DNA from: a virus
Strand: one strand, 5' to 3'
Length of the DNA stretch: 64,000 nucleotides
Virus record (IMG/VR): IMGVR_UViG_3300011113_000664
Span: 32,001-96,000 of that record
Shown here: positions 1 to 64,000 of the stretch, piece by piece
Numbering within the stretch: position 1 is the first letter of the stretch
Layout of the letters: each line of letters opens with the position of its first letter
The notes under the pieces: generated by a model
Database searches by the model: none
What the model saw: the letters and a program-made list of their open reading frames with translations, nothing else
Told to the model about the DNA's origin: nothing
Position numbers and translations under genes: made by a program

Positions 1-1
1 T

Positions 2-163
2 AGTTATATTCTTTACAGCATCATTGAATATCATCGTTCAAAAGATGAACCTCATGAAGGTTATCAAAGGACAATTGAGTATGTTGGCTTTGATGGTAAA
101 AAACATCAGGCTATTGTACTAAAAACAGGAACAAATAATTGGGTATTGGTAGAAAAGAAATAA
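2..163 (+). CDS. Partial hypothetical protein (5' truncated by window edge)
   Basis: Open frame 2 from window start to TAA at 161-163 (SYILYSIIEYHRSK...VLVEKK). Confidence 0.6.
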   Translation, partial: SYILYSIIEYHRSKDEPHEGYQRTIEYVGFDGKKHQAIVLKTGTNNWVLVEKK

Positions 164-170
164 AATAATT

Positions 171-206
171 TGTAAGATTTGACATTGTATTTGATATATT
201 AAGGTA
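171..206 (+). promoter_or_regulatory. TGTAAG-N13-TTTGATATATTAAGGTA promoter, copy 1 (leaderless)
   Basis: TGTAAG 171-176, TTTG 190-193; last A of motif is the A of ATG 206. Confidence 0.85.
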
Positions 207-421
207 TGAAGACAAGAACACTAATAGCAATAGCAATCATCGGGATGATGACCTCTTGCACAGAAAACACAACCAAAATGGTTATTGCTCATCGTGTGGA
301 TGGCAATGATACCACTACCTTGCACAAGGTTAAGGTGGATAGGGAGTTTAAAGCAGGTGAGATTGTTTACCCTATCAATCTTATGAATAAATTCAAGATT
401 GTTAGAGAATGCAGAAGATAA
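206..421 (+). CDS. Small lipoprotein
   Basis: Basic N-terminus, hydrophobic stretch and lipobox-like MTSC. Confidence 0.7.
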   Translation: MKTRTLIAIAIIGMMTSCTENTTKMVIAHRVDGNDTTTLHKVKVDREFKAGEIVYPINLMNKFKIVRECRR

Positions 422-756
422 TGTTTGTTGCGGTTCTATGTTTGTTTGCCTCATCTGTTATGGGGCAAACTAACTACAAGACTATAATGCGTTTGAAAAA
501 AGATTCAATCCGTAAGGAAATAAATCTTCATTTGCAGAAAGCAAAGGTATTGGAAGGTACTTCTAAGGTTTTACAAGTCGCTGCTTTAGCTTCAGTAGTT
601 GCCTCTTATCATATCTATAATAAAGAAGGTAATGGTAAACCAATGATTTTCATTCCTTTGACCATAGGTTTATCTGCTTTTGCAACTGATATTTTGGCTG
701 AAAGGCAATACCAAAAGGCACAAGAAAAAAGAATTAAATTTATTTGTAAGTTTTAA
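409..756 (+). CDS. Secreted/membrane protein
   Basis: Signal peptide ending SVMG-Q (Bacteroidota Q-rule), two internal hydrophobic segments. Confidence 0.7.
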   Translation: MQKIMFVAVLCLFASSVMGQTNYKTIMRLKKDSIRKEINLHLQKAKVLEGTSKVLQVAALASVVASYHIYNKEGNGKPMIFIPLTIGLSAFATDILAERQYQKAQEKRIKFICKF

Positions 757-780
757 TTACTAATTTGATATATTAAGGTA
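745..780 (+). promoter_or_regulatory. TGTAAG promoter copy 2 (leaderless)
   Basis: TGTAAG 745-750, TTTG 764-767, ATG at 780. Confidence 0.85.
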
Positions 781-938
781 TGAGAACTTCAGCAACAACA
801 ACACCCATTAACTATGGGAAAATAAAAAGAGATTTGTATCTGCGTGATACCAATGGTGATTCAAGGTTTACCACTAAGGTTGGTAAGGATGCCAAAAAGT
901 ATAACAGAAACGCAGAGAAGCGAAAGGATTGGGATTGA
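780..938 (+). CDS. Small basic hypothetical protein, 52 aa (absent from ORF track)
   Basis: MRTSATTTPINYGKIKRDLYLRDTNGDSRFTTKVGKDAKKYNRNAEKRKDWD; lies between promoter and terminator. Confidence 0.7.
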   Translation: MRTSATTTPINYGKIKRDLYLRDTNGDSRFTTKVGKDAKKYNRNAEKRKDWD

Positions 939-968
939 GTGTTTATTTTGGTGTTTATTTTTCATGAG

Positions 969-1005
969 AAACCCTATCGGTCATATCGGTAGGGTTTTTT
1001 ATTTT
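969..1005 (+). terminator. Intrinsic terminator
   Basis: AAACCCTATCG-gtcata-TCGGTAGGGTTT plus T-run; near-identical copy at 2881. Confidence 0.8.
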
Positions 1006-1014
1006 AAAATAAAT

Positions 1015-1050
1015 TGTAAGATTCGGTAAGCGGTTTGATATATTAAGGTA
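1015..1050 (+). promoter_or_regulatory. TGTAAG promoter copy 3
   Basis: TGTAAG 1015-1020, TTTG 1034-1037. Confidence 0.85.
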
Positions 1051-1066
1051 TAACAAATAAACACTT

Positions 1067-1486
1067 ATGAAAAACTTAGTTCCAACAGAAGCACTTCTTT
1101 CTCTCCTTCAGGGCGATACTCAGTCAAATGGTGGAGAGTTTACCGCACTATCAAAAAGAAGCGGTAAAGACTTTACCTACAAGGTAAGTCGCAAGCAATT
1201 CAACGACAGATGGTACACCCACATCAAGGTGGAAACCAACTACCTTGATTGGCAATACCTTGGTTATTTTAAAGATGGCAAGGTTGTTCGCAAAGGTCAG
1301 GAAGTTGATTCACCTTCAGCAAAAGGCATTGCGTGGATTCTGCACAACATCCAACTTGGTAATCATCAGGCGGTTACAGACCAAGTTGAGGTGATGCACT
1401 TAGGCAAATGTCTAAGGTGCGGAAGACCTCTAACTGATTCAGATTCAATCAGTATTGGATTTGGGCCAATTTGCAGAGCAAAGTAA
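1067..1486 (+). CDS. DUF6011-like zinc-ribbon protein
   Basis: C-terminal CLRCGRPLTDSDSISIGFGPIC motif. Confidence 0.75.
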   Translation: MKNLVPTEALLSLLQGDTQSNGGEFTALSKRSGKDFTYKVSRKQFNDRWYTHIKVETNYLDWQYLGYFKDGKVVRKGQEVDSPSAKGIAWILHNIQLGNHQAVTDQVEVMHLGKCLRCGRPLTDSDSISIGFGPICRAK

Positions 1487-1494
1487 CAATCTTT

Positions 1495-1524
1495 AAAGGG
1501 GAAGCATAATGTTTCCCCTTTTTA
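1495..1524 (+). terminator. Intrinsic terminator
   Basis: AAAGGGGAAGCA-taa-TGTTTCCCCTTT plus T-run. Confidence 0.8.
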
Positions 1525-1578
1525 TTGATATTGTTGATAACATTGCGTACACATTGTAGATTGTTTTTTAAAATAAAA

Positions 1579-1614
1579 TGTAAGATTGTCTTACTCGTTT
1601 GATATATTAAGGTA
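1579..1614 (+). promoter_or_regulatory. TGTAAG promoter copy 4
   Basis: TGTAAG 1579-1584, TTTG 1598-1601. Confidence 0.85.
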
Positions 1615-1628
1615 TAATAAATAACACT

Positions 1629-1997
1629 ATGAAAAAGACATATGTAATAATTCCGACAGAGTGCAATTCAAACGATGCTTTGCTGCCTCTTTTTAAGAAA
1701 GAAAATCTTACCTATTCTCCTTGGCTGTATTTGCATGGGGAGTTGGAAAACGAATCTGTTCGCTTCGGTGGATGGGATAAGTTTAAATGGTTTGGTGATG
1801 AACCCACTAAGGGTGGAATCTTTGATTGCGTGGTTCTCATTGGGGATGACGATGCAAATATCAAAGTGGTTAAATCCATTGCTTATCTTTGGAAAAGCGA
1901 CTTTGGCAAACTCACAGGTCTTGTGGTTGCAGAGGATGACCAAAAGAGTGTTGATTATGCCCACAAGAATTGGGAAGAAAAGGCAACAATGATATGA
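1629..1997 (+). CDS. Hypothetical protein
   Basis: ORF between promoter and terminator, A/C-rich leader. Confidence 0.8.
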   Translation: MKKTYVIIPTECNSNDALLPLFKKENLTYSPWLYLHGELENESVRFGGWDKFKWFGDEPTKGGIFDCVVLIGDDDANIKVVKSIAYLWKSDFGKLTGLVVAEDDQKSVDYAHKNWEEKATMI

Positions 1998-2002
1998 CAA
2001 AT

Positions 2003-2031
2003 GGGGAAGATTTTCTTCCCCTTTTTTATTT
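2003..2031 (+). terminator. Intrinsic terminator
   Basis: GGGGAAGA-ttt-TCTTCCCC plus T-run. Confidence 0.8.
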
Positions 2032-2044
2032 AAAAATTATATAT

Positions 2045-2107
2045 AAAAAAGTATGGACAAGCTACCTGCGATTAACCTTCCCTTGTGTCGGGCTTCTGTA
2101 TTGCTAC
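2045..2107 (-). ncRNA. Putative small RNA, repeat copy A
   Basis: 53-nt sequence identical to 4425-4477; directly downstream of a minus-strand TGTAAG promoter; no ORF; ends in U-run. Confidence 0.55.
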
Positions 2108-2142
2108 ATCTTAATATATCAAACCAATAAGCATTTCTTACA
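2107..2142 (-). promoter_or_regulatory. TGTAAG promoter copy 5 (antisense, non-coding output)
   Basis: CTTACA 2137-2142, CAAA 2120-2123, 13-nt spacer. Confidence 0.8.
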
Positions 2143-2163
2143 TAAAAAATAAAATAATATTTC

Positions 2164-2199
2164 TGTAAGATTCAGTATGTCATTTGATATATTAAGGTA
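2164..2199 (+). promoter_or_regulatory. TGTAAG promoter copy 6
   Basis: TGTAAG 2164-2169, TTTG 2183-2186; back-to-back with copy 5. Confidence 0.85.
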
Positions 2200-2218
2200 C
2201 AACAAACACGAACAGACT

Positions 2219-2377
2219 ATGAAACAATATCAAGTCGGGATGGTGGTGAGGTTCATCAATCAAGGTGATGACACACCTTACATAGGTAGAATCATCCAAA
2301 TTCGTAAAAACGAAGTTATCGTTTCATACGAAAGGGATGGTTTCAAACTATGGCAAGCCATCAGAGTCACACACTAA
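2219..2377 (+). CDS. Small beta-rich (SH3/KOW-like) hypothetical protein, 52 aa
   Basis: Start moved to MKQYQVG because ATG 2177 lies inside the promoter; YQVGMVVRF...YIGRIIQI pattern. Confidence 0.65.
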   Translation: MKQYQVGMVVRFINQGDDTPYIGRIIQIRKNEVIVSYERDGFKLWQAIRVTH

Positions 2378-2404
2378 GGGAGCAGAAATGCTCCCTTTTT
2401 TTTT
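2377..2404 (+). terminator. Intrinsic terminator
   Basis: AGGGAGCA-gaaa-TGCTCCCT plus T-run; near-identical to 6150. Confidence 0.85.
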
Positions 2405-2413
2405 AAAATAAAT

Positions 2414-2449
2414 TGTAAGATTATCTTACTAATTTGATATATTATAGTG
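2414..2449 (+). promoter_or_regulatory. TGTAAG promoter copy 7
   Basis: TGTAAG 2414-2419, TTTG 2433-2436. Confidence 0.8.
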
Positions 2450-2480
2450 TAACAATTTTAAACTTTTAAACAATAACATT

Positions 2481-2849
2481 ATGACAAAAATTTTCAACGG
2501 CACACCGCACCCAATCAACATCGTAGAGGGTGCAACCTTCAACCCTCAAATCCGCAAATGGGTAGGAGGCCAAGTGGTAAGAGTAATTCCCTCAAACGGA
2601 ATGCTCAATGCCAAAATGAGCGTGGTAGACCTTCCTTCAACCGATGGAATCCCAACCTTTGGGAAATCATTTGAGGGTGTGGATGCCCTTCCCGATGGTT
2701 TTGACATCTTTATCGTATCTGCCCTCTTCTCATCTGCAATGCAGAAAATGGGTGCTGATATGTCAAAAATCTTCACCATCGGTGACCCTGTGATGTCAGA
2801 GGATGGTAACACCTTCGTTGGATGCAGAGGAATCTGCCCTGCTTTCTGA
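2481..2849 (+). CDS. Hypothetical protein
   Basis: N-terminal NGTPHPINI motif, C-terminal VGCRG; promoter/terminator-bounded. Confidence 0.8.
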   Translation: MTKIFNGTPHPINIVEGATFNPQIRKWVGGQVVRVIPSNGMLNAKMSVVDLPSTDGIPTFGKSFEGVDALPDGFDIFIVSALFSSAMQKMGADMSKIFTIGDPVMSEDGNTFVGCRGICPAF

Positions 2850-2880
2850 TACAGAAAAGGATTTAGTTGTTAATATATGG

Positions 2881-2914
2881 AAACCCTATCGGTTATATCG
2901 GTAGGGTTTTTTTT
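2881..2914 (+). terminator. Intrinsic terminator
   Basis: AAACCCTATCG...CGGTAGGGTTT plus T-run. Confidence 0.8.
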
Positions 2915-2923
2915 ATTTATTTC

Positions 2924-2959
2924 TGTAAGATTACCTTACTCATTTGATATATTAAGGTA
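2924..2959 (+). promoter_or_regulatory. TGTAAG promoter copy 8
   Basis: TGTAAG 2924-2929, TTTG 2943-2946. Confidence 0.85.
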
Positions 2960-2975
2960 CAACAGATAAACACTT

Positions 2976-3335
2976 ATGAAAAAGCAATTCGTTATTACAC
3001 TTTCCGATGGAGGGCAAATGTGGGATTTCAAATCCAAATTAGTCATCTTGTCTGCTGATTTTATTGAACTCAGAAGCACTATGGCTGAGTGCGATTGGAG
3101 GCACAAGGCTATGGCTTGCAAGGCTGAATTCTTTACCACCAAAGCAGGTAGGGAAGCAATTCGCCTTGGTGTCGGTCATTCCCACAAGGTGCTGATTTCC
3201 ACCTTTAGTGGGTCAAAATCCTTTCGTAATTGGAATGAAAGGAAAGACCCTACTGCCCTTTTCGCTCACGCACTTGGTATATCCAATGGCGGTGGTTGTT
3301 GGGCAGAAATAACACTTAAAATCAATCAGCAATGA
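2976..3335 (+). CDS. Hypothetical protein
   Basis: ORF downstream of promoter; leader resembles that of the 1067 gene. Confidence 0.8.
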   Translation: MKKQFVITLSDGGQMWDFKSKLVILSADFIELRSTMAECDWRHKAMACKAEFFTTKAGREAIRLGVGHSHKVLISTFSGSKSFRNWNERKDPTALFAHALGISNGGGCWAEITLKINQQ

Positions 3336-3356
3336 TTGGCTTTTTTTAAAATAAAT

Positions 3357-3392
3357 TGTAAGATTACCTTACTCATTTGATATATTAAGGTA
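3357..3392 (+). promoter_or_regulatory. TGTAAG promoter copy 9
   Basis: TGTAAG 3357-3362, TTTG 3376-3379. Confidence 0.85.
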
Positions 3393-3412
3393 CAACAAAA
3401 CCAATAAACAAA

Positions 3413-3769
3413 ATGGAAAATTTCAAAACAGCAATCTACGGAGGCGCAAGTACAATTGTAACAAAACTTAACGAAAAGGTAAGGTCAGGTGACAAAAGTT
3501 GGGAATTGGTAAATATTACCAAAGACCCTGAATACTATAACCAATCTTACGAAGTTCGCCACAATGGTGAATTTGTTATCCGAATTGATAGACTTTACGG
3601 ATTCGGTTTCGGGTCTAATGCTTGGTATCCATATCTAAATAAGGTGCAATTTAAGAAATTGGAAGAGTTGGGTGTTCCTGTTGAAGTGCAATTTAATTAT
3701 CGTGGGAAAAGTATGGAAGAGATAAGTGCTGAAATTAGGGCAATACACGAAATTCTTGAAAGAGAATAA
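3413..3769 (+). CDS. Hypothetical protein
   Basis: Promoter/terminator-bounded ORF. Confidence 0.8.
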   Translation: MENFKTAIYGGASTIVTKLNEKVRSGDKSWELVNITKDPEYYNQSYEVRHNGEFVIRIDRLYGFGFGSNAWYPYLNKVQFKKLEELGVPVEVQFNYRGKSMEEISAEIRAIHEILERE

Positions 3770-3776
3770 ATTAATT

Positions 3777-3801
3777 GGGAAGAGAAATCTTCCCTTTTTT
3801 T
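3777..3801 (+). terminator. Intrinsic terminator
   Basis: GGGAAGA-gaaa-TCTTCCC plus T-run. Confidence 0.8.
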
Positions 3802-3814
3802 ATTTCAATATTTT

Positions 3815-3886
3815 TTATTTCAGTTTGGGTGAACTCCCTGCGATTAACCTTCCCTTGAGTCGGGCTTCTGCAACAATCTTTGCTAC
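3815..3886 (-). ncRNA. Putative small RNA, repeat copy B
   Basis: 33-nt core 3837-3869 has one mismatch to copies A/C; downstream of a minus-strand TGTAAG promoter; 3' end approximate. Confidence 0.5.
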
Positions 3887-3921
3887 ACCCTAATATATCA
3901 AACACAATGTTAAATCTTACA
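3886..3921 (-). promoter_or_regulatory. TGTAAG promoter copy 10 (antisense)
   Basis: CTTACA 3916-3921, CAAA 3899-3902. Confidence 0.8.
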
Positions 3922-4082
3922 ATCTTTTTCAACATTGTCAATACATTCTAATAACATTGTGTATAAACCCACATTGTGTTTACATTGTATATACTTGTCA
4001 AAACACAAACAATGTAAAATAACACACAATACAGAAAGCCATACATTGTCAATACCATTACATTGTCTATCATTCACATTGT
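3904..4082. repeat. Array of nine ACAWTGT heptamers
   Basis: ACATTGT at 3932, 3954, 3971, 3982, 4043, 4060, 4076; ACAATGT at 3904, 4009. Confidence 0.8.
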
Positions 4083-4104
4083 CAGAAATTATTTTAAAAT
4101 AAAA

Positions 4105-4140
4105 TGTAAGATTGTGTATGTAGTTTGATATATTAAGGTA
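4105..4140 (+). promoter_or_regulatory. TGTAAG promoter copy 11 (leaderless)
   Basis: TGTAAG 4105-4110, TTTG 4124-4127, ATG at 4140. Confidence 0.85.
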
Positions 4141-4373
4141 TGACACACAGACCATTAAATGTCATTGCCTCCGAGGTTAGGAGGGATTGGCAAAAGGTGA
4201 ACTATGCAGCCAAGCCTTATTTGGATGCAATGAGTTCACTAAACAGCATCAACGATTCCTATGGATGGGATTCGGCAAAGTCAATAGTTTTGTATTTCCT
4301 TGGCAATGCCTCTACTTGGAAGGGAGAGAAGGCAAAGGAGATAAAGGCTGAACTGAAAGCCATGTGCAAGTAA
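4140..4373 (+). CDS. Conserved-looking small phage protein
   Basis: AKPYLDAM...YFLGNASTWKGEKAKEIKAELK; promoter/terminator-bounded. Confidence 0.8.
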   Translation: MTHRPLNVIASEVRRDWQKVNYAAKPYLDAMSSLNSINDSYGWDSAKSIVLYFLGNASTWKGEKAKEIKAELKAMCK

Positions 4374-4381
4374 GTTTGAAA

Positions 4382-4410
4382 AAGGCAGTCGGGAGTGGCT
4401 GCTTTTTTTT
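4382..4410 (+). terminator. Intrinsic terminator
   Basis: AAGGCAGTCG-ggag-TGGCTGCTT plus T-run. Confidence 0.7.
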
Positions 4411-4424
4411 ATTTTTAATTTTTT

Positions 4425-4477
4425 AAAAAAGTATGGACAAGCTACCTGCGATTAACCTTCCCTTGTGTCGGGCTTCT
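4425..4477 (-). repeat. Repeat copy C of putative sRNA core
   Basis: Identical to 2045-2097; no adjacent promoter of its own. Confidence 0.8.
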
Positions 4478-4499
4478 TCTTTTTTATTAAAAAAAGAAT

Positions 4500-4610
4500 A
4501 AAAAAAAATCCCTCTGAATTTCAAAGGGATTTTCTAATAAAAATTTATGAATGAAAAACGAAAAACGACCAAGAAACCATACCTGCAAAGCAACTATGCT
4601 TTCCCTCTCT
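4500..4610 (-). ncRNA. Putative ~110-nt small RNA (variant D)
   Basis: Minus-strand promoter at 4610-4645; terminator hairpin AAATCCCT...AGGGATTT plus U-run at ~4500-4535; AGGGA-hairpin-GCAGGTA shared with copies A-C. Confidence 0.45.
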
Positions 4611-4645
4611 GCTATACTATATCAAATGACTTACCAAATCTTACA
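4610..4645 (-). promoter_or_regulatory. TGTAAG promoter copy 12 (antisense)
   Basis: CTTACA 4640-4645, CAAA 4623-4626. Confidence 0.75.
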
Positions 4646-4968
4646 AAAAAATAAAATAAATTTTGATCCCTAAACCAAGGCCAGGTGAACCAGGGTTTTT
4701 GACTTTTCCAAATTTATTTTCAAATAACCTTACGCAAGATTTATTTTTTCTAATCCTTTGGTTTTTTGAATTATTTTCTGCATGGCAATTTTTGGGTTTT
4801 TCAGAATAGAGTTTTTGATATTTCCAAATTTATTTTCTACCAAGTTTTTTGGTAACCTTACCAAAATTATTAGAATGCGTTTTCAGCCTCATAACATTGC
4901 GTATAAGACACGATGTGCCTTTTTGGTACTCTGATATCAAAAAAAATAGTTATGCGAATACAAAGGAA

Positions 4969-5239
4969 GTCGCTGATTTTCAATGAGTTATGTCTGATCT
5001 CATAACATAGCTTATCTTATTGGAAATCAATCACTTACGGCTTAGATGTAAGATATGGGTAAGAAAAAATTAAAAATAAATTTTTTTGTTTGATTTGTTT
5101 TCTTTTATACACGCATACACATACGCACACACCACGCACCACATATACTGATTCCTGGGGCAAGTCGCTGGTTTTCAGTCAGTTACAAAATCTTACAAAA
5201 TTTTTGAAATTTTTTCTCGCTGATTATCAGTCAGTTATG
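4969..5239. repeat. Three copies of a TCGCTGATTWTCARTSAGTTA-like motif
   Basis: 4969-4991, 5164-5186, 5216-5239; partial copy 5020-5039. Confidence 0.7.
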
Positions 5240-5268
5240 ATTTATTTTAAATTTATTTTTGTGTGAGA

Positions 5269-5305
5269 TTTGGTTGGTATTACTTCTTATGCCGATATTT
5301 GCTGC
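5269..5305 (+). promoter_or_regulatory. Bacteroidota housekeeping-type promoter (-33 TTTG / -7 GATATTTG)
   Basis: TTTG 5269-5272, 21-nt spacer, GATATTTG 5294-5301, ATG 4 nt later as in other leaderless genes of this window. Confidence 0.55.
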
Positions 5306-6130
5306 ATGAAAAATCAAACCCCCTCCTCCGCAGTTACCGCAGGGATGCCTGTAACTGCCTCTGTTTCAACTACTTCAGTTGTTTCTGCACCTAAAAAGGT
5401 GCGGAAAGTTTCAGTCGCTAAATTCGTAAAGCGACTTGACCTTTGCCCGATGACACCAAAGGGCTTTGCCAAAAGGGCAAAGACAATGGGCAAAGTTATC
5501 TCCTTTATCATTACACGGCAGTTTCAGTATGCCGTTGATGGTAACAGAGTTACCGCCAAAGATGCCTCCGATTTCGTTCAGGATGGTATGTTGTCAATCC
5601 TGAATGGCAATCAGGTCGATATGTCTAATTTCACCTATGCAGGTGAGAAAATGACACAAGGGAAATTCTTTTCCCTTTGGCTGAAAGCCTCCTTTCAGCA
5701 GTGTCAGCGCAATGACCAATTCGGTAGAATTACACGGAAGTGTAAGGTTACCGGAAAGCGTGAGGTGGTTGGAAAAATTGCGGTTGGCAGCATTGCCACT
5801 ACCGACAATGAGGGTGCAATTTCTATCTCCAATGAGGTGGAAATCAAAGCACTCAAAAGGGGTGCTTCTGATAGCACTACCTATGCTCCGCTGAAAAAGG
5901 TGGAGCGCAAAATGATTGCGTTCTTCAATGAGGCCACCACCAAAGCCGACAAGCGGTTTTGGGCTAACGGCTTGAAAATGTTGCACATTGAGTGCAGCAA
6001 ACTTCCGGCAAAGGAAGCCTGTAAGCTACATGGCTTTGAGCCATCCGCTTACTATGTGATGAAAAAGCGGATGTTGGCTGATGACCGGATGCAGGTCTTC
6101 AGTAGGCTTCGGGAATTGGGGCAAATCTAA
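5306..6130 (+). CDS. ECF/sigma70-like transcription factor (putative phage sigma factor)
   Basis: Region-2-like DASDFVQDGMLSIL and FFSLWLKASFQQ; region-4 HTH-like LPAKEACKLHGFEPSAYYVMKKR; start revised from 5270. Confidence 0.6.
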   Translation: MKNQTPSSAVTAGMPVTASVSTTSVVSAPKKVRKVSVAKFVKRLDLCPMTPKGFAKRAKTMGKVISFIITRQFQYAVDGNRVTAKDASDFVQDGMLSILNGNQVDMSNFTYAGEKMTQGKFFSLWLKASFQQCQRNDQFGRITRKCKVTGKREVVGKIAVGSIATTDNEGAISISNEVEIKALKRGASDSTTYAPLKKVERKMIAFFNEATTKADKRFWANGLKMLHIECSKLPAKEACKLHGFEPSAYYVMKKRMLADDRMQVFSRLRELGQI

Positions 6131-6149
6131 GCCCCGATTGCCGGAAACA

Positions 6150-6176
6150 AGGGAGCAGAGATGCTCCCTTTTTTTA
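6150..6176 (+). terminator. Intrinsic terminator
   Basis: AGGGAGCA-gaga-TGCTCCCT plus T-run. Confidence 0.85.
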
Positions 6177-6368
6177 TGCCCTAATTTGAGCGCAACACAG
6201 CCTACAATCAACGCAGAATTTCCGGTGGTGTTCAGATACCATTTCAACCTTGCGTTTGTTGTAGAGCCTTGCAGATGCCTTAAATCGCATTCATTGTTTT
6301 GTCCTATAAATACTGGGAAAGTACAAATGTAAGATTCGTGTAAGAAAATCTGCAAATAGGTGTTGGAA

Positions 6369-6452
6369 ATGTCAGGGAGACCCCCCTGACATACCCCCCC
6401 TCTGTATCCCCCTATAACACAGCCCACCCACCGGGGGTATAGCTGTGGGGCC
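6369..6452. other. G/C-tract element with hairpins at the transcription convergence point
   Basis: ATGTCAGGG/CCCTGACAT inverted repeat; C6, C7, C5 runs, then G5 and G4 runs, in an otherwise AT-rich genome. Confidence 0.6.
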
Positions 6453-6654
6453 TACATGCATGAATCTGCTACAAAAATTAGTTTCCAATCCCAATAAAAT
6501 TTTGTAAAAAAATTTCATTTTCAATGATAGATAAGACAATAAGATTTGCGACACAATTATTTTTATGTAAAATAAAATGTTTACAAAGTGTAAAATAAAA
6601 AAAACTCTGTGGGGTTTTTTATTTAAAAAGAGTAGGGTGGGTATAGAAAAATTT

Positions 6655-6915
6655 TTATAAATTTTTTGATTTAGAATCTTGGTAAGATTGTTTTATTTTT
6701 TCTTTATTTTGTTGGTAGTATGATTTAAGATAATCTTTTCTATTATCATTGACATTTTTATAATAGTTTTTATCAAAGGAGTATTTATCTTTATTATTTT
6801 CTCTAATGATTTTTTGGCAATGTTTACAATAGATTGATAGGTTATCTTTTTTAGATTTATCAATAGTGAAATTAGATTCAATTTTTGATAAGAGGCATTT
6901 ATTACAGATTTTCAT
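6655..6915 (-). CDS. Zinc-finger protein resembling the N-terminus of phage HNH/EndoVII-type endonucleases (no nuclease domain)
   Basis: KICNKC...SIYCKHCQ followed by YYQQNKEKI helix. Confidence 0.55.
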   Translation of the reverse strand: MKICNKCLLSKIESNFTIDKSKKDNLSIYCKHCQKIIRENNKDKYSFDKNYYKNVNDNRKDYLKSYYQQNKEKIKQSYQDSKSKNL

Positions 6916-6929
6916 ATAATATAAAATTG

Positions 6930-7505
6930 TTATAGATATCTACCATACCAAACAGGGAGATTATCTTTATTGTTTATAGTTCTGGGTTTAGAACCTGTAA
7001 TTGTATATTCTATATTTTTAACTTCTGAATAATTTCTCCAACGAATTATTCCAAGAAACCCTTCTAAATCACTATCCCTAGTAGAAGAGAATAGTTCTTC
7101 GCATTTAAATTGAGTTAATGCATCCAATGATTCTTTTCTTTTTAGTTTTGGTAATAAATCCAATCCTTCTAATACAGGTGAACCATTAAGAGGTAGATGA
7201 GCAAGGATGCGTTTTAAATTAAAATTTGGGTTAAGTTTTCTACCAATATATTTTTCATGTTTATCACAATGTTCATCACCTGAACATACCAAGTTTTCTT
7301 CTAAATGTATATCAGATATATTACCATGTGAAATATATTTACCATCTTTTGTTTTTCTTATTCTTTTTGTACATTTTAACACTAGGTGATTATCTTTAAG
7401 ATACCAATCATTTTCTCCTATATCTCCTACACCTTGTGCTAATACGATTAGATAGTTAGGGAGTTTAACTAAGTTATATTTTGCATATTTTCTAGTATAT
7501 ATCAT
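6930..7505 (-). CDS. Hypothetical protein
   Basis: Start revised to MIYTRKY to remove overlap with upstream gene. Confidence 0.7.
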   Translation of the reverse strand: MIYTRKYAKYNLVKLPNYLIVLAQGVGDIGENDWYLKDNHLVLKCTKRIRKTKDGKYISHGNISDIHLEENLVCSGDEHCDKHEKYIGRKLNPNFNLKRILAHLPLNGSPVLEGLDLLPKLKRKESLDALTQFKCEELFSSTRDSDLEGFLGIIRWRNYSEVKNIEYTITGSKPRTINNKDNLPVWYGRYL

Positions 7506-7515
7506 AGTATATATT

Positions 7516-7758
7516 TTATTTAAGGGGTTTAAAAGTATCGGTAATAATGAAGTAAGATTTTTTAGAATCGGCAATACCAATAATATTATAATTATTATTC
7601 GATAGATAATCAATAGCGATATCTATTATTGAATTAAATTTATAATCAAAGGGGATTGTAATGGAGTGATTAAATCTTTCAGAGAAGAGTTTAATTTTAG
7701 TACCATCAAAATCGGTTGGTCCGATATATTTTATTTTAATAATATGTAGATTTTGCAT
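7516..7758 (-). CDS. Hypothetical protein
   Basis: IKYIGPTDFDGTKIK; tightly packed operon. Confidence 0.7.
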   Translation of the reverse strand: MQNLHIIKIKYIGPTDFDGTKIKLFSERFNHSITIPFDYKFNSIIDIAIDYLSNNNYNIIGIADSKKSYFIITDTFKPLK

Positions 7759-7764
7759 ATTGTT

Positions 7765-7977
7765 TTAAAATTCAATAACAATTTCGGTTAAGTCTTTAAC
7801 TTTATCAATATCATTAAGTGTCATACAGATTTGAGCATCTAATAATGATGCATCTTTGTATTTTTCAAAATCAACATTTATGTAAGCGCAATTATCGAAT
7901 CTATTTTCAATAGTATTATAGAGATGTAATTCTGCTTTTTTGTTAGCAAAGCCAATGCATTTAAATACTTTTTTCAT
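7765..7977 (-). CDS. Hypothetical protein
   Basis: Operon packing. Confidence 0.65.
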   Translation of the reverse strand: MKKVFKCIGFANKKAELHLYNTIENRFDNCAYINVDFEKYKDASLLDAQICMTLNDIDKVKDLTEIVIEF

Positions 7978-7987
7978 AGAATATATT

Positions 7988-8329
7988 TTAGTTTAAATAA
8001 TCAGCGATTAAATCAGCGATATCAGATAGGTTACCTTCATCAATATGTGCCATTTCAAAGATATGTGTTTTACCGAAGTAATTTCCTTTACCTGTACCAT
8101 TAAATGCTATACCATCTTCATTTTTTGTTACGGAAACAATATAGAATTCAGTAAATAAATTTTTATCCACATAATATGATGCAGTTGGTAGAAAGGCATT
8201 AATTAATGTGGTTTTATCTTTCATATCTAAATCTGAGATAAAGGTAATTGTTTGTCCAACATTCATTGAATCAAAAATGAAATTGTAGGCATTTTTATAA
8301 ACCTGGTTTGTTTGTTCTGAAAAATTCAT
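7988..8329 (-). CDS. Hypothetical protein
   Basis: Preceded by TATATTTG at 8352-8359. Confidence 0.7.
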   Translation of the reverse strand: MNFSEQTNQVYKNAYNFIFDSMNVGQTITFISDLDMKDKTTLINAFLPTASYYVDKNLFTEFYIVSVTKNEDGIAFNGTGKGNYFGKTHIFEMAHIDEGNLSDIADLIADYLN

Positions 8330-8525
8330 AAATTTTTATTTTTTCTTTCTACAAATATAGAATTTTTTTTTCAAAATTCAAGGGGAAAATTTTGGAATAT
8401 CCAAAAATGACTATAGATGATAAAGGATGATAAAGGATGATAGAAAAAAAAATTATTTTTCTTTTTTGGAGAGCATTGTTAATGGGAGAAAAACAATGAA
8501 TAGAATTAAGATAAAGGTTTCCATA

Positions 8526-10943
8526 CTACTTTTTTAATTTAACGCAGTTAGGGTATTGTTTACCGAACATTGTTTTCATACCTTTTTGTGTATAACCTTT
8601 CCAACATTTTTCATTTAGAATATCTTTATCTTTCCAATATTTTCTCCAATACATTTTAATAACTGGTATATGAGTAAATCCAAGTTCAAGTGAAGCCAAA
8701 AGTCTATGTCTTCCGCTTATTAATGAATATTCATTATAATAATCAGATTTACCTTGTCTCCAAACAACAACAGGTAATATTGGTTTATTTGCTAACATTG
8801 ATTTTTTAAATCCATCAACAATTTTTCTACCTCGTATTCCTTGTTTATCTATCATTTTTTTAATACCATCAATAAGATTTTTATTGGCTATATCAGAAAT
8901 TAACATTATCTCTGGGTTTTTATAATCACCAAATAAATCTTCATTTTCATCATCAGGTCCTAAAAATTGTTGTTTTTCCCCTTGTGCATCATACAATTCA
9001 TCTTCTAAGTTTTCAGGAGAAACATCTGGCTTATAATGGTTTAAATTTTCATTTAATGTTTTTGGATTACATTCATGGCAAGTATAAGGGTCATCACCAC
9101 CATCTTTTAAATACCATTGATGACCACATTTTTTACATGTGATTATTGTATTATCTAATTCTTCTTTTAATTTTTTTGGTTTATAAATTATATCTAATAA
9201 ACTTTTTTCAATTGAGTTAAGAGAATCAGGGGTATAATTATCTGCTTTAAATTTAATTGATTTGGCTATATCATTTAAAAGGTTTAATTTTTTATATACA
9301 TTTAAATCATCCAATGACAATTGATTTTTTTTAAAGAATGGTAATAAGTTTTTATAATGTTTTTCTATTATGTTTTTATAACCATTATCAATTGCATATA
9401 TAACTTCAGGATAAGACATATTAAAGTTTCCACCATTTCTAATTGCAGCTAGTTTATTTTGGATAATTGGTTTAAGATTTTCACCTTTTTTGGAAAGCAT
9501 TGAAAACTCTGTGTCACTTAGATTTTTATTTTCTTTAGATTTTTTAAGTTGCGATAATTTAAGTATATCTACATTATTATTTTTTAAGAAATAGAATAAA
9601 TCAAACTTTGTTTGGTTATTAAGTTTAATATCTGATAAATATATTTTTTTAATTACTTTTATAAAGTTTTCTTTTGATATAGATTTGGAATTCAAATTAT
9701 CAAAATTATTTAATAAGTAAGAAATCATATTAATTTTTTTATAGTTTTTTATAACTTTATATGTCTTTTCATCATATGCATTTACAAAAAATTGTTCAAA
9801 TTTTTCTATAAATAAATCCAAATGATTTTTAAAATTAACTTCTTTACTAGACAATAAGTATAAAATATCATTACATATATTATTTAATACACTTTTATAA
9901 TTTTTTTGTTGTTGTTCATATGGTTCTCCTTTTATATCATAACGAATACGAATTATTTGTTCATCATAATCAAGAGGTAATTTTTTATCTATGTTTGATA
10001 AATTTTTATGTATCATTTCTCTTGAGTTTATTAAAAAGACTTTATCTTTGATACCTAATTTTTCTAAATATTCAATTGGGTTATTAAAGACTGCATCATA
10101 TCTGTCATGGGATGCCGTTACTTCATTTTTATCATTTAAAGTAAATGCAATCATATTTAAATTTGATGGTATATTTCCATTAAAATTAAAAAAGAAATAT
10201 TGATTATTTTCACCATTTTTTGTATAATTATTAAAAGTTTCCGCATCCCCTACAATACACCATGACTTACTTCCTAATTCATAAGATGCGCTATAATCAA
10301 TTATTCTTGCTAAAATCATATTTTTGTTAGCATAAAGTAATTTAATTGCGTACTTATTCATTTTATTGATAGTATTTAATACATTATCAAAATAGAAACC
10401 TATTTTATGATTTTCAATAAAATATTTTAAATCATAATAAAAACTATCTATATCATTATATTTGTCTGTTTTTCTTAAAAATTCTTTTTGGTCAGTACTT
10501 TGAATATTATTTAGAAAATAATCAATATTATCCATAGTACTATTGTTTGGTAAATTATTTAATAATTCTTTGATAAGTGATTTATTAGTTAACTTGTTTG
10601 TTAATTTTTTTACTAAACGATAATTAGACATATTATCAATATCATCTTTTAATTCATTAAGACTATTATATGATGATATTTGTTTTGGTAATGATTTAAT
10701 TAAATCTTTATTATTAAGAATAAATTCTGCTGTTGATTTAAAATCATTAACTGAACGTGATAATCTTACGATTTCCCCTAAGAAACCAATTGAATTATTT
10801 TTCAATAAATAATTTTTAATATCTAAATAATTAGGATTATCTAAAGGTATATTTTTAGAATTAAGTATTTTTTCAGCTAGTTTTACATCTTCACTTAAAA
10901 TACTAAATTCTTCCTTTATAATTCTTTTAATTAGGTGTAACAT
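8526..10943 (-). CDS. Multi-module putative internal head protein (WC-motif domain, Zn finger, ParB/Srx-like domain, CWKGY module)
   Basis: N-terminal LIKRIIKEE; GSKSWCI; CKKC...CHEC; PVVV...LISGRHRLLA; C-terminal CWKGYTQKGMKTMFGKQYPNCV; start revised from 10970. Confidence 0.65.
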   Translation of the reverse strand: MLHLIKRIIKEEFSILSEDVKLAEKILNSKNIPLDNPNYLDIKNYLLKNNSIGFLGEIVRLSRSVNDFKSTAEFILNNKDLIKSLPKQISSYNSLNELKDDIDNMSNYRLVKKLTNKLTNKSLIKELLNNLPNNSTMDNIDYFLNNIQSTDQKEFLRKTDKYNDIDSFYYDLKYFIENHKIGFYFDNVLNTINKMNKYAIKLLYANKNMILARIIDYSASYELGSKSWCIVGDAETFNNYTKNGENNQYFFFNFNGNIPSNLNMIAFTLNDKNEVTASHDRYDAVFNNPIEYLEKLGIKDKVFLINSREMIHKNLSNIDKKLPLDYDEQIIRIRYDIKGEPYEQQQKNYKSVLNNICNDILYLLSSKEVNFKNHLDLFIEKFEQFFVNAYDEKTYKVIKNYKKINMISYLLNNFDNLNSKSISKENFIKVIKKIYLSDIKLNNQTKFDLFYFLKNNNVDILKLSQLKKSKENKNLSDTEFSMLSKKGENLKPIIQNKLAAIRNGGNFNMSYPEVIYAIDNGYKNIIEKHYKNLLPFFKKNQLSLDDLNVYKKLNLLNDIAKSIKFKADNYTPDSLNSIEKSLLDIIYKPKKLKEELDNTIITCKKCGHQWYLKDGGDDPYTCHECNPKTLNENLNHYKPDVSPENLEDELYDAQGEKQQFLGPDDENEDLFGDYKNPEIMLISDIANKNLIDGIKKMIDKQGIRGRKIVDGFKKSMLANKPILPVVVWRQGKSDYYNEYSLISGRHRLLASLELGFTHIPVIKMYWRKYWKDKDILNEKCWKGYTQKGMKTMFGKQYPNCVKLKK

Positions 10944-10979
10944 TGATATTTTTCTATATATAGAACTCAATGTTTAAAA

Positions 10980-11453
10980 TTACAATTTCATTTTTTTCCA
11001 ATTACCTTTTTGATTTTTGTAAAAGAGTTGGCATTGTGCTTTAGGTATATCGATAAAATCTTCTAGGTAGGTATTAACGCATTTAACATTAACAATGTTA
11101 TCAATGTGTTTATTAATTACTGAGTAGGGTATAAGGAAGAATTCTGTCATTTGGGTATTCCAAACGATATAATAATCTGCTTTTGTATTTTTCTTTCTTA
11201 TGGGGATATGGATTGTATTATAGGATGATTTAATTTTATCAAAATTAATTCTTGTTTCATTTTCAAAGGCTAGTATTTTGTCTGATTTATTATCTTTAAA
11301 TAATAAATCATATTTTTTATAATGTTCCTCATTTATATCACCCATAAGGGAATATCCTTTTTTTTCCATTATGTTTTTCAATTCTAATTTATTAGAATGG
11401 TCATAGGTATCATAAGCTTGTTTATTAAATTTTCTTTTAGGTGAAGAATTCAT
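10980..11453 (-). CDS. Hypothetical protein, possible PD-(D/E)XK fold
   Basis: YDLL...AFENETR spacing. Confidence 0.5.
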   Translation of the reverse strand: MNSSPKRKFNKQAYDTYDHSNKLELKNIMEKKGYSLMGDINEEHYKKYDLLFKDNKSDKILAFENETRINFDKIKSSYNTIHIPIRKKNTKADYYIVWNTQMTEFFLIPYSVINKHIDNIVNVKCVNTYLEDFIDIPKAQCQLFYKNQKGNWKKMKL

Positions 11454-11833
11454 TTCTTATGATTATTTGTGATATATTCATGCAATGATTCTAAATCTTG
11501 GCATATAAGATTTTTGTTTTCATCCCATGCCTCTAGCTTTCTTTTTCCGTAATCTGTTTCAAAGATAAACCAATTAATCCAATCAACACCTTGCTCTGTA
11601 TAATGGGATGAGAATGTTATATCAATAATTTTATCAACATCAGATATTAGTTGATATTTACCTTCATAAAAATCAAACCCCATATCATGCAATTCAGCTA
11701 TTTTATCTGAGAATGATTTAAACTTTTCTAGTAGGCTTTGAAACTCGTTTAGTTGCATTTTTTCTTTCGTATCTTTTTTTAGCTTGTTTTTTAAAATTTG
11801 TTTTTGAATTGAATCTTTTATCATACATTTCAA
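11450..11833 (-). CDS. Hypothetical protein (start probably 11758)
   Basis: GVDWINWFIFETDYG motif; ATGA overlap with next gene. Confidence 0.65.
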   Translation of the reverse strand: MKCMIKDSIQKQILKNKLKKDTKEKMQLNEFQSLLEKFKSFSDKIAELHDMGFDFYEGKYQLISDVDKIIDITFSSHYTEQGVDWINWFIFETDYGKRKLEAWDENKNLICQDLESLHEYITNNHKK

Positions 11834-11918
11834 TAACGAATTTAATAATTAAAATTCCTGAAATTAATAAGATAATTGATATTACTATTAGAAAAAAAAG
11901 AAATAGGTATGTATTCAT
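11718..11918 (-). CDS. Small membrane protein
   Basis: N-terminal TM segment and basic tail. Confidence 0.45.
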   Translation of the reverse strand: MNTYLFLFFLIVISIILLISGILIIKFVIEMYDKRFNSKTNFKKQAKKRYERKNATKRVSKPTRKV

Positions 11919-11999
11919 TTTTTATTTTTAATTAAATCGTAAAATAAAAGATATGATATAATAGATAATACGAATATAGTTAATAGTATTAAATATGAT

Positions 12000-12818
12000 T
12001 TAATCAATAGAGCCATTTAGTTTTAATGCTCTAGCCATTCTTGTCATTCCTATACCACCACCAAATCTTTCAAAGAAATCATGAGAGAAGAAATCTTCCA
12101 ATTCTTTTTCTACTCTATCTTTACCGAAGAGTTCAAATAATTTTTGTGAGTATGCTCCACCTTCAATAGTATAGAACATTTCTCTCATTTTTTCAACATC
12201 ACAGCTTCTTTCGGCAGAGCCAATGGTTTCTTGACCATAAAGGATAACATCAACTTTATTAAAGATACCATTATCGTTATGTTGCATATTCCAAAATGGG
12301 TTTGTTCTTAAAGGAAAGTTTTGTAAAGATACAACAGGACCTTTTTCTTCCCACATTCTTGTTTCATGTTCGTTTTCAAGAATTTCAACTCCACCATATT
12401 CTTGACAAACATCATCATAGTTTACTTCGATTGGTTTATCAAATCCAAGATGCTCTAGTAGTTCAGCTTCAAGTTGAAGCATATCTTTCATTGTGCCTTT
12501 GCTTTCAAATTCAAACATAGGGAAGATAAGTTCATGTCTACCTTGAATTGGATTTTTTTCTTGCCTATATGAAGTTGATACGCAAAAACATCCTTCCCAA
12601 GATGGATTAGTTAATAATCTTTCTTCCAAAATCATTTGTCCTGTTTGCGGAAGAGGCCAAATTTGATTTACATATTCAAATTGGGTTATTGAGTGAGGGT
12701 TTTCACATGCTGCTAATATTGATAGGCAAGATTGTGTTGGTACTTCAATGAAGTTTTTCTTTTGAAAAAATGTTCTTAGTTTGTTTACCGATTGATGGTA
12801 TTGATATGCGTCTTTCAT
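12000..12818 (-). CDS. Class II aaRS (Asp/Asn) catalytic-domain-only paralog, asparagine-synthetase-like
   Basis: Motif 1 FIEVPT, motif 2 SYRQE...RHELIFPMFEFE, motif 3 GGGIGMTR; no anticodon-binding OB fold. Confidence 0.8.
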   Translation of the reverse strand: MKDAYQYHQSVNKLRTFFQKKNFIEVPTQSCLSILAACENPHSITQFEYVNQIWPLPQTGQMILEERLLTNPSWEGCFCVSTSYRQEKNPIQGRHELIFPMFEFESKGTMKDMLQLEAELLEHLGFDKPIEVNYDDVCQEYGGVEILENEHETRMWEEKGPVVSLQNFPLRTNPFWNMQHNDNGIFNKVDVILYGQETIGSAERSCDVEKMREMFYTIEGGAYSQKLFELFGKDRVEKELEDFFSHDFFERFGGGIGMTRMARALKLNGSID

Positions 12819-12824
12819 ATTTTT

Positions 12825-13640
12825 TTAATTAAGTTTTTTAATAGAGATTAATTGGAAATTTTTTGATTTTCCTTTATTTATTATTGATTCGTAACTGACA
12901 CGATTTGGTCCTGTCAGATTGTTTTCTTTGTTAAATATATCAGTAAAAATTTTTAATTCTGTTCTTCCATTAAAAAATAAAATTTCTTTATCTTTTTTTA
13001 TTTCATAAATTTTAGAATTAGAATTATTTATACCTTGTCTTTTATTAGACATTTTTAATTTACTTTCCTCTGTATGTTTTCTAGCACCATAAATTTTATT
13101 TCTATATTTAATTGATTCACTAATTTTTCTTTTAGTTTCTTCATCTCTAGAAATTCCTTTACCATAACCTTCATGACCAATCAAAGATTCACTTAATTTC
13201 TTTCTATAGTCTTCTGATTTCATAGTTTGTTTCCATTGTTCATTTTCTAATAATGATTTGGAAATTTTACTTTTTGTTTCTTCTTTGTGTTTATAACCTG
13301 ATTGACCTTCACCACCATCGCTATGGTTTAAAAGTGTACCACCATTTTCAACTCTACCGATTAATTTAATTATATCTTTTTCCTCTTGAAAAGATTGCTC
13401 TTCTAATAAATCTTTTTTTAATATTTGATATAATGGTTTATATCCTTGATTTATAATTGAATTTAATTTTTGGTAAAATCTATTATCAAGTTTTTTGTAT
13501 AAACTAAGATGCCTTTTTGGTCTATCTGATTTACCTTTACCAACATAAATGGGTTCATATTCAAATGTTAAATTATTAAATATATAATTACCTTTTTTTC
13601 TTGGGTCTAGGTAAATATATACACAATAATTAGATAACAT
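12825..13640 (-). mobile_element. Free-standing GIY-YIG homing endonuclease with NUMOD3-like repeats
   Basis: YCVYIY...PIYVGKG..R, LLNHSDGGEG, repeated HKEETKSKIS/DEETKRKIS/HTEESKLKMS. Confidence 0.8.
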
Positions 13641-13787
13641 TTAATTTTATATTATTTTGTTATATGTAAATAGAGATTTATTAAGGTTATCAAAAAATTT
13701 ACTATGGAAAAAATCAATAGTACATTATCTTTCTTTAAGGTTTTGTATTCACCCTTATAAATATTCCAATTATATTCAAACCAAAAA

Positions 13788-14369
13788 CTATTCTTCATCT
13801 TCTTCCTCTTCTTCGCTATGATATTCGTTCCAAATTTCCATTACTTTATCCATATCCACCTTATCGGTTAGATTGTTTTCTTCTAAGAATTCATCAAGGT
13901 CATCAAGATATTCTGCACTATATGCAAATTCATCATAGAAGTTACCTTGTTTGAATTGCCATTCCCAATAAGTGTATTCATCATCAAGAGTACATACACC
14001 ATCAGCACCATATTCTTGCTCACCTGCAAAGTTCATTCCTTGTTCATCATAGGTAATTCTTGAACTTACTTTATATACATGACTAATAATACCTGTAAGT
14101 TCAGTAACAGGAGTCCAAGCTGAATCTCCTTGAATGATTAGTTGATTATCATCAATAAAAGGTTCTTCAGGAGTAAACCATTTTGGGTGTTCATCTCTAA
14201 AGTCATAGTCCTCATAACTTTCAATGAAAATTGGTTCATTAGCAAAAAGGTCTTTATAGTTTTCATAGTTAAGACCTGTCTCTAGTAAAGACATAAATAC
14301 ATCCTTAATTTTATTAAGGGTTTCGATATCACCTTCAAGTGTGATAATGTTGTAACAGTTATTTGCCAT
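13788..14369 (-). CDS. DUF1281/YubB-like ferredoxin-fold protein
   Basis: MANNCYN start, DSAWTP motif, YDEQGMNFAG. Confidence 0.65.
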   Translation of the reverse strand: MANNCYNIITLEGDIETLNKIKDVFMSLLETGLNYENYKDLFANEPIFIESYEDYDFRDEHPKWFTPEEPFIDDNQLIIQGDSAWTPVTELTGIISHVYKVSSRITYDEQGMNFAGEQEYGADGVCTLDDEYTYWEWQFKQGNFYDEFAYSAEYLDDLDEFLEENNLTDKVDMDKVMEIWNEYHSEEEEEDEE

Positions 14370-14493
14370 TTTTAATTATAAATTTATTATGTTCTTCTAT
14401 TGTTAAGTATTGCGTATCTCCATTATCAACTTGGATTAAAACACCTATGATTTGTCCTTTTTCTTTAATTAAATTAATTATTTGACAATCCAT
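14359..14493 (-). CDS. Small hypothetical protein, 44 aa (absent from track)
   Basis: MDCQIINLIKEKGQIIGVLIQV...; fills the gap and overlaps both neighbours. Confidence 0.45.
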   Translation of the reverse strand: MDCQIINLIKEKGQIIGVLIQVDNGDTQYLTIEEHNKFIIKNGK

Positions 14494-14773
14494 AATCTAG
14501 CATTTCTAGAATTTTATTTTTTGATTGATTCCCTGTCAATCTTTTATATTCTTTTCCTTCTTTAAAGGAAATAATTGTTGGTACTGACCTAATACCATAT
14601 TCAATACATAATTCAGGTTCAGAATCAGCATCAACTTTATAAACATCAACTTCAGTAATTGTTTCAAGAGTTGGTGTTAACATTTTACATGGACCACACC
14701 ATGAAGTGCTAAAACTAACTATGCAATCTTGATTAATTAAATTTTTAAATTCTTCGGAATTAACAATTTTCAT
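14474..14773 (-). CDS. trxA: Thioredoxin
   Basis: WCGPC active site, YGIRSVPT; leaderless after TATATTTG. Confidence 0.95.
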   Translation of the reverse strand: MKIVNSEEFKNLINQDCIVSFSTSWCGPCKMLTPTLETITEVDVYKVDADSEPELCIEYGIRSVPTIISFKEGKEYKRLTGNQSKNKILEMLDYGLSNN

Positions 14774-14795
14774 ATCTCAAATATAATACGTTTTT

Positions 14796-15335
14796 TTATT
14801 CCCAATAAATATTTTCTCCTCTTTTATAATATTTTAGATTCTCTCTTGCTTTTTCATCAACAAAATGTTTATCACTATAGATAACATAATTGTTTGGTAA
14901 TAGAGCAAATTGACCTGAATCTAATTGTATAAGATTTAATGGTTTATGTTCTTGTGGATATCTTGAATAACCATCTGTCCAATCAATAACAATACCTGTG
15001 TGTCTACCTTTTGTTTTTATTGGTCTTAAAGTTTCAGCTTGAAGACCTTCAAGCATGGTTGAATAAAATGTTTCCATATTATCACCCATTGATGTCCAAG
15101 GCATTAAATCTTTTCTATCAATAGAAAAATCTTCAGTTGTAGATAATGCGTGAATAGGTAAACCACTCCAATTAGCACCTGACTCTAAAAGTACATGGCA
15201 CATTAATGTTTGATATTCCCTACAGTATATACCATGCCAAACACCTTTAGTATAACCTTTAGGCATATTTGAACCTAAAAATTCATTCTTTACATTTACA
15301 TAAAAATGAAAAGGTAGGTTTGCGTGTTTACCCAT
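14796..15335 (-). CDS. Conserved phage hypothetical protein
   Basis: LESGANWSGLPIHAL, GQFALLPNN. Confidence 0.75.
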   Translation of the reverse strand: MGKHANLPFHFYVNVKNEFLGSNMPKGYTKGVWHGIYCREYQTLMCHVLLESGANWSGLPIHALSTTEDFSIDRKDLMPWTSMGDNMETFYSTMLEGLQAETLRPIKTKGRHTGIVIDWTDGYSRYPQEHKPLNLIQLDSGQFALLPNNYVIYSDKHFVDEKARENLKYYKRGENIYWE

Positions 15336-15337
15336 AT

Positions 15338-15805
15338 TTAAAATGGCACATATTTAGTTCCAAGAACCCCTTTTTTTGCTCTTAGAATTTGACCTCTTTG
15401 TGTACCATCTACTTTATATGAAACATGAACCCAATCAGGATTTGTTTCATTACCGAACTCCCAAATGAGTTGGTCAAACTTTAAATTGTCTTTAATCCAA
15501 TTAAAGATTTCAGTATTAGTAACTTTAGAACCTGTATTATCCATATCAATATCCATAGCTTCTCCTGACGAATGTTGAGATGTTTTGGATGCTCCTGGAG
15601 TTACTTTATTTAAAGCAGCACTTCTATATCCTGATGAGATATAGATTGGTGAATTGAAATGTCTTCTGATAGGTTCAAATATTTTTTCAGCCAATACTTT
15701 CATATTTTCAATGTGTTGTTCTGTTGGTTGATTACTGACACCTTTTCTTTTTGCTGTTTCACTCCTTGTCATTTCATGGAGTGTTAAGTGTTTAGATAAA
15801 TTCAT
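15338..15805 (-). CDS. Peptidase M15A (endolysin-like)
   Basis: SGYRS..LN, SQH..GEAMD, WVHVS zinc ligands; late-type promoter upstream. Confidence 0.9.
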   Translation of the reverse strand: MNLSKHLTLHEMTRSETAKRKGVSNQPTEQHIENMKVLAEKIFEPIRRHFNSPIYISSGYRSAALNKVTPGASKTSQHSSGEAMDIDMDNTGSKVTNTEIFNWIKDNLKFDQLIWEFGNETNPDWVHVSYKVDGTQRGQILRAKKGVLGTKYVPF

Positions 15806-15834
15806 AACTTTTATATAAGTAGTTATGAATTATT

Positions 15835-16041
15835 TCATACTTTACCTTTGATTAATACTAATCTTTCATATAAACATTTTAAATAAGTTTCCATAGCGGA
15901 TAATTGTATTTGTAATAAACCTTGCTGATGGAAATCAAGTTGATTAAATGCTCCTGTAAATAAAAATATTTTAAGTTTTTCAACTTTTTCTTCTAATGAA
16001 ACTTTTTCATCAAGAAGTCTTGTATAAAAATTATTTTCCAT
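15835..16041 (-). CDS. Small coiled-coil phage protein
   Basis: RLLDEKVSLEEKVEKL...LQIQLSAMETY. Confidence 0.7.
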   Translation of the reverse strand: MENNFYTRLLDEKVSLEEKVEKLKIFLFTGAFNQLDFHQQGLLQIQLSAMETYLKCLYERLVLIKGKV

Positions 16042-16180
16042 ATAGTTTTCTTTTAATGTATTTTTTAATACCTAAACATTTAATCACATAGAGTTCAATA
16101 CGAAACCATCTCTTTAACTTAACCGACCAATGCTCTTTTTTCATTTGGTCAAGTATGCTTTGAAATGTTTCGTTTCTCAT
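16031..16180 (-). CDS. Small hypothetical protein
   Basis: Start revised to MRNETF because upstream ATG is inside a tRNA-like gene. Confidence 0.5.
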   Translation of the reverse strand: MRNETFQSILDQMKKEHWSVKLKRWFRIELYVIKCLGIKKYIKRKLYGK

Positions 16181-16183
16181 TTG

Positions 16184-16274
16184 TTGGTAGGATGGGATTT
16201 GAACCCATATCATTGTTGAGCCTCTTTTCTAAAGTTTTTTTGAGTCAACCGCTTCGCCATTCAGCCACCTACCA
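16184..16274 (-). ncRNA. tRNA-like RNA with 25-nt anticodon loop
   Basis: Acceptor TGGTAGG/CCTACCA, D arm GCT/AGC, stem GTTGA/TCAAC, T arm ATGGG-TTCAAAT-CCCAT. Confidence 0.7.
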
Positions 16275-16277
16275 ATT

Positions 16278-16386
16278 TGCTTGTCTTTCCAAGCGGTCAT
16301 CTGTTTTCCCCTATTAGCCCAAATCATCAAAGGGGTATGAAATGGATTTTGTTTGGTGCTTTCGCTTTCCACAGAAAACCAACACA
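16278..16386 (-). ncRNA. Structured intergenic RNA candidate
   Basis: GC-GAAA-GC, CCCCT/AGGGG and GCTTG-GAAAGA-CAAGC hairpins between tRNA-like genes. Confidence 0.45.
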
Positions 16387-16387
16387 G

Positions 16388-16485
16388 TAGCCTCGCTAGG
16401 AATCGAACCTAGAAGAATTGCTTCTCTCTCCATTCCTCAGAATGGAATGAGAAGGCAATCAGTATATCCATTTACTTACAAGGCC
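16388..16485 (-). ncRNA. tRNA-like RNA with anticodon arm extended into a long hairpin
   Basis: Acceptor GGCCTTG/CGAGGCT, D arm AGTA/TACT, T arm CTAGG-TTCGATT-CCTAG; 43-nt arm in anticodon position. Confidence 0.75.
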
Positions 16486-16490
16486 ATTAG

Positions 16491-16574
16491 TATCAGGAGA
16501 GGGAGTCGAACCCTCACGGCATTGCTGCCAATGGATTTTAAGTCCATAGTGTCTACCTATTCCACCATCCCGAC
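16491..16574 (-). tRNA. trnL: tRNA-Leu(UAA), no encoded CCA
   Basis: Full cloverleaf, ATGGA-CTTAAAA-TCCAT, long variable arm, GTTCGA T loop; TATATTTG promoter at 16592-16599. Confidence 0.92.
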
Positions 16575-16637
16575 ATATTGTTTTCACAATTCAAATATAA
16601 GACTTTTTTTTGATTCTAACTATTTAAAGAAAAAAAG

Positions 16638-16979
16638 ATGAAAAAAGTTTTAGTTACTGAATCTCAATTAAGAACAATGGTTCGTAAAATGTTAATGGAA
16701 CAACCTGCAATGGGTGGTACACCTGTTGGTGGTACAGGATTTGCAGGAACTTCAAGTTTAACAACTAATGCTGCTAAACAATCTACCACATTACAATCTC
16801 AAAGAAATAAACAACAACAAACTACGTTATCAAATGTTAAAAACCTTAATCAACTTAACGGTCAGTTTTTAAACTTAATGAATGGTGTTAGTAAAGATAC
16901 ACTTGGTCCTGGAAAAATGACTAAACAAACTTTGATTACTAATTTTGGTAAATTACTTACAGATTTAGGTTATAAGTAA
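16638..16979 (+). CDS. Leader-cargo protein (diverged leader MKKVLVTESQLRTMVRKMLME)
   Basis: Shared leader; late motif ACTATTTAAA 16619-16628. Confidence 0.8.
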   Translation: MKKVLVTESQLRTMVRKMLMEQPAMGGTPVGGTGFAGTSSLTTNAAKQSTTLQSQRNKQQQTTLSNVKNLNQLNGQFLNLMNGVSKDTLGPGKMTKQTLITNFGKLLTDLGYK

Positions 16980-17647
16980 TCAAAACTATGACCATTATGG
17001 ACAAATGGTAGATTTTCCCCATCCTTAACGCAGGATACATTTGCAAATATTGTTTTATATTCTACAAATTTAAATGTACCATTATTTAGATTATCTTGAT
17101 TATCATGGATATGACCAAATATGTGATATTTAGGTTGTATCTTTAATACTCTTTTAAGTAATGCAGAACAACCTACATGTTCACTTACATGTCTATCTCT
17201 TGATGCGGAATCTAATATACCTTTAGGAGGACCGTGTGTAATTAAAATATCAATATCATCAGGTATTGTATCCCAAATTCTTCCAATTTTATTTCTTGCA
17301 CGATTAAATGCCCAATTACAAAACTCAGGAGTATAAGGAGAACCAAATATTTTAATTCCTTCTATCTCAACTAATTCATGTTCAAGATAAATAATATTTC
17401 TATTTTTAAAATCTTCTTTGTTAATGAATCTACTTTCAATAGAAGTATCATGATTACCTGCAATAATCACTTTATATTTAACAGGTTGTTGTTCTAACCA
17501 AATTAAAAATAAATTAACTTCATTATGATTTAATGCAGGACTTTTTACATTTGAAAAATCTCCTGCATGAATAATCATATCCGTACCTTCAGGTATTTGA
17601 ACCTGCTCATGTCTTCCATGAGTGTCTGAGACTGCAAAAATTTTCAT
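16970..17647 (-). CDS. Calcineurin-like metallophosphoesterase
   Basis: SDTH, HAGD, AGNHD, THGPP, FGHIH; leaderless after TATATTTG. Confidence 0.92.
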   Translation of the reverse strand: MKIFAVSDTHGRHEQVQIPEGTDMIIHAGDFSNVKSPALNHNEVNLFLIWLEQQPVKYKVIIAGNHDTSIESRFINKEDFKNRNIIYLEHELVEIEGIKIFGSPYTPEFCNWAFNRARNKIGRIWDTIPDDIDILITHGPPKGILDSASRDRHVSEHVGCSALLKRVLKIQPKYHIFGHIHDNQDNLNNGTFKFVEYKTIFANVSCVKDGENLPFVHNGHSFDYL

Positions 17648-17690
17648 AAAGCAAATATAACTTAACTATTTATAAAAAAATAAAGTTTTC

Positions 17691-17933
17691 ATGAAAAAAG
17701 TAAGAATTACAGAATCTCAATTAAGAGGATTGGTTAGAAGAATGATTAAAGAAGAAAGATATCCAAATATGTGGTATGATAATTTATTAGGTGTAGAAAA
17801 TTTAAATAAATATCCACAAGATTTTATTGATTGGTTAAATCAAGAAGATACTTGGGCTGAGACTTATGTTCAAAAATACAGAATAAAAAAACTTATAGAT
17901 TTATTTGATATGTGGGTTAATGAAAGATATTAA
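17691..17933 (+). CDS. Leader-cargo protein 1
   Basis: MKKVRITESQLRGLVRRMIKEE plus unique cargo; ACTATTTATA at 17665. Confidence 0.85.
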   Translation: MKKVRITESQLRGLVRRMIKEERYPNMWYDNLLGVENLNKYPQDFIDWLNQEDTWAETYVQKYRIKKLIDLFDMWVNERY

Positions 17934-17938
17934 ACCAT

Positions 17939-18001
17939 TTAAAACGGATTACCAATATACTCAACAACTTCATGAGTATCTGAGATTGCAAAGATTTTCA
18001 T
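17939..18001 (-). other. Duplication-junction chimeric mini-ORF MKIFAISDTHEVVEYIGNPF
   Basis: In-frame fusion of phosphoesterase N-terminus and PcfJ-like C-terminus; retains TATATTTG promoter. Confidence 0.8.
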
Positions 18002-18042
18002 AATGCAAATATAAATTAACTATTTATAAAAAAGAAATTTTT

Positions 18043-18627
18043 ATGAAAAAAGTAAGAATTACAGAATCTCAATTAAGAGGATTGGTTAAGAAAATGATTA
18101 AAGAAAATGTAGAAACATCAAGTATACCCACAATAATTAAATATTATAACCAAAGCGATAATAATACACTTAAACAAAAAATATCAAATTATGGTAACTC
18201 AAGATTGCCTGAAAATCCTAATCATAAACAGTTATATGATTTTTTAAATAAAATTGGTGATAAGAATAAATTAGAAATTATAAAAAAGATGTTAGAAAGG
18301 GATATTCAAAAGAAATCTATCACAGAATCTCAATTAAGAGGAATTGTTAAAAGAATGATTAAAGAAGAAATGTCTGAAGAAATATTAACTGAGGGAAATT
18401 GGTCAAAAATTATGAAAGGTGTAAGAAATGGGGAAGCCCCTTTTTCAATTATTGCATTTGAAAATAATTGGCCTAAACCAAAAATTTTAGGTCAAGAAAT
18501 TGGTATTCAAATTATTGATGCAATACCTGCTTATTATGAAGAAATGAAAAGAAAATATCCTAAAGCTAGTAAAATTTCTATTGAAGATGGGGGTGGGCAA
18601 GTTGTTTATGTAGAAAAACTTTATTAA
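18043..18627 (+). CDS. Leader-cargo protein 2 (two leader copies)
   Basis: Leader at N-terminus and internal KKSITESQLRGIVKRMIKEE. Confidence 0.85.
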   Translation: MKKVRITESQLRGLVKKMIKENVETSSIPTIIKYYNQSDNNTLKQKISNYGNSRLPENPNHKQLYDFLNKIGDKNKLEIIKKMLERDIQKKSITESQLRGIVKRMIKEEMSEEILTEGNWSKIMKGVRNGEAPFSIIAFENNWPKPKILGQEIGIQIIDAIPAYYEEMKRKYPKASKISIEDGGGQVVYVEKLY

Positions 18628-18686
18628 AACGGATTATCTAAATACTCAACAACTTCATGAGTATCTGAAATTGCAAAAATTTTCAT
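18624..18686 (-). other. Duplication-junction chimeric mini-ORF MKIFAISDTHEVVEYLDNPF
   Basis: Second copy of the same junction. Confidence 0.8.
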
Positions 18687-18729
18687 AATGCAAATATAAC
18701 TTAACTATTTATAAAAAAATAAATTTAAT

Positions 18730-19389
18730 ATGAAAAAAGTAAGAATTACAGAATCCCAATTAAAAGGATTGATTAGAAGAATGATTAAAGAAGAAACTAA
18801 AAAAAACTTAATAAGTGAAGTTTATTTTAGTGATACTGATAGAGCATATATAGGTAGAACTGATGCTTATTATTCAGATGAAGACGATGAATCGGTATAT
18901 TCACCTGATTATTGGACATATTCAACTGATATGAATGATAGTGATTTTGCACAAGATGGTGACCTTTATCAATTAAGTAATGCTGGTAAAGAAATTATTA
19001 ATTCTTGGTTGGAATATAAAGGGTACAATGAATACCAAAGAATGAACGCTAGAAGGAGTGGTGCATCTAATCCTATTATGAGTATGAGTAATGAACAATT
19101 GTGGGATTATTTAACAACAGACAGAAGATATTCAAAGCAACTTAGAAAGGGATATATTGGAGAAGAAATGGAAATGTCTCAAAAGCCTGAAAAATTTATG
19201 AGTTTAAAAATAAAAGGTAATAAAATTATGGCTCACGAACCTTATTTTGGAAAAGATACATGGGTTGCAAGCATATATCATGACCAAAAAAGAATTAAAC
19301 CTACTCATGGTTATTTCATGCCTCATAAATATGGCAAAATGAGTAAAAAATATGCCGATAGTATTGGTTATGAATTTGACAATAGTTAA
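18730..19389 (+). CDS. Leader-cargo protein 3
   Basis: MKKVRITESQLKGLIRRMIKEE plus unique cargo; ACTATTTATA at 18704. Confidence 0.85.
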   Translation: MKKVRITESQLKGLIRRMIKEETKKNLISEVYFSDTDRAYIGRTDAYYSDEDDESVYSPDYWTYSTDMNDSDFAQDGDLYQLSNAGKEIINSWLEYKGYNEYQRMNARRSGASNPIMSMSNEQLWDYLTTDRRYSKQLRKGYIGEEMEMSQKPEKFMSLKIKGNKIMAHEPYFGKDTWVASIYHDQKRIKPTHGYFMPHKYGKMSKKYADSIGYEFDNS

Positions 19390-19391
19390 TT

Positions 19392-20780
19392 CTAAAACGG
19401 ATTATCTAAATACTCAACAACTTCATAGTTATGTTCACCAAAAGGGTCATTTGTTGACCCTTTTATTTTGCTTATATATTTCTTTTCTTTTTTATTTACC
19501 TCATTTATAGCATCCTGCAACTTAGTCATAAGTTCATTTGGTACACTTGAGTTAGCATAACCTTTGAATTGGTTTATTCTATAAATTTCTTTATTATAAT
19601 CATCAAGCCAATTATATTTACCAAAACTTATTTCAGCAGTATATCTTTTTTCATTATACTCTGTTGTTAAGATACAACAATCGCCTCTATTGATATTATC
19701 TGAATAGGAGTTAACGCAATGCTTTTGAGTAAGTCCTTCAAATAAAAGGTCTTTACCATCTTTAATCATTTTAAATTCTTTTGGTAAATACTTTTCCAAG
19801 ATAAGATATTTATCATCAACATGGATTTCTTTTACTTTCATTTTATCAAGATTTTCCAATAAGATTCTATCATGTTGTTCTTTGATATTATCTTTATTCA
19901 AAGAGAAGTTAATCTTTTGACCAACATCATTTGCCATCTTGATTAAATCATCAAAATATGTTTGATAATCAGTAGTTTTCTTTGCTATGTTTTTATATTC
20001 TAAAAATTTATCAACATAATTGATTGGGTTTTTAAATATAGGTGCAACTGACATTATCTCATAGATATCATCAAAGGATAAACCTGCAAATTGTTTATGT
20101 GATAATGGTTCATCAATTGTTTTAATTTTATTAATAAACTGTTGAAGACTTGAGCAAGAACCATATGATGATTTGGAAAAGTTATTTTGAGAAGTTAATG
20201 CTGTATTATTTCTTGCTTTTTTTCTTTCCAAATGATTTTCACACCACTCATTCTTTTTATTATTAAAAAGAAGTTTTTTACTTAAATTAATAATATCATT
20301 ATTTATATTGATACCAAAATAATTAAAAGGGAATTTTTTAATATTTGATAATGAAAGCCATACTGCTTTATTCGATGTTGGTAGATTAAATTTTATTGCA
20401 CCACTTGGTGAAATAAATACAAATGAAACATTCTTTTTGCTAGGATAGCAGAGATATTCATAACCTTGTTTTCTCATTTGAAGATGTTCACCTGCAAAAG
20501 AAAGTCTTTTCATTTTAAACTGTGTTATAGTTAAAATAATTGAATATCCCTTTTCAGTTACATTGCAAAATGCACTATAAAAAATATTATGAGTATTATC
20601 TTCACCAATCTTTAAATATTTTTTATAATTATTATATCTTAACTCATACTTATTAGTTTCATCAATAATAGTTACATCATCATTAATCGCATTTGTATTT
20701 GCTTCTTTAGCAAAATTATACATGCGACCATAGAGTTCAAAAGCAAGGTCTGAAATTGGAAAACGAAGGTTATTGTTCAT
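19392..20780 (-). CDS. PcfJ-like domain protein
   Basis: LLFEGLTQKHCVNSY, YTAEI, INQFKGYANSSVP; start revised to MNNN, downstream of TATCTTTG promoter. Confidence 0.75.
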   Translation of the reverse strand: MNNNLRFPISDLAFELYGRMYNFAKEANTNAINDDVTIIDETNKYELRYNNYKKYLKIGEDNTHNIFYSAFCNVTEKGYSIILTITQFKMKRLSFAGEHLQMRKQGYEYLCYPSKKNVSFVFISPSGAIKFNLPTSNKAVWLSLSNIKKFPFNYFGININNDIINLSKKLLFNNKKNEWCENHLERKKARNNTALTSQNNFSKSSYGSCSSLQQFINKIKTIDEPLSHKQFAGLSFDDIYEIMSVAPIFKNPINYVDKFLEYKNIAKKTTDYQTYFDDLIKMANDVGQKINFSLNKDNIKEQHDRILLENLDKMKVKEIHVDDKYLILEKYLPKEFKMIKDGKDLLFEGLTQKHCVNSYSDNINRGDCCILTTEYNEKRYTAEISFGKYNWLDDYNKEIYRINQFKGYANSSVPNELMTKLQDAINEVNKKEKKYISKIKGSTNDPFGEHNYEVVEYLDNPF

Positions 20781-20846
20781 AGGATTTTTAAGTTTATGCA
20801 AAGATAAAAAAAGCCTCTGAAATTTTCAAAGGCTTTGTAAAAAAAA

Positions 20847-21053
20847 TTAAACTTTTAATATAGTGTACCTTCTTCTATAGACTAAAACTGAATTTGACCT
20901 TTCATCAAGTTCATAATATCTTTCACCATTTGTGGTAACACAAGAACCTGTAAATTCATCATCTTCTCTTATAAAATTTTTTATTTTGGGTCGAAGATTA
21001 TTTTTTATAATTCCTTGTCTACCTAATATTCTTGATATAGTAAGTAATTTCAT
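20847..21053 (-). CDS. Hypothetical protein
   Basis: ATGA-coupled to upstream gene. Confidence 0.6.
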   Translation of the reverse strand: MKLLTISRILGRQGIIKNNLRPKIKNFIREDDEFTGSCVTTNGERYYELDERSNSVLVYRRRYTILKV

Positions 21054-21601
21054 TCACCTTCAAGCCTTTTTCTTTCGCTTTCTAAATCCCTGTTGATAGC
21101 TTTATCAGTATCAAACTTTTCAGGATAACGAACCATTAGTTTATTAATATTATTTGTTAATGATTGATAGAAGTCAAAGTTAAGATAAGTAGATAGAATA
21201 AATATTTTAATAATTATCATTGGAATATTCTTTTTCGGTTTCAATGATAATTTCATTAAATCAATTAAAATATTTACATACCCTTCATCTGTATAAGATG
21301 GTTTTTGGCTTTCTAATAATGCTTCAGGCATTACAGGTAAAGCTATCTTATTGATTCTGCAATAGTTAACTGCGTAAAAAAGCGTGTCTCCGATTAACTC
21401 TTCTTGAAGATTCACATAATCAATATCCTTTTTATATGCAATCTTTTTCTTATACACATCAATTGCTTCAGCAAGTTCTGTAATCAACCCCATTTTCATG
21501 TGGAGATTATTTAGTTTTTTCTTACCCAAATCAGCGCAAGTTCTTGCTGCAAATTTTTGATACTGCTTTAAAGAAGAGATTTTGTTTTCTAGTTTATTCA
21601 T
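21050..21601 (-). CDS. MazG-like NTP pyrophosphohydrolase
   Basis: GLITELAEAID...EELIGDTLFY, NINKLMVRYP. Confidence 0.8.
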   Translation of the reverse strand: MNKLENKISSLKQYQKFAARTCADLGKKKLNNLHMKMGLITELAEAIDVYKKKIAYKKDIDYVNLQEELIGDTLFYAVNYCRINKIALPVMPEALLESQKPSYTDEGYVNILIDLMKLSLKPKKNIPMIIIKIFILSTYLNFDFYQSLTNNINKLMVRYPEKFDTDKAINRDLESERKRLEGE

Positions 21602-21845
21602 TTTCTTTTAATTTATTTAATACGAAATCAATTGTTAAAAAATCATCCACAATAACTTTTTTAACTTGTTTATCTTTTTTCATATAAACAATATAAAGTT
21701 GGTGGTTTATTACATCGTTAAATATACGACAATAAATTTTATTATCATCCAATTTTTCAGGACTTGTTATTTTATAAAGGGAAGTTGGGGAAACCCAATA
21801 GTATTCCCCAATTTTTATTTCTCCTGAATTTTTTAGTTTTTCCAT
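21594..21845 (-). CDS. Hypothetical protein
   Basis: Translationally coupled in operon. Confidence 0.65.
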   Translation of the reverse strand: MEKLKNSGEIKIGEYYWVSPTSLYKITSPEKLDDNKIYCRIFNDVINHQLYIVYMKKDKQVKKVIVDDFLTIDFVLNKLKENE

Positions 21846-22483
21846 TAAAAACCAAATGCAGCAAGGCTATGTTGAAATGGATTTTCCTCAATGTTTTTAA
21901 CGCACTCAAGCATTTCTGCTACCACTTCTCTTGTTTCTTGTTGAGCATCCGGTTTTAATCTAAGATTACAAAGGTGAACAAATGCTTGAAAAGAACCTGT
22001 CCAAATAAATGTAGTATTCAAATTCAATGGTAAGATTGTTCTTGCCTGTTCTTTTGAAGTTCCAAGTTCAATAAGTTTTTCATAAGCCTTTTTACAACGG
22101 TCAATAATATCAGCTTCAATAATAGAAGCCATTTCTTGGTTCTCAATAACACCTTCACTACCTTGTTTAGAAGATGTAGATTGTTTTCTCCATTCTGTTA
22201 CGGTTGTATATGTATCAGAAAAATCTACATATCTACCTGAAATAGAATTAGCTGCCCAACCAACCTGATGTTTAAATAATTGTCTTTCAACATAGATTGG
22301 ACAATTAATTCTAAATTGTAAAGTACAATGTCTAAATGGTGAAGTATGACCATGTTTGACAAGATAATTAATTAATTTAATATCTTTTTCGGTGAATTCA
22401 TCAACCTGTTTTCCATAACTTACTCTCGCTGTGTTAGTTATGGTCAAGTCACTTCCAAAGTGGGATAGGAGTTCTGCTTTCAT
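21845..22483 (-). CDS. thyX: Flavin-dependent thymidylate synthase
   Basis: ARVSY, GHTSPF, RQLFKHQ...NSISGRY, EQARTILP, LRLKPDAQQE. Confidence 0.93.
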   Translation of the reverse strand: MKAELLSHFGSDLTITNTARVSYGKQVDEFTEKDIKLINYLVKHGHTSPFRHCTLQFRINCPIYVERQLFKHQVGWAANSISGRYVDFSDTYTTVTEWRKQSTSSKQGSEGVIENQEMASIIEADIIDRCKKAYEKLIELGTSKEQARTILPLNLNTTFIWTGSFQAFVHLCNLRLKPDAQQETREVVAEMLECVKNIEENPFQHSLAAFGF

Positions 22484-22532
22484 AATGCAAATATAAAAGA
22501 AACCTCCTGATTTTTCAAGAGTTTTTAAAAAA

Positions 22533-22883
22533 TTAGTTCATAATATTTTCTTTAAAATTTAAAAAACTATTATACAAGTCATTGGTTGTATATTTTTTTA
22601 AGATTTTATATGGTTTTCTTTTGTCGATTTCAATCAATTCAGATACTGACCAAGGATTTGGTATATTAGGTTTGCCTTGTTTATTAAATTCTAAAAAACA
22701 ACTAAAGATAATTGGTTTTTCTGATAAATATGTAAAATGAAATTGTCTTGGTCCAACTTGTTTAAAAGACCAATCTTGTTCTTGGTCTACAATTTGTTTA
22801 ATTTTTCTAACATCTTGTATTGCATCATATGTTGTATATTCCAATTCTTCTTTAATTATTTTTTTTATAATTGATTTAATCAT
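22533..22883 (-). CDS. Late protein with IIKKIIKEE leader
   Basis: MIKSIIKKIIKEELE; late motif CTATTTACA upstream. Confidence 0.7.
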   Translation of the reverse strand: MIKSIIKKIIKEELEYTTYDAIQDVRKIKQIVDQEQDWSFKQVGPRQFHFTYLSEKPIIFSCFLEFNKQGKPNIPNPWSVSELIEIDKRKPYKILKKYTTNDLYNSFLNFKENIMN

Positions 22884-22946
22884 AAATATTTTAATGTAAA
22901 TAGATTAGGATAACAAATAAAATACGCTATTTATGAAAAAAGATAA

Positions 22947-25900
22947 ATGGCTGAAATCTCTCAGGTTTTACAAATTGGTAATAGTAGAAGACCCGAATCA
23001 TTACAAAGAAATCTTTATAAGATTAATTCACCTTATGATTTAACAGATGATGTAGTAACTAAAAGTTTAAATTTACTACAAGCTATAACAGGATATGATT
23101 ATAGAGCAAATCCTGTTGTTGATATTATTGAAAGATTGGTTGATTCTCAGAATAGTGAATTAGTTAAAATAGGCGGTGAAAGATTACTTGTTGAATTTGG
23201 TAGGAGAGCAGGAAATAATGTATTGGGTAAGTTTATACCAAGTCCAACAAACTTAATAGGTGATTTAATAAGTATATTTAAAGGTGATTTTAAAAAAACT
23301 GATGCAAGTATTACCGATTTAAGTAAAGACCCTAATAAGTCATTTTTTGAAGAATTATTTGATTCATTACAAACAAGTATTGGTTATAGAAGTAATGAAA
23401 ACTTTTTAGATAAAGAATATGGTAAACTTGATAATACAAAAACATCTGATGTAAATTTTACTTTTTCAGGTGATATGATTAAAGAGAAAATACAGCAATT
23501 AAATAAAAAATCTGTATTTTCAACTTATAACACTATATCATCAAAAATTGAATTTGAAAAACAATCTTTAGTATTTAGAAATACATATAGTAAAAATTTA
23601 TTACCTACTTTGGAGGTAGAAAACAAATTAACTACAACATTTACAAAAAGTTACTTTCAACCTTTTGTAAAGGAAGATGATAAATTATTAAAAAATTATG
23701 ATTTAGAAACTAAAGGTATAGAAAAAGACCAAGGTTTTGGTTCTTTAGGTAAAATGGATGAATTTAGAACAGATAGAACTGAGTTGACCATACCTAAAAC
23801 ATTATCTGTTGAAAATATTAATACTTATGTTTATGATACAGATACAACAAAGCAAGATAGTCTTAATACAAGATTTGGTGTAAGAAGAGGTCTTGTTTAT
23901 TTTACATCTAAATTAGCAAAAGAAAATCCAACTATTTCACATAATCAAAAATTAATTAAAACTGATACTACTGTTACCCCTAACATTGCTTATTACAAAG
24001 GTAATGGTGAATGTAGAACTTTTACAATTTATGACCAATATGATAATTATGATAGACTTATTAAATTCCTTGGTAATAATGAAAAAAATTCAGTATTAAG
24101 AAATAGTGTTTTACCAAGAATTGCACCAACTGTTGATGATATTGATGCGGATAAATATAATTACTTTTTTACAATGGAGAATCTTGCATTAAAAGATTCA
24201 GTTGATGATTGTGAAAAAGGACCAAACGGTGGTAGATGGATGTGGTTTGCACCATATAATGTAAAAATATCTGATAATAATTCAGTTAATTGGTCTGATA
24301 TGAATTTTCTTGGAAGACCTGAACCAATATTTTCATATCAAAACACAGTAAGAACTTTAAGTTTATCATTTAGTCTATTAATTGATACCGTAAAAGAAAT
24401 ACAAGATATCGAACCAACTATTCAAAATTATTATAATTATCTTTATCAATGTGGATTAATAGCAGAAAAGCAAACAACTAAAAATAATGGAGAAAATATA
24501 GTTCCAACAGGAGAAACTAAACCAAAAAATTCAACAAAAGAAGAAAAGAAATTTGGAAAAAAATTAGAATATTATTTTAAAAATGAAGGTTATGTAATAA
24601 ATTCTATATACCCTGTTTATTCAACAGGTAATGAATTAGAAAGTGCGTCAACAATTAATAATAATTTTGTAAGTGGACTTAATGATGCTGCTGATTTTTT
24701 AGTACAATATATGGGTGATAAAGGTTGTAAAGAAATTACAATGACATTTAATGGTTTTACTACAGGATTAATAACACAAACAGCAACAACTGATTTTGCA
24801 ACGAGTTATAATTATGCATTAGGTATGAGAAGAGCATACAATTTAATGACAACTACAATAGGCAAATATGAATTAATAAAAGGTAATTTACAAAGTATTA
24901 GTTTATCAAATTTTACACCTCCTTTGCCTACTTCTGCTATACCTGATTTAGATACAGGTACAGTTACTGTAAAAGATAAAAAAAGAACATATACTCAACA
25001 ACTTACAAATGGTATAAATATAACAATTGTGCTTGAGTCAAATCCAAATACTCAAGTTGATAAATCAGACCCAAACGAATTAAAGGTTAATCAAGCCAAT
25101 AAAATATCACAGAGATATGCTAAAGTTGAATCAATTGTTGCAATGGTTGAAACTATTCAAGAAGATAGGAAAGTTGAAACTACAAAAGAATTAAATGTTC
25201 CTCCGGTTGTAAATAATGATGAGGTAACACAAAAACCTCAACCTTGTGATGAAGATAAAAATTTACAATTTGAAAGCTTGGAATTTTATAACAAATTCCC
25301 AACAGGATTTGAAAAACTAAATGTATTTACACCATCATTTAATAGTCAAACACCATTTGATTTTACAAAGCGTTATGTGTTTTTACATCAATTAACTAGA
25401 CCTTCAAAATTAAATAATATAAATAAAGCTAATGCGGATAATACTGTATTTGGTAGAATGCCTGTATTTGTTATTAGATATGGTGATTTTATTTATTCAA
25501 AAGCAATTGCAAGGTCAATTAACTTTGATATAAGTGAGTCAACATGGGATTTAAATCCTGAAGGTATGGGTGCTATACCATTGATGTGTACTGTAACAAT
25601 GGATTTAACTCTTATTGGTGGTCAATCTCTTGCAGGTCCAATTGATAGAATTCAAACTGCCAATGATTCTAACTTTATTGCCAATTCTACATTCAATACA
25701 GGTTATTATGCTAACAACAAAACATTTGAAAAGGCAAGACAGCAAGAAGGGGTACAATGGCCTAAATTTGCAAGTGGTGAAAAACCAAATCCTAGAAGAA
25801 AACCTTCTAGTGGAAATAAACCTGAAGATGCATCTCTACAAGGTATTCCAAAAGTAGATGTTAGACCAACGCTTACACCTTTTAAAGCACCTACTCTTGA

Positions 25901-26012
25901 TTCTTATCAATTCAAAAGAGCAGAATTGGTAGATTTACCTGAAACAATCGATGCAGATGCTGCATTAAGATTTATACAAGAACAAGAAGCATCATTTGGA
26001 AAAGGTTTATAA
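22947..26012 (+). CDS. Baseplate/tail-tube-fold structural protein with OmpA-like insert
   Basis: ISDNNSVNWSDMNFLGRPEPIFSYQNTVRTLSLSF tube-like motif; YNYALGMRRA; late motif at 22926. Confidence 0.6.
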   Translation: MAEISQVLQIGNSRRPESLQRNLYKINSPYDLTDDVVTKSLNLLQAITGYDYRANPVVDIIERLVDSQNSELVKIGGERLLVEFGRRAGNNVLGKFIPSPTNLIGDLISIFKGDFKKTDASITDLSKDPNKSFFEELFDSLQTSIGYRSNENFLDKEYGKLDNTKTSDVNFTFSGDMIKEKIQQLNKKSVFSTYNTISSKIEFEKQSLVFRNTYSKNLLPTLEVENKLTTTFTKSYFQPFVKEDDKLLKNYDLETKGIEKDQGFGSLGKMDEFRTDRTELTIPKTLSVENINTYVYDTDTTKQDSLNTRFGVRRGLVYFTSKLAKENPTISHNQKLIKTDTTVTPNIAYYKGNGECRTFTIYDQYDNYDRLIKFLGNNEKNSVLRNSVLPRIAPTVDDIDADKYNYFFTMENLALKDSVDDCEKGPNGGRWMWFAPYNVKISDNNSVNWSDMNFLGRPEPIFSYQNTVRTLSLSFSLLIDTVKEIQDIEPTIQNYYNYLYQCGLIAEKQTTKNNGENIVPTGETKPKNSTKEEKKFGKKLEYYFKNEGYVINSIYPVYSTGNELESASTINNNFVSGLNDAADFLVQYMGDKGCKEITMTFNGFTTGLITQTATTDFATSYNYALGMRRAYNLMTTTIGKYELIKGNLQSISLSNFTPPLPTSAIPDLDTGTVTVKDKKRTYTQQLTNGINITIVLESNPNTQVDKSDPNELKVNQANKISQRYAKVESIVAMVETIQEDRKVETTKELNVPPVVNNDEVTQKPQPCDEDKNLQFESLEFYNKFPTGFEKLNVFTPSFNSQTPFDFTKRYVFLHQLTRPSKLNNINKANADNTVFGRMPVFVIRYGDFIYSKAIARSINFDISESTWDLNPEGMGAIPLMCTVTMDLTLIGGQSLAGPIDRIQTANDSNFIANSTFNTGYYANNKTFEKARQQEGVQWPKFASGEKPNPRRKPSSGNKPEDASLQGIPKVDVRPTLTPFKAPTLDSYQFKRAELVDLPETIDADAALRFIQEQEASFGKGL

Positions 26013-29000
26013 TTAAACCTCTTTAATGATATCTAAAATACCATTATCAACTTTAGCAATAAAGAATTTATTTGTTTCAGTTATCTTTTTAGATTTAGTG
26101 ACTGAATATATTTTATATAATTCTTTATAATTTGATATAGGTAAGTAAACATTTTCAGTACCAAGATATTTACTATATTTTAAATCAATTATTTCATTAT
26201 CTATGGAATAAGCTTTTTTAAGTAATAATACGATATCACCATTTTTATAGTTTTGATGTTGCATTCTTAATCTGCTTGTAATACCTACTGATTTCATTTT
26301 ATTTCTTATTTCAATATACTTATCATAATATTCTTGTGACTTGAGTTCGTAATCACATTTATAGTCTGTAAATATATCATCAGGTCTAAGTCCTGTCCTA
26401 TTCCAAAACTTAACTTCTTTTTCTTCTAAGTAAAAGAAATCCTCAATTGAATCTCTATCAAAGTTTACCAATTGGATTTCATTATCTGCATAATGTTCTC
26501 TATCCATTGGTTTTTCTTTGATAAGAGTATTCCTTATTTTTTCAGGAAATACAGTTAGTAATGCAGTAACACGCTTATTAAAATTATTAACATAACGAGC
26601 AACATTATATTCACCAAGCATATCAGGATTATTTTTTAATTCAGTCTCAGTAATGACATATGAATTATACATTCCTGTCTTTTTATTGATAGATACATCA
26701 CCATGAGATTTGGCAGTACCATTATTTACATAATAAATAAAATCCATACCGCTTGTATTAATGTTATGTGCAATAACAAGTTCCATGTGTGCTTGTTTTG
26801 CTTTTGCTTTACCATTAATATCTGTACCTCTTTTTTGGTAATCTTCTATTGTTTGTTTTAATCTTGATTTAGATGCAATCTTTTTAATCGGTATTTGTTT
26901 ACAATAAATCTTTGTTAAGTATTCGTAATAGAATTCTATAAACTCTTTTGGTTTGTTAGTAAGAATAAGTTTAATTCCTTCGTTGACAAAATCCTCAATA
27001 TATTCCGACATGGTTTTTGATTTGATTGTATTTCCTGTAACCTTTGGCTTTGACCTTTTAATTTTGAGATTCTTATTAGCTTCTCCCAAGTAAGAGTTCT
27101 TCTCTGCGTATTCTTTAAGATACTCATCTTCTTTTCCTAAATATTGTTTTGGAATATTAAATATTTTTTTCTTATTCTTATCTTCAAGTGTGGAATATTC
27201 AAGATTTGCATAATTCTTTCTTGAAAAGTTAGCAGCAGATATCCACATACCATCATTATCAAGTTTCATATATTGACCTGCAATGATTTCATTATTAAAC
27301 TTTTCAACCATTGCATCAACACCTTTATATACCACACCTTCATATTCATAAATTAAATCATCAATTCTAATTGGTGTTGATAACTTATTAAAATTCAAAT
27401 CAACATTTGTATATTCGGGTACAGAGAAGTTGCAACCATCAGTATCTTCTGTAATTGGTATAGCACCAAATTTCATAAAATAATCAATCATTCTTCTCAA
27501 GTATTGTCTACCTGTACAAGTAATGCGTTCAGCACAATCAAAGTCTGCCCAATTAAAATATTCAGAACCAAACGCACCAAAGTTTGAGTTGTTAAGAATT
27601 TTAATTGGTAGTTGTAGAGCATCATAAAACTTCCTTTCTGATTCAGGAAGTGTTTCATCTTTTGCCCATTTTTTATATTTATCTCTTGTAAACTTAAAGT
27701 AACTCAATAACCTAAAAAGAATATTAGTTACATCATGTCTTGGAAATACACGATGTTCAAGTTGTATTGATGGATACAGACCTGCATAGTCTTCTTTATA
27801 AATATTTTCAAAATATCCAACTTTAAATGTTCTTGAAAGACCGCCTGTAAATTCTACTTTATTGGGTGTGTATGGTATAGCAAGGTCATTCTCATAACTC
27901 CAAGCAGTCATAATAAGATTCCATGAACCTGCCCCACCAATTGTTGCAGTTCTTTCAAGTGATGTTGGAAGAAGTTTTGAAAGCATGAATGTAGATTCAT
28001 TATATACTTTATCAACTTGTAATGTTTCCCATAAATCATCTTCAAGATATTGTTCAATGATTTCACTTCCTGTTATTACTTTATCATAATCAGGATTCAT
28101 TTCAAGATATTCAATAGCTTTATCTTGATAAGAATCGGGTATTAATTTATATTCATTATTTTCAGATTTATTGATATAGAATTTATCTTCTTTCCACATC
28201 TGATAAATCTTAGCACCATTCTTAACATACATACGATTAGGTTTAGCAATACCTGCAAATTTACAGACATATTTCAAACCTGCTTCTTTCATGTTAGAAT
28301 TAATTGCTTGTGTTTTCCACACGGCATGAATAATATCCAAAACATTATATCCAAACATAGATGTTTTAGTATAATATTTTGTTTCGTTACCAACTTTAAG
28401 ACTTGAATTTTCTAGTCTTCTTATACCTTTAGAATCAACATAAGTTGTTTTTAATGAATCAACATCTAATCCTAATTTTTCTGCTCTTCTAAGAATAAAG
28501 TTGAAATCAAAATCTTCACTATTATATCCAAATATGATTGCAGGTTTTAGTTTATCAATATTTTTAAAAAGATTAATAATTAATCTTCTTTCTTCCTCAT
28601 CATTTATTTCATTTACAAAGTCAATTGAAACAAAATTACGATTATCTTTAGAACCAATAGCGAAGATTCTATCCTTATTAGGGTTTAAACCTGTTGTTTC
28701 AATGTCAAATACAAACTTATGTACATCATCGTATGTTTTATAACCATTAAACATACGGACACCTTTTTGAATTAAATACTGTTCTTCAGATTTAAGTGTG
28801 TAAAATAAATTTCTATTACTTAAATCATAAGAAATGTCTATTTTCTCACCTTCTTTTAACTTATCTATGAAAATGATTCGATATACATTTTCACTTTCAT
28901 CATGAAAAATTTCATAATTGTGAAATAATTTTAACTTTTTTAATACACCACTTGTATTTACTTCTACTTTTTTCTCTTCTATTGAATCTTCAAAGAAATC

Positions 29001-29645
29001 ATCTTCTTCATTAATTTCTTCTTTAAATTCACCTGAATATTTTATTTGAATTGAATTATAAACTACTCTGTTTATATCTCTAATAATGATTTCATAATTT
29101 TCTGAAATTTTATTATAAATAACTCTATCATTATTAGGGTCAAACAAAAAGCAGTCTTTCTTATTTAAATCGGGAGCAAATAACTCTGATGTAAATGCTT
29201 CATTTGCTTTCCAATAAATATCAACACCGCCTTGATTAAAAAAGGCTCTCAAATCCCTCATCCCATAAGGAGAATCGGTATACATGATAAACTTGTAACC
29301 GTTTTCAAGTCTATCAACTATAGCACCATTATTATCTTTTGTTTTTAAAGTTTTAAAGGATATATGATATTTCTTCATATTATCCTTATATTCTTGCAGT
29401 CTACCTTTATAAAAGGGAATACCAAGTTTTTTTAAATCTTTAACATAGATAAATGGTCTATATTCTTCTGTCTTGATATATTTCTTTTTAGTTTCGGGGT
29501 CATCAATAACTAATTGAACAACATTAGAATGTGAACTACCTTCAATACATACAATATGTTTTTGATTTAAATTTCTCCCATTTAAAAACCTTTCTACATC
29601 TTCATCTTTAAATGTTTTGTAGGTAATCTTTTCTTTTATTGCCAT
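26013..29645 (-). CDS. polB: Family B DNA polymerase
   Basis: ExoI FDIETTGL, ExoII GYNSEDFDF, DYAGLYPSI, KILNNSNFG, EDTDG. Confidence 0.95.
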   Translation of the reverse strand: MAIKEKITYKTFKDEDVERFLNGRNLNQKHIVCIEGSSHSNVVQLVIDDPETKKKYIKTEEYRPFIYVKDLKKLGIPFYKGRLQEYKDNMKKYHISFKTLKTKDNNGAIVDRLENGYKFIMYTDSPYGMRDLRAFFNQGGVDIYWKANEAFTSELFAPDLNKKDCFLFDPNNDRVIYNKISENYEIIIRDINRVVYNSIQIKYSGEFKEEINEEDDFFEDSIEEKKVEVNTSGVLKKLKLFHNYEIFHDESENVYRIIFIDKLKEGEKIDISYDLSNRNLFYTLKSEEQYLIQKGVRMFNGYKTYDDVHKFVFDIETTGLNPNKDRIFAIGSKDNRNFVSIDFVNEINDEEERRLIINLFKNIDKLKPAIIFGYNSEDFDFNFILRRAEKLGLDVDSLKTTYVDSKGIRRLENSSLKVGNETKYYTKTSMFGYNVLDIIHAVWKTQAINSNMKEAGLKYVCKFAGIAKPNRMYVKNGAKIYQMWKEDKFYINKSENNEYKLIPDSYQDKAIEYLEMNPDYDKVITGSEIIEQYLEDDLWETLQVDKVYNESTFMLSKLLPTSLERTATIGGAGSWNLIMTAWSYENDLAIPYTPNKVEFTGGLSRTFKVGYFENIYKEDYAGLYPSIQLEHRVFPRHDVTNILFRLLSYFKFTRDKYKKWAKDETLPESERKFYDALQLPIKILNNSNFGAFGSEYFNWADFDCAERITCTGRQYLRRMIDYFMKFGAIPITEDTDGCNFSVPEYTNVDLNFNKLSTPIRIDDLIYEYEGVVYKGVDAMVEKFNNEIIAGQYMKLDNDGMWISAANFSRKNYANLEYSTLEDKNKKKIFNIPKQYLGKEDEYLKEYAEKNSYLGEANKNLKIKRSKPKVTGNTIKSKTMSEYIEDFVNEGIKLILTNKPKEFIEFYYEYLTKIYCKQIPIKKIASKSRLKQTIEDYQKRGTDINGKAKAKQAHMELVIAHNINTSGMDFIYYVNNGTAKSHGDVSINKKTGMYNSYVITETELKNNPDMLGEYNVARYVNNFNKRVTALLTVFPEKIRNTLIKEKPMDREHYADNEIQLVNFDRDSIEDFFYLEEKEVKFWNRTGLRPDDIFTDYKCDYELKSQEYYDKYIEIRNKMKSVGITSRLRMQHQNYKNGDIVLLLKKAYSIDNEIIDLKYSKYLGTENVYLPISNYKELYKIYSVTKSKKITETNKFFIAKVDNGILDIIKEV

Positions 29646-29650
29646 TATTG

Positions 29651-30739
29651 TTATTTATGAAATCTCCTGAATGAATTTTCGGTGATAAAGACAAAGGTAG
29701 CCTTTTCTTTTAATTCTTTCAAATCAACACAATTTAAATAACTCATTGTGCTTTTCAAATAATCATTAAAGTTTTCAATCCAACCATCAAAAGTATATTC
29801 AATTTTATTCCATTTAGCAATACCTTCGGATGTTTTGAGTTTGTAATTACCCCAAATCTTTTGAATTTCTTTTGTGGACATACCAACATGCCTCTTGTAT
29901 AAAGAGAATTTGTTCTTATACAGCCATTTGGCTAAATCCATATTGGTAATCTTGATTTTTTTCCAAAGATACGGATAAGAATCGGAATCCAAACATTTAT
30001 TTAAGATTCCACCGAGCATAACATAATCTGCACCAAGAGCAAGTGCTTTAATAATATCAGCAAAGTTTTTAAAACCACCATCTGCAACAATTAAAGATTT
30101 ATGTGCGTTAGCTTGCCTTATTTGATTACATTCATAAATCAATGATGCCATTGGGTAATGTATTGAGGCATTGGCACTTGTAGTACAAACACTTCCACCA
30201 CCAATACCAATGCGACAATAATGGACACCAATTTTAGAAAATTCATCATATGTATGTGGATTAGCAATATTACCAATCATTAACTTCTTATTCTTAAACT
30301 TTTTAATAAATATTTTAGATAAGTCAAGAAGTTTCCACATATGTCCATTTGCAATATCAACTAAGACACATTCAGAATCTAATATTAAATTTTCAAAAGC
30401 ATTAAAATCAGTTTCAATTAATCTAAATTCTTGTAATGATATTGATTTAAACATTATTTTATTTAAACTACTAAGTTTAAATAATTCAGTATAAACGCTG
30501 TATTCATAATTTCTTGGAACACAGACCATCATTTGTTTAAGTAATTGATTTAAAAACTCTTCATGAAATCTGTTTTCTTTTTTAATAGAAAGTACAGAAT
30601 TCATTGGAGATGCCATCAATGGTAGAAGTGATGGTAAATTAATTTCACTTCGTGATTCTACTTTTGATAGTACGGATGGTACTAAAGCGATATCATGGAA
30701 ATCAAACTTAGGTGTTTCCAAATTATTTAAAAATGTCAT
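29651..30739 (-). CDS. IMP dehydrogenase/GMP reductase family enzyme
   Basis: ASPM, VDIANGH, IGIGGGSVCTT, VADGG, ALALGADYVMLG. Confidence 0.88.
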   Translation of the reverse strand: MTFLNNLETPKFDFHDIALVPSVLSKVESRSEINLPSLLPLMASPMNSVLSIKKENRFHEEFLNQLLKQMMVCVPRNYEYSVYTELFKLSSLNKIMFKSISLQEFRLIETDFNAFENLILDSECVLVDIANGHMWKLLDLSKIFIKKFKNKKLMIGNIANPHTYDEFSKIGVHYCRIGIGGGSVCTTSANASIHYPMASLIYECNQIRQANAHKSLIVADGGFKNFADIIKALALGADYVMLGGILNKCLDSDSYPYLWKKIKITNMDLAKWLYKNKFSLYKRHVGMSTKEIQKIWGNYKLKTSEGIAKWNKIEYTFDGWIENFNDYLKSTMSYLNCVDLKELKEKATFVFITENSFRRFHK

Positions 30740-30900
30740 TATTCTTCAGTTTGAGGAATTTGAGATTGATTTTTAGTTTCCATGATTTTACGATAGTTTT
30801 CTAAAAACTTTTTAGAAAGCCTTTTTGCATCATCTTTCAATCTTGCTGTTCTAGCAATACTTTTCTTTTTCTGAGTTTTTCTTTGTTTGGAGACAGGCAT
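30739..30900 (-). CDS. Small basic protein, 53 aa (absent from track)
   Basis: MPVSKQRKTQKKKSIARTARLK...; TAATG coupling to next gene. Confidence 0.65.
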   Translation of the reverse strand: MPVSKQRKTQKKKSIARTARLKDDAKRLSKKFLENYRKIMETKNQSQIPQTEE

Positions 30901-30930
30901 AATATTAAAATTTATGCCCTAAATATAGAA

Positions 30931-31146
30931 TTAAAATCCTAAAGTTTTCAAGATTTTTTTGAAAAAATTTTTATTTTCTCTGTTTTTCAGAGTTTTAAAT
31001 TTTTCAACTTCCTCAAAAATATTCTCAGAGCGAACCTGCTCTTTTAATTTATTTGAATAACCTTTCCAAAATCTCTCTTCTTTTAGTTCTTCCTCTTTAA
31101 GAAGATTGATTTCATTTTGTTCTTCTTTAGAAGTCATCTTTATCAA
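30931..31146 (-). CDS. Hypothetical protein
   Basis: Operon packing. Confidence 0.6.
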   Translation of the reverse strand: MIKMTSKEEQNEINLLKEEELKEERFWKGYSNKLKEQVRSENIFEEVEKFKTLKNRENKNFFKKILKTLGF

Positions 31147-31390
31147 AATAATTTTTAAGTTCTTCTAGTTTATCCAAATATTCTTGTATTTGGAATGTTT
31201 CAATTTGACCACTTGAGTACGCACTATCTCTATCATCAACAATAATAACATCAGGATTAGTTGACCACTTTTCATTGACTTCCTTTAAAAATTCTTCATT
31301 TGTTAAAGTTGGATAAGCACCTGCTTTAATATCAGTTAAATAGTAAACTGCTTTTGGTTTTAATTCATAAGTAAAATATCTTGCTTTCAT
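31127..31390 (-). CDS. Hypothetical protein
   Basis: Operon packing. Confidence 0.65.
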   Translation of the reverse strand: MKARYFTYELKPKAVYYLTDIKAGAYPTLTNEEFLKEVNEKWSTNPDVIIVDDRDSAYSSGQIETFQIQEYLDKLEELKNYFDKDDF

Positions 31391-31394
31391 AACA

Positions 31395-31829
31395 TTATTT
31401 TTTAAAAAATAGAAAATATAAATTTAAAAATTCTTTTAATTCCTGTGGATTTTTTTCTTTGTAAATATAAAATCTTTCTTTTATAACTTTTACAAGTTTA
31501 TCAATAAAAATATTTAATTCAACATCTTTTGTTAGTATTTCATTTGAATATGTTGTAAAATACAATAATAGTTTATTGTTTTGACTAAAATCAAAATTAT
31601 AAATATTTTTATATTCTTCTGATGTTTTATTAAAGCACCATTTAATATAATCATCTATTTGTTGTTGATTTTCAAAAGCATCAAAACCTAAAAAAGAGTT
31701 TATGAATAACTTTGTATAGTCAATCATAAACTCTTTACATATTTCAACTTTTTGATAATCTACATTTTCTGTAAATAAAAGATAATAATTATCTTTGGAT
31801 ATTTTATCTTTATCTTTTAAACTCATCAT
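31395..31829 (-). CDS. Hypothetical protein
   Basis: Operon packing. Confidence 0.7.
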   Translation of the reverse strand: MMSLKDKDKISKDNYYLLFTENVDYQKVEICKEFMIDYTKLFINSFLGFDAFENQQQIDDYIKWCFNKTSEEYKNIYNFDFSQNNKLLLYFTTYSNEILTKDVELNIFIDKLVKVIKERFYIYKEKNPQELKEFLNLYFLFFKK

Positions 31830-31830
31830 A

Positions 31831-34278
31831 TTAAACTAAGAATACTTTTTTACTTTCTGGTGAGTAAAGAAGTTTCTTGTTTAAAACCCTACTTTTAAAA
31901 TCTTCAGACAAAGTTTGACCCAAACCTTTATATATCAATTCTTTACAACCAACAAGTTTATTTTCATTGATTTTTTTCATTTCAATGACATTATTTGAAT
32001 CAAATATAACAGGTTTTTTTCTATTTTCATCATCAATATAATAAGATTGAATTTGATTTAAAATATTTTCTTCGCTAAGTACTGTAAATGAATTCTCTTT
32101 TAATACCTTATCTTCTTTCTTAACCGCAGGTAAATCTTTTTGGTTTAATACTGCTCTACCTCTTCCTGTGCCAAGTTTATTAGCATCTTTAAATTCATTT
32201 GCTTTATTGGCAGCATCATATGCTTCTTTACCTGAATCGGTATATGACATTAATTCTTTCTTTCTAGCCTCCCATTTAGCATTAGGTTCACCATTTGGTG
32301 CATTTTCAGGTTTAACATGTTCTAATCCTCTGTGAACTTTTTTAAGATATTCTTGTTGATGTTCAGATTGATAGTCATATTTTGGAATGTCTTTCTTTTC
32401 TAAAGAATCTTTATCATATACTAAACCATCACCTTCACCTTTTTGGACAAGCATAGTGGTTGTTTTTGTACTAGCATCTTTTTTATAGTAAGAATTAGAA
32501 TCATTTTTAGATTGATTTTTTAATGCATCAATTCTAATTAAAGCATCATGCTTTTTTTCTTCTTCTAATAAACCAAGTCTTTGAACTAATCTATTATAAT
32601 ATTCATTTAATGTTTTTAATGCTAAATTATCTAACTGTTTTCTGTTATATACTTCAGGCAATTCACGACCTTGGTGTTTTAAAATAAATTCACTTATACT
32701 ATCTCTATTATTTTCTCTGATTAATTCAATCTTAGGACTTTTAAATACATTACTAGGTGCGGATATCTTTTTGTATTCAACAATATCATCATTCATTAAA
32801 GCATCTAAATCAACTAAATTATAGTTTTCATTTACACCTTTTACACTTTTATTTGTGCCTGAATAATGTGTTTTAGTATTAACTTTAACACGACCTGCTT
32901 TATCAACTTTTACAGCACCTTTATTTTTCTTAAATGCAGGATTTGACCACCTACTATAAAAATCATCTAATGCACCTAAATCATTTTTTGGTTTTTCCCA
33001 CATATTTTGTTTTTTACCCTTAACCATTTCAACAAAACCTCTTGGTTTACCATCACCATAAACTTTATAATGAGGATTAGCAACAGGAAAATCTGCAATT
33101 GCAGCACTTGTTGTTGATTCATCAAGACTATCTTTTCTAACATATAATCTAAATACATTAGAACCTAAATTATCAATTTGATTACTTCTCCTAAAACCTA
33201 AATCATCATCTCCATCCATATCACCTAGCATAAAATTAGCATTACCAACTTCAGATACTACTCTTTGAGTAAATCTTTTTATTTTTTTTTCATCTTCATC
33301 ACTTAATCCACTATAATCACCATCAATTAAGGCAGGTATTGCCCATTCAGGCACTTCATAACCACGAAGACTATCATCCATTTCCTCATCAATCATTTCT
33401 TCCATTTTGCTTCCACAATATGCTTCATTGATTAATCCTGCCCAATTAGATTCATTTAAGTAATCTTCAACACCTAATTTTTTAAGTTTACTAGATTTAA
33501 CAACAACAACATCTTTTGGAGAAATATCAGAACCATAAACTTCAGATAAAACATTTAAAAAATATTCATTTTTATTTTCTTTTAATTCTTCTGAATCAAC
33601 ATTAGAATAGTCATATCCATAAAGAATATGATTTGTTTCTTTTAATAAAGCGAAATGAGAATAGTTATATTTTTGCCAATCTTTTTTATTTTCCTCATTT
33701 AATTGTCTTTTTTCTAAATTTTTAGAAGTTACAACAATTACATCATTCTCATTTAAAAAAGGATAATTTCTTTTAATATCTTTCACAAAAAACTCATTTT
33801 TATAATTTTTTAGTTCATCTTGTGTATATCCTTCATAATTCCAAGATTCTAAAATTTTATTAGTATTTTTGTTAATTGCAAAATGAGTTGAATTACTTTT
33901 ATTTTTCATGTTTTTCATTTTATTTTCTTTTAATTTTTTCTTAGTTTTTTTGAATTCATATCCCTTATTTATAGCATCTTTTATTTTCTTATACATTTCA
34001 AATAGTTTTTTATTACTTTTTACATATTTATGAAATAATAAAATGTTCAAGATTTCATTATAGTGATATCCTAATTTTTCTTGTGCATTAATAGATAGTG
34101 CATCATATTTATTTTTGAGAAAACCAACTTTGTCAACTAAAGCCTCCATTGCCTTTAAAGAAAAAGTTTTACGATTTTTAAATTCTCGTTTTTTCTTTTT
34201 CTGTGTAACACCTTTAACTCTAGTATCAACAGTCGTAGGTTGTACATTGGCTATAGGTTGCGCTTGTTGTTTTTCCAT
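31831..34278 (-). CDS. Large putative internal head protein with duplicated domain and many L/I-x-E sites
   Basis: Two HFA...Y....ELK..KNE.F repeats; PEWAIPALIDGDYSGLSDED module; late motif at 34291-34300. Confidence 0.7.
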   Translation of the reverse strand: MEKQQAQPIANVQPTTVDTRVKGVTQKKKKREFKNRKTFSLKAMEALVDKVGFLKNKYDALSINAQEKLGYHYNEILNILLFHKYVKSNKKLFEMYKKIKDAINKGYEFKKTKKKLKENKMKNMKNKSNSTHFAINKNTNKILESWNYEGYTQDELKNYKNEFFVKDIKRNYPFLNENDVIVVTSKNLEKRQLNEENKKDWQKYNYSHFALLKETNHILYGYDYSNVDSEELKENKNEYFLNVLSEVYGSDISPKDVVVVKSSKLKKLGVEDYLNESNWAGLINEAYCGSKMEEMIDEEMDDSLRGYEVPEWAIPALIDGDYSGLSDEDEKKIKRFTQRVVSEVGNANFMLGDMDGDDDLGFRRSNQIDNLGSNVFRLYVRKDSLDESTTSAAIADFPVANPHYKVYGDGKPRGFVEMVKGKKQNMWEKPKNDLGALDDFYSRWSNPAFKKNKGAVKVDKAGRVKVNTKTHYSGTNKSVKGVNENYNLVDLDALMNDDIVEYKKISAPSNVFKSPKIELIRENNRDSISEFILKHQGRELPEVYNRKQLDNLALKTLNEYYNRLVQRLGLLEEEKKHDALIRIDALKNQSKNDSNSYYKKDASTKTTTMLVQKGEGDGLVYDKDSLEKKDIPKYDYQSEHQQEYLKKVHRGLEHVKPENAPNGEPNAKWEARKKELMSYTDSGKEAYDAANKANEFKDANKLGTGRGRAVLNQKDLPAVKKEDKVLKENSFTVLSEENILNQIQSYYIDDENRKKPVIFDSNNVIEMKKINENKLVGCKELIYKGLGQTLSEDFKSRVLNKKLLYSPESKKVFLV

Positions 34279-34336
34279 ATAAGGTTTTTAATAAATAGTT
34301 GAAAACAACTAATTATAATAAATTATAAAGTTTATA

Positions 34337-34531
34337 ATGACTAAAAAGGAAGAAGAATCTTTAAAAAAAGAGATTATAAAAGAACTTAAACCTTTTATTG
34401 AAAAAGAAATACAAAAAATTGTTAAAGATAAGTTTAGTGATGATGAGATTAAAAAGGTCACAGTAAAAACCTTATCTAATTTATTTAGAGTTCTTTGGAA
34501 CAGAAAAGGTACTTGGGGTGATGCTGTTTAA
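34337..34531 (+). CDS. Small late protein
   Basis: ACTAATTATA upstream; NLFRVLWNRKGTW. Confidence 0.65.
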   Translation: MTKKEEESLKKEIIKELKPFIEKEIQKIVKDKFSDDEIKKVTVKTLSNLFRVLWNRKGTWGDAV

Positions 34532-34992
34532 AAAACGAAAAAAAATGTAGTTCCTAAAGTACCAACAAGTGTAATAATAATTATATTTTTATTTCTAATT
34601 TTATATTTGTTTTCCAAAAGTGCATTCTTTTGAATATTTACAATATTATTATAATGTTCTAAACTTTTATATGTACTATCCAACTGTTGTTGTTTTAAAG
34701 CAAGTATAGTTTTATATTTTTTAATTACTGAATCATTATTTGAAATTAATGAATCTTGTAATGATAATCTTTTGGTATATAAATCTTTAATCTTTTTTTG
34801 TTTTAATAAAAAAGTTGTTTGATAATAATCAAATGTAAAAAATGACATATTATTTTTTTCAAAATAATCATATGGTTTTAATGTTCTAGGTTGATTTTTA
34901 ATCCTCAAATTCAAATTGTTCGTTTGACAATTCCCTAATAAGGGTAGCATCATCCATATTATTAATACGAGTCTTAATGTTTTTTTCTTCAT
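34528..34992 (-). CDS. Spanin-like protein (signal/Cys, coiled coil, C-terminal TM)
   Basis: MKKKTLRLVLIIWMMLPLLGNC; C-terminal IIIITLVGTLGTTFFFVF; overlaps upstream TM coiled-coil gene. Confidence 0.5.
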   Translation of the reverse strand: MKKKTLRLVLIIWMMLPLLGNCQTNNLNLRIKNQPRTLKPYDYFEKNNMSFFTFDYYQTTFLLKQKKIKDLYTKRLSLQDSLISNNDSVIKKYKTILALKQQQLDSTYKSLEHYNNIVNIQKNALLENKYKIRNKNIIIITLVGTLGTTFFFVF

Positions 34993-35251
34993 TTTTATTA
35001 TCTTTAATCTTTTCTTTAATTACTATAGTATTTTGCTCAGTCTTATCTATTTGAGTTTGTAGAGAATCAATTAATATTTGTTTTTCTTTATTTATTTTAT
35101 CTAATTCTTGTATTTTTGCTTCTTTCTGACTTATTAAGTCATCATTATTTTCTTCTTTTTTAAAAAAGAATGTATAAACAAAATAATAACCTAAAAATAA
35201 ATTTAAACAAAAAGCAACACTTAATAAAAATTTTAAATAACTATTACTCAT
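34898..35251 (-). CDS. Inner-membrane spanin-like protein
   Basis: N-terminal TM plus coiled coil. Confidence 0.5.
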   Translation of the reverse strand: MSNSYLKFLLSVAFCLNLFLGYYFVYTFFFKKEENNDDLISQKEAKIQELDKINKEKQILIDSLQTQIDKTEQNTIVIKEKIKDNKNEEKNIKTRINNMDDATLIRELSNEQFEFED

Positions 35252-35640
35252 TATTTTTCTGTGTTATCTTTCCAAATTTTAAAGTATTCTTTAACTTTTT
35301 GTAAAGTTGTAATGGCATCATCATCTAATTCAAGTTCATCAGAAGTAATTATTGGTTTATCTTTTTCAACATCATATGTAAAAGATAATTTACCATCATA
35401 TTTTTCACCTTTAACAAGTTTATCTGACATTTCAGTTACTTTTGAATCATTTGTTGCTTTTTCAAGAGTAGATTGTGCATCAGTATCAGCCATTTCTTCT
35501 GGTGTTGGCATATCAACATCCTCCCTTAAAAATGAAGATGAGATAGAATTGTTAGGTGTTTTCATACCTTTTGTTATTGCTAGTAACTTTTTAAGTTCAT
35601 CAACTTCTTTATTTGCTTTCTTCTGATTAAATCTAAACAT
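35251..35640 (-). CDS. Late hypothetical protein
   Basis: ACTATTTATA upstream at 35651-35660. Confidence 0.75.
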   Translation of the reverse strand: MFRFNQKKANKEVDELKKLLAITKGMKTPNNSISSSFLREDVDMPTPEEMADTDAQSTLEKATNDSKVTEMSDKLVKGEKYDGKLSFTYDVEKDKPIITSDELELDDDAITTLQKVKEYFKIWKDNTEK

Positions 35641-35674
35641 AATATTTTAATATAAATAGTTTTTTTCTAATTAT

Positions 35675-38380
35675 ATGTATAAAATACGATTTATGTCAAA
35701 AAATTATTTATCGGATAAACTAAGAGCATTACCTTTCTATGATGAAGTAACAAGAGCAGGTGGTAAAATATATGCTGTTGGTGGACCTGTTAGAGATTTT
35801 ATTTTGGGTAAACAATCTAAAGATTTAGATATTATTGTTACAGGAATTGAATATGATTTATTGCAAGGTATTTTAGAAAACTATGGTAAGACTGATTTAG
35901 TTGGTAAATCATTTGGTATTATTAAATTTAAAGAAACACCGACTAGTGAAGAAATAGATGTTGCACTTCCTCGTACAGAAAAGAAAACAGGACAAGGTTA
36001 CCAAGGATTTGAAGTAACTGTTGACCCTAATATGTCAGTAGAGGATGAAATGAGAAGAAGAGATATTACCATTAATAGTTTAGCTATGGATGGTGATGGA
36101 AATATTATTGACCCATTTAATGCTCTTAATGATATAAAAAATAAAAATATTAAAGCAACATCAAATGAAAGTTTTTCGGAAGACCCATTAAGAATGTTGC
36201 GTGTTGTACAATTTGCAACAAGGTTTGGTTTTAACATTGATTCTCAAACAGAAGAAATGATTAGACAAAATGCAATGCTAATAGAAGAAATTTCTCCTGA
36301 AAGATATATTATTGAATTTGATAAAATAGTTTCAAAAGGTAACCCAACCCAAGGTGTTAAATTGCTTGTAGATTTAAATTTATTTGTACCAATATTTGGT
36401 TTTGTATATTCGGGTGATTTTAAAAACTTTGATAAAGTTAAGTCTATTGGTGAGTTTTTATATTTATGTACTTTTACACCTCAAAATTCAGCACAGAAAT
36501 TTTTTTTTGAAATTATTAAAAAAAGATTTGGTTCTGCATTAGCAGATAAGGTTAAAAAAGAAATTGAATCCTTAACAAATTTAAGTTTGTTTGGACAAGA
36601 CAAAGTTGAGAATCTTTTTACATTAATGAAGATGTATAAACTTTCTCCTGAAACAATACAAAATTCATTATTAATACCTAATGAATTAAAACAAATGGCT
36701 CAAAAATATCCAATGGATGTTAAACAACTTGATATTACAGGTATGGATATTATGGGATTAGGTTTTAAGGGTAAAGATATTGGTGATAAAATAATTGAAA
36801 TATTTAAAGCTATTTTTTCTGACCAAATACCAAATCAAAAACAATCAATAATTGATTATCTTAAAAAAAATAAACTAAATGAAAACGAATCAATGGAAAC
36901 ACCAAGAATAACATCATTTAGACAATTGGTTGAAAAATCACCAAAAGAATTAAAAGACATTTTATATTCAAACTGGCAAGCAAAACAAAATCCTAAATGG
37001 CATCCTGAAGGGAATACACTAAAACATATTATTGTTGTAACAAATAGAGCAATTAATAAACAACCATATAATATCAATTTGATATTAGCAGGTTATTTTC
37101 ATGATTTAGGTAAAATGGCGACTTATGAAATTTCACCTAAAACAGGACAACCAACTGCTTATGGGCATGAAGATGTATCTGCTGACTTAGTTAATAAATA
37201 TCAAGATTTTATTACTGAATTAGGTGGTAATCCTGAAGTGGTAAATTATATTGTAAAAAATCATATGAAAATGAAACCTACCACTTGGGATGTAATGAAA
37301 GATGCAAAGAAGGATGTTATAAAATCAAATCCTAGTTTTTCTGATTTAGAAACATTTTCAACAATTGATAAAGGTGGTTTAAATGAAAAACAAGAATTAA
37401 AAGGTGGTAAAGCAGACAAATTAACTTTGGGTAAAATTGCCGAAATACATAATATTAAAATTGAGAAATTAATACCTCAATTAAAATTAGGTATTAAGAC
37501 TGAAATGGAACATACTAATGATAAAAAACAAGCAAAGGAAATAGCATTAGACCATTTAGCTGAAAATCCAAAATACTATACAAAACTTAAAAAAGCAAAG
37601 TTAGAAGAAACTATTATTAATTCATTAAAAACATCTTTTATTGAATCTGAAAACATACCATCTAAATTAAAATCAGATGTTGAGATTGAATATCATAAAA
37701 GTTTAAATCCTTATTTCTGGTTAAACAATCATTTAAAAAGTAATATCAGAAAAAATCTTTTGAATCTTGGTAAATATTATTTTAAAAGTTTAGAATTAGA
37801 CCCAAAGGTAAAATTAAAAGATATAATTTTTACAGGTAGTTTAGCAAACTATAATTATACAGATTCATCTGATATTGACTTACATATTGTTATTGATTAT
37901 AAAGATGTGTCAGATGATGTTGATTTTGTAATGAATTATTTTTTACAAAAAAGGGCAGCATGGGAAGTATCAAATGATGTAAAGATTGGTAATTATCCTG
38001 TTGAGATATATGTTCAAGATATAAATGAACAAACTGTTGGTAAAAGTGCAATGTATTCAATACTTACTAATAAGTGGATTAAGAAACCAAAGTATAAATT
38101 ACCTGAAGTTGATAGGCATTTAGTTACACAAAAAGTTAATAAGTATTTAGATATCTTTAATAAGATATCAATGATGAAAGACTCATTAAAGAAGATTGAA
38201 AGTTATAATAAAGTACTTAAAAAGATTAAGAAAGAGCGTGGTGAAGCAACTCAAAAGGAAGGTGAATTTTCGGTAAATAATTTAGTTTTCAAAGTTTTAA
38301 GAAACAAAAAAGTATTTGATATCATTAAGGATGATAAAAAAGAAATAGTAAATAACGTATTTTCTATAAATTCTAACTAA
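35675..38380 (+). CDS. cca: Fusion: class II CCA-adding/poly(A) polymerase + HD domain + DUF5661-like + pol-beta-type nucleotidyltransferase
   Basis: VGGPVRD..DLD, RRDITIN, EDPLRMLR; HPEG...FHDLGK...GHE; GIKTEMEHT...IALDHLAENPKYY; TGSLANYNY...DIDLH. Confidence 0.85.
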   Translation: MYKIRFMSKNYLSDKLRALPFYDEVTRAGGKIYAVGGPVRDFILGKQSKDLDIIVTGIEYDLLQGILENYGKTDLVGKSFGIIKFKETPTSEEIDVALPRTEKKTGQGYQGFEVTVDPNMSVEDEMRRRDITINSLAMDGDGNIIDPFNALNDIKNKNIKATSNESFSEDPLRMLRVVQFATRFGFNIDSQTEEMIRQNAMLIEEISPERYIIEFDKIVSKGNPTQGVKLLVDLNLFVPIFGFVYSGDFKNFDKVKSIGEFLYLCTFTPQNSAQKFFFEIIKKRFGSALADKVKKEIESLTNLSLFGQDKVENLFTLMKMYKLSPETIQNSLLIPNELKQMAQKYPMDVKQLDITGMDIMGLGFKGKDIGDKIIEIFKAIFSDQIPNQKQSIIDYLKKNKLNENESMETPRITSFRQLVEKSPKELKDILYSNWQAKQNPKWHPEGNTLKHIIVVTNRAINKQPYNINLILAGYFHDLGKMATYEISPKTGQPTAYGHEDVSADLVNKYQDFITELGGNPEVVNYIVKNHMKMKPTTWDVMKDAKKDVIKSNPSFSDLETFSTIDKGGLNEKQELKGGKADKLTLGKIAEIHNIKIEKLIPQLKLGIKTEMEHTNDKKQAKEIALDHLAENPKYYTKLKKAKLEETIINSLKTSFIESENIPSKLKSDVEIEYHKSLNPYFWLNNHLKSNIRKNLLNLGKYYFKSLELDPKVKLKDIIFTGSLANYNYTDSSDIDLHIVIDYKDVSDDVDFVMNYFLQKRAAWEVSNDVKIGNYPVEIYVQDINEQTVGKSAMYSILTNKWIKKPKYKLPEVDRHLVTQKVNKYLDIFNKISMMKDSLKKIESYNKVLKKIKKERGEATQKEGEFSVNNLVFKVLRNKKVFDIIKDDKKEIVNNVFSINSN

Positions 38381-38398
38381 TTATATTAAAATATTGTC

Positions 38399-38920
38399 AT
38401 GACTAACAAACAACTATATAATTTAATTTTTGAAAATTTTGTTCAAGCTAAGAGAGAATTAATTAGAGAAGGTTATACAAAAAAACATTTAGATGAAGTT
38501 GATTTCAATGAAATCTTTGGTAGAACTAAATCATTAATGCAAGAAAAGAAAATTGAATCTCTTAAAAGAGAAAATGAAATGCTAAAAAAACAACTTAGCA
38601 AAAAGCAAGGTTTAAAAGAAGCTGGTTCAATGAGTGCTGCCGAAATGGGTAAGCAAACAGGTGGCGCAGGTTCTGAAAGTATATGGAATTTTTTAACAAA
38701 AGTTGGTGCTAAATTAGGCAGTAAAACTGCAAAGGCTGATGTTATTGCTGATGAATTAGAAAAAAATAATCAGTTAAATAGTAGTGATATTGATAAATTC
38801 AAATTTAAATATATAAGATTTAAAAAATCAGGTTTAAATGATATGCAAGCCACAGAAAAAGCATTGGATGAATTGAGAATGCAGAATTTAGCTGAAAGTA
38901 AAAAAAGAAGAAGATATTAA
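38399..38920 (+). CDS. Late hypothetical (putative head) protein
   Basis: ACTAATTATA upstream; IFE, IRE, LKE, LAE sites. Confidence 0.7.
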   Translation: MTNKQLYNLIFENFVQAKRELIREGYTKKHLDEVDFNEIFGRTKSLMQEKKIESLKRENEMLKKQLSKKQGLKEAGSMSAAEMGKQTGGAGSESIWNFLTKVGAKLGSKTAKADVIADELEKNNQLNSSDIDKFKFKYIRFKKSGLNDMQATEKALDELRMQNLAESKKRRRY

Positions 38921-38949
38921 TAAATAAAATAGATAAAATTTATAATAAA

Positions 38950-40125
38950 ATGATTAAAAGAGCAGATGCAAGTAAAATTAGTAGAGAGAAAGCAACTAAA
39001 GAACAGATTGCTGAAAACTTTAAAAGGTTAGCTGTTGATACTGATAAAAAAGTTCAATTAAAACCTTCTCTATTAAAGATTCAAAAAACTTTGGATGGAA
39101 ATACTTTTGGTATTATTCACGAAAATAAAACTTATTACTTAAAATATACAACTAAAAAAGGAAGTACTAATCCTGCTGATTTTAAACATTTAGATGGGTT
39201 AAATGCTACTTTTGGTATTGAGAAACATAATTCTTTTGAAAAAGCAACAAATAAAATGACATTCATTTGTGAAGCACAAAATAATGCTCATAAATTAAGA
39301 TTGCTTCTTGAGAAAGATGAGGATATTACTGATGATGCTGAAACATCAGAACCTAGTGTAGATAACAAAGAAACTAAAATCACTAGTGATGAAAAAGAGC
39401 AAGACCTTATTGCATCATTAGATAAAAAAGAAACACCACCTGCTGCCCCTGCTGCTGATATGGGTGGTGTGGAAACACCTGCTGCTCCTGCTGCTGATAT
39501 GGGTGGTGTGGAAACACCTGCTGAAGAACCTGTTGATACACAACCAAAAGGAGACTCACCTAAAGATATTGCTGATGAACTTTTAGGTCCTGAAGGAATT
39601 GGTGGTGAAGAAACACCTGCTGAAGAACCTGCTACACCTGAAGGTGGTGAAGAAACACCTGCTGAAGAACCTGCTGCTGATACTACTGCTACACCTGAAG
39701 AACCTGCTGAAGAAGTTGACCCTAAAAAGGCATTTCAAGAAGCTGTTGGTAAATTAGGACAAACTATTAATGACCTTCAAGATAATGAACAATTTGATGA
39801 AAAGGACATTAAAAATGCGATGAATAGTCTTATTAGTGCTATTGGTTCTGAAGGTTTTAAAATGGTTGGTGATAAAGTTGTTGATTCTTTCATTAAAAAA
39901 ATGAAAGGTTCACAAGAAAAAATTGATACAGAAGAAACCCCTGCTGAAGAAACCCCTGCTGAAGAAGTACCTGCTGAAGAAGAATCAACTGAAAAATTAG
40001 ATGAAAATCTTTTAAGACAATTAAAAGCTGAATCTAAAAAATTATTAAAAGAACAATTACAGCAAGAAATTGAAAAAAGAAAAAGAACTATTCTAATTGA
40101 AAGTATTAAAAGAAAATTAATTTAA
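38950..40125 (+). CDS. Acidic protein with PAEE/ETPA repeats (putative prohead core)
   Basis: 39-nt tandem repeat 39439-39516; low-complexity linker. Confidence 0.75.
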   Translation: MIKRADASKISREKATKEQIAENFKRLAVDTDKKVQLKPSLLKIQKTLDGNTFGIIHENKTYYLKYTTKKGSTNPADFKHLDGLNATFGIEKHNSFEKATNKMTFICEAQNNAHKLRLLLEKDEDITDDAETSEPSVDNKETKITSDEKEQDLIASLDKKETPPAAPAADMGGVETPAAPAADMGGVETPAEEPVDTQPKGDSPKDIADELLGPEGIGGEETPAEEPATPEGGEETPAEEPAADTTATPEEPAEEVDPKKAFQEAVGKLGQTINDLQDNEQFDEKDIKNAMNSLISAIGSEGFKMVGDKVVDSFIKKMKGSQEKIDTEETPAEETPAEEVPAEEESTEKLDENLLRQLKAESKKLLKEQLQQEIEKRKRTILIESIKRKLI

Positions 40126-40126
40126 T

Positions 40127-40534
40127 ATGTTATTAATAATTTCACAAATTATACCAACTACACAAATTATTTTTGCAGCATTATCTGCAATAGTTGGTAC
40201 TATTTTAACATATGTATTTGTAATACCTGTATTACAAAATAAAATTAATGGTTTAGAGGAAGAAAGAAAAGCTCAAAAGGAAACTTTTGAAAGAATAAGT
40301 TCAGATGTTGGTGAAATTAAAACAAGAATTGCAATATTAGAAAGTTCTGATAGTAAAATGACTAAATTAATTGATGAGTTATTTGATTCTGAAAAAGAAA
40401 ATAATGATAAATTTCAAATAATGATTCAAAAAAATACTGAGGCTATTACTAAATTAGAAGCAACACTTCAAAATTTAAATGAACACACAAAAAAATTAGA
40501 CGATTTCTTTACTAGATTTTTAGAAAAGAAATAA
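40127..40534 (+). CDS. Membrane-anchored coiled-coil protein
   Basis: N-terminal TM, heptads. Confidence 0.65.
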   Translation: MLLIISQIIPTTQIIFAALSAIVGTILTYVFVIPVLQNKINGLEEERKAQKETFERISSDVGEIKTRIAILESSDSKMTKLIDELFDSEKENNDKFQIMIQKNTEAITKLEATLQNLNEHTKKLDDFFTRFLEKK

Positions 40535-40550
40535 TTTTTATTATTTATTT

Positions 40551-40988
40551 ATGGAAAAAGAATATATTAATATTGAACCTATTAAGGTTCAAGAAACCGA
40601 TTTAAAATTAGTTTATGTAAATCCTGTCGGTGAAACCCATAATGGTTCACAAAAATTAGAATTTATATTTTCAAATAATCCTGATGATTGTATTGGCCCT
40701 CAATGGGAAGATGTATGTGATTTAGGTGTTTATCCACCAAGAAAGGGATTCATTAAAAAAGTAATGGAAGTTACATCTGATTCAATTGAGTTTGATTGTA
40801 TTGTAGATTCTTCGGAATTTAGAATGCTTGATGCTGTATTTGGTGTTGTAGCACTCGCTTGGGAATATGTGGAAGATTATAGAAAGATGTCTTCGTTAAA
40901 CAAAAGTCTTGTTGTTTTTAGATATGGCGATTCATATTATGATGTTCGTGAAGTATTGAGAAACAATGATATTAAGTTTGAGGACTAA
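40551..40988 (+). CDS. Hypothetical protein
   Basis: MLDAVFGVVALAWE; directly upstream of terminase. Confidence 0.75.
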   Translation: MEKEYINIEPIKVQETDLKLVYVNPVGETHNGSQKLEFIFSNNPDDCIGPQWEDVCDLGVYPPRKGFIKKVMEVTSDSIEFDCIVDSSEFRMLDAVFGVVALAWEYVEDYRKMSSLNKSLVVFRYGDSYYDVREVLRNNDIKFED

Positions 40989-41003
40989 TTAAAATAAAAC
41001 CAC

Positions 41004-42782
41004 ATGACCAAACATGAACTAATGATGGAGTATGCCAAGTGCGCTATTGATATAGAGTACTTTGCAAAAAAATATTGTAAAGTTTGGGATAAGAAAAAAC
41101 AACAGTTTGTACCTTTTCAATTATTACCACAACAAATTCAAGTATTAGAAACTTACAAAGAAAGTAATAGAGTATTGGTTGCTAAATATCGTCAAGGTGG
41201 TATTACAACTGTAACTTGTTTATATTTAGCACATTCAATTGTTTTCAGAAAAGATATTAAAGTTGGTGTTGCTGCTAACAAATTAAAACTTGCAAAGGAA
41301 AGTATCTTTTATCAAATAGCATCTATTATTAATAATTTACCAAGAGAAATATTTAATAGAATACCAACTGATTCAGATACAAAAGAAATCAAGATTTATA
41401 ACAATGGTGCAACACTACAGGCTTTCGCAGCATCTGCCGATGGTCTTCGTGGTTTTACACCTGATATATTATTTATAGATGAAGCTGCGTTCCTTGAAGA
41501 AGGTGAAGAATTTATGTCTTCTGCATCAGGTACAATGTCAGCAGGTGGTCAGATTATATTAAACTCCACACCAAGAGGTCTTGACCCAACATATTATGCT
41601 CGTTATGAAGGAGCAAGAACAAAGAAAAATAACTTTAAAGTTGTTGAAATTAATTGGTTTGAAGACCCTCGTTATAATGAAGATTTAATTTGGATTAGGG
41701 GTGATGAATTTGTTGAGGAAAAAGACCCTGAAAAATATATGCAATTAAGAGTTAATGGTTATAGACCATCATCTTCTTGGTTTAGAGATATGTGTCAAAC
41801 ATTCAATAATGACCCAAGAAAAATTGCACAGGAATTAGAAAATAAATTCTTAGGTTCAGGTGGTAACCTTGTTGATGAGGAAACCATTATGAGAATTGAA
41901 AAGACTTGTAAAGAACCAATCAAAACAGAGTTTGATAATCACTTTTGGATTTGGGAAGAACCGATATTTGGTTATGATTATTATTTAGCTTGTGATGTTG
42001 CAAAAGGTAGTGGCGATGGTGACTACTCTACAATTCAAATATTTAAAAATGACATGGCAAACATGTTACTTGTTCAAGTTGCTGAATATCAATCAAGAGT
42101 ACCGCTTGAAGTAATGGGTGAATTATGTTTACAATATGGTGAAAAATATAATAATGCTTATGTGATTGTCGATGTTACAGGAGGTTGGGGTATATCTGTT
42201 ATTAGATATTTGGTAAATAAAAAATATAAAAAAATACATTACGATAGGCCAAGACAAAATGATGTAAAGATTCAATTAAAAAATTTACAAAGAGGTGAAT
42301 TACAACCGGGATTCACAATGAAAAATGGTGCTATTCGTGATTATGTTATTAGAGAATTTGAAAGAAGATTAAGAGAAGGTGAAGCATTAATTCATTCAAT
42401 AAGATTACTTAGTGAAATTAAAACATTTGTATTTAATGACAACACAAATAGATATGACCACATGCGTTCAGCACATGATGACTTATTAATTGCAACAGGA
42501 ATGTTATTTGCTGTTTATATGTTTTCTAAAACAATTGGAAATGAATTTAATATTTATTTGAATTATGCAAAGTCAGCAATTGTAAGGAAGGGTGATGAAT
42601 TTACAGATGCAAATGCAGAGTTTCAAAAGAAAATGCTAAGTCAAGATGGACAAGATGTAAATTATGAAAGAAAGAATGATATGATAAAGGGTAAGGATTG
42701 GTATACAAATGGTAACAGCATAGATGTACCTGAACGTCAAACACCAAAAATAAATAATAACCCTTACATATTTGTTAGATAA
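41004..42782 (+). CDS. terL: Terminase large subunit (T4 gp17-like)
   Basis: KYRQGGITT Walker A, ILFIDEAAF Walker B, NSTP, CDVAKGSGDGDYS, HDDL. Confidence 0.95.
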   Translation: MTKHELMMEYAKCAIDIEYFAKKYCKVWDKKKQQFVPFQLLPQQIQVLETYKESNRVLVAKYRQGGITTVTCLYLAHSIVFRKDIKVGVAANKLKLAKESIFYQIASIINNLPREIFNRIPTDSDTKEIKIYNNGATLQAFAASADGLRGFTPDILFIDEAAFLEEGEEFMSSASGTMSAGGQIILNSTPRGLDPTYYARYEGARTKKNNFKVVEINWFEDPRYNEDLIWIRGDEFVEEKDPEKYMQLRVNGYRPSSSWFRDMCQTFNNDPRKIAQELENKFLGSGGNLVDEETIMRIEKTCKEPIKTEFDNHFWIWEEPIFGYDYYLACDVAKGSGDGDYSTIQIFKNDMANMLLVQVAEYQSRVPLEVMGELCLQYGEKYNNAYVIVDVTGGWGISVIRYLVNKKYKKIHYDRPRQNDVKIQLKNLQRGELQPGFTMKNGAIRDYVIREFERRLREGEALIHSIRLLSEIKTFVFNDNTNRYDHMRSAHDDLLIATGMLFAVYMFSKTIGNEFNIYLNYAKSAIVRKGDEFTDANAEFQKKMLSQDGQDVNYERKNDMIKGKDWYTNGNSIDVPERQTPKINNNPYIFVR

Positions 42783-42823
42783 AATATTTATATCTATTTA
42801 AAAGAAACGTATTTTAATTAGAT

Positions 42824-44632
42824 ATGGCAGAAGATAATAAAGGTCTATTTTCAAATATTAATACTTTCTTTAGAAGAGCAACCGATGCTTTAGATAGTAC
42901 GCAAGGTAGGCTTGAAGCACCTGTAGAAAAACAATTTATAACAGCAGCTTCTCAAGAAGATGCAATTAAAACAGCAGTAGAAGATGGTGCTATAAAATTT
43001 TATAGAGGTCAAAGTACTAAAATTGATAGAGGAAACGACCAACGCAAGTTGATGTATGAATCTAGTAGAATGATGCTCTACTATGATTACCTATCAATGG
43101 ATGGGTATCCGATTTTAGGTGCTGCATTAGATTTATTATCAGAAGAAGCAACAACTACTAAAAGTGATACAGGACAAATATTAAATATTTATTCATCTTC
43201 TGAAAAAGTTAGAAAAGAACTTGAAAGATTCTTTTATAAAGTTATGGATGTTAATACCAATTTATTTTATTGGTGTAGAAACATGTGTCAATATGGTGAT
43301 AACTTTGTTTATTTAGAACTTTCAAAAGAAAATGGTATTGTAGATTTTAGACAACTTGCATCTCAATTTGTTGAAAGAAATGAAAAATATGATACTAAAA
43401 ATAGATTCAGAGCATTCTTCAAATATAAAGACCCAAACTCAGGTGGTGAAGAAGAATACATGGATTATCAAGTTGCTCACTTTAGATTATTAGGAACAGG
43501 TGATAGACTTCCGTATGGTTGTAGTGTATATGAAAAAGTAAGAAGAACATATAAGCAACTCTTTATGATGGAAGATGCGATGATGGTATATCGTATTACA
43601 AGAGCAGCAGAAAGAAGAATTTATAAAGTTCCTGTTGGTAATGTTCCTCCTGAAGATGTTCCACAAATTCTTGAAGCATTTGCAAACAATGTAAAGAAAA
43701 AGAAATTAGTTGACCCTAAGACAGGTGATATTAACTTTAAATATAATATCGCATCAATGGATGAAGATATCTTTATTGCTGATAGAGGAAATTCATCAGG
43801 TAATTTTGTTGATACACTTCCTGGTGCATCTAATCTTGAAGCAATTTCTGATATTAATTATCTTCGTGATAATTTATTTACAGGTTTAGGAATCCATAAA
43901 ACATTACTTGGTTTTTCATCTGACCAAGCATCAGGTGATGGTAAAAATTTATCAATGCTTGATATTCGTTTTGCAAGAAAAGTAAATCGTATTCAACAAG
44001 CCTTACTTGGCGAACTTAATAAAATTGCAATCATCCATTTAGGACTACTTGGTGGTGATTATGAATCATATATTGATGATTTTAAATTATCACTTAATAA
44101 CCCATCAACAGCATCTGATTTATTACAACTTGAAATTTGGAAATCTAAATTAGAGGTTTATGGACAAGCTACAACACCTAATCAGAATACAGGATTAAAA
44201 CCGATGTCAGAAATGATGGCAAGAAAGAAATTCTTCCATATGTCTGAAGAAGATATTATCAATGACCTTCAAGAGCAAATGCTTGAGTCTAAGATTGGTG
44301 AAGAGGTTAAGGGTGCAGGTATGTTAATTAAAACATCAGGTGTGATGGATAAAATGATTAAATACAAAAACGCAGGATTTAAAGTTGAAGGACAACCACA
44401 AGGTGAACAACAACAAATAGATAATAGTCTTGGAGGTGGTTTAGGTGGTGCTGAAATGGGTGGTGGCGCACCTCCATTAGGCGGTGGACTTGAAGCAGGT
44501 GGTGGCGCACCTCCATTAGGGGGTGGTGAGGGTAGTTTACCACCACTAGCAGGTGGAGGAGGTGGAGCAGGTTTTTTAAGTGAAGAAATATTTAAAAAAA
44601 CTGCTGAATTAGATAGATTAATAAAAGAATAA
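42824..44632 (+). CDS. Portal protein (T4 gp20-like)
   Basis: MEDAMMVYRITRAAERRIYKVPVGN, DTLPGASNL, DIRFARKVNRIQ; Gly-rich tail. Confidence 0.93.
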   Translation: MAEDNKGLFSNINTFFRRATDALDSTQGRLEAPVEKQFITAASQEDAIKTAVEDGAIKFYRGQSTKIDRGNDQRKLMYESSRMMLYYDYLSMDGYPILGAALDLLSEEATTTKSDTGQILNIYSSSEKVRKELERFFYKVMDVNTNLFYWCRNMCQYGDNFVYLELSKENGIVDFRQLASQFVERNEKYDTKNRFRAFFKYKDPNSGGEEEYMDYQVAHFRLLGTGDRLPYGCSVYEKVRRTYKQLFMMEDAMMVYRITRAAERRIYKVPVGNVPPEDVPQILEAFANNVKKKKLVDPKTGDINFKYNIASMDEDIFIADRGNSSGNFVDTLPGASNLEAISDINYLRDNLFTGLGIHKTLLGFSSDQASGDGKNLSMLDIRFARKVNRIQQALLGELNKIAIIHLGLLGGDYESYIDDFKLSLNNPSTASDLLQLEIWKSKLEVYGQATTPNQNTGLKPMSEMMARKKFFHMSEEDIINDLQEQMLESKIGEEVKGAGMLIKTSGVMDKMIKYKNAGFKVEGQPQGEQQQIDNSLGGGLGGAEMGGGAPPLGGGLEAGGGAPPLGGGEGSLPPLAGGGGGAGFLSEEIFKKTAELDRLIKE

Positions 44633-44665
44633 TAATTTATACTATTTATATTAAACACAAAAAAA

Positions 44666-45430
44666 ATGGTAAATTTTGGTAATGTCAAGTCAAAATTAAA
44701 TAAAGCTTATTCTCAAGATTTAATTGAAAATACAAGTAATTATAAAAAACTGTATGAAGAGTTTTTAAAAACAATTAAATCATCCACTGTTCTAATGTTA
44801 GAATATACAATTTATGAGAATTTAAAAAAACATAATCTTGAATACAATGAATCACTAAGATTCATTGAAGCTAATATTTCTGCTTTATCTAAAATTGACA
44901 AAACTGAATTACTAAAAGAAAATAAAAAACTTGAAAAGTTTGATTTAAAAGAAATAGAATTATCAGAAGATAAAATTCAATTAAATCAAAACATTGAAAA
45001 TGTTATTAATGAAAGTGTGTTTAAAAAAATAACCAATGTTAATAAACTTCATGAATCTGTAAATTTTTTAATTGAATCATTAACAAAAAAAGATGAAACA
45101 AAATTAGAAAAGACAGATAAAGGATTTAAGGTTAGTCATATTTTTCATTTAGCTAAAAAGAAATTAGAAGAGAAATTTTCAAATCTTCAACCTGATGAAA
45201 TGGAAATTATTTCAACTTTTATTAAAGGTGATGAAAAAAAGAAAAAAACAGTTTTTGAAAATTATAAAAAGACAACAAAGAATTTTCTTCTAAATGAAAA
45301 AGATAATATTAGTTCAGAGGTATTAACCGAAACATTTGATTTTATTGATACTTTGGAATATGATTCTGAAACAGCTATTAATAACTTGTCCAAACTTTTT
45401 GAGATTAAAAATCTAAACTCAAACAAATAA
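44666..45430 (+). CDS. Head-region hypothetical protein
   Basis: Between portal and protease; late motif at 44641. Confidence 0.8.
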   Translation: MVNFGNVKSKLNKAYSQDLIENTSNYKKLYEEFLKTIKSSTVLMLEYTIYENLKKHNLEYNESLRFIEANISALSKIDKTELLKENKKLEKFDLKEIELSEDKIQLNQNIENVINESVFKKITNVNKLHESVNFLIESLTKKDETKLEKTDKGFKVSHIFHLAKKKLEEKFSNLQPDEMEIISTFIKGDEKKKKTVFENYKKTTKNFLLNEKDNISSEVLTETFDFIDTLEYDSETAINNLSKLFEIKNLNSNK

Positions 45431-46131
45431 TGAAAGAAATACAACTACTAAAAGAAGGACAGGAAGGATATGGTTTATTAGTAGAAACTGATGCAGGTAT
45501 TATTAGTAATGATTTAACCATAAATAATAAAAAAATATTTGAAGATTTAAATTCAAAATATAGAAGAAATGATTTTGATGGTCATTTCTATATTGATTGT
45601 AAACTTCAGGAAGCTGATGTGTTAAATCGTAATGGAAGAGTGTATCCAAGAGAAATATTAGCAAAACAAATAGATGAATATCAAAAACTTATTAATGATT
45701 ATGCAGCACTTAATGAGGCTGACCATCCCGAAAGTGTCACCATTTCTTTACAGAATATATCTCACAGAATCGCAAAAACTTGGTGGTCAGGTAATGCTGT
45801 TTTTGGAACTCTTGATATTATCGTTAGCGATTCATTCATGAGAGATGGTATTGGTTGGACAATTGGTGATAAAATTGCTCTTTACTTGCAAAGAAATCTT
45901 AAACTTGGTATTTCTTCAAGAGGATTGGGTAGTGTTAAAAAAGTAGGTGGAAAAAATATTGTTCAAAATGATTTTGAACTTATTTGTTTTGACTTAGTAG
46001 CGACACCATCTACACCTAATGCTTATTTATTTTTGGAAACAAAAAATGATACTTTAAAAGAATCTGTAGAAATACAAAACAATAATGTAAAAAAATATGA
46101 TGATTCAATAAGAAAAATAATTGGTGGTTAA
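45430..46131 (+). CDS. Prohead protease (T4 gp21-like)
   Basis: NRNGRVYP, DHP, SH, GISSRGLGS, FDLVATPST. Confidence 0.93.
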   Translation: MKEIQLLKEGQEGYGLLVETDAGIISNDLTINNKKIFEDLNSKYRRNDFDGHFYIDCKLQEADVLNRNGRVYPREILAKQIDEYQKLINDYAALNEADHPESVTISLQNISHRIAKTWWSGNAVFGTLDIIVSDSFMRDGIGWTIGDKIALYLQRNLKLGISSRGLGSVKKVGGKNIVQNDFELICFDLVATPSTPNAYLFLETKNDTLKESVEIQNNNVKKYDDSIRKIIGG

Positions 46132-46166
46132 TTTTTTTACTAATTAAATATAGATAATAAAATAAA

Positions 46167-48140
46167 ATGAATAATAAAAAATCTTTATTACAAGATAGTT
46201 TGCAAGAACTAGAAAATATCAAGAATGAATCTTTGGAACTTGCCAAAGAACAATTGATTAATGAAAGTGCTGACTTGTTAGAAAAAAAATCTGCTGAATT
46301 ATTTGAAAAACTAATTGCAGGTGAAGATGTAGAAGAAGAAAGCAAAGAAGAAGAAAAGGAAGAGGACAAAGAAGAGGACAAATCATTAAATGAAATATTA
46401 AATGAACTTAAAGATTTCTCAGATGAAGAAGATGAGGATGAAATGTCTGATGATGAGGATGAAATGGAAGATTCAGAAGATGAAGAAGAAATGTCATTAG
46501 ATGCTTTAAGAAAAGCAGCAGAAGAACAAGGTTTTAAATTAGTTCAAGCCGATTCTGATGAAGAAGATATGGAATCAGATGAAGAAGATATGGAAGATTC
46601 GGAAGATGAAGAAGAAATGGAGGATTCGGATGATGAAGAAGACATTGAATTTAATGATGAAGAATCGGATGATGAATTTTCTGATGTTGATGTTGATGAT
46701 AAAGTCTTAGCTGAACCAAGTGATGAGGAAGAAGAGAAAGAAGAAAGCTTTCAAAAAATAAATGAAAATTTTAAAAGAAATAATACTAAAATGAGAAATA
46801 CAAAAAAACAAGTTTTAAAAGATTTAAGAGATGTAAGCTTTAATAAATTGGTTGAAGCATATTACAACATGGGGGATAATGATTCTTTCATTATTAAAGA
46901 AAATGAATATATAGATGAAGATTTATATGAAGGTGACCCAAATGATAAATATGATGATTATGCACCAGACCCTGATTCTGAATATGAAAGAAGATTTGAA
47001 ATTGATTCAGATATGGATGAAACTGAGCCTTATGATGATGAAGAAATGGATGATGAAGAAATGGATGATGATATAATATATGAAATTGATATGCCTGAAG
47101 GTAGGTATGACATGGAATCAATGTCTGATGAAGGTTATGAAATGACTGATGAAGATATTAATGAAATGCTTGCTGAAATGGGTATAGATGAAGATGTACC
47201 TTCTAGAGAGCAAGGTTCTGCTTATCGTACTCAAGAAAAACATAGACATTTTAAAGGCGATATTCATAACTATCATGATGAACTTGAAGAATCTATTGCT
47301 ACTAGAACAAGAGATAAATTTGTTAAACAAGGTCTTGGTGGTCATACTTCTGCTGAAAAAACTGAACTTGAAGAAATGTTTGAAGAAATGTCAATGGAAG
47401 AATTGATGGAAATGGAAAGAATGCTTCAAGAAGATGGGGATGGTGCTGAAGAAGGGTTTGAATCAGGTCAAGATGGACAAGGTGGTGCTGCTATGTCTAA
47501 ACATGCTAGATTTAAAAAAGATTATATGGATAAGCAAGATTTAACCGAAGCTGAAATTGAAGAAATATTATCATCAATGAAAGAAGAGGAAGATATAGAA
47601 GAAGGTATGTCTTTAAGACGTTCTCAAGCTAATAAACATCAAGCACCTAGTCCTAGAAATAGAGAAGAAAGAATCAGACCATTAGCTGAAGAAGATATGG
47701 AAGAAGTTGAATCTTTAAGAGAACAACTTAAAAAACTTAAAGCTGAAAATAAATCCTTGAATGAAGGTTTTACAAATAAAGTTAAATCATTAGAGAATAA
47801 AGTCTATGATGTAACGATTAGTGCATTAAAAGCAGGATTTGTAAACAAGTTTTTACTTGAGCATCCTTTAAGAGAGAATGAAAAATTACAAATCATTCAT
47901 CGCTTTGCAAATGCACAAACTAAAGAGCAAATTAAAGAAACTTATATTTCATTAACAAATGAGTTTGCAAAAGGGCAAACAGTTAAAGATGGTTCAATGT
48001 TGAATGAATCAGTACAAAATAAAGTTGGTAAAGTTCATAGAACTGACAATGTAGTTGTCACGGAAAAGAACTTGATGAACGAAAATGATGAAACTAATAG
48101 GTTTAAACAATTACTTAACTATAATTTTGGTAGGAAATAA
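46167..48140 (+). CDS. Prohead scaffold/core protein
   Basis: Extremely acidic, coiled-coil C-terminus, between protease and capsid, ends RFKQLL. Confidence 0.8.
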   Translation: MNNKKSLLQDSLQELENIKNESLELAKEQLINESADLLEKKSAELFEKLIAGEDVEEESKEEEKEEDKEEDKSLNEILNELKDFSDEEDEDEMSDDEDEMEDSEDEEEMSLDALRKAAEEQGFKLVQADSDEEDMESDEEDMEDSEDEEEMEDSDDEEDIEFNDEESDDEFSDVDVDDKVLAEPSDEEEEKEESFQKINENFKRNNTKMRNTKKQVLKDLRDVSFNKLVEAYYNMGDNDSFIIKENEYIDEDLYEGDPNDKYDDYAPDPDSEYERRFEIDSDMDETEPYDDEEMDDEEMDDDIIYEIDMPEGRYDMESMSDEGYEMTDEDINEMLAEMGIDEDVPSREQGSAYRTQEKHRHFKGDIHNYHDELEESIATRTRDKFVKQGLGGHTSAEKTELEEMFEEMSMEELMEMERMLQEDGDGAEEGFESGQDGQGGAAMSKHARFKKDYMDKQDLTEAEIEEILSSMKEEEDIEEGMSLRRSQANKHQAPSPRNREERIRPLAEEDMEEVESLREQLKKLKAENKSLNEGFTNKVKSLENKVYDVTISALKAGFVNKFLLEHPLRENEKLQIIHRFANAQTKEQIKETYISLTNEFAKGQTVKDGSMLNESVQNKVGKVHRTDNVVVTEKNLMNENDETNRFKQLLNYNFGRK

Positions 48141-48194
48141 TAAAAAAAGAAAAAATCTTACTATTTAAATTAAATTAAAAAAACTTAAAAAATT

Positions 48195-49958
48195 ATGTAC
48201 GGAATTACCGAAATCCTTAACTCTGGAAAAGTTGGTCAAGAATACCGCCAACTTAGAGAACAGCGTGAATTGATTACCGAAAAGTGGAATCAGTTCGGCT
48301 TGCTTGATGGCCTTGAAGGTCACATGGCTGAAAACATTGCTCAATTGTATGAGAACCAAGCTTCTTATCTCATTAACGAATCTACTGATGCTACATCTTC
48401 AGGTTCTTTTGAGACAGTTGCGTTCCCAATCATCAGACGTGTTTTCCAAAAATTACTTGCAAACGAAATCGTATCAGTTCAGGCTATGAACATGCCGATT
48501 GGTCGTTTGTATTTCATTAACCCTAAAATCTCTGTTAGAACTAACAATGCACATTCTCCATTTGATGGTGTATTTAATAATGCTGCTAACAACTATAACC
48601 CTGCAAACCATGCAACAAGTCCATACACCAAAACAGGTGGTACAACTTTTCAAACTACTTCTCTTTACGATTCTTTCTATAACACAGGAAGTTCTTTAGA
48701 TGATGATGGTGGTCTTTTTGATAGAACTAAGGGTACGATTTATACAAATAGTCCTACTTTACAAGTAATGGCAGGTTCTATTCTTTCAGGTTCGGTTGCT
48801 TCTAGAGTAACAACTAGATTAACCGGTTTTACTACTACTAACGAAGGTAAATTACAAGGACCTGTTGGACTTCCAGTTGATACTGAGTCTTTTTTAATGG
48901 GTCTTAAAGTTACTTGTAATCAAACTTTGATTGCAAGAGTTGGTGATACTAGTTATAATATTAATGCAGGTGATTCTATTCCATTTAGAGTACCAATGCA
49001 AGCATATGGTAAAGAATTAGTGGCTAAAGGTACTAATTATATTACTCTTGAGCTTTTATTAGATGGTCCTAGTTCAGCAGGTGTTTATGGTGTAAGTCCA
49101 AGTACTGCAACTACAGGTGGCTATTCTGCTTCTACTGGTCCATTAGCATTTACTGCTACTTATAGAATATATTCTCCTATGGAAGAAGATGCTAATATTC
49201 CTCAAGTAACATTTACTTTCGATTATATTGATGTATCTGTTGAGAAAAGAATGTTAGGTGCTACCTTTACACCTGAACTTCAGCAAGATGTTAATGCTTT
49301 CCACTCAATTGATGTTGAAGCTGAATTAACTGCTCTTCTTTCTGAGGTTGTATCAGGTGAAATTGACCGTGAAATTCTTCGTGACCTTCGTAAATCTGCT
49401 TCCCATGTTGAATTCTTCGATTGGGGTGGTTATGACAGAAGAATTACTTCAGGTGGTCTTGCACTTACTCGCAAAGATTATAACCAAGATTTGATTACTA
49501 AGATTAACCAAATCTCTGCTAAAATCATGAAATTCACTCTTCGTGGTGGTGCTAACTGGGTTGTATGTTCTCCTGAAGTTGCTGCAATCTTTAATGACCT
49601 TGAGTACTTCCATGCTTCTGATGCTTCTGCTGAAGAAACTAAGTTCTCTTTAGGTATTGAGAAAGTTGGTAATGTAGCTAACAGATACACAGTATATGTT
49701 GATGCTTATGCTCCTGCTGGTGTTGTTCTTGTAGGACACAAAGGAGATTCAATCTTCCATGCAGGTTACATCTACGCTCCATATGTACCGTTGATGCTTA
49801 TGCCTAAAACCATTAACCCTGCTGATTTCAAACCTGTAATGGGTATCATGACTCGTTATGCTAAGAAGGTTGTTAACAACAGGTTCTATGGTAAAGTAAT
49901 GGTTCAGGGTCTTCCTGTTGCTTCTCCTAACGAATTCATGTTAGATACAATTTCCTAA
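48195..49958 (+). CDS. Major capsid protein (T4 gp23-like)
   Basis: KW..GLLDGL, LYENQ, AFPIIRRVF, VSVQAMNMPIG, ELQQD, YAPYVPL, GIMTRY. Confidence 0.96.
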   Translation: MYGITEILNSGKVGQEYRQLREQRELITEKWNQFGLLDGLEGHMAENIAQLYENQASYLINESTDATSSGSFETVAFPIIRRVFQKLLANEIVSVQAMNMPIGRLYFINPKISVRTNNAHSPFDGVFNNAANNYNPANHATSPYTKTGGTTFQTTSLYDSFYNTGSSLDDDGGLFDRTKGTIYTNSPTLQVMAGSILSGSVASRVTTRLTGFTTTNEGKLQGPVGLPVDTESFLMGLKVTCNQTLIARVGDTSYNINAGDSIPFRVPMQAYGKELVAKGTNYITLELLLDGPSSAGVYGVSPSTATTGGYSASTGPLAFTATYRIYSPMEEDANIPQVTFTFDYIDVSVEKRMLGATFTPELQQDVNAFHSIDVEAELTALLSEVVSGEIDREILRDLRKSASHVEFFDWGGYDRRITSGGLALTRKDYNQDLITKINQISAKIMKFTLRGGANWVVCSPEVAAIFNDLEYFHASDASAEETKFSLGIEKVGNVANRYTVYVDAYAPAGVVLVGHKGDSIFHAGYIYAPYVPLMLMPKTINPADFKPVMGIMTRYAKKVVNNRFYGKVMVQGLPVASPNEFMLDTIS

Positions 49959-49978
49959 TCTAACTTAGAATAAAAAAT

Positions 49979-50008
49979 TAAGGGGTAGATTTTTCTACCC
50001 CTTTTTTT
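49979..50008 (+). terminator. Intrinsic terminator after capsid gene
   Basis: AAGGGGTAGA-ttt-TCTACCCCTT plus T-run. Confidence 0.85.
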
Positions 50009-50027
50009 ATTTACTATTTATAATAAA

Positions 50028-50426
50028 ATGATTAAGGTTTCTTATTCTAAAAAAATAGACAATTTAAATCCTGCAAAATTTAAACATTTAAAAATGTTTT
50101 TAAAGTTTTGTAGGGATGAGTTAGGTATTACAAATGAGATTAGAATATTTTTATTAACAAGAAAAAATAATTTAAATATAACTACAGGAGGTTATAACCC
50201 ATCAGACAAATGTGTTTATACTATTGCTGAAGCAAGACAAATTGCTGATATACTTAGGACAATAGCACATGAACTTGTTCATCAAAAGCAAGACTTACAA
50301 GGCAAAATCAAAGGGGATATACCTGATATTGGTGGTGTAATAGAAGATACGGCCAATGCTATAGCAGGTAGATTGGTTAAGATGTATGTCAAGAAATACG
50401 ATTCTAGAGAGATTTACTCTCTATAG
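50028..50426 (+). CDS. Zincin-like metallopeptidase
   Basis: IAHELVHQKQ...EDTANA; late motif at 50013. Confidence 0.75.
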   Translation: MIKVSYSKKIDNLNPAKFKHLKMFLKFCRDELGITNEIRIFLLTRKNNLNITTGGYNPSDKCVYTIAEARQIADILRTIAHELVHQKQDLQGKIKGDIPDIGGVIEDTANAIAGRLVKMYVKKYDSREIYSL

Positions 50427-50707
50427 ATTATATAAGCACTAATTCCTTGCGATAAAAAGATATAATACCAAGGAATTGCTGTAAATAAACAAAATACTGC
50501 AAACACAAAAAAACAAACCCATACTGAAAAGCATTTAATGCAAGTTCCAAGAGGCTTTGCTAATTTTTTTGATATTGGTTCAATATATTTCAATAAAAAT
50601 ATATAATACCAATCAAATATATTTCCTTCATTAAAAGAAAAATCCAATACTCTAGTTAATTGAGCCGAACAAAACCCAATTACTAATGATAAAAATATAT
50701 GTTCCAT
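50414..50707 (-). CDS. Membrane protein with CxxC (DUF1360-like)
   Basis: PLGTCIKCFSVW, three hydrophobic segments. Confidence 0.65.
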   Translation of the reverse strand: MEHIFLSLVIGFCSAQLTRVLDFSFNEGNIFDWYYIFLLKYIEPISKKLAKPLGTCIKCFSVWVCFFVFAVFCLFTAIPWYYIFLSQGISAYIIYRE

Positions 50708-50778
50708 TATCTTCTAGGTCTTCTAACGGTAACTGTTGGTTTTTGAGTTGAACCACAACCACATCCTCTATTTTCCAT
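50707..50778 (-). CDS. 23-aa CxC peptide (absent from track)
   Basis: MENRGCGCGSTQKPTVTVRRPRR; TAATG coupling. Confidence 0.55.
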   Translation of the reverse strand: MENRGCGCGSTQKPTVTVRRPRR

Positions 50779-50779
50779 A

Positions 50780-51274
50780 TTAAAGTAAATTTTTAAGATT
50801 TTGCGGTAATCTATATTCTTTTACATATGTTGCTGTAATATCATTATAGAAAGCCTTATAGTTATACATTTGATTTGATGTTGTAAAATTAGTTATTGTA
50901 TTTATTTCATAAAAACGCTTAGTATCATTATCATCAAAGAGTATAAAATCACCTCTTTTAATATCAATACCTAATTTATCCAATTCATCAATATAAACAC
51001 CTAATTTTACAGTTTCAACATTTTCATTTAGTAACATACTTCCACCAATTTTTATTTTTTCTGATGGTGGAATTGATATCCAAACACTTAATTTTACAGG
51101 GTCAAGAAATTCTTTTTCATTTGGCATACTTTCGCCATAAATATCTTTTTGTGATTTGGTTATATTAATTTGATATAAAAGAACACTAAGACTCATATCT
51201 TCATCAATATAGTCTTTTGACATTTTAATATCAACATCAAAGTCTTTTTGATTATAGAAGTTAGTTCTATTCAT
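50780..51274 (-). CDS. Head-closure/neck protein (gp14-like)
   Basis: DIYGES, LGIDIKRGDFI; adjacent to neck gene. Confidence 0.6.
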   Translation of the reverse strand: MNRTNFYNQKDFDVDIKMSKDYIDEDMSLSVLLYQINITKSQKDIYGESMPNEKEFLDPVKLSVWISIPPSEKIKIGGSMLLNENVETVKLGVYIDELDKLGIDIKRGDFILFDDNDTKRFYEINTITNFTTSNQMYNYKAFYNDITATYVKEYRLPQNLKNLL

Positions 51275-52399
51275 TTATTTCCAAATTATTTGTGTTTGTG
51301 CAGGTGCGTATGATAATACCTTATTTAAATTTTCACCAATTGATGCTTTCTTTTCCATAATTTTTTGATATGTAAATTCAGCTAAATCATCTTGTAATTC
51401 TTTAAATATTGCATCTTTTTCTTTATCATAATCATCGGCAAAATATTTATAATCAATTTCTAAAACATCATCTCTTGTTGGTAATTTAATTTTACCTGAT
51501 GTTTTTGCCCAAATAGTTGCTAAGTATTTTTTTACATATGCAACTGATAATCTTCTTACTTTATTTTTAGATGGTGAATTTAGATTATCCCATTTTTTTA
51601 ATCTAATAGGAACATCAGATGGAAGTTTTACAACATCTTCATTTTCTTCTAAACACAAATCTCTTTGATTATTATCTAATGTATCATAATAAAAATACCA
51701 TACTTTAGAACCTTCATATGATTTACCAAATTTACCAACAATTTCTTCTCTACTACCCGGAATTGGATATAAATATAATTTTTTTGTTTTATTTGGTCCA
51801 GGTGCTATTCTATATGTTAATTCACTTTGAATAATCTTTTTCTTTTGTAATCTATCCATAGTGGATAAAATTAATGAGAATGATGGTAACATTGCTTGTG
51901 CAGGAACATTGGCATAATACCATCCTGTTGGTGCGCCAAACCATCCACCACCCATACCAATTGGGTCAAGAATATTAGTTGCTATTTGTGGTGGTGTATA
52001 CCATAAAACTTCATTAATTTCTCTTCCTGATGGAATAGTATATACTTGTGTATCAGCAGAAATAGTTACATAATCACTTTTAAGTTCCCACTCACCTAAT
52101 GTTGATATACCTGTTTGCTTTCCATATGCGATGGCAAAAGATTTTTCAAAGTCAAGAGTTTTGGTTGTAAATGCTTCAACAAAGTTAGCTGAACTAATAC
52201 TTAATCCCTCTAAAGATGACCATTGTTGTTCAATTAACCAATTATCCAAATAAGAAATATAGTCCTCTATAGCCATTTCGACATATGTTTCGATAACATC
52301 ATCTGTAACCCAATCTCCGTAATCACGAACAGGTTCACCTATTGAAACTCTGATTTGTCTGTAAAGTTTTTCTTGCTCTTGTAAATCCTTAAAAATCAT
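51275..52399 (-). CDS. Neck/head-tail adaptor (gp13-like)
   Basis: IRVSIGEP, YVEMAIEDY, KKLYLYPIP. Confidence 0.7.
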   Translation of the reverse strand: MIFKDLQEQEKLYRQIRVSIGEPVRDYGDWVTDDVIETYVEMAIEDYISYLDNWLIEQQWSSLEGLSISSANFVEAFTTKTLDFEKSFAIAYGKQTGISTLGEWELKSDYVTISADTQVYTIPSGREINEVLWYTPPQIATNILDPIGMGGGWFGAPTGWYYANVPAQAMLPSFSLILSTMDRLQKKKIIQSELTYRIAPGPNKTKKLYLYPIPGSREEIVGKFGKSYEGSKVWYFYYDTLDNNQRDLCLEENEDVVKLPSDVPIRLKKWDNLNSPSKNKVRRLSVAYVKKYLATIWAKTSGKIKLPTRDDVLEIDYKYFADDYDKEKDAIFKELQDDLAEFTYQKIMEKKASIGENLNKVLSYAPAQTQIIWK

Positions 52400-52405
52400 T
52401 ATGAC

Positions 52406-52873
52406 TTATTTATTATAAATAGTCATGATATCATCTATGCTTTTTAATTCGTTTACTTCTTCAATCTTTTCTACAATCTCGTTTTTAGGTTTCTTAACTG
52501 ATTGAGTACCACGAAGTGAATTAATTTTTTTACTGATATTTTCTTCAAGTTCTTTCTTTTCTTGTTCAAGTTTTTTATTTAATTCAAAAAGCATTTTTTC
52601 TCTTTCTAAAAATGTATTCTTTATTTGTACAAGAATGTTAAATAACTCATCAGTATGGTCTACAGATTTTAAAAGAAACTGATAAATATTATATTGTCTT
52701 CCGTTATCTTCAAATGTTTTTTTTGGATTTTCTAATATATAAACTTCATTTTCATCAAAAAATGGTGTCATATCCCAATCCGTTGGAAATGACATATAAA
52801 CATCAACAAAATCGTCAAAATTTATTTGAACGATATAATCTTTTAGTTCTTCAATTATTTTTTTAAATTTCAT
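52406..52873 (-). CDS. Hypothetical protein
   Basis: Operon packing. Confidence 0.7.
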   Translation of the reverse strand: MKFKKIIEELKDYIVQINFDDFVDVYMSFPTDWDMTPFFDENEVYILENPKKTFEDNGRQYNIYQFLLKSVDHTDELFNILVQIKNTFLEREKMLFELNKKLEQEKKELEENISKKINSLRGTQSVKKPKNEIVEKIEEVNELKSIDDIMTIYNK

Positions 52874-53073
52874 ATTAAAATATAAGTAAATATATAAGTT
52901 ATTGCTAGGTAAAAATATTGTGTTTCTCTTAAAGAAAGAGATTGAGACAATTTTTCTTGTTTTTTAATGCATCTTAAAAAGATATAGCAAACAAAAATAA
53001 AATAAATTATTGACCCACAAAGTAAAAACTTTGAAAGAAATATTGTAAAAAAGGTATAAATTAAATCTATCAT
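52870..53073 (-). CDS. Small membrane protein
   Basis: Two hydrophobic segments; ATGA overlaps both sides. Confidence 0.6.
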   Translation of the reverse strand: MIDLIYTFFTIFLSKFLLCGSIIYFIFVCYIFLRCIKKQEKLSQSLSLRETQYFYLAITYIFTYILI

Positions 53074-53810
53074 ATGAATCTTCCTTTTGAGTTTATAGTT
53101 TTTAATTCTTTTGGTATTGGTGGTAAAAGTTTGTTTTTTGCATTTTCATTAACTTGTTTTTTCTCTAATTCCGGCTCTATTAACTCAGTAATTGTATAAG
53201 AAGGTAAATCATTATAAATATAATACGTTTTATTGGTTTTATCTAAAATTATTTTAAAATAATTTTTTCGACTATCTTTTTCTTGTCCACATTGAAAAAA
53301 TCTTAATTTACCGTTTGCTGCATTAAAAAAGGATATTTTTAAGTAAAATGTATCACCGCTTTCTAAAAGATATTGGGGTATGTAAACACTTCTAAATTCT
53401 TTTGAAAGTTTTTTATTATCAAAATTTATAGATGCGCTTGTGTTAAATATAGAAAAAATTTTACTTAATTTAGTAAAATTTCTAGAAATTAATTTTTGTG
53501 TATTTTCAACAAAACTATCGTAAATATCAAATAAATAAAAAGATTCATTTATAAATGCATAAGTTACTAATCCAATATCTGTATATGATGTAAGATTATT
53601 TGCAAATTTTACATTTAAAGTAAAATTAGATTTTGGTATAAATGATACATGTTCAACATCTTGCTCCTCCATTAAAGATTCATCAAGAGTTTTTTCTACC
53701 TCATAATCAATATATTTTTTTATTGATTCACTTTTATTAGAAAAATCATGAATTTGACTAATATTTAAATTAATATTTATATCGCTATTATTATTTAATA
53801 ATCTTAACAT
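53070..53810 (-). CDS. Putative virion structural protein
   Basis: FYLFDIYDS, FFNAANGK; late operon. Confidence 0.7.
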   Translation of the reverse strand: MLRLLNNNSDININLNISQIHDFSNKSESIKKYIDYEVEKTLDESLMEEQDVEHVSFIPKSNFTLNVKFANNLTSYTDIGLVTYAFINESFYLFDIYDSFVENTQKLISRNFTKLSKIFSIFNTSASINFDNKKLSKEFRSVYIPQYLLESGDTFYLKISFFNAANGKLRFFQCGQEKDSRKNYFKIILDKTNKTYYIYNDLPSYTITELIEPELEKKQVNENAKNKLLPPIPKELKTINSKGRFI

Positions 53811-55306
53811 ATTGATTTTAATTTTCTAACATTAACTTTTATATTATCTTTATTAAATGTATAATTATTAATTTTATAATCCCCTAAGAATTCATTCACC
53901 AAAATGAATGTATTTCTATCAGATAAATCAGGTTTTAAATAAAATAATACATCATCAAAAATATAATGATTATTGTTTACAAATGGATAATCGTAATTTT
54001 CCGCATCTCCATAAATTAGTAATTCTCTCCATATATATCTATCTTGATAGAGAATTGCATTTTGAGGTATTTCTATAATATTTTGAGTATTTGCTGTATA
54101 GACTTCATTTAAAAAGTCACTATATCTTTTTAAACCAATTTTTTTAAATGGATTAAATTTAAACCAAAAATCTATCAATACATACTTATCTACATTACTA
54201 CTAAAGTAAGTAAATGAACTATAATTTTCATTTGTATAACTTGTAAAAGCAGATACGTCACTTATAAATGTTCTTTTTTCATCTTTATATGTGATTTTTA
54301 AAAGATATTCTTTTTCTAAAATGTTATTAAATGAATAATTTTCTTTATTAAAATAAACATAATTTCCTTCCACATTTGATAAATCAAAGGTTGCCATTTT
54401 TATTTCTTTAATATTTGTATTTACAACTTTTTTATTATAATCACCATTTCCAATATCAAGATAATTTCTAATAAATCTTAAATTTTTTGAAATATTAGAA
54501 TCGGATATTTCTAAATTATATATTCTAAAAAATAAATCAAGTTTTGATGAAAAATATTTTTTAAAATCGTTTACTGTGAAATTACTACCAATAACAATAT
54601 CATTTATTTGCGAATTAGTAAATGCTGTTGTATTTGCTGAATAACCAAATGTACTAGTTGAATCTATTTCATTTACATAATCAGTTACACCACTATAATA
54701 TAGTTTTTCATAAATTGTTAAATTTGAATCAACTTTTGGTGTAAAACCAAGATAAATACTATTGTCATAGATAAGTTCTGTATTTGTTGATGAGGATAAA
54801 AAAATTAATTCTTTTGGGTCAAGAATTGAAGTATTAAATCTAAAGTGGTAATTTCTTTCTCCAAATAGATTTCTAGAGTATGTAAAATAATTTAAAACAG
54901 AATCACCTGAAACAGCTTGTAATTTTTCAAAAAATGTACTACTTGAATAATTGTAAGTATCTTGTATTTTTTTTAATCTAAATAATTTTATGTCAAAAAA
55001 ATTTTCTAAATTAAAAAATGTATTTGTAATACTTTCTCTAAAAAAATTATTTATAACACTTTCTGTTGCACTTGTAAAAATTCCACCATTTTTTTTATCC
55101 CTTAAAAAAGAAAAATAATTAACATTACCATATATTCTATATTTATATGATTCATTTCTTTCCTTTGTAAATAATTCAGTTAAAGAAATAACTTTACTAT
55201 TATTAAACTCATTTAATTCATTAAAATTTGTTTTTAATGATAGATTTAAAGATAAATCCTCATCTTGCGCTAATAAATATCTCTTATTTGGTTTTATCTG
55301 CTCCAT
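53804..55306 (-). CDS. Putative virion structural protein
   Basis: ERNESYKYRIYG, WRELL, YPFVNNNHY; late operon. Confidence 0.7.
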   Translation of the reverse strand: MEQIKPNKRYLLAQDEDLSLNLSLKTNFNELNEFNNSKVISLTELFTKERNESYKYRIYGNVNYFSFLRDKKNGGIFTSATESVINNFFRESITNTFFNLENFFDIKLFRLKKIQDTYNYSSSTFFEKLQAVSGDSVLNYFTYSRNLFGERNYHFRFNTSILDPKELIFLSSSTNTELIYDNSIYLGFTPKVDSNLTIYEKLYYSGVTDYVNEIDSTSTFGYSANTTAFTNSQINDIVIGSNFTVNDFKKYFSSKLDLFFRIYNLEISDSNISKNLRFIRNYLDIGNGDYNKKVVNTNIKEIKMATFDLSNVEGNYVYFNKENYSFNNILEKEYLLKITYKDEKRTFISDVSAFTSYTNENYSSFTYFSSNVDKYVLIDFWFKFNPFKKIGLKRYSDFLNEVYTANTQNIIEIPQNAILYQDRYIWRELLIYGDAENYDYPFVNNNHYIFDDVLFYLKPDLSDRNTFILVNEFLGDYKINNYTFNKDNIKVNVRKLKSIC

Positions 55307-57675
55307 TAAAATATTTTAATTTTATCAAATAAATATTTAATTATGTGATTTTTATTTGAACCTGCTAAAGATTCATTTGTAGTGTTAGTATTATACTGCC
55401 CTAATAAAAAGTAACGCTCTCGTACATCATCCCCATTATCTTGATTTAAATAAAATAAACGACCAACTGATGGTGATTCACTATTAAGATAGTTAGCCTG
55501 TAACCCTCTTGCATTTGGGTCATCATAAGGTTGTTCAGAATTATCCTTTCTTGGATAATTTCCTTTTAACATATTATTTGGTATTTTAACACCCAATTGT
55601 GTAACTTCTACTGTATCTGTACCACCTGTCGCATTTATAATTGTTGCATTAAGTTTATAATCATATAAAAATAATAAATCTTCTTTGTTTACTTTAAAAA
55701 AATTTGTTTTTATTGTTTGTCCATTTGCTAATAAAAAAACTATATCTGTACTGTTATTTAAACCAATATCAGAGTTTCTTTTTATTTTTGCACCAATTCC
55801 ATCTGATACTTGGCTATTAGGTTTTGACCTTAATGGTACTGCTTGCGCTCCATAATATACATAACTATCACTACTTAGTAGATAAGTACCAGTACCAAAA
55901 TTTATAAAATATAAAGAAAAATTCATCCATTGACTTTTTAGGGAAAATTGATAATAAAGAAAATTATCACCAAAAGTAGTATTAAAAGGACTCCTTCCTG
56001 CTTTAATATGATTATAAAAATTTAAATATTCAGGAAATAATATATTTGAATTAGGTTTATAATCATTTTGATTGGATATAAAAGATTTTGGAGTATAGCC
56101 AAAATTTAATATATTAGTTTGTATGTTTGTTTTTTCATCATTTAATGCTAAAGCAACACCTCTTGTTTCATTATATTGGGTTATACCATAAATTTCACCA
56201 AAATCAAATTTAAAATGTTTCCATATCCAAGGTCTTCTTATTGGATTAGTGGTTGCATTTTCATTATAACCATAAAGTTGGGGAACTTTAAGTTTTATTG
56301 TTTTAATATTAGGGGCTGGTTGATAATTAGTTGTATCAAACCAAAAATAACCTCTAAAAGCGGTAAAAAGACCTAACTCATTATCATCATTTACTGAAAC
56401 TATTTCACCAAATTCATTTGTTATAATTTTATTTCTATCACAAGGTAGTAATACAACTAAATTACCGTTTTCTTTAAAAACAGTATATTTAGAATTGTCT
56501 AAAATTGCAATATCATTATCATAATCATATTTATCATATATTGAATTAAAAGTAGTATTTTCATAATTGTTAAGTATTTCTGCATCCATATCTGAAACTG
56601 TGTTTTTGATTGTAAAAACTCTTAAATCAAAATCACCTTTAACATGAAGTCTTATTTGTGAATCATTAGCCAATTCATTTGTTGGTGTAAAATCTCCACT
56701 ATCATCACCACTAAATCCATTTGAGTCTGTTAAACCAGCATTTTCATCACTAAAATTTGGAATTGGGTTTCTACTACCTTGCCAATAATGATTGGGATTC
56801 ATAGTAAAATAATTACTTATTACAGTAACAAATGGTTTTACTGATTTAATCAAATTAAAATCTAATCTATTAATTCCAACATTTGTATTATTTATATTTT
56901 GTGACCATAAAGGTTTGACTGTAATTGTTTTATTCTGTATATCAATATTTGGAAGTTCTTCTAATGGTATATCAGGATTCATTGACCCACCATCTTCTGT
57001 AAAAAAAATATCAGGATATCCTTCAGATTTTAAAATTGCAGGTGATGTTGAAAACACACCAATATCAGTAACATCACAAGACATATTAACTGTATATGTT
57101 TTATTTGATGGTACAACTAAAATATAATCACCACTTTCATTTGTAGTGGTAGAATATTTATAATATTTATCAAAAACATATGCAAGAGTTTCATTTGTTA
57201 TTATCTCTTCTTTTTCAGGAAATGTACCAACAGGGCTTTTTGGTGTAACACCTATTCCTAAATCATTTTCAGGAAAACCATTAAATCCTCTAAATCTTCT
57301 GTATTTTGGTAAAAGATTGTAAATTTTTCCATTTCCATCTTTATCATAAACTGTTTGAAAAGGATATATGGCTGCTGCTTCTATTTTTTTAATATCATCT
57401 AATCTTGTTGGGTTAGCAATAGTTTCTTCTTCGGAAGAAATAAAAACCGAAATTCTACAATTTGGTATTCCAACACCTCTACCTAAAACTCTTCCAACTA
57501 TAATCCCATAATCAGCATCAAATAATCTATAAATATCTTTTTGAAAGATTTTTAAAGATAAAATATCCAAAGATTCATAAGTTTGGTCAAGATTAACATT
57601 TAAAAACTTATCACCAATATCTGTCCTAACTCTCAAAGACTTATGGTTTACATTATCAGAATTTATAAAATTCAT
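55306..57675 (-). CDS. Putative baseplate/tail structural protein
   Basis: YGIIVGRV...GIPNCRISVF, TTTNESGDY; late motif upstream. Confidence 0.7.
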   Translation of the reverse strand: MNFINSDNVNHKSLRVRTDIGDKFLNVNLDQTYESLDILSLKIFQKDIYRLFDADYGIIVGRVLGRGVGIPNCRISVFISSEEETIANPTRLDDIKKIEAAAIYPFQTVYDKDGNGKIYNLLPKYRRFRGFNGFPENDLGIGVTPKSPVGTFPEKEEIITNETLAYVFDKYYKYSTTTNESGDYILVVPSNKTYTVNMSCDVTDIGVFSTSPAILKSEGYPDIFFTEDGGSMNPDIPLEELPNIDIQNKTITVKPLWSQNINNTNVGINRLDFNLIKSVKPFVTVISNYFTMNPNHYWQGSRNPIPNFSDENAGLTDSNGFSGDDSGDFTPTNELANDSQIRLHVKGDFDLRVFTIKNTVSDMDAEILNNYENTTFNSIYDKYDYDNDIAILDNSKYTVFKENGNLVVLLPCDRNKIITNEFGEIVSVNDDNELGLFTAFRGYFWFDTTNYQPAPNIKTIKLKVPQLYGYNENATTNPIRRPWIWKHFKFDFGEIYGITQYNETRGVALALNDEKTNIQTNILNFGYTPKSFISNQNDYKPNSNILFPEYLNFYNHIKAGRSPFNTTFGDNFLYYQFSLKSQWMNFSLYFINFGTGTYLLSSDSYVYYGAQAVPLRSKPNSQVSDGIGAKIKRNSDIGLNNSTDIVFLLANGQTIKTNFFKVNKEDLLFLYDYKLNATIINATGGTDTVEVTQLGVKIPNNMLKGNYPRKDNSEQPYDDPNARGLQANYLNSESPSVGRLFYLNQDNGDDVRERYFLLGQYNTNTTNESLAGSNKNHIIKYLFDKIKIF

Positions 57676-57694
57676 ATTTCTAAAGATACTTTTT

Positions 57695-57720
57695 AATAAA
57701 TAGTTCTTAACTATTTATAA
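57695..57720. promoter_or_regulatory. Back-to-back late promoters (ACTATTTAT on both strands)
   Basis: AATAAATAGTT-ctt-AACTATTTATA between divergent structural genes. Confidence 0.75.
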
Positions 57721-57733
57721 AAAATTGATTTAA

Positions 57734-60700
57734 GTGGCAAAAAAAATAAAATATGTTGGTAGTACACCTGTAAATAAAGATTCACAACCTTCATTTTCAA
57801 ACTTCAATGATACTTTTCAAACTACCATTTTTAATGGTGATATTGGTTTATCTACTAAATTTACAACCAATGAAACTATAAAAAGAGAAAGTAGGATTAT
57901 TGTAACACAGAAAAATGTAACATTAAGTGATTTAAAAATTTCAAATTTAGACCAATTAAATAAATTTGTTAACCTTACAAATAAACTAAAACTTAATAAT
58001 GATAAAACAAATTTATCAAGTTATGCAGTTTATGGTTCATTAAAAGAAAAATATAGAATTACTGTAAATAATGTCATAAATAAATTTGTTGGTGGTTTAT
58101 TTATGAATTCATATCTTAGTGGAACACCATATAATACTTTATTAGATTATACATATGATGATATTACAGAAATATCCACATTTAGAATTCCTATAACAGT
58201 TGTTGAAAATCCATTTTTTATAAATTTAAGCACATTTAATTCAAATGAGTCATTAAATATTGATAATCTTATTACAAGATATCAAGATTATGTTTTAACA
58301 TATAATGATGTTAATTATCATATAAATGGTTTTACAGGTTTTACTAGTGGTAATTCAGCTTATTTATATTTTAGTGTAAATGATAATCCATTTTCAGGAA
58401 ATTCTACACCACAAAATATTGGTTATGATTTTTTAATTAAACCAAATGATATTGAATTTAATAAATTTTATGATTCGTTAAGTGAACTTGAAAGATATTT
58501 TTTAAATAAAAATTCAACCCCAAAATATAGTTTTTCTTTTAAAATACCTAAAGTCGATGAAGATGGTAATTTGACTTTTTCTGAATATGTATTTAACTTT
58601 CCAATAAGATATGATGGTTATAATTTGGATACTGAATCCATAAGTTATGTTGTATTTTTGGAAAAATTATTTGAGATTGGTGATTTATATGATGAATATA
58701 AATCAAATTTAATTTTAAGGAAATTAATTCCAAAAACATTACTTGATTTGGATATAACCAATCCATATAAATCTGAATCAATATTTAAGATTTATGGAAA
58801 GGAAATTGATGAAATAAAAATGTTCATTGATTCTTTAATGAACATTAATGCCACATCATATGATAAAGTAAATAATATTCCCGATGCATTAATTAAGAAT
58901 TTAGCAAAAACTTTAAGTTGGAATGGTAAAAATATAATTACTAGTAACGATTTAGCATCATCTATTTTTGCAAATGACAATGCAGGTGGTACTAATCAAA
59001 CAGCATCATTAGCAGAAGTTGATATAGAAATTTGGAGAAGAATTGTTATTAATACCGCTTGGTTTATGAAATCAAAAGGTACAAGAAAAGTTCTTGAAGC
59101 AATATTTAGTTTTATTGGCGCACCTGAATGTTTATCTGTTATTAATGAATATATTTATGTGGTTGATGGTAAAATTAATCCAAGTAATGTTGACCCAAGT
59201 ATTTTAATTGATACAGGAACAACTCAAACAATACCAATTCCTTATGATGAAGATGGTTATCCTATTGCCCCAATTCCTACATCTAGTATTTATTTTCAAA
59301 ATAATGGTAATGAGGATAGTGGTCAATTTTATATTAATCTTTATAGAAAACTTGGTTTTAATATAACAAAAACTATTGATAATAAAAAATCTTGGGTTTA
59401 CTATGAAACTGCCAATACACATTCTTCTACAGGAAGAAACACATATTATGAAGTAAATGATTCAAGATTAATAATAAACACAAAAGAAATTTCAGTAAAT
59501 TTAGATATTGCTAATGCGATTGAATGTGATGTATATAATTTCAATAAAATAAATAATTATCCTGTTACAGATACAGGTAGAACAATACCTTACCCACAAA
59601 GAGAAACAAATAAATTTAATGCTAATTCATTAACTTTTGCACAATACGTTGATAGAATTTATTCCACATTCATAAACGCTCAAAATAGAAAAGTTAGCGA
59701 TTCAGCAATTGGTTCTTATTATCCATCATTAACAAAACTTTATTATGATTATCTAAACGAATCTTTTAATGATATTGGTGTAGAATCTAACAAAAGAAGA
59801 TTCAGAGAGTTAATGAAATATGTTGATAATATTGATGGTATATTCAATGATTTTGTTGAACAATTTATTCCTGCAACGGCTATACTTATTGATAAAGGTG
59901 TAAAAATTAGAAATACTATATTTACTCCTCAAAAATTTGTTTATAAACAAGGTATTGATGATGGTTCTGAATTTGAAGGTGCTGTAAAAGGTAAAGAAGA
60001 AAATCCAAAACAAAATGTAGTAATAATTGAAACAGAGTTTTTTGATACATATGAAGATAGTATAAATGTCGCTACAATTTCAACTGAGGTTGCAAGTAGT
60101 AATTCAGGTAGTATTGATACTCCTACATATGGAGAAACTACTACTACTAAAAATATACAACCTGTTTGGGATGGTGTTATTTGTGAAAATGAAGCACCAA
60201 GTTTTGCTATCACAGGTGCAACCAAAATAGAATTATCAAGTTTAACTAATAATGAAATTTTTAATAAGACAACAGGAACAACACATACATTAACTTTTAA
60301 TTTCACATCTGCAACTGAAACATTATCGGCATCTACAACAGAATTTTATTTTAACATACATCAATATGATAAATTACCAAGTGTATTAGGTTTTAGTGAT
60401 ACATCAATATATACTTTTAGTGCTTCATCAACCGCATTTACAACATCATCCACAATAAGTGTTGATATACCTTCTTCTGTTTTAAGTTGTGATTCTGAAT
60501 ATATTATAAAACCTTATTTTAAAATAAATACTTGTGCAGAATCGGGGCAAACATTTACAGCTTCAAGCCCATACACAATGTATGAAAGATTCCTTTATAA
60601 TGAATATTATAATTTTTATCCAACTAATTTAGTTGAAAGATTTTTTGATTATACTAAATTTAAATTATCAACAGGATTAACTGTTTCAACATTAATACCT

Positions 60701-61660
60701 AATAGTCAATATACACCATTATTTAGGAATTATAACACTAGCTATGATTATTATTTTATTTCTTTATGTGATGCACCACAACCTTTATTTAATTTCTTTG
60801 GTATAGGTTTTGAAACACAAGGCTTAATAACTGAAACAATACCTGTTAATAGTACAAATTTTACAAATTTTAATGTATCATTTAAACCAATTGGTGATAT
60901 AATTCTCGCTGTTAATGGTGTTACAATATTAAAAGACCTTGAATATAGTGCTGAAACATCAACATTAATACCACCATCAATAAGGGATTTAAGTTTTAAT
61001 CTTACCAATCCATTAACATCTGAATATAATGATGTATTAACTGTTAGTTATTATAAAAATTCAGATAATGGACAAAAATTAATTAAAGAAAATTTTGAAT
61101 ATACAGCTTCAACAAATATTTCATCAACAGGTATAAATTTTTATATTGATTTAACATATCAATTAGCAGGTGGAGATGTTGTTGTATATTGGAATGGTCT
61201 TATGTTATCTCAAGGCTCTGATTATACTTTTTCAACTTTAAATGGTAATAGAATTATTTTGAATTCTACAATATCCCTTATCAATGGTGATTTTATATCT
61301 GTAGTTTATTTTACACCTTTAACAACATCAATTGCAATTGTAAATTTAACAGGTAGTTCTATATCTTGGAATATTAATACATTAATATCTGATAATGCTA
61401 CAGGTAATTTTATACACGAATTCTATGATTTATCTAACACAGGTTTAACAGGTACAAGTTTATATTCATTAAATACTACTTATCAATATAATACATATAG
61501 TTTTTCACAAGCATTTGATTGGGCAAATTCGCCACCATTAATAGTTGGACAAATTTATAACTATAGAATAAAATCAGAAAAATATTTTAAAACAATAAAT
61601 AATATTGGGTTTACATCAACAACTTATAGTAATGCTATAAAAGTTAAATTACCTACTTAA
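57734..61660 (+). CDS. Baseplate wedge-like protein
   Basis: LAKTLSW, IWRRIVIN..FMKSKGTRK, VEQFIPAT; C-terminal beta repeats VYWNGLML..GSDY. Confidence 0.65.
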   Translation: MAKKIKYVGSTPVNKDSQPSFSNFNDTFQTTIFNGDIGLSTKFTTNETIKRESRIIVTQKNVTLSDLKISNLDQLNKFVNLTNKLKLNNDKTNLSSYAVYGSLKEKYRITVNNVINKFVGGLFMNSYLSGTPYNTLLDYTYDDITEISTFRIPITVVENPFFINLSTFNSNESLNIDNLITRYQDYVLTYNDVNYHINGFTGFTSGNSAYLYFSVNDNPFSGNSTPQNIGYDFLIKPNDIEFNKFYDSLSELERYFLNKNSTPKYSFSFKIPKVDEDGNLTFSEYVFNFPIRYDGYNLDTESISYVVFLEKLFEIGDLYDEYKSNLILRKLIPKTLLDLDITNPYKSESIFKIYGKEIDEIKMFIDSLMNINATSYDKVNNIPDALIKNLAKTLSWNGKNIITSNDLASSIFANDNAGGTNQTASLAEVDIEIWRRIVINTAWFMKSKGTRKVLEAIFSFIGAPECLSVINEYIYVVDGKINPSNVDPSILIDTGTTQTIPIPYDEDGYPIAPIPTSSIYFQNNGNEDSGQFYINLYRKLGFNITKTIDNKKSWVYYETANTHSSTGRNTYYEVNDSRLIINTKEISVNLDIANAIECDVYNFNKINNYPVTDTGRTIPYPQRETNKFNANSLTFAQYVDRIYSTFINAQNRKVSDSAIGSYYPSLTKLYYDYLNESFNDIGVESNKRRFRELMKYVDNIDGIFNDFVEQFIPATAILIDKGVKIRNTIFTPQKFVYKQGIDDGSEFEGAVKGKEENPKQNVVIIETEFFDTYEDSINVATISTEVASSNSGSIDTPTYGETTTTKNIQPVWDGVICENEAPSFAITGATKIELSSLTNNEIFNKTTGTTHTLTFNFTSATETLSASTTEFYFNIHQYDKLPSVLGFSDTSIYTFSASSTAFTTSSTISVDIPSSVLSCDSEYIIKPYFKINTCAESGQTFTASSPYTMYERFLYNEYYNFYPTNLVERFFDYTKFKLSTGLTVSTLIPNSQYTPLFRNYNTSYDYYFISLCDAPQPLFNFFGIGFETQGLITETIPVNSTNFTNFNVSFKPIGDIILAVNGVTILKDLEYSAETSTLIPPSIRDLSFNLTNPLTSEYNDVLTVSYYKNSDNGQKLIKENFEYTASTNISSTGINFYIDLTYQLAGGDVVVYWNGLMLSQGSDYTFSTLNGNRIILNSTISLINGDFISVVYFTPLTTSIAIVNLTGSSISWNINTLISDNATGNFIHEFYDLSNTGLTGTSLYSLNTTYQYNTYSFSQAFDWANSPPLIVGQIYNYRIKSEKYFKTINNIGFTSTTYSNAIKVKLPT

Positions 61661-61661
61661 T

Positions 61662-62609
61662 ATGAGTGAATTAACATACGGAAAAAATTTTCAAAAAAGT
61701 TCATTTGGTACGAATGTTCCTTTAACAATAAATAAAAATATTTATGTTGCTAAAGTTATTGATGTTAAAGATGATAAAAATGTTGGTAGAATTAAAGTTT
61801 ATATTGATGGTTTGGACCATTCAAATATTAATTTACCTTATGCTTATCCATTAATGTCAAGAATAATACATGTAATGCCACAAGTTGGTGAACTTGTTTT
61901 AGTATTCTTTGCCGATGCAAAAAAAGAAAAAGAGAATCAAAAATATCAAAATAGATTTTGGATTGGCCCAATAATTACAAATTATGAACATGTAAATTTT
62001 GATAGTCAGGATGTGTTAAATTCTGCAACTAATATTTTAACATATACTAACTTATCTGACCCATTACAAACCAAATCAAAAAATAAAAAAAATACAGAAA
62101 GAGGGTTATTTCCAATTGATACTGAGACACCACCATTAGTAAATAATTTAAATGATATTACCATTGTTGGAAAAAACAACACAGATATTACTCAATCCGA
62201 TAATAAAATTAAATTAAGAGCAGGTAAACATAAAAAAAATAAACCAACTGAAACTAATACAAAAAATCCTGTTTATTCGGTATTAGAATTTATTGATGAA
62301 AATACATCTTATTCTCTAACCGCAGGTGATGAAATTTATTTAATTAGCCATAAAGGTCGATTTAGATTTAAAAAAACTTTAACAAATAAAGATATAGGTG
62401 ATTTAAAACAAAATGCTCAATCAATGCTCTATGGTGAACTAACTGTTCAATATTTAAAAGTTTTAACTGAAGTTTTTTTAAATCATATACATCAACATCC
62501 AAGTCAAGCACCAACATATGGTGCAACATCACCGTTTAAAATCGAAGATTTGAGAAGACAATTGCAAAACATTGAACAATTATTGGCAAAAAACATAAAA
62601 ATTAATTAA
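61662..62609 (+). CDS. Baseplate central spike (gp5/GpV-like)
   Basis: OB fold AKVIDVKDDKNVGRIKV, MPQVGELVLV; C-terminal HIHQH. Confidence 0.8.
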   Translation: MSELTYGKNFQKSSFGTNVPLTINKNIYVAKVIDVKDDKNVGRIKVYIDGLDHSNINLPYAYPLMSRIIHVMPQVGELVLVFFADAKKEKENQKYQNRFWIGPIITNYEHVNFDSQDVLNSATNILTYTNLSDPLQTKSKNKKNTERGLFPIDTETPPLVNNLNDITIVGKNNTDITQSDNKIKLRAGKHKKNKPTETNTKNPVYSVLEFIDENTSYSLTAGDEIYLISHKGRFRFKKTLTNKDIGDLKQNAQSMLYGELTVQYLKVLTEVFLNHIHQHPSQAPTYGATSPFKIEDLRRQLQNIEQLLAKNIKIN

Positions 62610-62649
62610 AGTTTGAAATAAAAAACTATTTATAATAAAATATTATAAA

Positions 62650-64000
62650 ATGGCAAATTTTAATTTCAAATCACCTAGCGTTAAATTTCAAGAAATAGAC
62701 AGAAGTTTCGCTTCAACCCCATCATTGGGGATAACATCAGTTGGTATGGTTGGTGAAACCTTGAAAGGGCCAGCTTTTTCACCTGTTTTGGTTACAACAA
62801 AAGCTGAATTTAGGAGATATTTTGGTGGAACATCTACCGAAAAATTTTCTAATGGGAAGATGAAATTCTTAGCACCAACTTATGCAAATTCATTTTTAGA
62901 AGAAGGTGACCAATTATATTTCACAAGAATTCTTGGAAAATCAGGATATAATGCAGGTAGAGGTTGGGCTATAACTGTTGGTGGTGCTTGTTTAGCATCA
63001 ACTTCAGCACAAACATCAACACTTTCAAGTTCCACAGGTACAACAACATTTAGTGGTTCAAATGTAGTAACATTTACTGCAAATTCTGTTAATTATAGTT
63101 TTTCAATTACAGGAAATGGAACATATGATAATGTTTCTAATATAACATTTGTAAGAAATAGTTCAGGAGTGTTTACTGCATCAAGTGCATTTGTAACAGT
63201 TTCTTCTTATTATAGTGCATCAACAACAAACATTAGTGGTTCTGCCACATTTACTTCTTTCACTTATACAGCACAGACAGACCAAACCTATGATAATATG
63301 GTTGTTGCTTTATTAAGAAGTAGAGGTACAGGTTTACGAGATGCAGCTACATTTAGGGTAAGTTCAGTAACAGGAACATTTACAGCCACTAATGGTAATC
63401 CACTTGCAAATTTTACATTAACCGCTGTAGGTGCAAGCGTATCAGAAAATTTACAGTTTAACTTGGATGTAACTTCTTCAAGTTATATTTCTAAAGCAAT
63501 GGGAAGTAAAAATTCAGATGCAAAGTCAAACTTATGGGTTGAAGCAGTTTATCCTGATTTAATTAGAAAACTTGCTACTGATGGTACTATTAGTGGTATT
63601 AATAATGTAGTTCCATTTACAAGTGGTACTTTTTCTGATTATACAGCGCAATATACAAATCCTGAAACACCTTGGATTGTTTCTGAAATTAATGGTAGTA
63701 ACATAACTAGATTGTTTAAATTTATTTCATATTCTGATGGTGATGCAGCAAATAAAGAAGTAAAAATTGCAATTGAAAATATTAATCCAACAACAAAAGA
63801 GTTTGATGTTGTGATTAGAGATTACAATGATACTGATGCAAATCCTTCAATTCTTGAAAGATTTGGAAGATGTACTATGAACCCTAATAGTAATAACTTT
63901 ATTATGAGAAGAATTGGTGGTGTTTATAGTAATGCTGATGAATCATTCTTAGAAGATGCAAGGTCTGCTTATGTTTATGTAAATGTTAATGTAAATGCAT
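62650..64000 (+). CDS. Tail sheath protein (gp18-like), 3' truncated
   Basis: MANFNFKSPSVKFQEIDRS...GMVGETLKGPAFSP; TPWIVSE, DGDAANKEVKIAI; late motif at 62625. Confidence 0.9.
   Translation, partial: MANFNFKSPSVKFQEIDRSFASTPSLGITSVGMVGETLKGPAFSPVLVTTKAEFRRYFGGTSTEKFSNGKMKFLAPTYANSFLEEGDQLYFTRILGKSGYNAGRGWAITVGGACLASTSAQTSTLSSSTGTTTFSGSNVVTFTANSVNYSFSITGNGTYDNVSNITFVRNSSGVFTASSAFVTVSSYYSASTTNISGSATFTSFTYTAQTDQTYDNMVVALLRSRGTGLRDAATFRVSSVTGTFTATNGNPLANFTLTAVGASVSENLQFNLDVTSSSYISKAMGSKNSDAKSNLWVEAVYPDLIRKLATDGTISGINNVVPFTSGTFSDYTAQYTNPETPWIVSEINGSNITRLFKFISYSDGDAANKEVKIAIENINPTTKEFDVVIRDYNDTDANPSILERFGRCTMNPNSNNFIMRRIGGVYSNADESFLEDARSAYVYVNVNVNA

Follow-up and report, generated by a model that had tools for sequence, protein, structure and literature searches.

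Does a 32-nt box that recurs between small phage genes mark a small RNA gene and, if so, what might that RNA do? In the window, i.e., the whole 64,000-nt stretch of DNA analyzed here, the box lies on the minus strand at 2065-2096 (copy A), 3837-3868 (copy B, one mismatch), and 4445-4476 (copy C), and 100 shuffles gave no chance match to the 32-mer. Copy D, with two mismatches, lies outside the window at 31032-31063 (minus strand) of the genome, 968 bases ahead of the window. The copies are dispersed with a spacing of at least 570 bp, and the adjoining genes vary from one copy to another. Copies A and C are identical across 54 nt (2044-2097 vs 4424-4477), and A and D have 151 of 182 positions in common, including a divergent promoter pair; these likenesses point to recent duplication or conversion. 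A sequence-only reading of this DNA had located all three boxes in the window, with end coordinates one base too high and an A/C identity of 53 rather than 54 nt, and had proposed a multicopy, independently transcribed phage sRNA family of 60-75 nt. This proposal is supported by promoter linkage in relatives and by two covarying hairpins, and we conclude that a genuine family of small non-coding RNA genes very probably has this box as its core. The features of the locus, in window coordinates, are as follows:

2003..2021, no strand assigned: terminator hairpin of the upstream plus-strand gene, with a terminator-like score on the minus strand too.
2045..2107, minus strand: sRNA copy A, minimal transcript (covariance model, 78.8 bits; start placed by the +35 rule), with P0 at 2098-2107 (weak, 3-4 bp, GCAA loop), AGAAG at 2093-2097, P1 formed by 2090-2092 and 2080-2082 (loop GACACAA), the invariant AAGGUUAAUCG at 2069-2079, a weak P2 formed by 2064-2066 and 2056-2058, and a U-run at 2045-2050.
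2113..2142, minus strand: phage-specific promoter of copy A, TGTAAG-N13-TTTGATATATT, back to back with a plus-strand promoter at 2164-2191.
3815..3886, minus strand: sRNA copy B (71.2 bits; box at 3837-3868), with P0 at 3870-3886 (7 bp), P1 formed by 3862-3864 and 3852-3854 (loop GACUCAA), and no U-run; an ACATTGT iteron-like array adjoins this copy.
3892..3921, minus strand: phage-specific promoter of copy B.
4424..4477, minus strand: sRNA copy C (79.4 bits), its core identical to that of A across 54 nt; an A/U hairpin from the tail of the upstream terminator occupies the place expected for P0.
4497..4645, minus strand: fourth minus-strand promoter (4618-4645) and short transcript with a hairpin, an 11-codon ORF, and a strong terminator (4503-4535).

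In the putative early region, small genes follow one another, and every one has a promoter and a terminator to itself. The pattern TGTAAG-N13-TTTGATATA occurs 37 times between 12.9 and 36.6 kb of the genome, 33 times on the plus strand and four times on the minus strand, and three of these four minus-strand promoters drive A, B, and D. Dedicated promoters, as previously claimed, are thus present for A and B, and also for D, but not for C: the nearest promoter, at 4618-4645, is separated from C by the strong terminator at 4503-4535, and the short transcript just upstream of C that contains this terminator gives no family match with the covariance model. Leaderless genes (e.g., 4105 with its ATG at 4140) place the start site 35 nt past the T of TGTAAG. 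By this rule, transcription would begin at 2107 for A and at 3886 for B, with the box 11 and 18 nt downstream. The GTAGCAA noted earlier in both leaders matches the promoter-proximal consensus GT(A/G)TAACAA, and it is also the 5' strand and loop of P0. A T-run follows A, C, and D, and A-rich sequence follows B, so that the T-rich 3' sequence described before holds for A and C only among the copies in the window. Because about a quarter of the family members lack the U-run, 3' ends are uncertain. The hairpin at 2003..2021, being terminator-like on the minus strand too, is a possible alternative 3' end of RNA A (∼105 nt), and copy B may end at the reverse-read terminator at 3777-3794. Each unit would be a stand-alone sRNA gene of ∼63 nt, or of ∼105-115 nt if ending at the next hairpin. 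The reading of these units as free of an ORF agrees with the family alignment, in which no ORF is conserved and loop length varies by 1-2 nt.

Comparison with relatives extends the box well beyond this phage. With the covariance model, 129 copies are detected across 55 contigs of phage or metagenome origin. For most of them, a host-type Bacteroidota promoter unrelated to the phage-specific one (TTTG...TAnnTTTG) lies upstream at a constant distance, and the strand may be either one with respect to local genes. A strict −7 box is found upstream in 92 of 119 distinct contexts, at 26/28 nt for type 1 and 27/37-38 nt for type 2, and most of the remaining contexts have a near-consensus −7 box. A collinear relative (G002) carries five copies on both strands, each behind a host-type TTTG-N20-TAnnTTTG promoter, and in another contig (L141), a core identical to that of copy A stands behind a host-type promoter and a different leader. 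Copy number reaches six in 11 kb. The second subtype, type 2, is nearly always paired convergently with the first, and this phage lacks it; the convergent type 1/type 2 pairs flank an A/T-rich spacer. The family also extends to two phages, of 465 kb (98% complete) and 178 kb, that lack the portal of the phage studied here. Among isolates, the closest ones found are Flavobacterium phages, with a portal identity of only ∼37%. Pfam scans revealed no neighbor gene common to the 465-kb and 178-kb phages beyond a sub-threshold DUF5906 match; the single copy in the 465-kb phage has as neighbors a GNAT protein, a short GluQ-RS-like protein, and a GHKL-type ATPase. Simpler searches were negative. The phage-type promoter pattern gave single chance matches only in viral contigs and five relatives; the relatives have another promoter. 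The exact 17-mer core gave chance matches only in viral contigs; in the relatives, one or two positions of the core are changed. No match was found by blastn of 1800-4800 against the phage GenBank collection. The ORF at 5270-6130 matches no Pfam family, and viral contigs contain no close relative of it.

From 5' to 3', the RNA consists of P0 with variable sequence, AGAAG, P1, AAGGU-NN-AUCG, P2, and usually a U-run. P1 is a 3-bp hairpin with the loop GA-NNN-AA; its stem is perfectly Watson-Crick in 126 of the 129 matches, and there are seven compensatory variants (CCC/GGG, CCA/UGG, CCG/CGG, GGG/CCC, GGA/UCC, AGG/CCU, and UCG/CGA). The P0 leaders of 53 type-1 members are more stable than shuffles (mean z −2.4), and in a 22-sequence subset, 94% of cells pair, vs 23-60% in slid controls, with compensatory changes at five of seven pairs. 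The invariant AAGGU-NN-AUCG lies unpaired between P1 and P2, and ∼20 unpaired positions show no or almost no variation in the family alignment. P2 is weak (3-4 bp), with 75% of cells paired in the register 32-35/41-44; the register 29-32/38-41 (71%, inner pairs mostly broken) was somewhat worse and was rejected. The covariation supports the predicted helices P0 and P1 only. Mutual information beyond P1 arises from the split into two subtypes, and single-sequence folds are not more stable than shuffles. Long-range pairings tried by eye (5' AAGC/3' GCUU, leader/tail, and AAGG/CCUU) are not kept across the family. Two structural details of the sequence-only reading did not survive the alignment: the GACAC to GACTC change in copy B, taken to be compensated by the 3' flank, falls in the freely variable middle of the hairpin loop, and only 48% of cells in the family alignment form the proposed pairing of loop and 3' flank. 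Altogether, the comparisons show a predicted RNA family that is conserved, promoter-dependent, structured, and phage-specific.

Several lines of evidence set this RNA apart from known classes. First, Rfam 15 gave no family at the gathering threshold in the whole window except three tRNA matches. At E up to 10, only sub-threshold matches were obtained in 1900-4700, dominated by neighboring terminator hairpins and A/T-rich flanks, and none aligns the conserved motifs of the box, in line with the earlier reading, which could assign the RNA to no known class. Second, ARAGORN and Rfam place tRNAs only at 16184-16574, which led us to reject a tRNA or tRNA-like RNA. Third, the units had been called antisense; because they are intergenic and occur in both orientations with respect to local genes in relatives, they are not antisense regulators. 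A cis-antisense RNA of the OOP or sar type was rejected likewise, the conserved RNA reaching a neighbor's terminator at most. Fourth, the copies are dispersed, each with its own promoter, and do not form the head-to-tail array of a type III antitoxin-like tandem repeat RNA. Apparent likenesses to 16S rRNA helix 44/45, the anti-Shine-Dalgarno sequence, 5S rRNA, Cas13b repeats, and C/D boxes came down to common words at positions that vary in the family and were dropped. In cellular genomes, models R1 and R2 found neither a homolog nor a CRISPR-like array among 453 Bacteroidota genomes, and the exact core and a degenerate pattern gave chance single matches only in 185,579 species genomes. A match in a "Verrucomicrobia" MAG (L082) had no score with the covariance model, and the best cellular covariance-model match (L165), whose context is unrelated and apparently coding, is due to chance. 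Thus, the phage sRNA family is new, and it has more than 100 copies in related and unrelated large phages.

How might such an RNA act? Roles are established for few of the non-coding RNAs of lytic phages and, to our knowledge, for none in Bacteroidota phages. Base pairing, in which AAGGU-NN-AUCG and the flanking purines would serve as a seed on host or phage mRNAs complementary to AAGGUNNAUCG and alter their translation or stability, is a possibility that we consider rather unlikely. The invariant, unstructured stretch of 11-14 nt between hairpins would suit such a seed, and the layout of a 5' hairpin and a 3' hairpin with a U-run is typical of trans-acting sRNAs. Moreover, multicopy bacterial sRNA families such as Qrr and LhrC, which likewise consist of near-identical genes with their own promoters and a conserved unpaired stretch between hairpins, mostly act by base pairing, the usual mode of multicopy sibling sRNAs; for this reason, copy number is in itself no argument for a decoy. 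However, Qrr and LhrC are cellular and pair with known regulons, whereas the family described here is confined to phages, and the search for targets was negative. Across the 170 kb of this phage, no complementary site turned up elsewhere. In 401 Bacteroidota genomes, the complement of the 13-mer, with an exact match required, is just ∼2.5-fold above the reversed control, and the 12 sites inspected lie in unrelated contexts with no conserved host site among them; one of these sites is an ABC-ATPase "ADEPS" codon string. As searches of Bacteroidota genomes at large, these are indirect tests for a host target. Also, the nucleotides of the P1 loop (GA..AA) and the 5' flank are invariant, which seeds do not require.

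It is improbable that the units lack a trans function and are selfish or merely structural promoter-terminator cassettes, interspersed in the early region and acting as sites of recombination. Such PeSL cassettes, i.e., the promoter plus the terminator stem-loop itself, are known from T4-like phages (PMC2839356, PMC4122927), and as repeated short regulatory modules between small genes of a plastic early region, they resemble the units described here. The phage studied here has T4-like structural genes. The gene organization of its early region and the signs of recent duplication or conversion of copies would fit this explanation. By contrast, the conserved part here is the transcribed RNA, which persists through promoter-type exchange: the core is kept behind two unrelated promoter types and in unrelated phages. 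The compensatory changes in two hairpins and the ∼20 (nearly) invariant unpaired positions argue for selection on the RNA itself rather than on promoter or terminator, and we rejected a PeSL cassette on these grounds.

An RNA anti-CRISPR (Racr), which would mimic the repeat of a host CRISPR array, load into Cas proteins, and block immunity, is still less probable. Racrs are phage-encoded solitary repeat units behind promoters and are defined by similarity to CRISPR repeats (PMC10651486). Like them, the units of this phage are solitary, small, hairpin-containing, and non-coding, and lie directly behind a promoter (in A, B, and D, the box follows at 11-18 nt), and Pfam scans of neighboring ORFs revealed no Cas families near the copies. 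In both cases, the supposed mode of action depends on abundance, and dosage could matter. However, no similarity to a CRISPR repeat was found in the 453 Bacteroidota and 185,579 species genomes searched. Also, a 3-bp stem is short for a repeat hairpin, and this RNA has three hairpins and a long invariant unpaired stretch. Finally, a DNA-level or co-transcriptional element, such as an R-loop-primed origin (T4 oriF/oriG-like) or a protein-binding DNA site, is very unlikely: a promoter, a purine-rich transcript, and an adjoining A/T-rich tract, together with the spacer of the convergent pairs and the iteron-like array by copy B, would fit it, but RNA structure is indicated by covariation in the hairpins, strand-asymmetric G-U pairs included, the density of copies far exceeds the expected number of origins, and orientation is fixed relative to the promoter, the own-strand upstream promoter being kept even where its type differs rather than the sequence being conserved independently of both.

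We tentatively favor a protein-binding decoy, i.e., an abundant early RNA that would titrate a host factor; the sequence-only reading had likewise raised a protein decoy or anti-defense RNA as a possibility. We suggest that the RNA is transcribed alongside the putative early genes and that several gene copies with consensus promoters would make it abundant early in infection; this idea of dosage derives from the multiple copies. Acting in trans, the RNA would bind a host protein through the P1 loop and the unpaired nucleotides that are invariant, and would thus titrate this protein. The presence of the family in the 465-kb and 178-kb phages without this phage's portal suggests a host-directed role, and a candidate target would be a defense, nuclease, or RNA-binding factor common to the Bacteroidota hosts of otherwise unrelated phages. 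This proposed role is reminiscent of the pseudo-ToxI of PhiTE, reportedly a phage RNA decoy for a host abortive-infection protein for which copy number matters, except that RNAs of the ToxI type consist of ∼36-nt repeats in tandem, which the toxin processes, whereas the units here are dispersed and have their own promoters. Possibly, though with some doubt on our part, the many copies in unrelated large Bacteroidota phages, sometimes as a convergent pair of two subtypes, represent an undescribed class of phage RNA effector that neutralizes host defense or takes over an RNA-binding factor without mimicking a CRISPR repeat.

A hint from sequence alone has thereby become a family of more than 100 members with covarying structure and strict linkage to promoters of two systems, ready for an Rfam entry. 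Among close relatives of one phage, the whole promoter system of the putative early region has been swapped while this RNA was retained. The family is a concrete candidate for an RNA-based host-takeover or anti-defense factor.

Sequence comparison indicates that the repeated unit is very probably a real small-RNA gene family under selection, as the sequence-only reading had proposed: in relatives, promoters are conserved on the same strand and two hairpins, P1 and P0, covary. Each of four copies carries a 32-mer box. The three noticed before were found again on the minus strand, with no match in any of 100 shuffles, and a fourth lies elsewhere in the 170-kb virus record (CheckV completeness 52%; the window is its bases 32001-96000). 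Coordinates are those of the window unless marked genome.

2065-2096, minus strand: box of copy A (32-mer search)
3837-3868, minus strand: box of copy B (32-mer search, one mismatch)
4445-4476, minus strand: box of copy C (32-mer search)
genome 31032-31063: box of copy D, ahead of the window by 968 bases

Copies A and C share an exact block of 54 nt.

Both the portal and the terminase of the phage are of T4 type, and the nearest isolates are Flavobacterium phages (portal identity about 37%). Genome 12.9-36.6 kb is a series of small plus-strand genes, which from their layout we take to be early genes. The promoter TGTAAG-N13-TTTGATATA(TT) occurs there 37 times, 33 times on the plus and four times on the minus strand; the 37 copies, of form TGTAAG-N13-TTTGATATATT, span genome 12889-36645 (171-4645 in the window). 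Copies A, B and D sit behind three of the four minus-strand promoters. The fourth (4618-4645) serves a short hairpin, an ORF of 11 codons and, directly upstream of copy C, a strong terminator, so that the proposed dedicated promoters exist for A, B and also D but not for C, which has none of its own. Because an ATG lies exactly 35 nt past the T of TGTAAG in several plus-strand genes (e.g., 4105 to 4140), RNA starts are predicted at 2107 (A) and 3886 (B).

Other features of this region are recorded here. The promoter-driven short transcript at 4497-4645 (minus strand; 6-bp hairpin, ORF MVSWSFFVFHS, strong terminator) looks like a leader peptide or attenuator, but only copy C, and no gene, lies downstream. 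A dense ACATTGT/ACAATGT heptamer array between divergent promoters (3904-4095) adjoins copy B. A Pfam scan of eight genes from the putative early region gave a single match, a DUF6011 domain (E 7e-11) at the end of the ORF at 1067-1486 (plus strand). The 286-aa ORF at 5270-6130 (plus strand) has no close relative among viral contigs, and Pfam gave no family for it at E<=0.01. At 16184-16574 (minus strand), Rfam finds three tRNAs and ARAGORN one (Leu-UAA); the two missed may contain insertions.

IMG/VR holds contigs with portals 86-95% identical to that of the phage. Across the early region the phage genome is collinear with one such contig, G002 (73.6 kb), in which this region has diverged and uses Bacteroidota host-type promoters (TAAATTTG and TAnnTTTG boxes). 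A four-copy profile found five copies in G002, split two and three between the strands and all about 26-28 nt behind a host-type promoter. A degenerate pattern added two viral contigs and 70 metagenome loci, nhmmer gave 102 instances, and the covariance model R1 gave 129 matches in 55 sources (up to 6 per 11 kb), counts that near-duplicates among the metagenome loci inflate relative to independent copies. A strict TAnnTTTG box stands at a fixed distance in 92 of 119 distinct contexts and a near-consensus box in most others; in a few (loci L108 and L136), a variant of the phage's own promoter lies upstream (TGTTAG-N13-TYCGATATATT, a third variant). Locus L141 has a core that matches copy A at all 57 nt, with a different leader and a host-type promoter. 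The fixed spacing, G002 and L141 together show that the element retains a same-strand promoter whichever type is used. Conservation independent of promoter and orientation, which the sequence-only reading had named as refuting it, was thus not seen. A replication origin or other DNA site is very improbable. On the promoters themselves, the phage and G002 have portals about 92% identical and collinear genomes, yet differ in promoter system in the putative early region: G002 47-72 kb (L072, L073) carries dozens of host-type AAAATAAATTTG...TAnnTTTG promoters. Words related to the heptamers (ACAATGTT) are likewise frequent in its early region.

Covariation across the family supports a structured RNA. 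P1 is a 3-bp stem with a GA-N(3-5)-AA loop, perfectly Watson-Crick in 126 of 129 matches, the other three being truncated; all seven stem variants are compensatory. The ungapped alignment A3 shows two-sided changes at all three pairs, but only rows with a paired stem and a 7-nt loop were admitted to it, which leaves 126/129 as the unbiased figure. RNAalifold, unaided, recovers P1 only, and single sequences fold no better than shuffles. P0, a 5' hairpin of variable sequence and length (3-8 bp) ending directly ahead of AGAAG, folds better than shuffles across 53 distinct type-1 leaders (mean z -2.4; 85% below -1). Among 22 sequences picked for belonging to one hairpin length class, 94% of P0 cells are paired, against 23-60% in slid controls, with compensatory changes at five of seven pairs. 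P1 is followed by AAGGU-NN-AUCG, which is invariant and unpaired, and then by a weak 3-4 bp hairpin, P2, in which 75% of cells are paired and pairs 34-42 and 35-41 exceed 90%. Tails vary: 68 contexts carry a U-run, 18 carry an A-run and 33 carry neither. The T-rich sequence said to follow the copies is present after A, C and D but absent after B, whose 3' end may be the neighbour's terminator, a sequence that is terminator-like when read on the minus strand too. Nor is compensation of the substitution in B by its 3' flank supported: the substitution lies in the P1 loop, within the freely variable middle triplet, the proposed loop/3'-flank helix forms in only 48% of cells, and copy D combines this substitution with another tail.

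The family comprises two types, AGAAG-CCN...N'GG-AAGGUU (type 1) and GGUG-GGN...N'CC-AAGGUG (type 2), with loop, invariant stretch and tail in common. Of 37 type 2 cases, 34 belong to a convergent pair, and 28 of the 32 such pairs join type 1 to type 2, their 3' ends abutting or overlapping; the phage record, 52% complete, holds type 1 only. In facing pairs (L130 5189-5309, L124 1201-1323, L112 1730-1851 and others), about 20 nt lie between the 3' ends or are common to both. Some spacers read GCCC-U6-AUAU-A7-GGGC, and others lack a U-run entirely; the facing RNAs may pair with each other or share a terminator. Lying between genes and, in relatives, pointing in either direction, the RNAs do not fit the antisense label given to them earlier.

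Our tentative preference is for a role as a protein-binding decoy or in a ribonucleoprotein, since invariant nucleotides extend over the loop, both P1 flanks and the linker, exceeding what a pairing seed needs, and since no complementary target was found. A base-pairing regulator is possible but somewhat less likely on these same two grounds. The phage's 170 kb contain nothing complementary to the invariant stretch. Across 401 Bacteroidota genomes, the 13-mer complement of this stretch shows modest enrichment (88 matches, where the reversed control gave about 35), and the 12 sites inspected lie in unrelated contexts, one being codons of an ABC-ATPase motif. A neutral promoter-terminator cassette, PeSL-like (PMC4122927), is unlikely. 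Still less likely is an RNA anti-CRISPR, as defined by its features in PMC10651486: covariance models R1 and R2 gave no convincing and no multiple matches in 453 Bacteroidota genomes, hence no host homologue and no resembling CRISPR array among the genomes searched. Among 185,579 species genomes, the exact core and degenerate pattern had only chance single matches, whose flanks were unrelated. As the sequence-only reading had it, no known class can be assigned: Rfam gave no matching family, whether gathering thresholds or a limit of E 10 was applied. A tRNA search ruled out a tRNA.

The element also occurs in phages in which no homologue of this phage's portal is detectable, once in a 464.6-kb phage (98% complete) and as one convergent pair in a 178-kb phage, with nothing informative in common among neighbouring genes. 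In the former (L160 4303-5097 and 6049-6486, plus strand), the copy follows a short class I tRNA-synthetase catalytic domain of GluQ-RS-like type (264 aa) and a GNAT acetyltransferase. The presence of the element in unrelated phages, all with Bacteroidota-type promoters, suggests that the target of the small RNA lies in the host rather than in a single phage lineage.

Follow-up and report, generated by a model that had tools for sequence, protein, structure and literature searches.

The window analysed here is the whole 64,000-nucleotide stretch (positions 32,001 to 96,000) of the virus record IMGVR_UViG_3300011113_000664, a 170-kb phage fragment, 52%-complete and with a GC content of 28%. A tRNA cluster is found on its minus strand. 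The first gene, an intact tRNA-Leu(UAA) (16490..16574), is located four bases upstream of the tRNA-shaped gene under study (16388-16485, minus strand), and the order tRNA-Leu then tRNA-Arg is the same in all relatives read. Ahead of the cluster, a TAnnTTTG motif (16592..16599, minus strand) is present in 9/9 relatives. We take this motif to be a -7 promoter element of the Bacteroidota type, and it is likely the promoter of the tRNA cluster; a sigma-70 promoter scan gave nothing on the minus strand. The best GenBank matches of the capsid protein are at 36-43% identity, cultured kin include Flavobacterium phage immuto (38%), and the capsid search found no complete close relative in GenBank. From the capsid kin and the TAnnTTTG motif, the host is likely a member of the Bacteroidota. 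On the plus strand, the window also carries several small unrelated ORFs with a common N-terminal leader having an ITESQL-type motif (16638-19389) and a phage tRNA nucleotidyltransferase of the CCA type (35675..38380; PHROG 2244, E 3e-69; PF01743, PF12627), which could finish the tRNA 3' end.

Downstream of the gene under study, the spacer (16275-16387, minus strand) contains small hairpins and is nearly identical in the related locus L011 and partly so in L008 and L393; its fold is no better than that of shuffled sequences (z -1.1). It is followed by another tRNA-like RNA (16184..16274, minus strand) made up of the acceptor and T half of a tRNA-Ile(UAU) and a swapped D/anticodon middle with a 25-nt loop. 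This RNA shares 9/10 5' and 25/27 3' bases with the tRNA-Ile(UAU) of the same slot in L010 and L011, a slot occupied by tRNA-Tyr in L393, and its middle is absent from every other fetched locus. The original prediction had described the two RNAs as a pair of anticodon-disabled mimics, which does not hold because the 16184 RNA is different in kind and is not a member of the intron family described below. Related phages also have many tRNA-like RNAs with a common acceptor/T-arm frame and highly variable middles (L006:3104-3204, L007:2104-2428, L014:8952-9250, L015:8247-8659, L053:853-976), which suggests cassette exchange between tRNA ends. Besides these RNAs, longer introns occur in the vicinity or in other genomes. 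In a sister phage, the tRNA-Leu(UAA) that adjoins a mini-intron tRNA-Arg carries a ~200-nt group-I-like intron at 34/35, below the RF00028 cut-off (L006:2593-2879). Group-I-like introns at 34/35 are also found in L365, L367, and L364, the latter with an endonuclease-like ORF. Others, of 236-284 nt, are located at 36/37 of tRNA-Arg(UCU) in Thiotrichaceae, Beggiatoaceae, and other Gammaproteobacteria (L456, L460, L461, L462, L471).

The 16388-16485 gene matches the tRNA family of Rfam (RF00005, 46.3 bits, E 1e-6). Its anticodon arm folds into a 5-bp anticodon stem, a bulged C32, 5 bp, an A/A mismatch, and 8 bp closed by a 4-nt loop. This reproduces the long hairpin of about 18 bp that had been noticed from the letters, with exactly 18 bp in total. 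The fold is unusually stable (z -4.3 for the whole gene and -4.8 for the arm; 0/200 shuffles equally stable), and the cloverleaf form lies 1.4 kcal/mol above the minimum free energy. The anticodon had been regarded as disabled. On the contrary, the loop reads C32-U33-U34-C35-U36, then 26 additional nucleotides (16424-16449), then A37-A38, and once the insert is taken out ARAGORN calls a tRNA-Arg(tct) with UCU in a 7-nt loop. On the minus strand, positions 1-36 form the 5' exon (16450..16485; anticodon UCU at 16452-16450; A20 in the D loop). The mini-intron (16424..16449) is a 10-bp hairpin with a 4-nt loop, the terminal AG of which pairs with C35-U36. Positions 37-73, in which the CCA is not encoded, form the 3' exon (16388..16423); both exons rest on the RF00005 match and ARAGORN. 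A20 is an arginine identity element of tRNA-Arg. The spliced gene is identical at 50/72 positions to the intronless gene of L015, and AGA accounts for 1198 of the 1633 arginine codons of the phage. Judged from its sequence, the gene is a tRNA-Arg(UCU) with a 26-nt insert between positions 36 and 37 and not a broken mimic. Two other parses were weighed. ARAGORN's native intron call (Leu UAG, 34/35) was rejected, since it conflicts with an arginine-type body having a short variable loop, and intronless orthologues are restored by the 36/37 parse alone. A 35/36 parse, which is less probable, would give Arg(UCG) in every family member and imply a blunt cut, and it does not restore the ancestral gene. 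Run with relaxed settings over the window's genome, ARAGORN returned noise.

The boundaries of the insert are set by relatives. In L001, L006, L007, and L010, the gene is identical to that of the window, while the adjoining DNA is only 72-92% identical. L011 carries the same 26-nt insert, letter for letter, in a quite different tRNA-Arg body, and the presence of one insert in two bodies implies a recent DNA transfer. After splicing, the L011 gene is identical to the intronless gene of L017 at 71/74 positions. In L225, from a phage whose capsid protein is 77% identical to that of the window phage, the slot behind tRNA-Leu is filled by an intronless version of the gene. The insert is missing exactly in L017, L225, and phage phiAS5, and its first and last bases allow no sliding of the boundaries. 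Hence, the insert is precise, its removal restores the gene, and it is present or absent among orthologues, as expected of a tRNA intron when genes are compared. A loose scan with an insert-only pattern gave chance matches and two already known loci, nothing else. In L010, a 188-aa ORF with an HNH-like motif directly follows the intron-bearing tRNA-Arg (L010:3825-4391, minus strand; no Pfam match); it is a candidate free-standing endonuclease of the kind involved in collaborative homing.

The insert belongs to a family. A first scan, in which the tRNA frame alone was fixed, gave two insert classes. Class 1 comprises ~25 distinct inserts of 15-43 nt from viral contigs (L255-L359) that start with A and parse at the canonical 37/38 position; they are presumably introns of eukaryotic (giant) viruses and served only as a control. 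Class 2 comprises 8 inserts with a pyrimidine start, all ending in AG, and two of the carriers are the cultured T4-like Aeromonas phages PX29 and Ah1. The insert is also found in Aeh1, avDM12, AsFcp, phiWae14, and Ahp1, while phiAS5 has the gene without it. Genome scans extended the family to Treponema, Chitinophagaceae, Clostridia, and lake MAGs, so that 19 distinct inserts of 26-43 nt are now counted in uncultured phages, cultured T4-like Aeromonas phages, and bacterial chromosomes or MAGs. The inserts probably share ancestry, and members are therefore not independent. In GenBank, the intron-bearing tRNA-Arg is labeled tRNA-Glu in Aeh1 (AY266303, 114904-115008; L380:6480-6584) and tRNA-Lys in PX29 (101163-101261), and it is unannotated in Ah1, avDM12, phiWae14, and Ahp1. 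The published tRNA list of Aeh1 contains no Arg(UCU) (Nolan, 2006, PMC1524935).

All members are built on the same geometry. The last two bases of every insert are AG and pair with C35-U36; five members came from a scan pattern that required this end, but the two 43-nt Treponema inserts, found later with the 3' end unconstrained, keep it although it was not imposed. The C35-G(-1) and U36-A(-2) pairs are predicted with p>=0.95 in 14/14 family arms vs. 1/21 control introns, the latter taken from the presumed eukaryotic-virus class. Because the terminal AG pairs with C35-U36, the two junctions lie on opposite strands of one helix, staggered so as to leave 2-nt 3' overhangs. In this register, 12 divergent inserts (mean stem identity 41%) form 105 pairs, vs. 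45-57 in the other registers and 49+-5 in shuffles. The covariation score, from a sequence-only alignment, is 0.71; none of 500 shuffles reaches it and slid controls stay at or below 0.19. The view of the original prediction that the pairing is under selection is borne out by both the register test and the covariation across homologues. The stems of the inserts contain 25 G-U vs. 8 A-C oppositions, an excess that points to an RNA made from the gene strand. In addition, the acceptor and T stems are 100% paired over 17 members with many compensatory changes, showing that the tRNA bodies are not decaying. No bulge-helix-bulge is present in any fold, the helix being continuous through both junctions. 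At the level of the aligned genes, a family geometry combining a 36/37 insert, AG pairing, and covarying stems is shown.

The main argument for removal of the insert comes from resident chromosomal genes. In Treponema G043 and G129, the intron gene is flanked by the V-ATPase K gene and a RelA/SpoT-like gene, and relatives have, at this locus, an intronless gene whose exons are identical. Searches of G043, G129, and the Chitinophagaceae MAG G045, all incomplete MAGs, revealed no intact tRNA-Arg(UCU), while the relatives with a match (31 and 41 genomes) have exactly one intronless copy each. The intron gene is the only AGA-reading tRNA detected in these Treponema and Chitinophagaceae carriers, and AGA is heavily used in the Treponema ones. 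In resident genes that are probably single-copy, the insert would have to be removed. The bacterial carriers are incomplete MAGs, and three of them, sampled from termite guts, are closely related. In G042, a mixed bin, two versions of the gene have the intron and a third lacks it; synteny is shown for G043 and G129. Taken together, these comparisons make it probable that the intron is removed and the exons are joined.

Which enzyme could cut at such junctions? Substrates of E. coli RNase III are reported to be cut so as to leave 2-nt 3' overhangs, to be paired at the central positions, with a G-C among them, and to follow an 11-nt ruler; the D position, an A-U, is paired more often than any other, and the J position, at a distance of 11 nt from the cleavage site, is a G (Altuvia et al., PMC6212723). 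The family shows the same central pairing and stagger (14/14 arms vs. 1/21 controls, and the register test). Position +3 is the sole position paired in 17/17 members; it is A-U, U-A, or U-G in 16 of them, with U-G in the window copy. A G is found at -11 in 11/12 divergent members. With the cleavage-site consensus of E. coli RNase III, as quoted in PMC4357697, 61/84 positions of the 12 divergent inserts match in the predicted register, which had been set from geometry ahead of the consensus look-up, vs. 11-41 in 12 other registers. The null expectation is 29 (p about 1e-4, by column permutation keeping relatedness). The match is 7/7 in PX29 and in Ahp1 and 6/7 in Aeh1. The two 43-nt Treponema inserts match at 4/7 positions each and keep A(-12)G(-11) despite loops ~15 nt longer, which indicates that the ruler is counted from the junction.

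The fit is uneven within the family. In E. coli letters, the window copy matches the consensus at 1/7 positions at the 3' junction and 4/7 at the 5' junction, with its geometry kept, and the Chitinophagaceae insert matches at 2/7. Both copies are linked to Bacteroidota, and another specificity of the host RNase III is a possible explanation. In the half-site formed by the tRNA, D' falls on the C32 bulge and is followed by the C31-G39 pair, where the E. coli enzyme prefers A-U; this disfavours that enzyme. As for the requirement of a ~22-bp helix with A-U pairs at both D positions, the intron side fits, and the tRNA side would need stacking on the D stem. No RNase III gene was found in Aeh1, G171, or the window's record, so that the cutter would be that of the host. 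Overall, RNase III is somewhat favoured as the cutter of the family as a whole; for the divergent copy of the window, its involvement is a little more doubtful than an even chance.

Cleavage by RNase III produces 5'-phosphate and 3'-OH ends, a substrate for ATP-dependent ligases and not for RtcB (PMC3400036). Among the complete carrier phages, 5/5 have Rnl1 and a PF09414 ligase, which is Rnl2-like in PX29, and 0/5 have RtcB. Rnl1 and Rnl2 are also present in the intronless phiAS5, and ligases in T4-like phages therefore say little. In bacteria, a PF09414 ligase is present in 4/4 MAGs with a chromosomal copy (G042, G043, G045, G129) vs. 17/60 and 7/60 relatives; it is of the DRB0094 type in those checked. 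DRB0094-type ligases seal nicks in duplexes, an activity ill-suited to the closure of a loop. RtcB is the only ligase of G044 and is absent from G043. No Rnl1, Rnl2, RtcB, or RNase III was found in the window's record or in its fragmentary relatives; the record being a 52%-complete fragment, a missing ligase shows no true absence there. T4 gp57B, encoded beside the Aeh1 gene and called "RNA ligase" in RefSeq, is Acb1 by Pfam and was left out of the evidence. Two gene arrangements were observed along the way. In two termite-gut Treponema genomes, a DRB0094-type ligase gene is found two genes away from rnc, the RNase III gene, and is separated from it by a YbjN gene (L429:463-2685, L430:1-2019); the pair forms one operon in L430, an intronless genome, is convergent in L429, a carrier, and was not found within 1.5 kb in L473 and L474. 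In the Chitinophagaceae carrier, an RNA ligase gene is followed by five tRNA genes and then by RtcB, as in an RNA-repair-like locus (L431:1039-3083 and L433).

These data lead us to propose the following route. In the precursor, the insert, the anticodon stem, and the stacked D stem would form a helix of roughly two turns. Cleavage by the host RNase III, or by a relative, would fall after U36 on one strand and before A37 on the other; the products would have 3'-OH and 5'-phosphate termini and 3' overhangs of 2 nt. The anticodon loop would next be closed, with no end healing, by an ATP-dependent RNA ligase, either phage Rnl1/Rnl2 or a bacterial DRB0094-type enzyme. Finally, a CCA enzyme would complete the tRNA. 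The original prediction had these RNAs possibly matured by a phage CCA enzyme; such an enzyme is indeed encoded, and the gene of the window, which lacks CCA, would need one. The mature tRNA would read AGA, the main arginine codon of the phage. We consider the chances evenly balanced that the gene is a functional tRNA-Arg(UCU) with a protein-spliced mini-intron, excised by RNase III and followed by ligation. The general form of the model, a third way of tRNA splicing in bacteria and phages in which RNase III excises a 26-43-nt anticodon-loop hairpin and an ATP-dependent RNA ligase seals the exons, is put forward more tentatively, as slightly less than an even bet.

Splicing could also be carried out by another nuclease, either a hypothetical helix-cutting enzyme of the host or phage or an anticodon nuclease, coupled to repair, for example by Pnk with Rnl1 or by RtcB. 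The exact boundaries and the need to splice apply equally to such a route, which would also account for the poor consensus match of the window copy and for the C32 bulge, and the repair of anticodon breaks by T4 Pnk and Rnl1 is established (PMC3400036). However, it leaves unexplained why the RNase III consensus is matched in the predicted register. Moreover, no fold has a bulge-helix-bulge, and RtcB was found neither in the complete carrier phages nor in G043. We regard it as unlikely, though the most plausible of the alternatives. Less plausible still is the reading initially favoured, an unspliced tRNA mimic acting as a decoy for anticodon nucleases, synthetases, or uncharged-tRNA sensors. 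What stands of it is the stable and conserved hairpin; moreover, the phage could borrow the tRNA-Arg of its host, no ligase was found in the window's fragment, and related phages have further odd tRNA-like RNAs. Nevertheless, a decoy needs neither a fixed 2-nt stagger, nor an intact UCU-AA loop, nor a consensus anchored at the junctions. Nor can it explain exact intron-like boundaries or the resident single-copy genes of Treponema, where the intron-bearing copy is the sole tRNA-Arg(UCU) detected on an AGA-heavy chromosome, and its partner RNA at 16184 is not conserved. Hence, this reading is judged the weaker one.

The insert might also be what is left of a mobile cassette, or it might shield the gene from homing endonucleases or integrases directed at the anticodon. 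In that case, a cut by RNase III is possible, but the halves would be left unjoined and the gene would be dead or work nicked. RNase III does remove intervening sequences from rRNA without ligation, and both the recent transfer implied by the identical insert in two tRNA bodies and the HNH-like ORF directly downstream of the intron gene in L010 (a motif recognized by eye, with no Pfam match) would fit. The tRNA bodies, with fully paired acceptor and T stems in the 17 members, argue against dead genes, as does the need of the Treponema carriers for an AGA decoder, and we hold this explanation to be improbable. Lastly, the insert follows a U and ends in G, as would a group I intron that lacks a core and depends on a ribozyme from another locus for splicing in trans. 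Full-length group-I-like introns are indeed found at 36/37 in Thiotrichaceae and Beggiatoaceae and at 34/35 in other bacteria, and L006 has one in the adjoining tRNA-Leu. However, U36 pairs with A and not with G, and a U-G P1 helix is impossible in 11/17 inserts. RF00028 has no match in the window's record, and 26 nt cannot house a P3-P9 core. No core was found in the carriers by a search that is itself insensitive, RF00028 missing tRNA introns at the cut-off and the motif catching 1/2 positive controls; none has been reported in Aeh1 (Nolan, 2006, PMC1524935). Trans-splicing of this kind is very improbable.

RNase III excision followed by ligation, our preferred reading, has to be placed among known systems. 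The tRNA introns of Lak megaphages were called "enigmatic" (Devoto et al., 2019, PMC6784885, Table S6), and tRNA introns of jumbo phages have also been described (PMC13037316). Like these, the present inserts are conserved, interrupt the anticodon loop of phage tRNA genes near 36/37, and are present or absent among relatives. However, Lak inserts are about 80-115 nt long and tRNA-shaped, whereas the family inserts are plain hairpins of 26-43 nt with a fixed AG end and a 2-nt stagger and are also chromosomal; compared with the Table S6 sequences, the nested acceptor/T-arm module of the Lak type is absent from the window insert. With RNase III substrates and excised rRNA intervening sequences, the family shares a 10-12 bp hairpin past the cut, a 2-nt 3' overhang, and family-wide pair preferences. 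Known RNase III products are, in contrast, not religated and do not occur in tRNA, while the mini-intron ends must be joined, and the window copy is off-consensus. Archaeal and eukaryal introns, removed by EndA or TSEN with RtcB or Trl1, are likewise short, located in the anticodon loop, paired with the anticodon, and dependent on an endonuclease and a ligase. They differ in their position (37/38 and not 36/37), in the bulge-helix-bulge, which the family lacks, and in the ends, predicted here to be 5'-P and 3'-OH; moreover, the complete carrier phages have no RtcB. Finally, bacterial group I tRNA introns (Azoarcus tRNA-Ile, cyanobacterial tRNA-Leu; PMC3984707) also interrupt the anticodon loop, with a U before and a G at the end, but the mini-introns have neither a catalytic core nor a U-G P1 helix and are one tenth the length.

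In bacteria, tRNA introns are held to be solely self-splicing group I introns (PMC3400036). In the open-access literature, to which the search was largely confined, we found neither this hairpin family nor any tRNA splicing that depends on RNase III. As far as sequence goes, this is a new form of tRNA intron; it would also represent a new splicing route if the model with RNase III and a ligase holds, to which we give somewhat less than an even chance. If the model is false, the genes remain a conserved, mis-annotated class. The mechanism proposed for the mini-introns is concrete enough to be tested with purchased RNase III and T4 RNA ligase, a phage long in culture providing the substrate. If it is true, there would be grounds to re-annotate many phage pseudo-tRNAs, and orphan ligases of the Rnl2/DRB0094 type would gain a natural substrate. 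Some bacteria would then obtain their only tRNA-Arg(UCU) through a cut by RNase III coupled to ligation, and protein-driven tRNA splicing would exist in bacteria.

Follow-up and report, generated by a model that had tools for sequence, protein, structure and literature searches.

Four small genes of an uncultured T4-like phage carry the same leader of 21-22 residues in front of otherwise unrelated sequences. We read this leader, with a probability of roughly 0.55, as a capsid-targeting propeptide that would act in the style of T4, while being non-homologous to the T4 tag, longer, and used in addition as a joint between protein modules. An earlier note on this DNA had proposed a plug-in system that packages and injects exchangeable effectors. 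Part of this proposal stands, since the late-type motif, the protease, the I/L/V-x-E leader end, about 60 cargo families and a variable locus all speak for it. As far as sequence can tell, these findings cover every testable feature of the T4 capsid-targeting model, namely timing motif, protease, leader end, cargo diversity and locus variation. On the other hand, the proposal is weakened by cargos without recognisable function, by the internal position of 22 of 98 leaders, and by the lack of similarity to T-even tags.

The four genes lie on the plus strand of the window, the 64,000-nt stretch of viral DNA analysed here, and run against their neighbours, which are encoded on the minus strand. 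The first (16638-16979, 113 aa) has a diverged leader at 16638-16703 and a basic, low-complexity cargo rich in Q, T and N, which represents the best conserved cargo family among relatives. It is followed by a divergently transcribed gene for a calcineurin-like metallophosphoesterase (16970-17647, minus strand; PF00149), which forms the left flank of the array. The second leader gene (17691-17933, 80 aa) has its leader at 17691-17756, and the homologues of its cargo carry other leaders. The third (18043-18627, 194 aa) is composed of a leader (18043-18108), a cargo a, a second, internal leader (18304-18369) and a cargo b. The fourth (18730-19389, 219 aa) joins a leader at 18730-18795 to an acidic cargo. 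A PcfJ-like gene (19392-20801, minus strand) closes the array on the right, and its final 34 nt are repeated after each cassette. The junctions at 17940-18002 and 18625-18687 (both minus strand) hold chimeric mini-ORFs identical in kind; the first of them, of 20 codons, fuses a leftover piece of the PcfJ-like gene (3' end) with one of the phosphoesterase gene (5' end). These scars are a visible record of array growth.

Each leader gene is preceded by a late-type 9-nt motif on the plus strand (16620-16628, 17666-17674, 18020-18028 and 18705-18713). The genome contains 32 such sites, and an ORF begins within 40 nt downstream at 26 of them (81%), compared with 15% for 40 permuted motifs of matched composition. 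The late promoter suggested by the earlier note is thus borne out as a common motif, which stands ahead of the genes for portal and capsid protein, of several large genes presumed to be structural and of all four leader genes. The motif was not found upstream of the flanking metallophosphoesterase and PcfJ-like genes, and none of nine internal leaders has it.

Within the 170-kb genome, five leader copies match the leader profile with E values of 1e-13 to 1e-16, and the next best match among the 2043 six-frame ORFs has an E value of 0.014. Two further genes had been proposed as relatives of the leader. One encodes 116 aa (22533-22883, minus strand), is preceded by a late motif with one mismatch and is loosely related at best; the other encodes 805 aa (8526-10943, minus strand), and its start is more likely the ATG at 10943. 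Both do have a hydrophobic-hydrophobic-K-E-E run of the I-I-K-E-E type near the N-terminus, but their profile E values (1.6 and 56, respectively) are not significant.

As the earlier note had suggested, the leader profile was used to catalogue cargos, and it recovered 80 leader-bearing proteins among the 1.84 billion proteins searched. The catalogue comprises 98 unique leader instances, of which 91 are full-length. The leader is N-terminal in 76 of the 98 and internal in 22, so that the tag is not solely an N-terminal address; some internal leaders stand in tandem or after a large N-terminal domain. Glu8, Ser9 and Glu21 do not vary in any of the 91 full-length instances, and the T-E-S-Q-L core is invariant too. 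Only I, L or V occurs at position 19, and I/L/V-x-E closes the leader in 91/91, a low-information motif that the catalogue profile itself contains, though Glu21 is only one of its 22 positions. The homologues of the 17691 cargo provide a sample that avoids this bias, because they were gathered by their cargo and not by their leader. Their diverged leaders all keep I/M-x-E, followed by a linker of variable length. We count the leader end in favour of the propeptide reading, since it fits the L/I-X-E cleavage rule of gp21 (PMC9026906). The leader has a charge of about +3.5. The idea that it forms an amphipathic helix was dropped because its hydrophobic moment is no higher than in shuffled sequences.

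The genome also encodes a T4-type head module, which includes a PF07230 portal. A protein of 254 residues is encoded at 44666-45430. The earlier note was right in identifying a gp21-like protease: the gene at 45430-46131 (plus strand) encodes a Peptidase_S77 protein (PF03420, 81.6 bits) whose catalytic His and Ser align to those of T4 gp21 (5JBL). Between the protease and capsid genes lies a gene for a scaffold-like protein of 657 residues with a charge of about -128 (46167-48140, plus strand), and the gp23-type major capsid protein follows at 48195-49958 (plus strand; PF07068). The scaffold-like protein has L-I-N-E-S near residue 30 and the capsid protein has it at residues 59-63, in the delta region, where the earlier note had pointed to an INE site at about residue 62 and where I-N-E occupies residues 60-62. 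Both are predicted maturation sites, and the invariant I-T-E-S core of the leader shares their form; the pattern [IL]-x-E-S is uncommon (0.10 per 100 residues). Moreover, each of the five leader-bearing contigs that reach 23 kb encodes PF03420, and in G003 the gene for a cargo homologue is located upstream of those for the protease and gp23, at a distance of 7 kb.

The cargos are highly diverse. The 107 cargo modules of the catalogue, of about 60-200 residues, fall into some 60 unrelated clusters, 40% of the cargos are acidic, and the cargo parts of the window genes have no significant BLASTP similarity. A given module may stand alone or behind an internal leader, in differing fusions. When the four window proteins, ten long proteins of the catalogue and its full set of 95 members were searched against Pfam and PHROGs, all matches to functions stayed below threshold (ParB-like nuclease, ExoX C-terminal and WYL), and the ESM Atlas held nothing of use for the protein of 219 residues. 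For the leader with cargo b, the AF2 model consists of a helix, a stretch of pLDDT below 50 at residues 22-28, right after the leader, and then a confident alpha/beta domain. Foldseek found no PDB match to this model at E 0.001 or better, and its best BFVD match was an uncharacterised protein of Virus NIOZ-UU157. A likeness of cargo b to the Rubisco small subunit was discarded, as the best VIA Z score (7.8) does not rise above background. For the 80-residue protein, AF2 gave a poor model (pLDDT 61).

A single constant helix with many variable domains, placed behind a late-type motif, would also suit a docking or assembly tag on another late structure, such as the capsid surface, the neck or the whiskers, with cargos that are displayed rather than packaged and injected. 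We regard this as unlikely. The invariant Glu21 with I/L/V at P3, like the I-T-E-S core, agrees with the predicted protease sites, and leaders located between modules are better explained by cutting than by docking. In addition, fold comparisons on the AF2 model of cargo b revealed no Ig-like, lectin or fibre fold.

The locus varies between relatives. The genome G000, the relatives G001 and G002, and metagenome contigs hold differing cargos between conserved, near-identical phosphoesterase and PcfJ-like flanks. Leader genes adjoin the PcfJ-like gene in ten contigs and the phosphoesterase gene in eight. This linkage makes the two flanking proteins the candidates for a modifying or processing enzyme, or a non-capsid partner, that would recognise the leader as its tag, and the invariance of the T-E-S-Q-L core exceeds what a cut site alone would need. 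Nevertheless, all these contigs are syntenic relatives, so the linkage may reflect shared ancestry only. Leader-like genes away from the array (9059 and 10681 of the genome, and 47644 of G001) and the cargo homologue of G003 have no phosphoesterase or PcfJ-like neighbours, and the flanking genes lack the late motif. Hence, we consider an enzyme tag improbable, more so than docking. A radical-SAM enzyme was also considered as a partner, and no radical-SAM gene was found in the 170 kb.

No deposited phage carries the leader, and only the phosphoesterase gene was matched when 50,697 phage records were searched by blastn and tblastn. The two-leader protein gave no relevant tblastn match at E values up to 10 in the same records, so that no similarity between the leader and the T-even targeting tag was detected in a set among which T-even phages are presumed, not confirmed, to be included. 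The nearest relatives by capsid protein, about 38-43% identical, are Flavobacterium phage immuto, Microcystis phage Mel-JY01 and the uncultured LR756508. Neither the phage records nor the genome contigs contained the context of one cargo homologue from a 215-kb contig (P0007).

At the DNA level, three leader copies are 88-95% identical to one another and 65-82% identical to the other two, and identity drops to 21-39%, which is background, over the 66 nt that follow; near-identical leaders with complete divergence right behind them had been reported in the earlier note. The promoter region and the leader are repeated jointly, at 87-90% identity over about 158 nt, together with the junction scars. 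Codon differences among the copies are 381 non-synonymous and 141 synonymous, with replacements mostly between K and R and among I, L, V and M; such counting was set aside as insufficient alone to prove purifying selection. The joint repeat, the near-identity of three copies and the excess of non-synonymous differences would all suit a segment made of promoter and gene start, as in PeSL elements, that serves a mobile cassette solely for recombination and expression, with gene conversion keeping it uniform and no role for the peptide, but we find this the least probable of the alternatives, given that internal leaders lack the promoter, that the 16638-type leader keeps its peptide at 65-76% DNA identity with one Arg encoded by two unrelated codons, that the invariant residues hold across 98 distinct instances with conservative replacements, and that diverged leaders on cargo homologues retain the x-E end.

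Under the capsid-targeting propeptide that we favour, the leader genes would be switched on alongside the head genes, and the basic leader would carry its cargo into the prohead's acidic scaffolding core. Cleavage by the gp21-family protease would then occur behind Glu21 (I/L/V-x-E) and, probably, behind Glu8 as well (I-T-E, before S). In T4, an Asp at the cleavage site prevents processing yet leaves targeting intact. The freed cargo would remain in the head, exit with the DNA at infection and might act as an effector. A leader unit between modules would serve as a cut joint, and tandem cassettes could therefore fuse into polyproteins or split while keeping the address. In this genome, the array would have arisen through tandem duplication of a promoter-leader-cargo unit. 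Recombination between co-infecting relatives would exchange the cargos, the leader providing homology on the left and the end of the PcfJ-like gene on the right. Internal and tandem leaders count against a T4-type tag, as this use is not known of T4 targeting tags. In a broader version, which we put forward tentatively and hold as clearly less probable than the propeptide itself, the leader would be both address and joint, directing prohead loading when N-terminal and forming a protease-cut seam when internal. Cassettes could then fuse, split and swap and all be delivered, in a freshwater T4-like clade whose injected repertoire would be a combinatorial library of 60 or more effector families, with counter-defence proteins probably making up many of them.

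In T4, proteins of the capsid-carried, injected class have proved to act as specific inhibitors of host restriction. If our reading is true, the leader is a one-line search key for capsid-carried, injected proteins of abundant uncultured freshwater T4-like phages, and its catalogue supplies about 60 candidate effector families. The loading principle of T4 would have been invented anew, or re-coded in another peptide, by phages remote from those of enterobacteria, and extended to polyproteins. The leader would also be a natural candidate tag for loading foreign proteins into such phages and, should it have the dual use described above, could serve, as it stands, to tag proteins for packaging in phages that infect hosts of the Bacteroidota type. 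The junction scars show how such an array grows.

Several known systems resemble this one in part. The cargo-loading peptides of encapsulins are likewise short conserved peptides that send diverse cargos inside an HK97-fold shell. They differ in being usually C-terminal and not removed by a protease, and they bind the shell protein itself, with neither DNA nor ejection involved. The mobile PeSL cassettes of the hyperplastic regions of T4-type phages (PMC2839356, PMC4122927) similarly place a repeated regulatory sequence beside novel small ORFs and offer homology for shuffling among related phages. However, PeSL is a non-coding early promoter with a stem-loop, whereas the repeat described here combines a late-type motif with a translated leader, which is also present without any promoter. 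In phiKZ, 201phi2-1 and SPN3US, head, inner-body and ejection proteins have propeptides cut by gp21-like proteases at S/A-x-E (PMC9026906, PMC7411985). As proposed here, many head-internal proteins are cut after Glu by a diverged gp21 homologue, and a propeptide may hold several sites. Unlike our leader, those propeptides are not one constant sequence on exchangeable cargos, have Ser or Ala at P3 and form no cassette array.

The closest parallel is found in the T-even phages, from which the principle of loading the capsid by a short leader is known. Their IPI, IPII, IPIII and Alt proteins and the products of the polymorphic ip loci bear a capsid targeting sequence that is processed by gp21 (PMC9026906, PMC3012670, PMC12373910; Repoila et al. 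1994, as cited there), and among the internal proteins this N-terminal leader, which directs packaging, is the sole common part (PMC12373910, PMC3012670). The present system, known from sequence alone, shares with them a short N-terminal leader that ends in hydrophobic-x-Glu on otherwise unrelated small proteins, a genome that encodes an acidic scaffold together with a protease of the gp21 family and the gp23 capsid protein, a locus that varies between close relatives, and cargos of about 60-200 residues. Its cargos are often acidic, whereas the classic internal proteins are basic. Its leader has 21-22 residues, compared with 10-19 in T4 (the IPIII tag, at 10, is about half as long), shows no sequence similarity to the T4 tags and has two predicted protease-type sites. 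Finally, the leader described here is also an internal joint in two- and three-module proteins, and it belongs to an array built by tandem duplication, with junction scars that can still be seen.

We found that four genes of the window (16638-16979, 17691-17933, 18043-18627 and 18730-19389, all on the plus strand) start with a common 22-residue leader, in a region between 12000 and 22900 where the minus strand carries most genes. The window spans bases 32001-96000 of the viral record, which comprises 170,056 bp with 27.7% G+C and whose completeness is estimated at about half. A second leader copy lies inside the 18043 gene (18304-18369, plus strand). With a profile built from these copies, all five score E 1e-13 to 1e-16, and no match better than E 0.014 was found in the rest of the genome. 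Three leader copies are 88-95% identical in their DNA, and identity to the other two is 65-82%; over the next 66 nt it falls to 21-39%, the background level for such composition, and the cargo peptides of the window were mutually unrelated by BLASTP. Therefore, the sharing of a leader by unrelated cargos is real and far beyond chance. These results substantiate an earlier note, which had described four genes running against the local strand, near-identical leader DNA in three of them, complete divergence thereafter and one internal leader. The related leaders it assigned to the genes at 22533 and 8526 amount to a likeness of five residues only; a short segment like the start of these genes immediately precedes true leaders in some relatives. 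The product of the 8526-10943 gene (minus strand) has 805 residues and an I-I-K-E-E type start, and its C-terminal ParB-like matches are weak, below curated cut-offs. In addition, a G+C-richer patch (16165-16600) immediately ahead of the first leader gene contains tRNA-Leu(UAA) at 16490-16574 (minus strand) together with further tRNA-like sequence.

The leader module is widespread. As the earlier note had proposed, a leader profile was used to catalogue cargos: word-based and full HMMER searches of 1.84 billion representatives yielded 80 proteins with E values of 0.001 or less. The leader begins at residue 1 in most of them, and it is internal or present in two to three copies in about twenty. 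Among the 91 unique leaders of full length, Glu8, Ser9 and Glu21 are invariant, Leu11 has one exception, only Ile, Leu or Val occupies position 19, and positions 12, 16, 17 and, less strictly, 20 are mostly Lys/Arg. Splitting the proteins at their leaders gave 107 cargo modules (median 94 residues) in about 60 clusters without mutual similarity. Combinations vary, and modules that stand alone in one protein recur behind internal leaders in others. The two-leader protein P0037 (438 residues) also has a sub-threshold ParB-like nuclease match, below curated cut-offs. In the relative G002, a 454-residue protein (L002:1891-3255) bears a mid-chain I-I-K-E-E type segment followed directly by a true leader, with a third similar joint farther along; similar proteins form a family (P0084, P0088, P0097, P0103 and P0106).

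The 17691 cargo allows a test free of this bias, as its homologues were collected through the cargo and not the leader. Their leaders are strongly diverged, and all have Ile/Met-x-Glu ahead of a variable-length linker; beyond the start Met, this Glu is the sole invariant column of the leader region. In the more distant T4-like phage G003, a 350-residue protein ends in a 17691-type cargo module, and its gene lies 7 kb upstream of the genes for the protease and gp23. Several proteins encoded nearby, close to these head genes, have their own, different N-terminal segment in common, which ends in an invariant Glu (L006:5724-5813, 7510-7599 and 9122-9211). This suggests the existence of lineage-specific leader versions.

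The leader genes share with head genes a 9-nt motif that has A or T at position 8 (one copy lies at 18020-18028). At 26 of its 32 genomic sites an ORF of 45 codons or more begins within 40 nt, as compared with 15% for 40 permutations with unchanged composition. The motif precedes the genes for the portal, a 254-residue head protein, the capsid protein and proteins of 1308, 919 and 1572 residues, as well as all four leader genes. From the identity of these genes we infer that it marks late genes; for the late promoters claimed in the earlier note, what stands is this common motif, late timing being read from the portal and capsid genes. Two genes with loosely leader-like starts about 22 kb before the window (genome 9059-9727 and 10681-10991; profile E 0.59 and 0.014) also lie behind it. 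A leader acting as a docking tag for another late structure is an unlikely alternative, albeit the strongest one.

We favor, with a probability of about 0.55, a capsid-targeting propeptide of the T4 type. T4 internal proteins enter the scaffolding core by means of propeptides of 10-19 residues, which are removed afterwards, gp21 cleaving after Glu in L/I-X-E (PMC9026906); such a targeting leader is the only part common to T-even internal proteins (PMC12373910, PMC3012670). The window encodes a large terminase (41004-42782), a T4-type portal (PF07230), the 254-residue protein, placed as T4 gp67/68, a Peptidase_S77 protease (45430-46131; PF03420), an extremely acidic 657-residue scaffold-like protein (46167-48140) and a gp23-type capsid protein (48195-49958; PF07068), whose nearest cultured relatives are only 38-43% identical. 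The gp21-like protease and the capsid INE site of the earlier note are both present. Aligned with T4 gp21 (5JBL), the protease conserves the catalytic Ser and has His at the catalytic-His position, and an S77 protease is encoded in each of the five contigs with the leader that are 23 kb or longer. Capsid residues 59-63 read L-I-N-E-S, just upstream of the stretch aligning with mature T4 gp23, and the same five residues recur near the scaffold N-terminus, both runs being predicted maturation sites. Further M/L-x-N-E sites lie in the C-terminal region of the scaffold, and a short N-terminal segment of the protease ends in L-K-E-G, a possible self-processing site as discussed for T4 gp21.

Ile19-x-Glu21 of the leader conforms to the gp21 rule, a motif of low information content, and the invariant core Ile6-Thr7-Glu8-Ser9 has the form of the sites predicted in capsid and scaffold; in the proteome, [IL]-x-E-S occurs only 0.10 times per 100 residues. 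We therefore propose that the leader might be cut twice, after Glu21 and at the core, which would also destroy it. The leader is basic (about +3.5), the scaffold carries about -128, and the leader helix is not notably amphipathic. Internal leaders may serve as cut joints between modules. An AF2 model of the internal leader and the second cargo of the 18043 gene (mean pLDDT 81) has a helix followed by a confident alpha/beta domain; between them, immediately behind the leader, pLDDT drops below 50 at residues 22-28. A 901-residue CCA-enzyme fusion of the same genome has L-N-E type sites without the leader, and protease-type motifs described earlier at its joints fit the cut-joint idea. The cargos had no assignable function or known fold in family and structure searches.

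It is rather improbable that the leader is recognized by an enzyme or partner that has nothing to do with the capsid: no radical-SAM enzyme was found in the 170 kb of the record, and synteny confounds the linkage with the two flanking genes. A recombination handle acting purely at the DNA level is less probable still, given internal copies without a promoter and a peptide conserved where leader DNA diverged, although codon-level differences are by themselves no proof of purifying selection.

The number and kind of leader genes between the flanking calcineurin-like phosphoesterase (16970-17647, minus strand) and PcfJ-like (19392-20801, minus strand) genes differ among the relatives G001, G002 and G004 and several metagenome contigs that have the same flanks. 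In this genome, 34 nt from the 3' end of the PcfJ-like gene recur behind each cassette and abut a copy of the first ten phosphoesterase codons. Two chimeric 20-codon mini-ORFs (17940-18002 and 18625-18687, minus strand), which join these ten codons to the last PcfJ-like ones, are most simply by-products of duplication rather than real genes. Together with repeated units 87-90% identical over about 158 nt, these scars bear the signature of tandem duplication of a segment from the phosphoesterase gene interior to the PcfJ-like gene interior. Cargos may then have been replaced, or the array may stem from unequal crossing-over between phages with differing cargos. In another phage (metagenome contig Ga0129333_10000533, 1476-5460), a three-leader gene and two single-leader genes form a tighter array, spaced by only 18-38 nt and free of junction scars; therefore, there is more than one route to such arrays.

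The principle has been textbook knowledge since 1994: in T-even phages, a polymorphic locus encodes variable cargos that are injected and bear a constant leader. Unlike in T-even systems, the leader described here is longer, unrelated in sequence and doubles as an internal joint, and the phages that carry it belong to a distant, uncultured, AT-rich T4-like clade. What is new is the leader itself, its use as a joint, a repertoire of about 60 cargo clusters and readable duplication scars.
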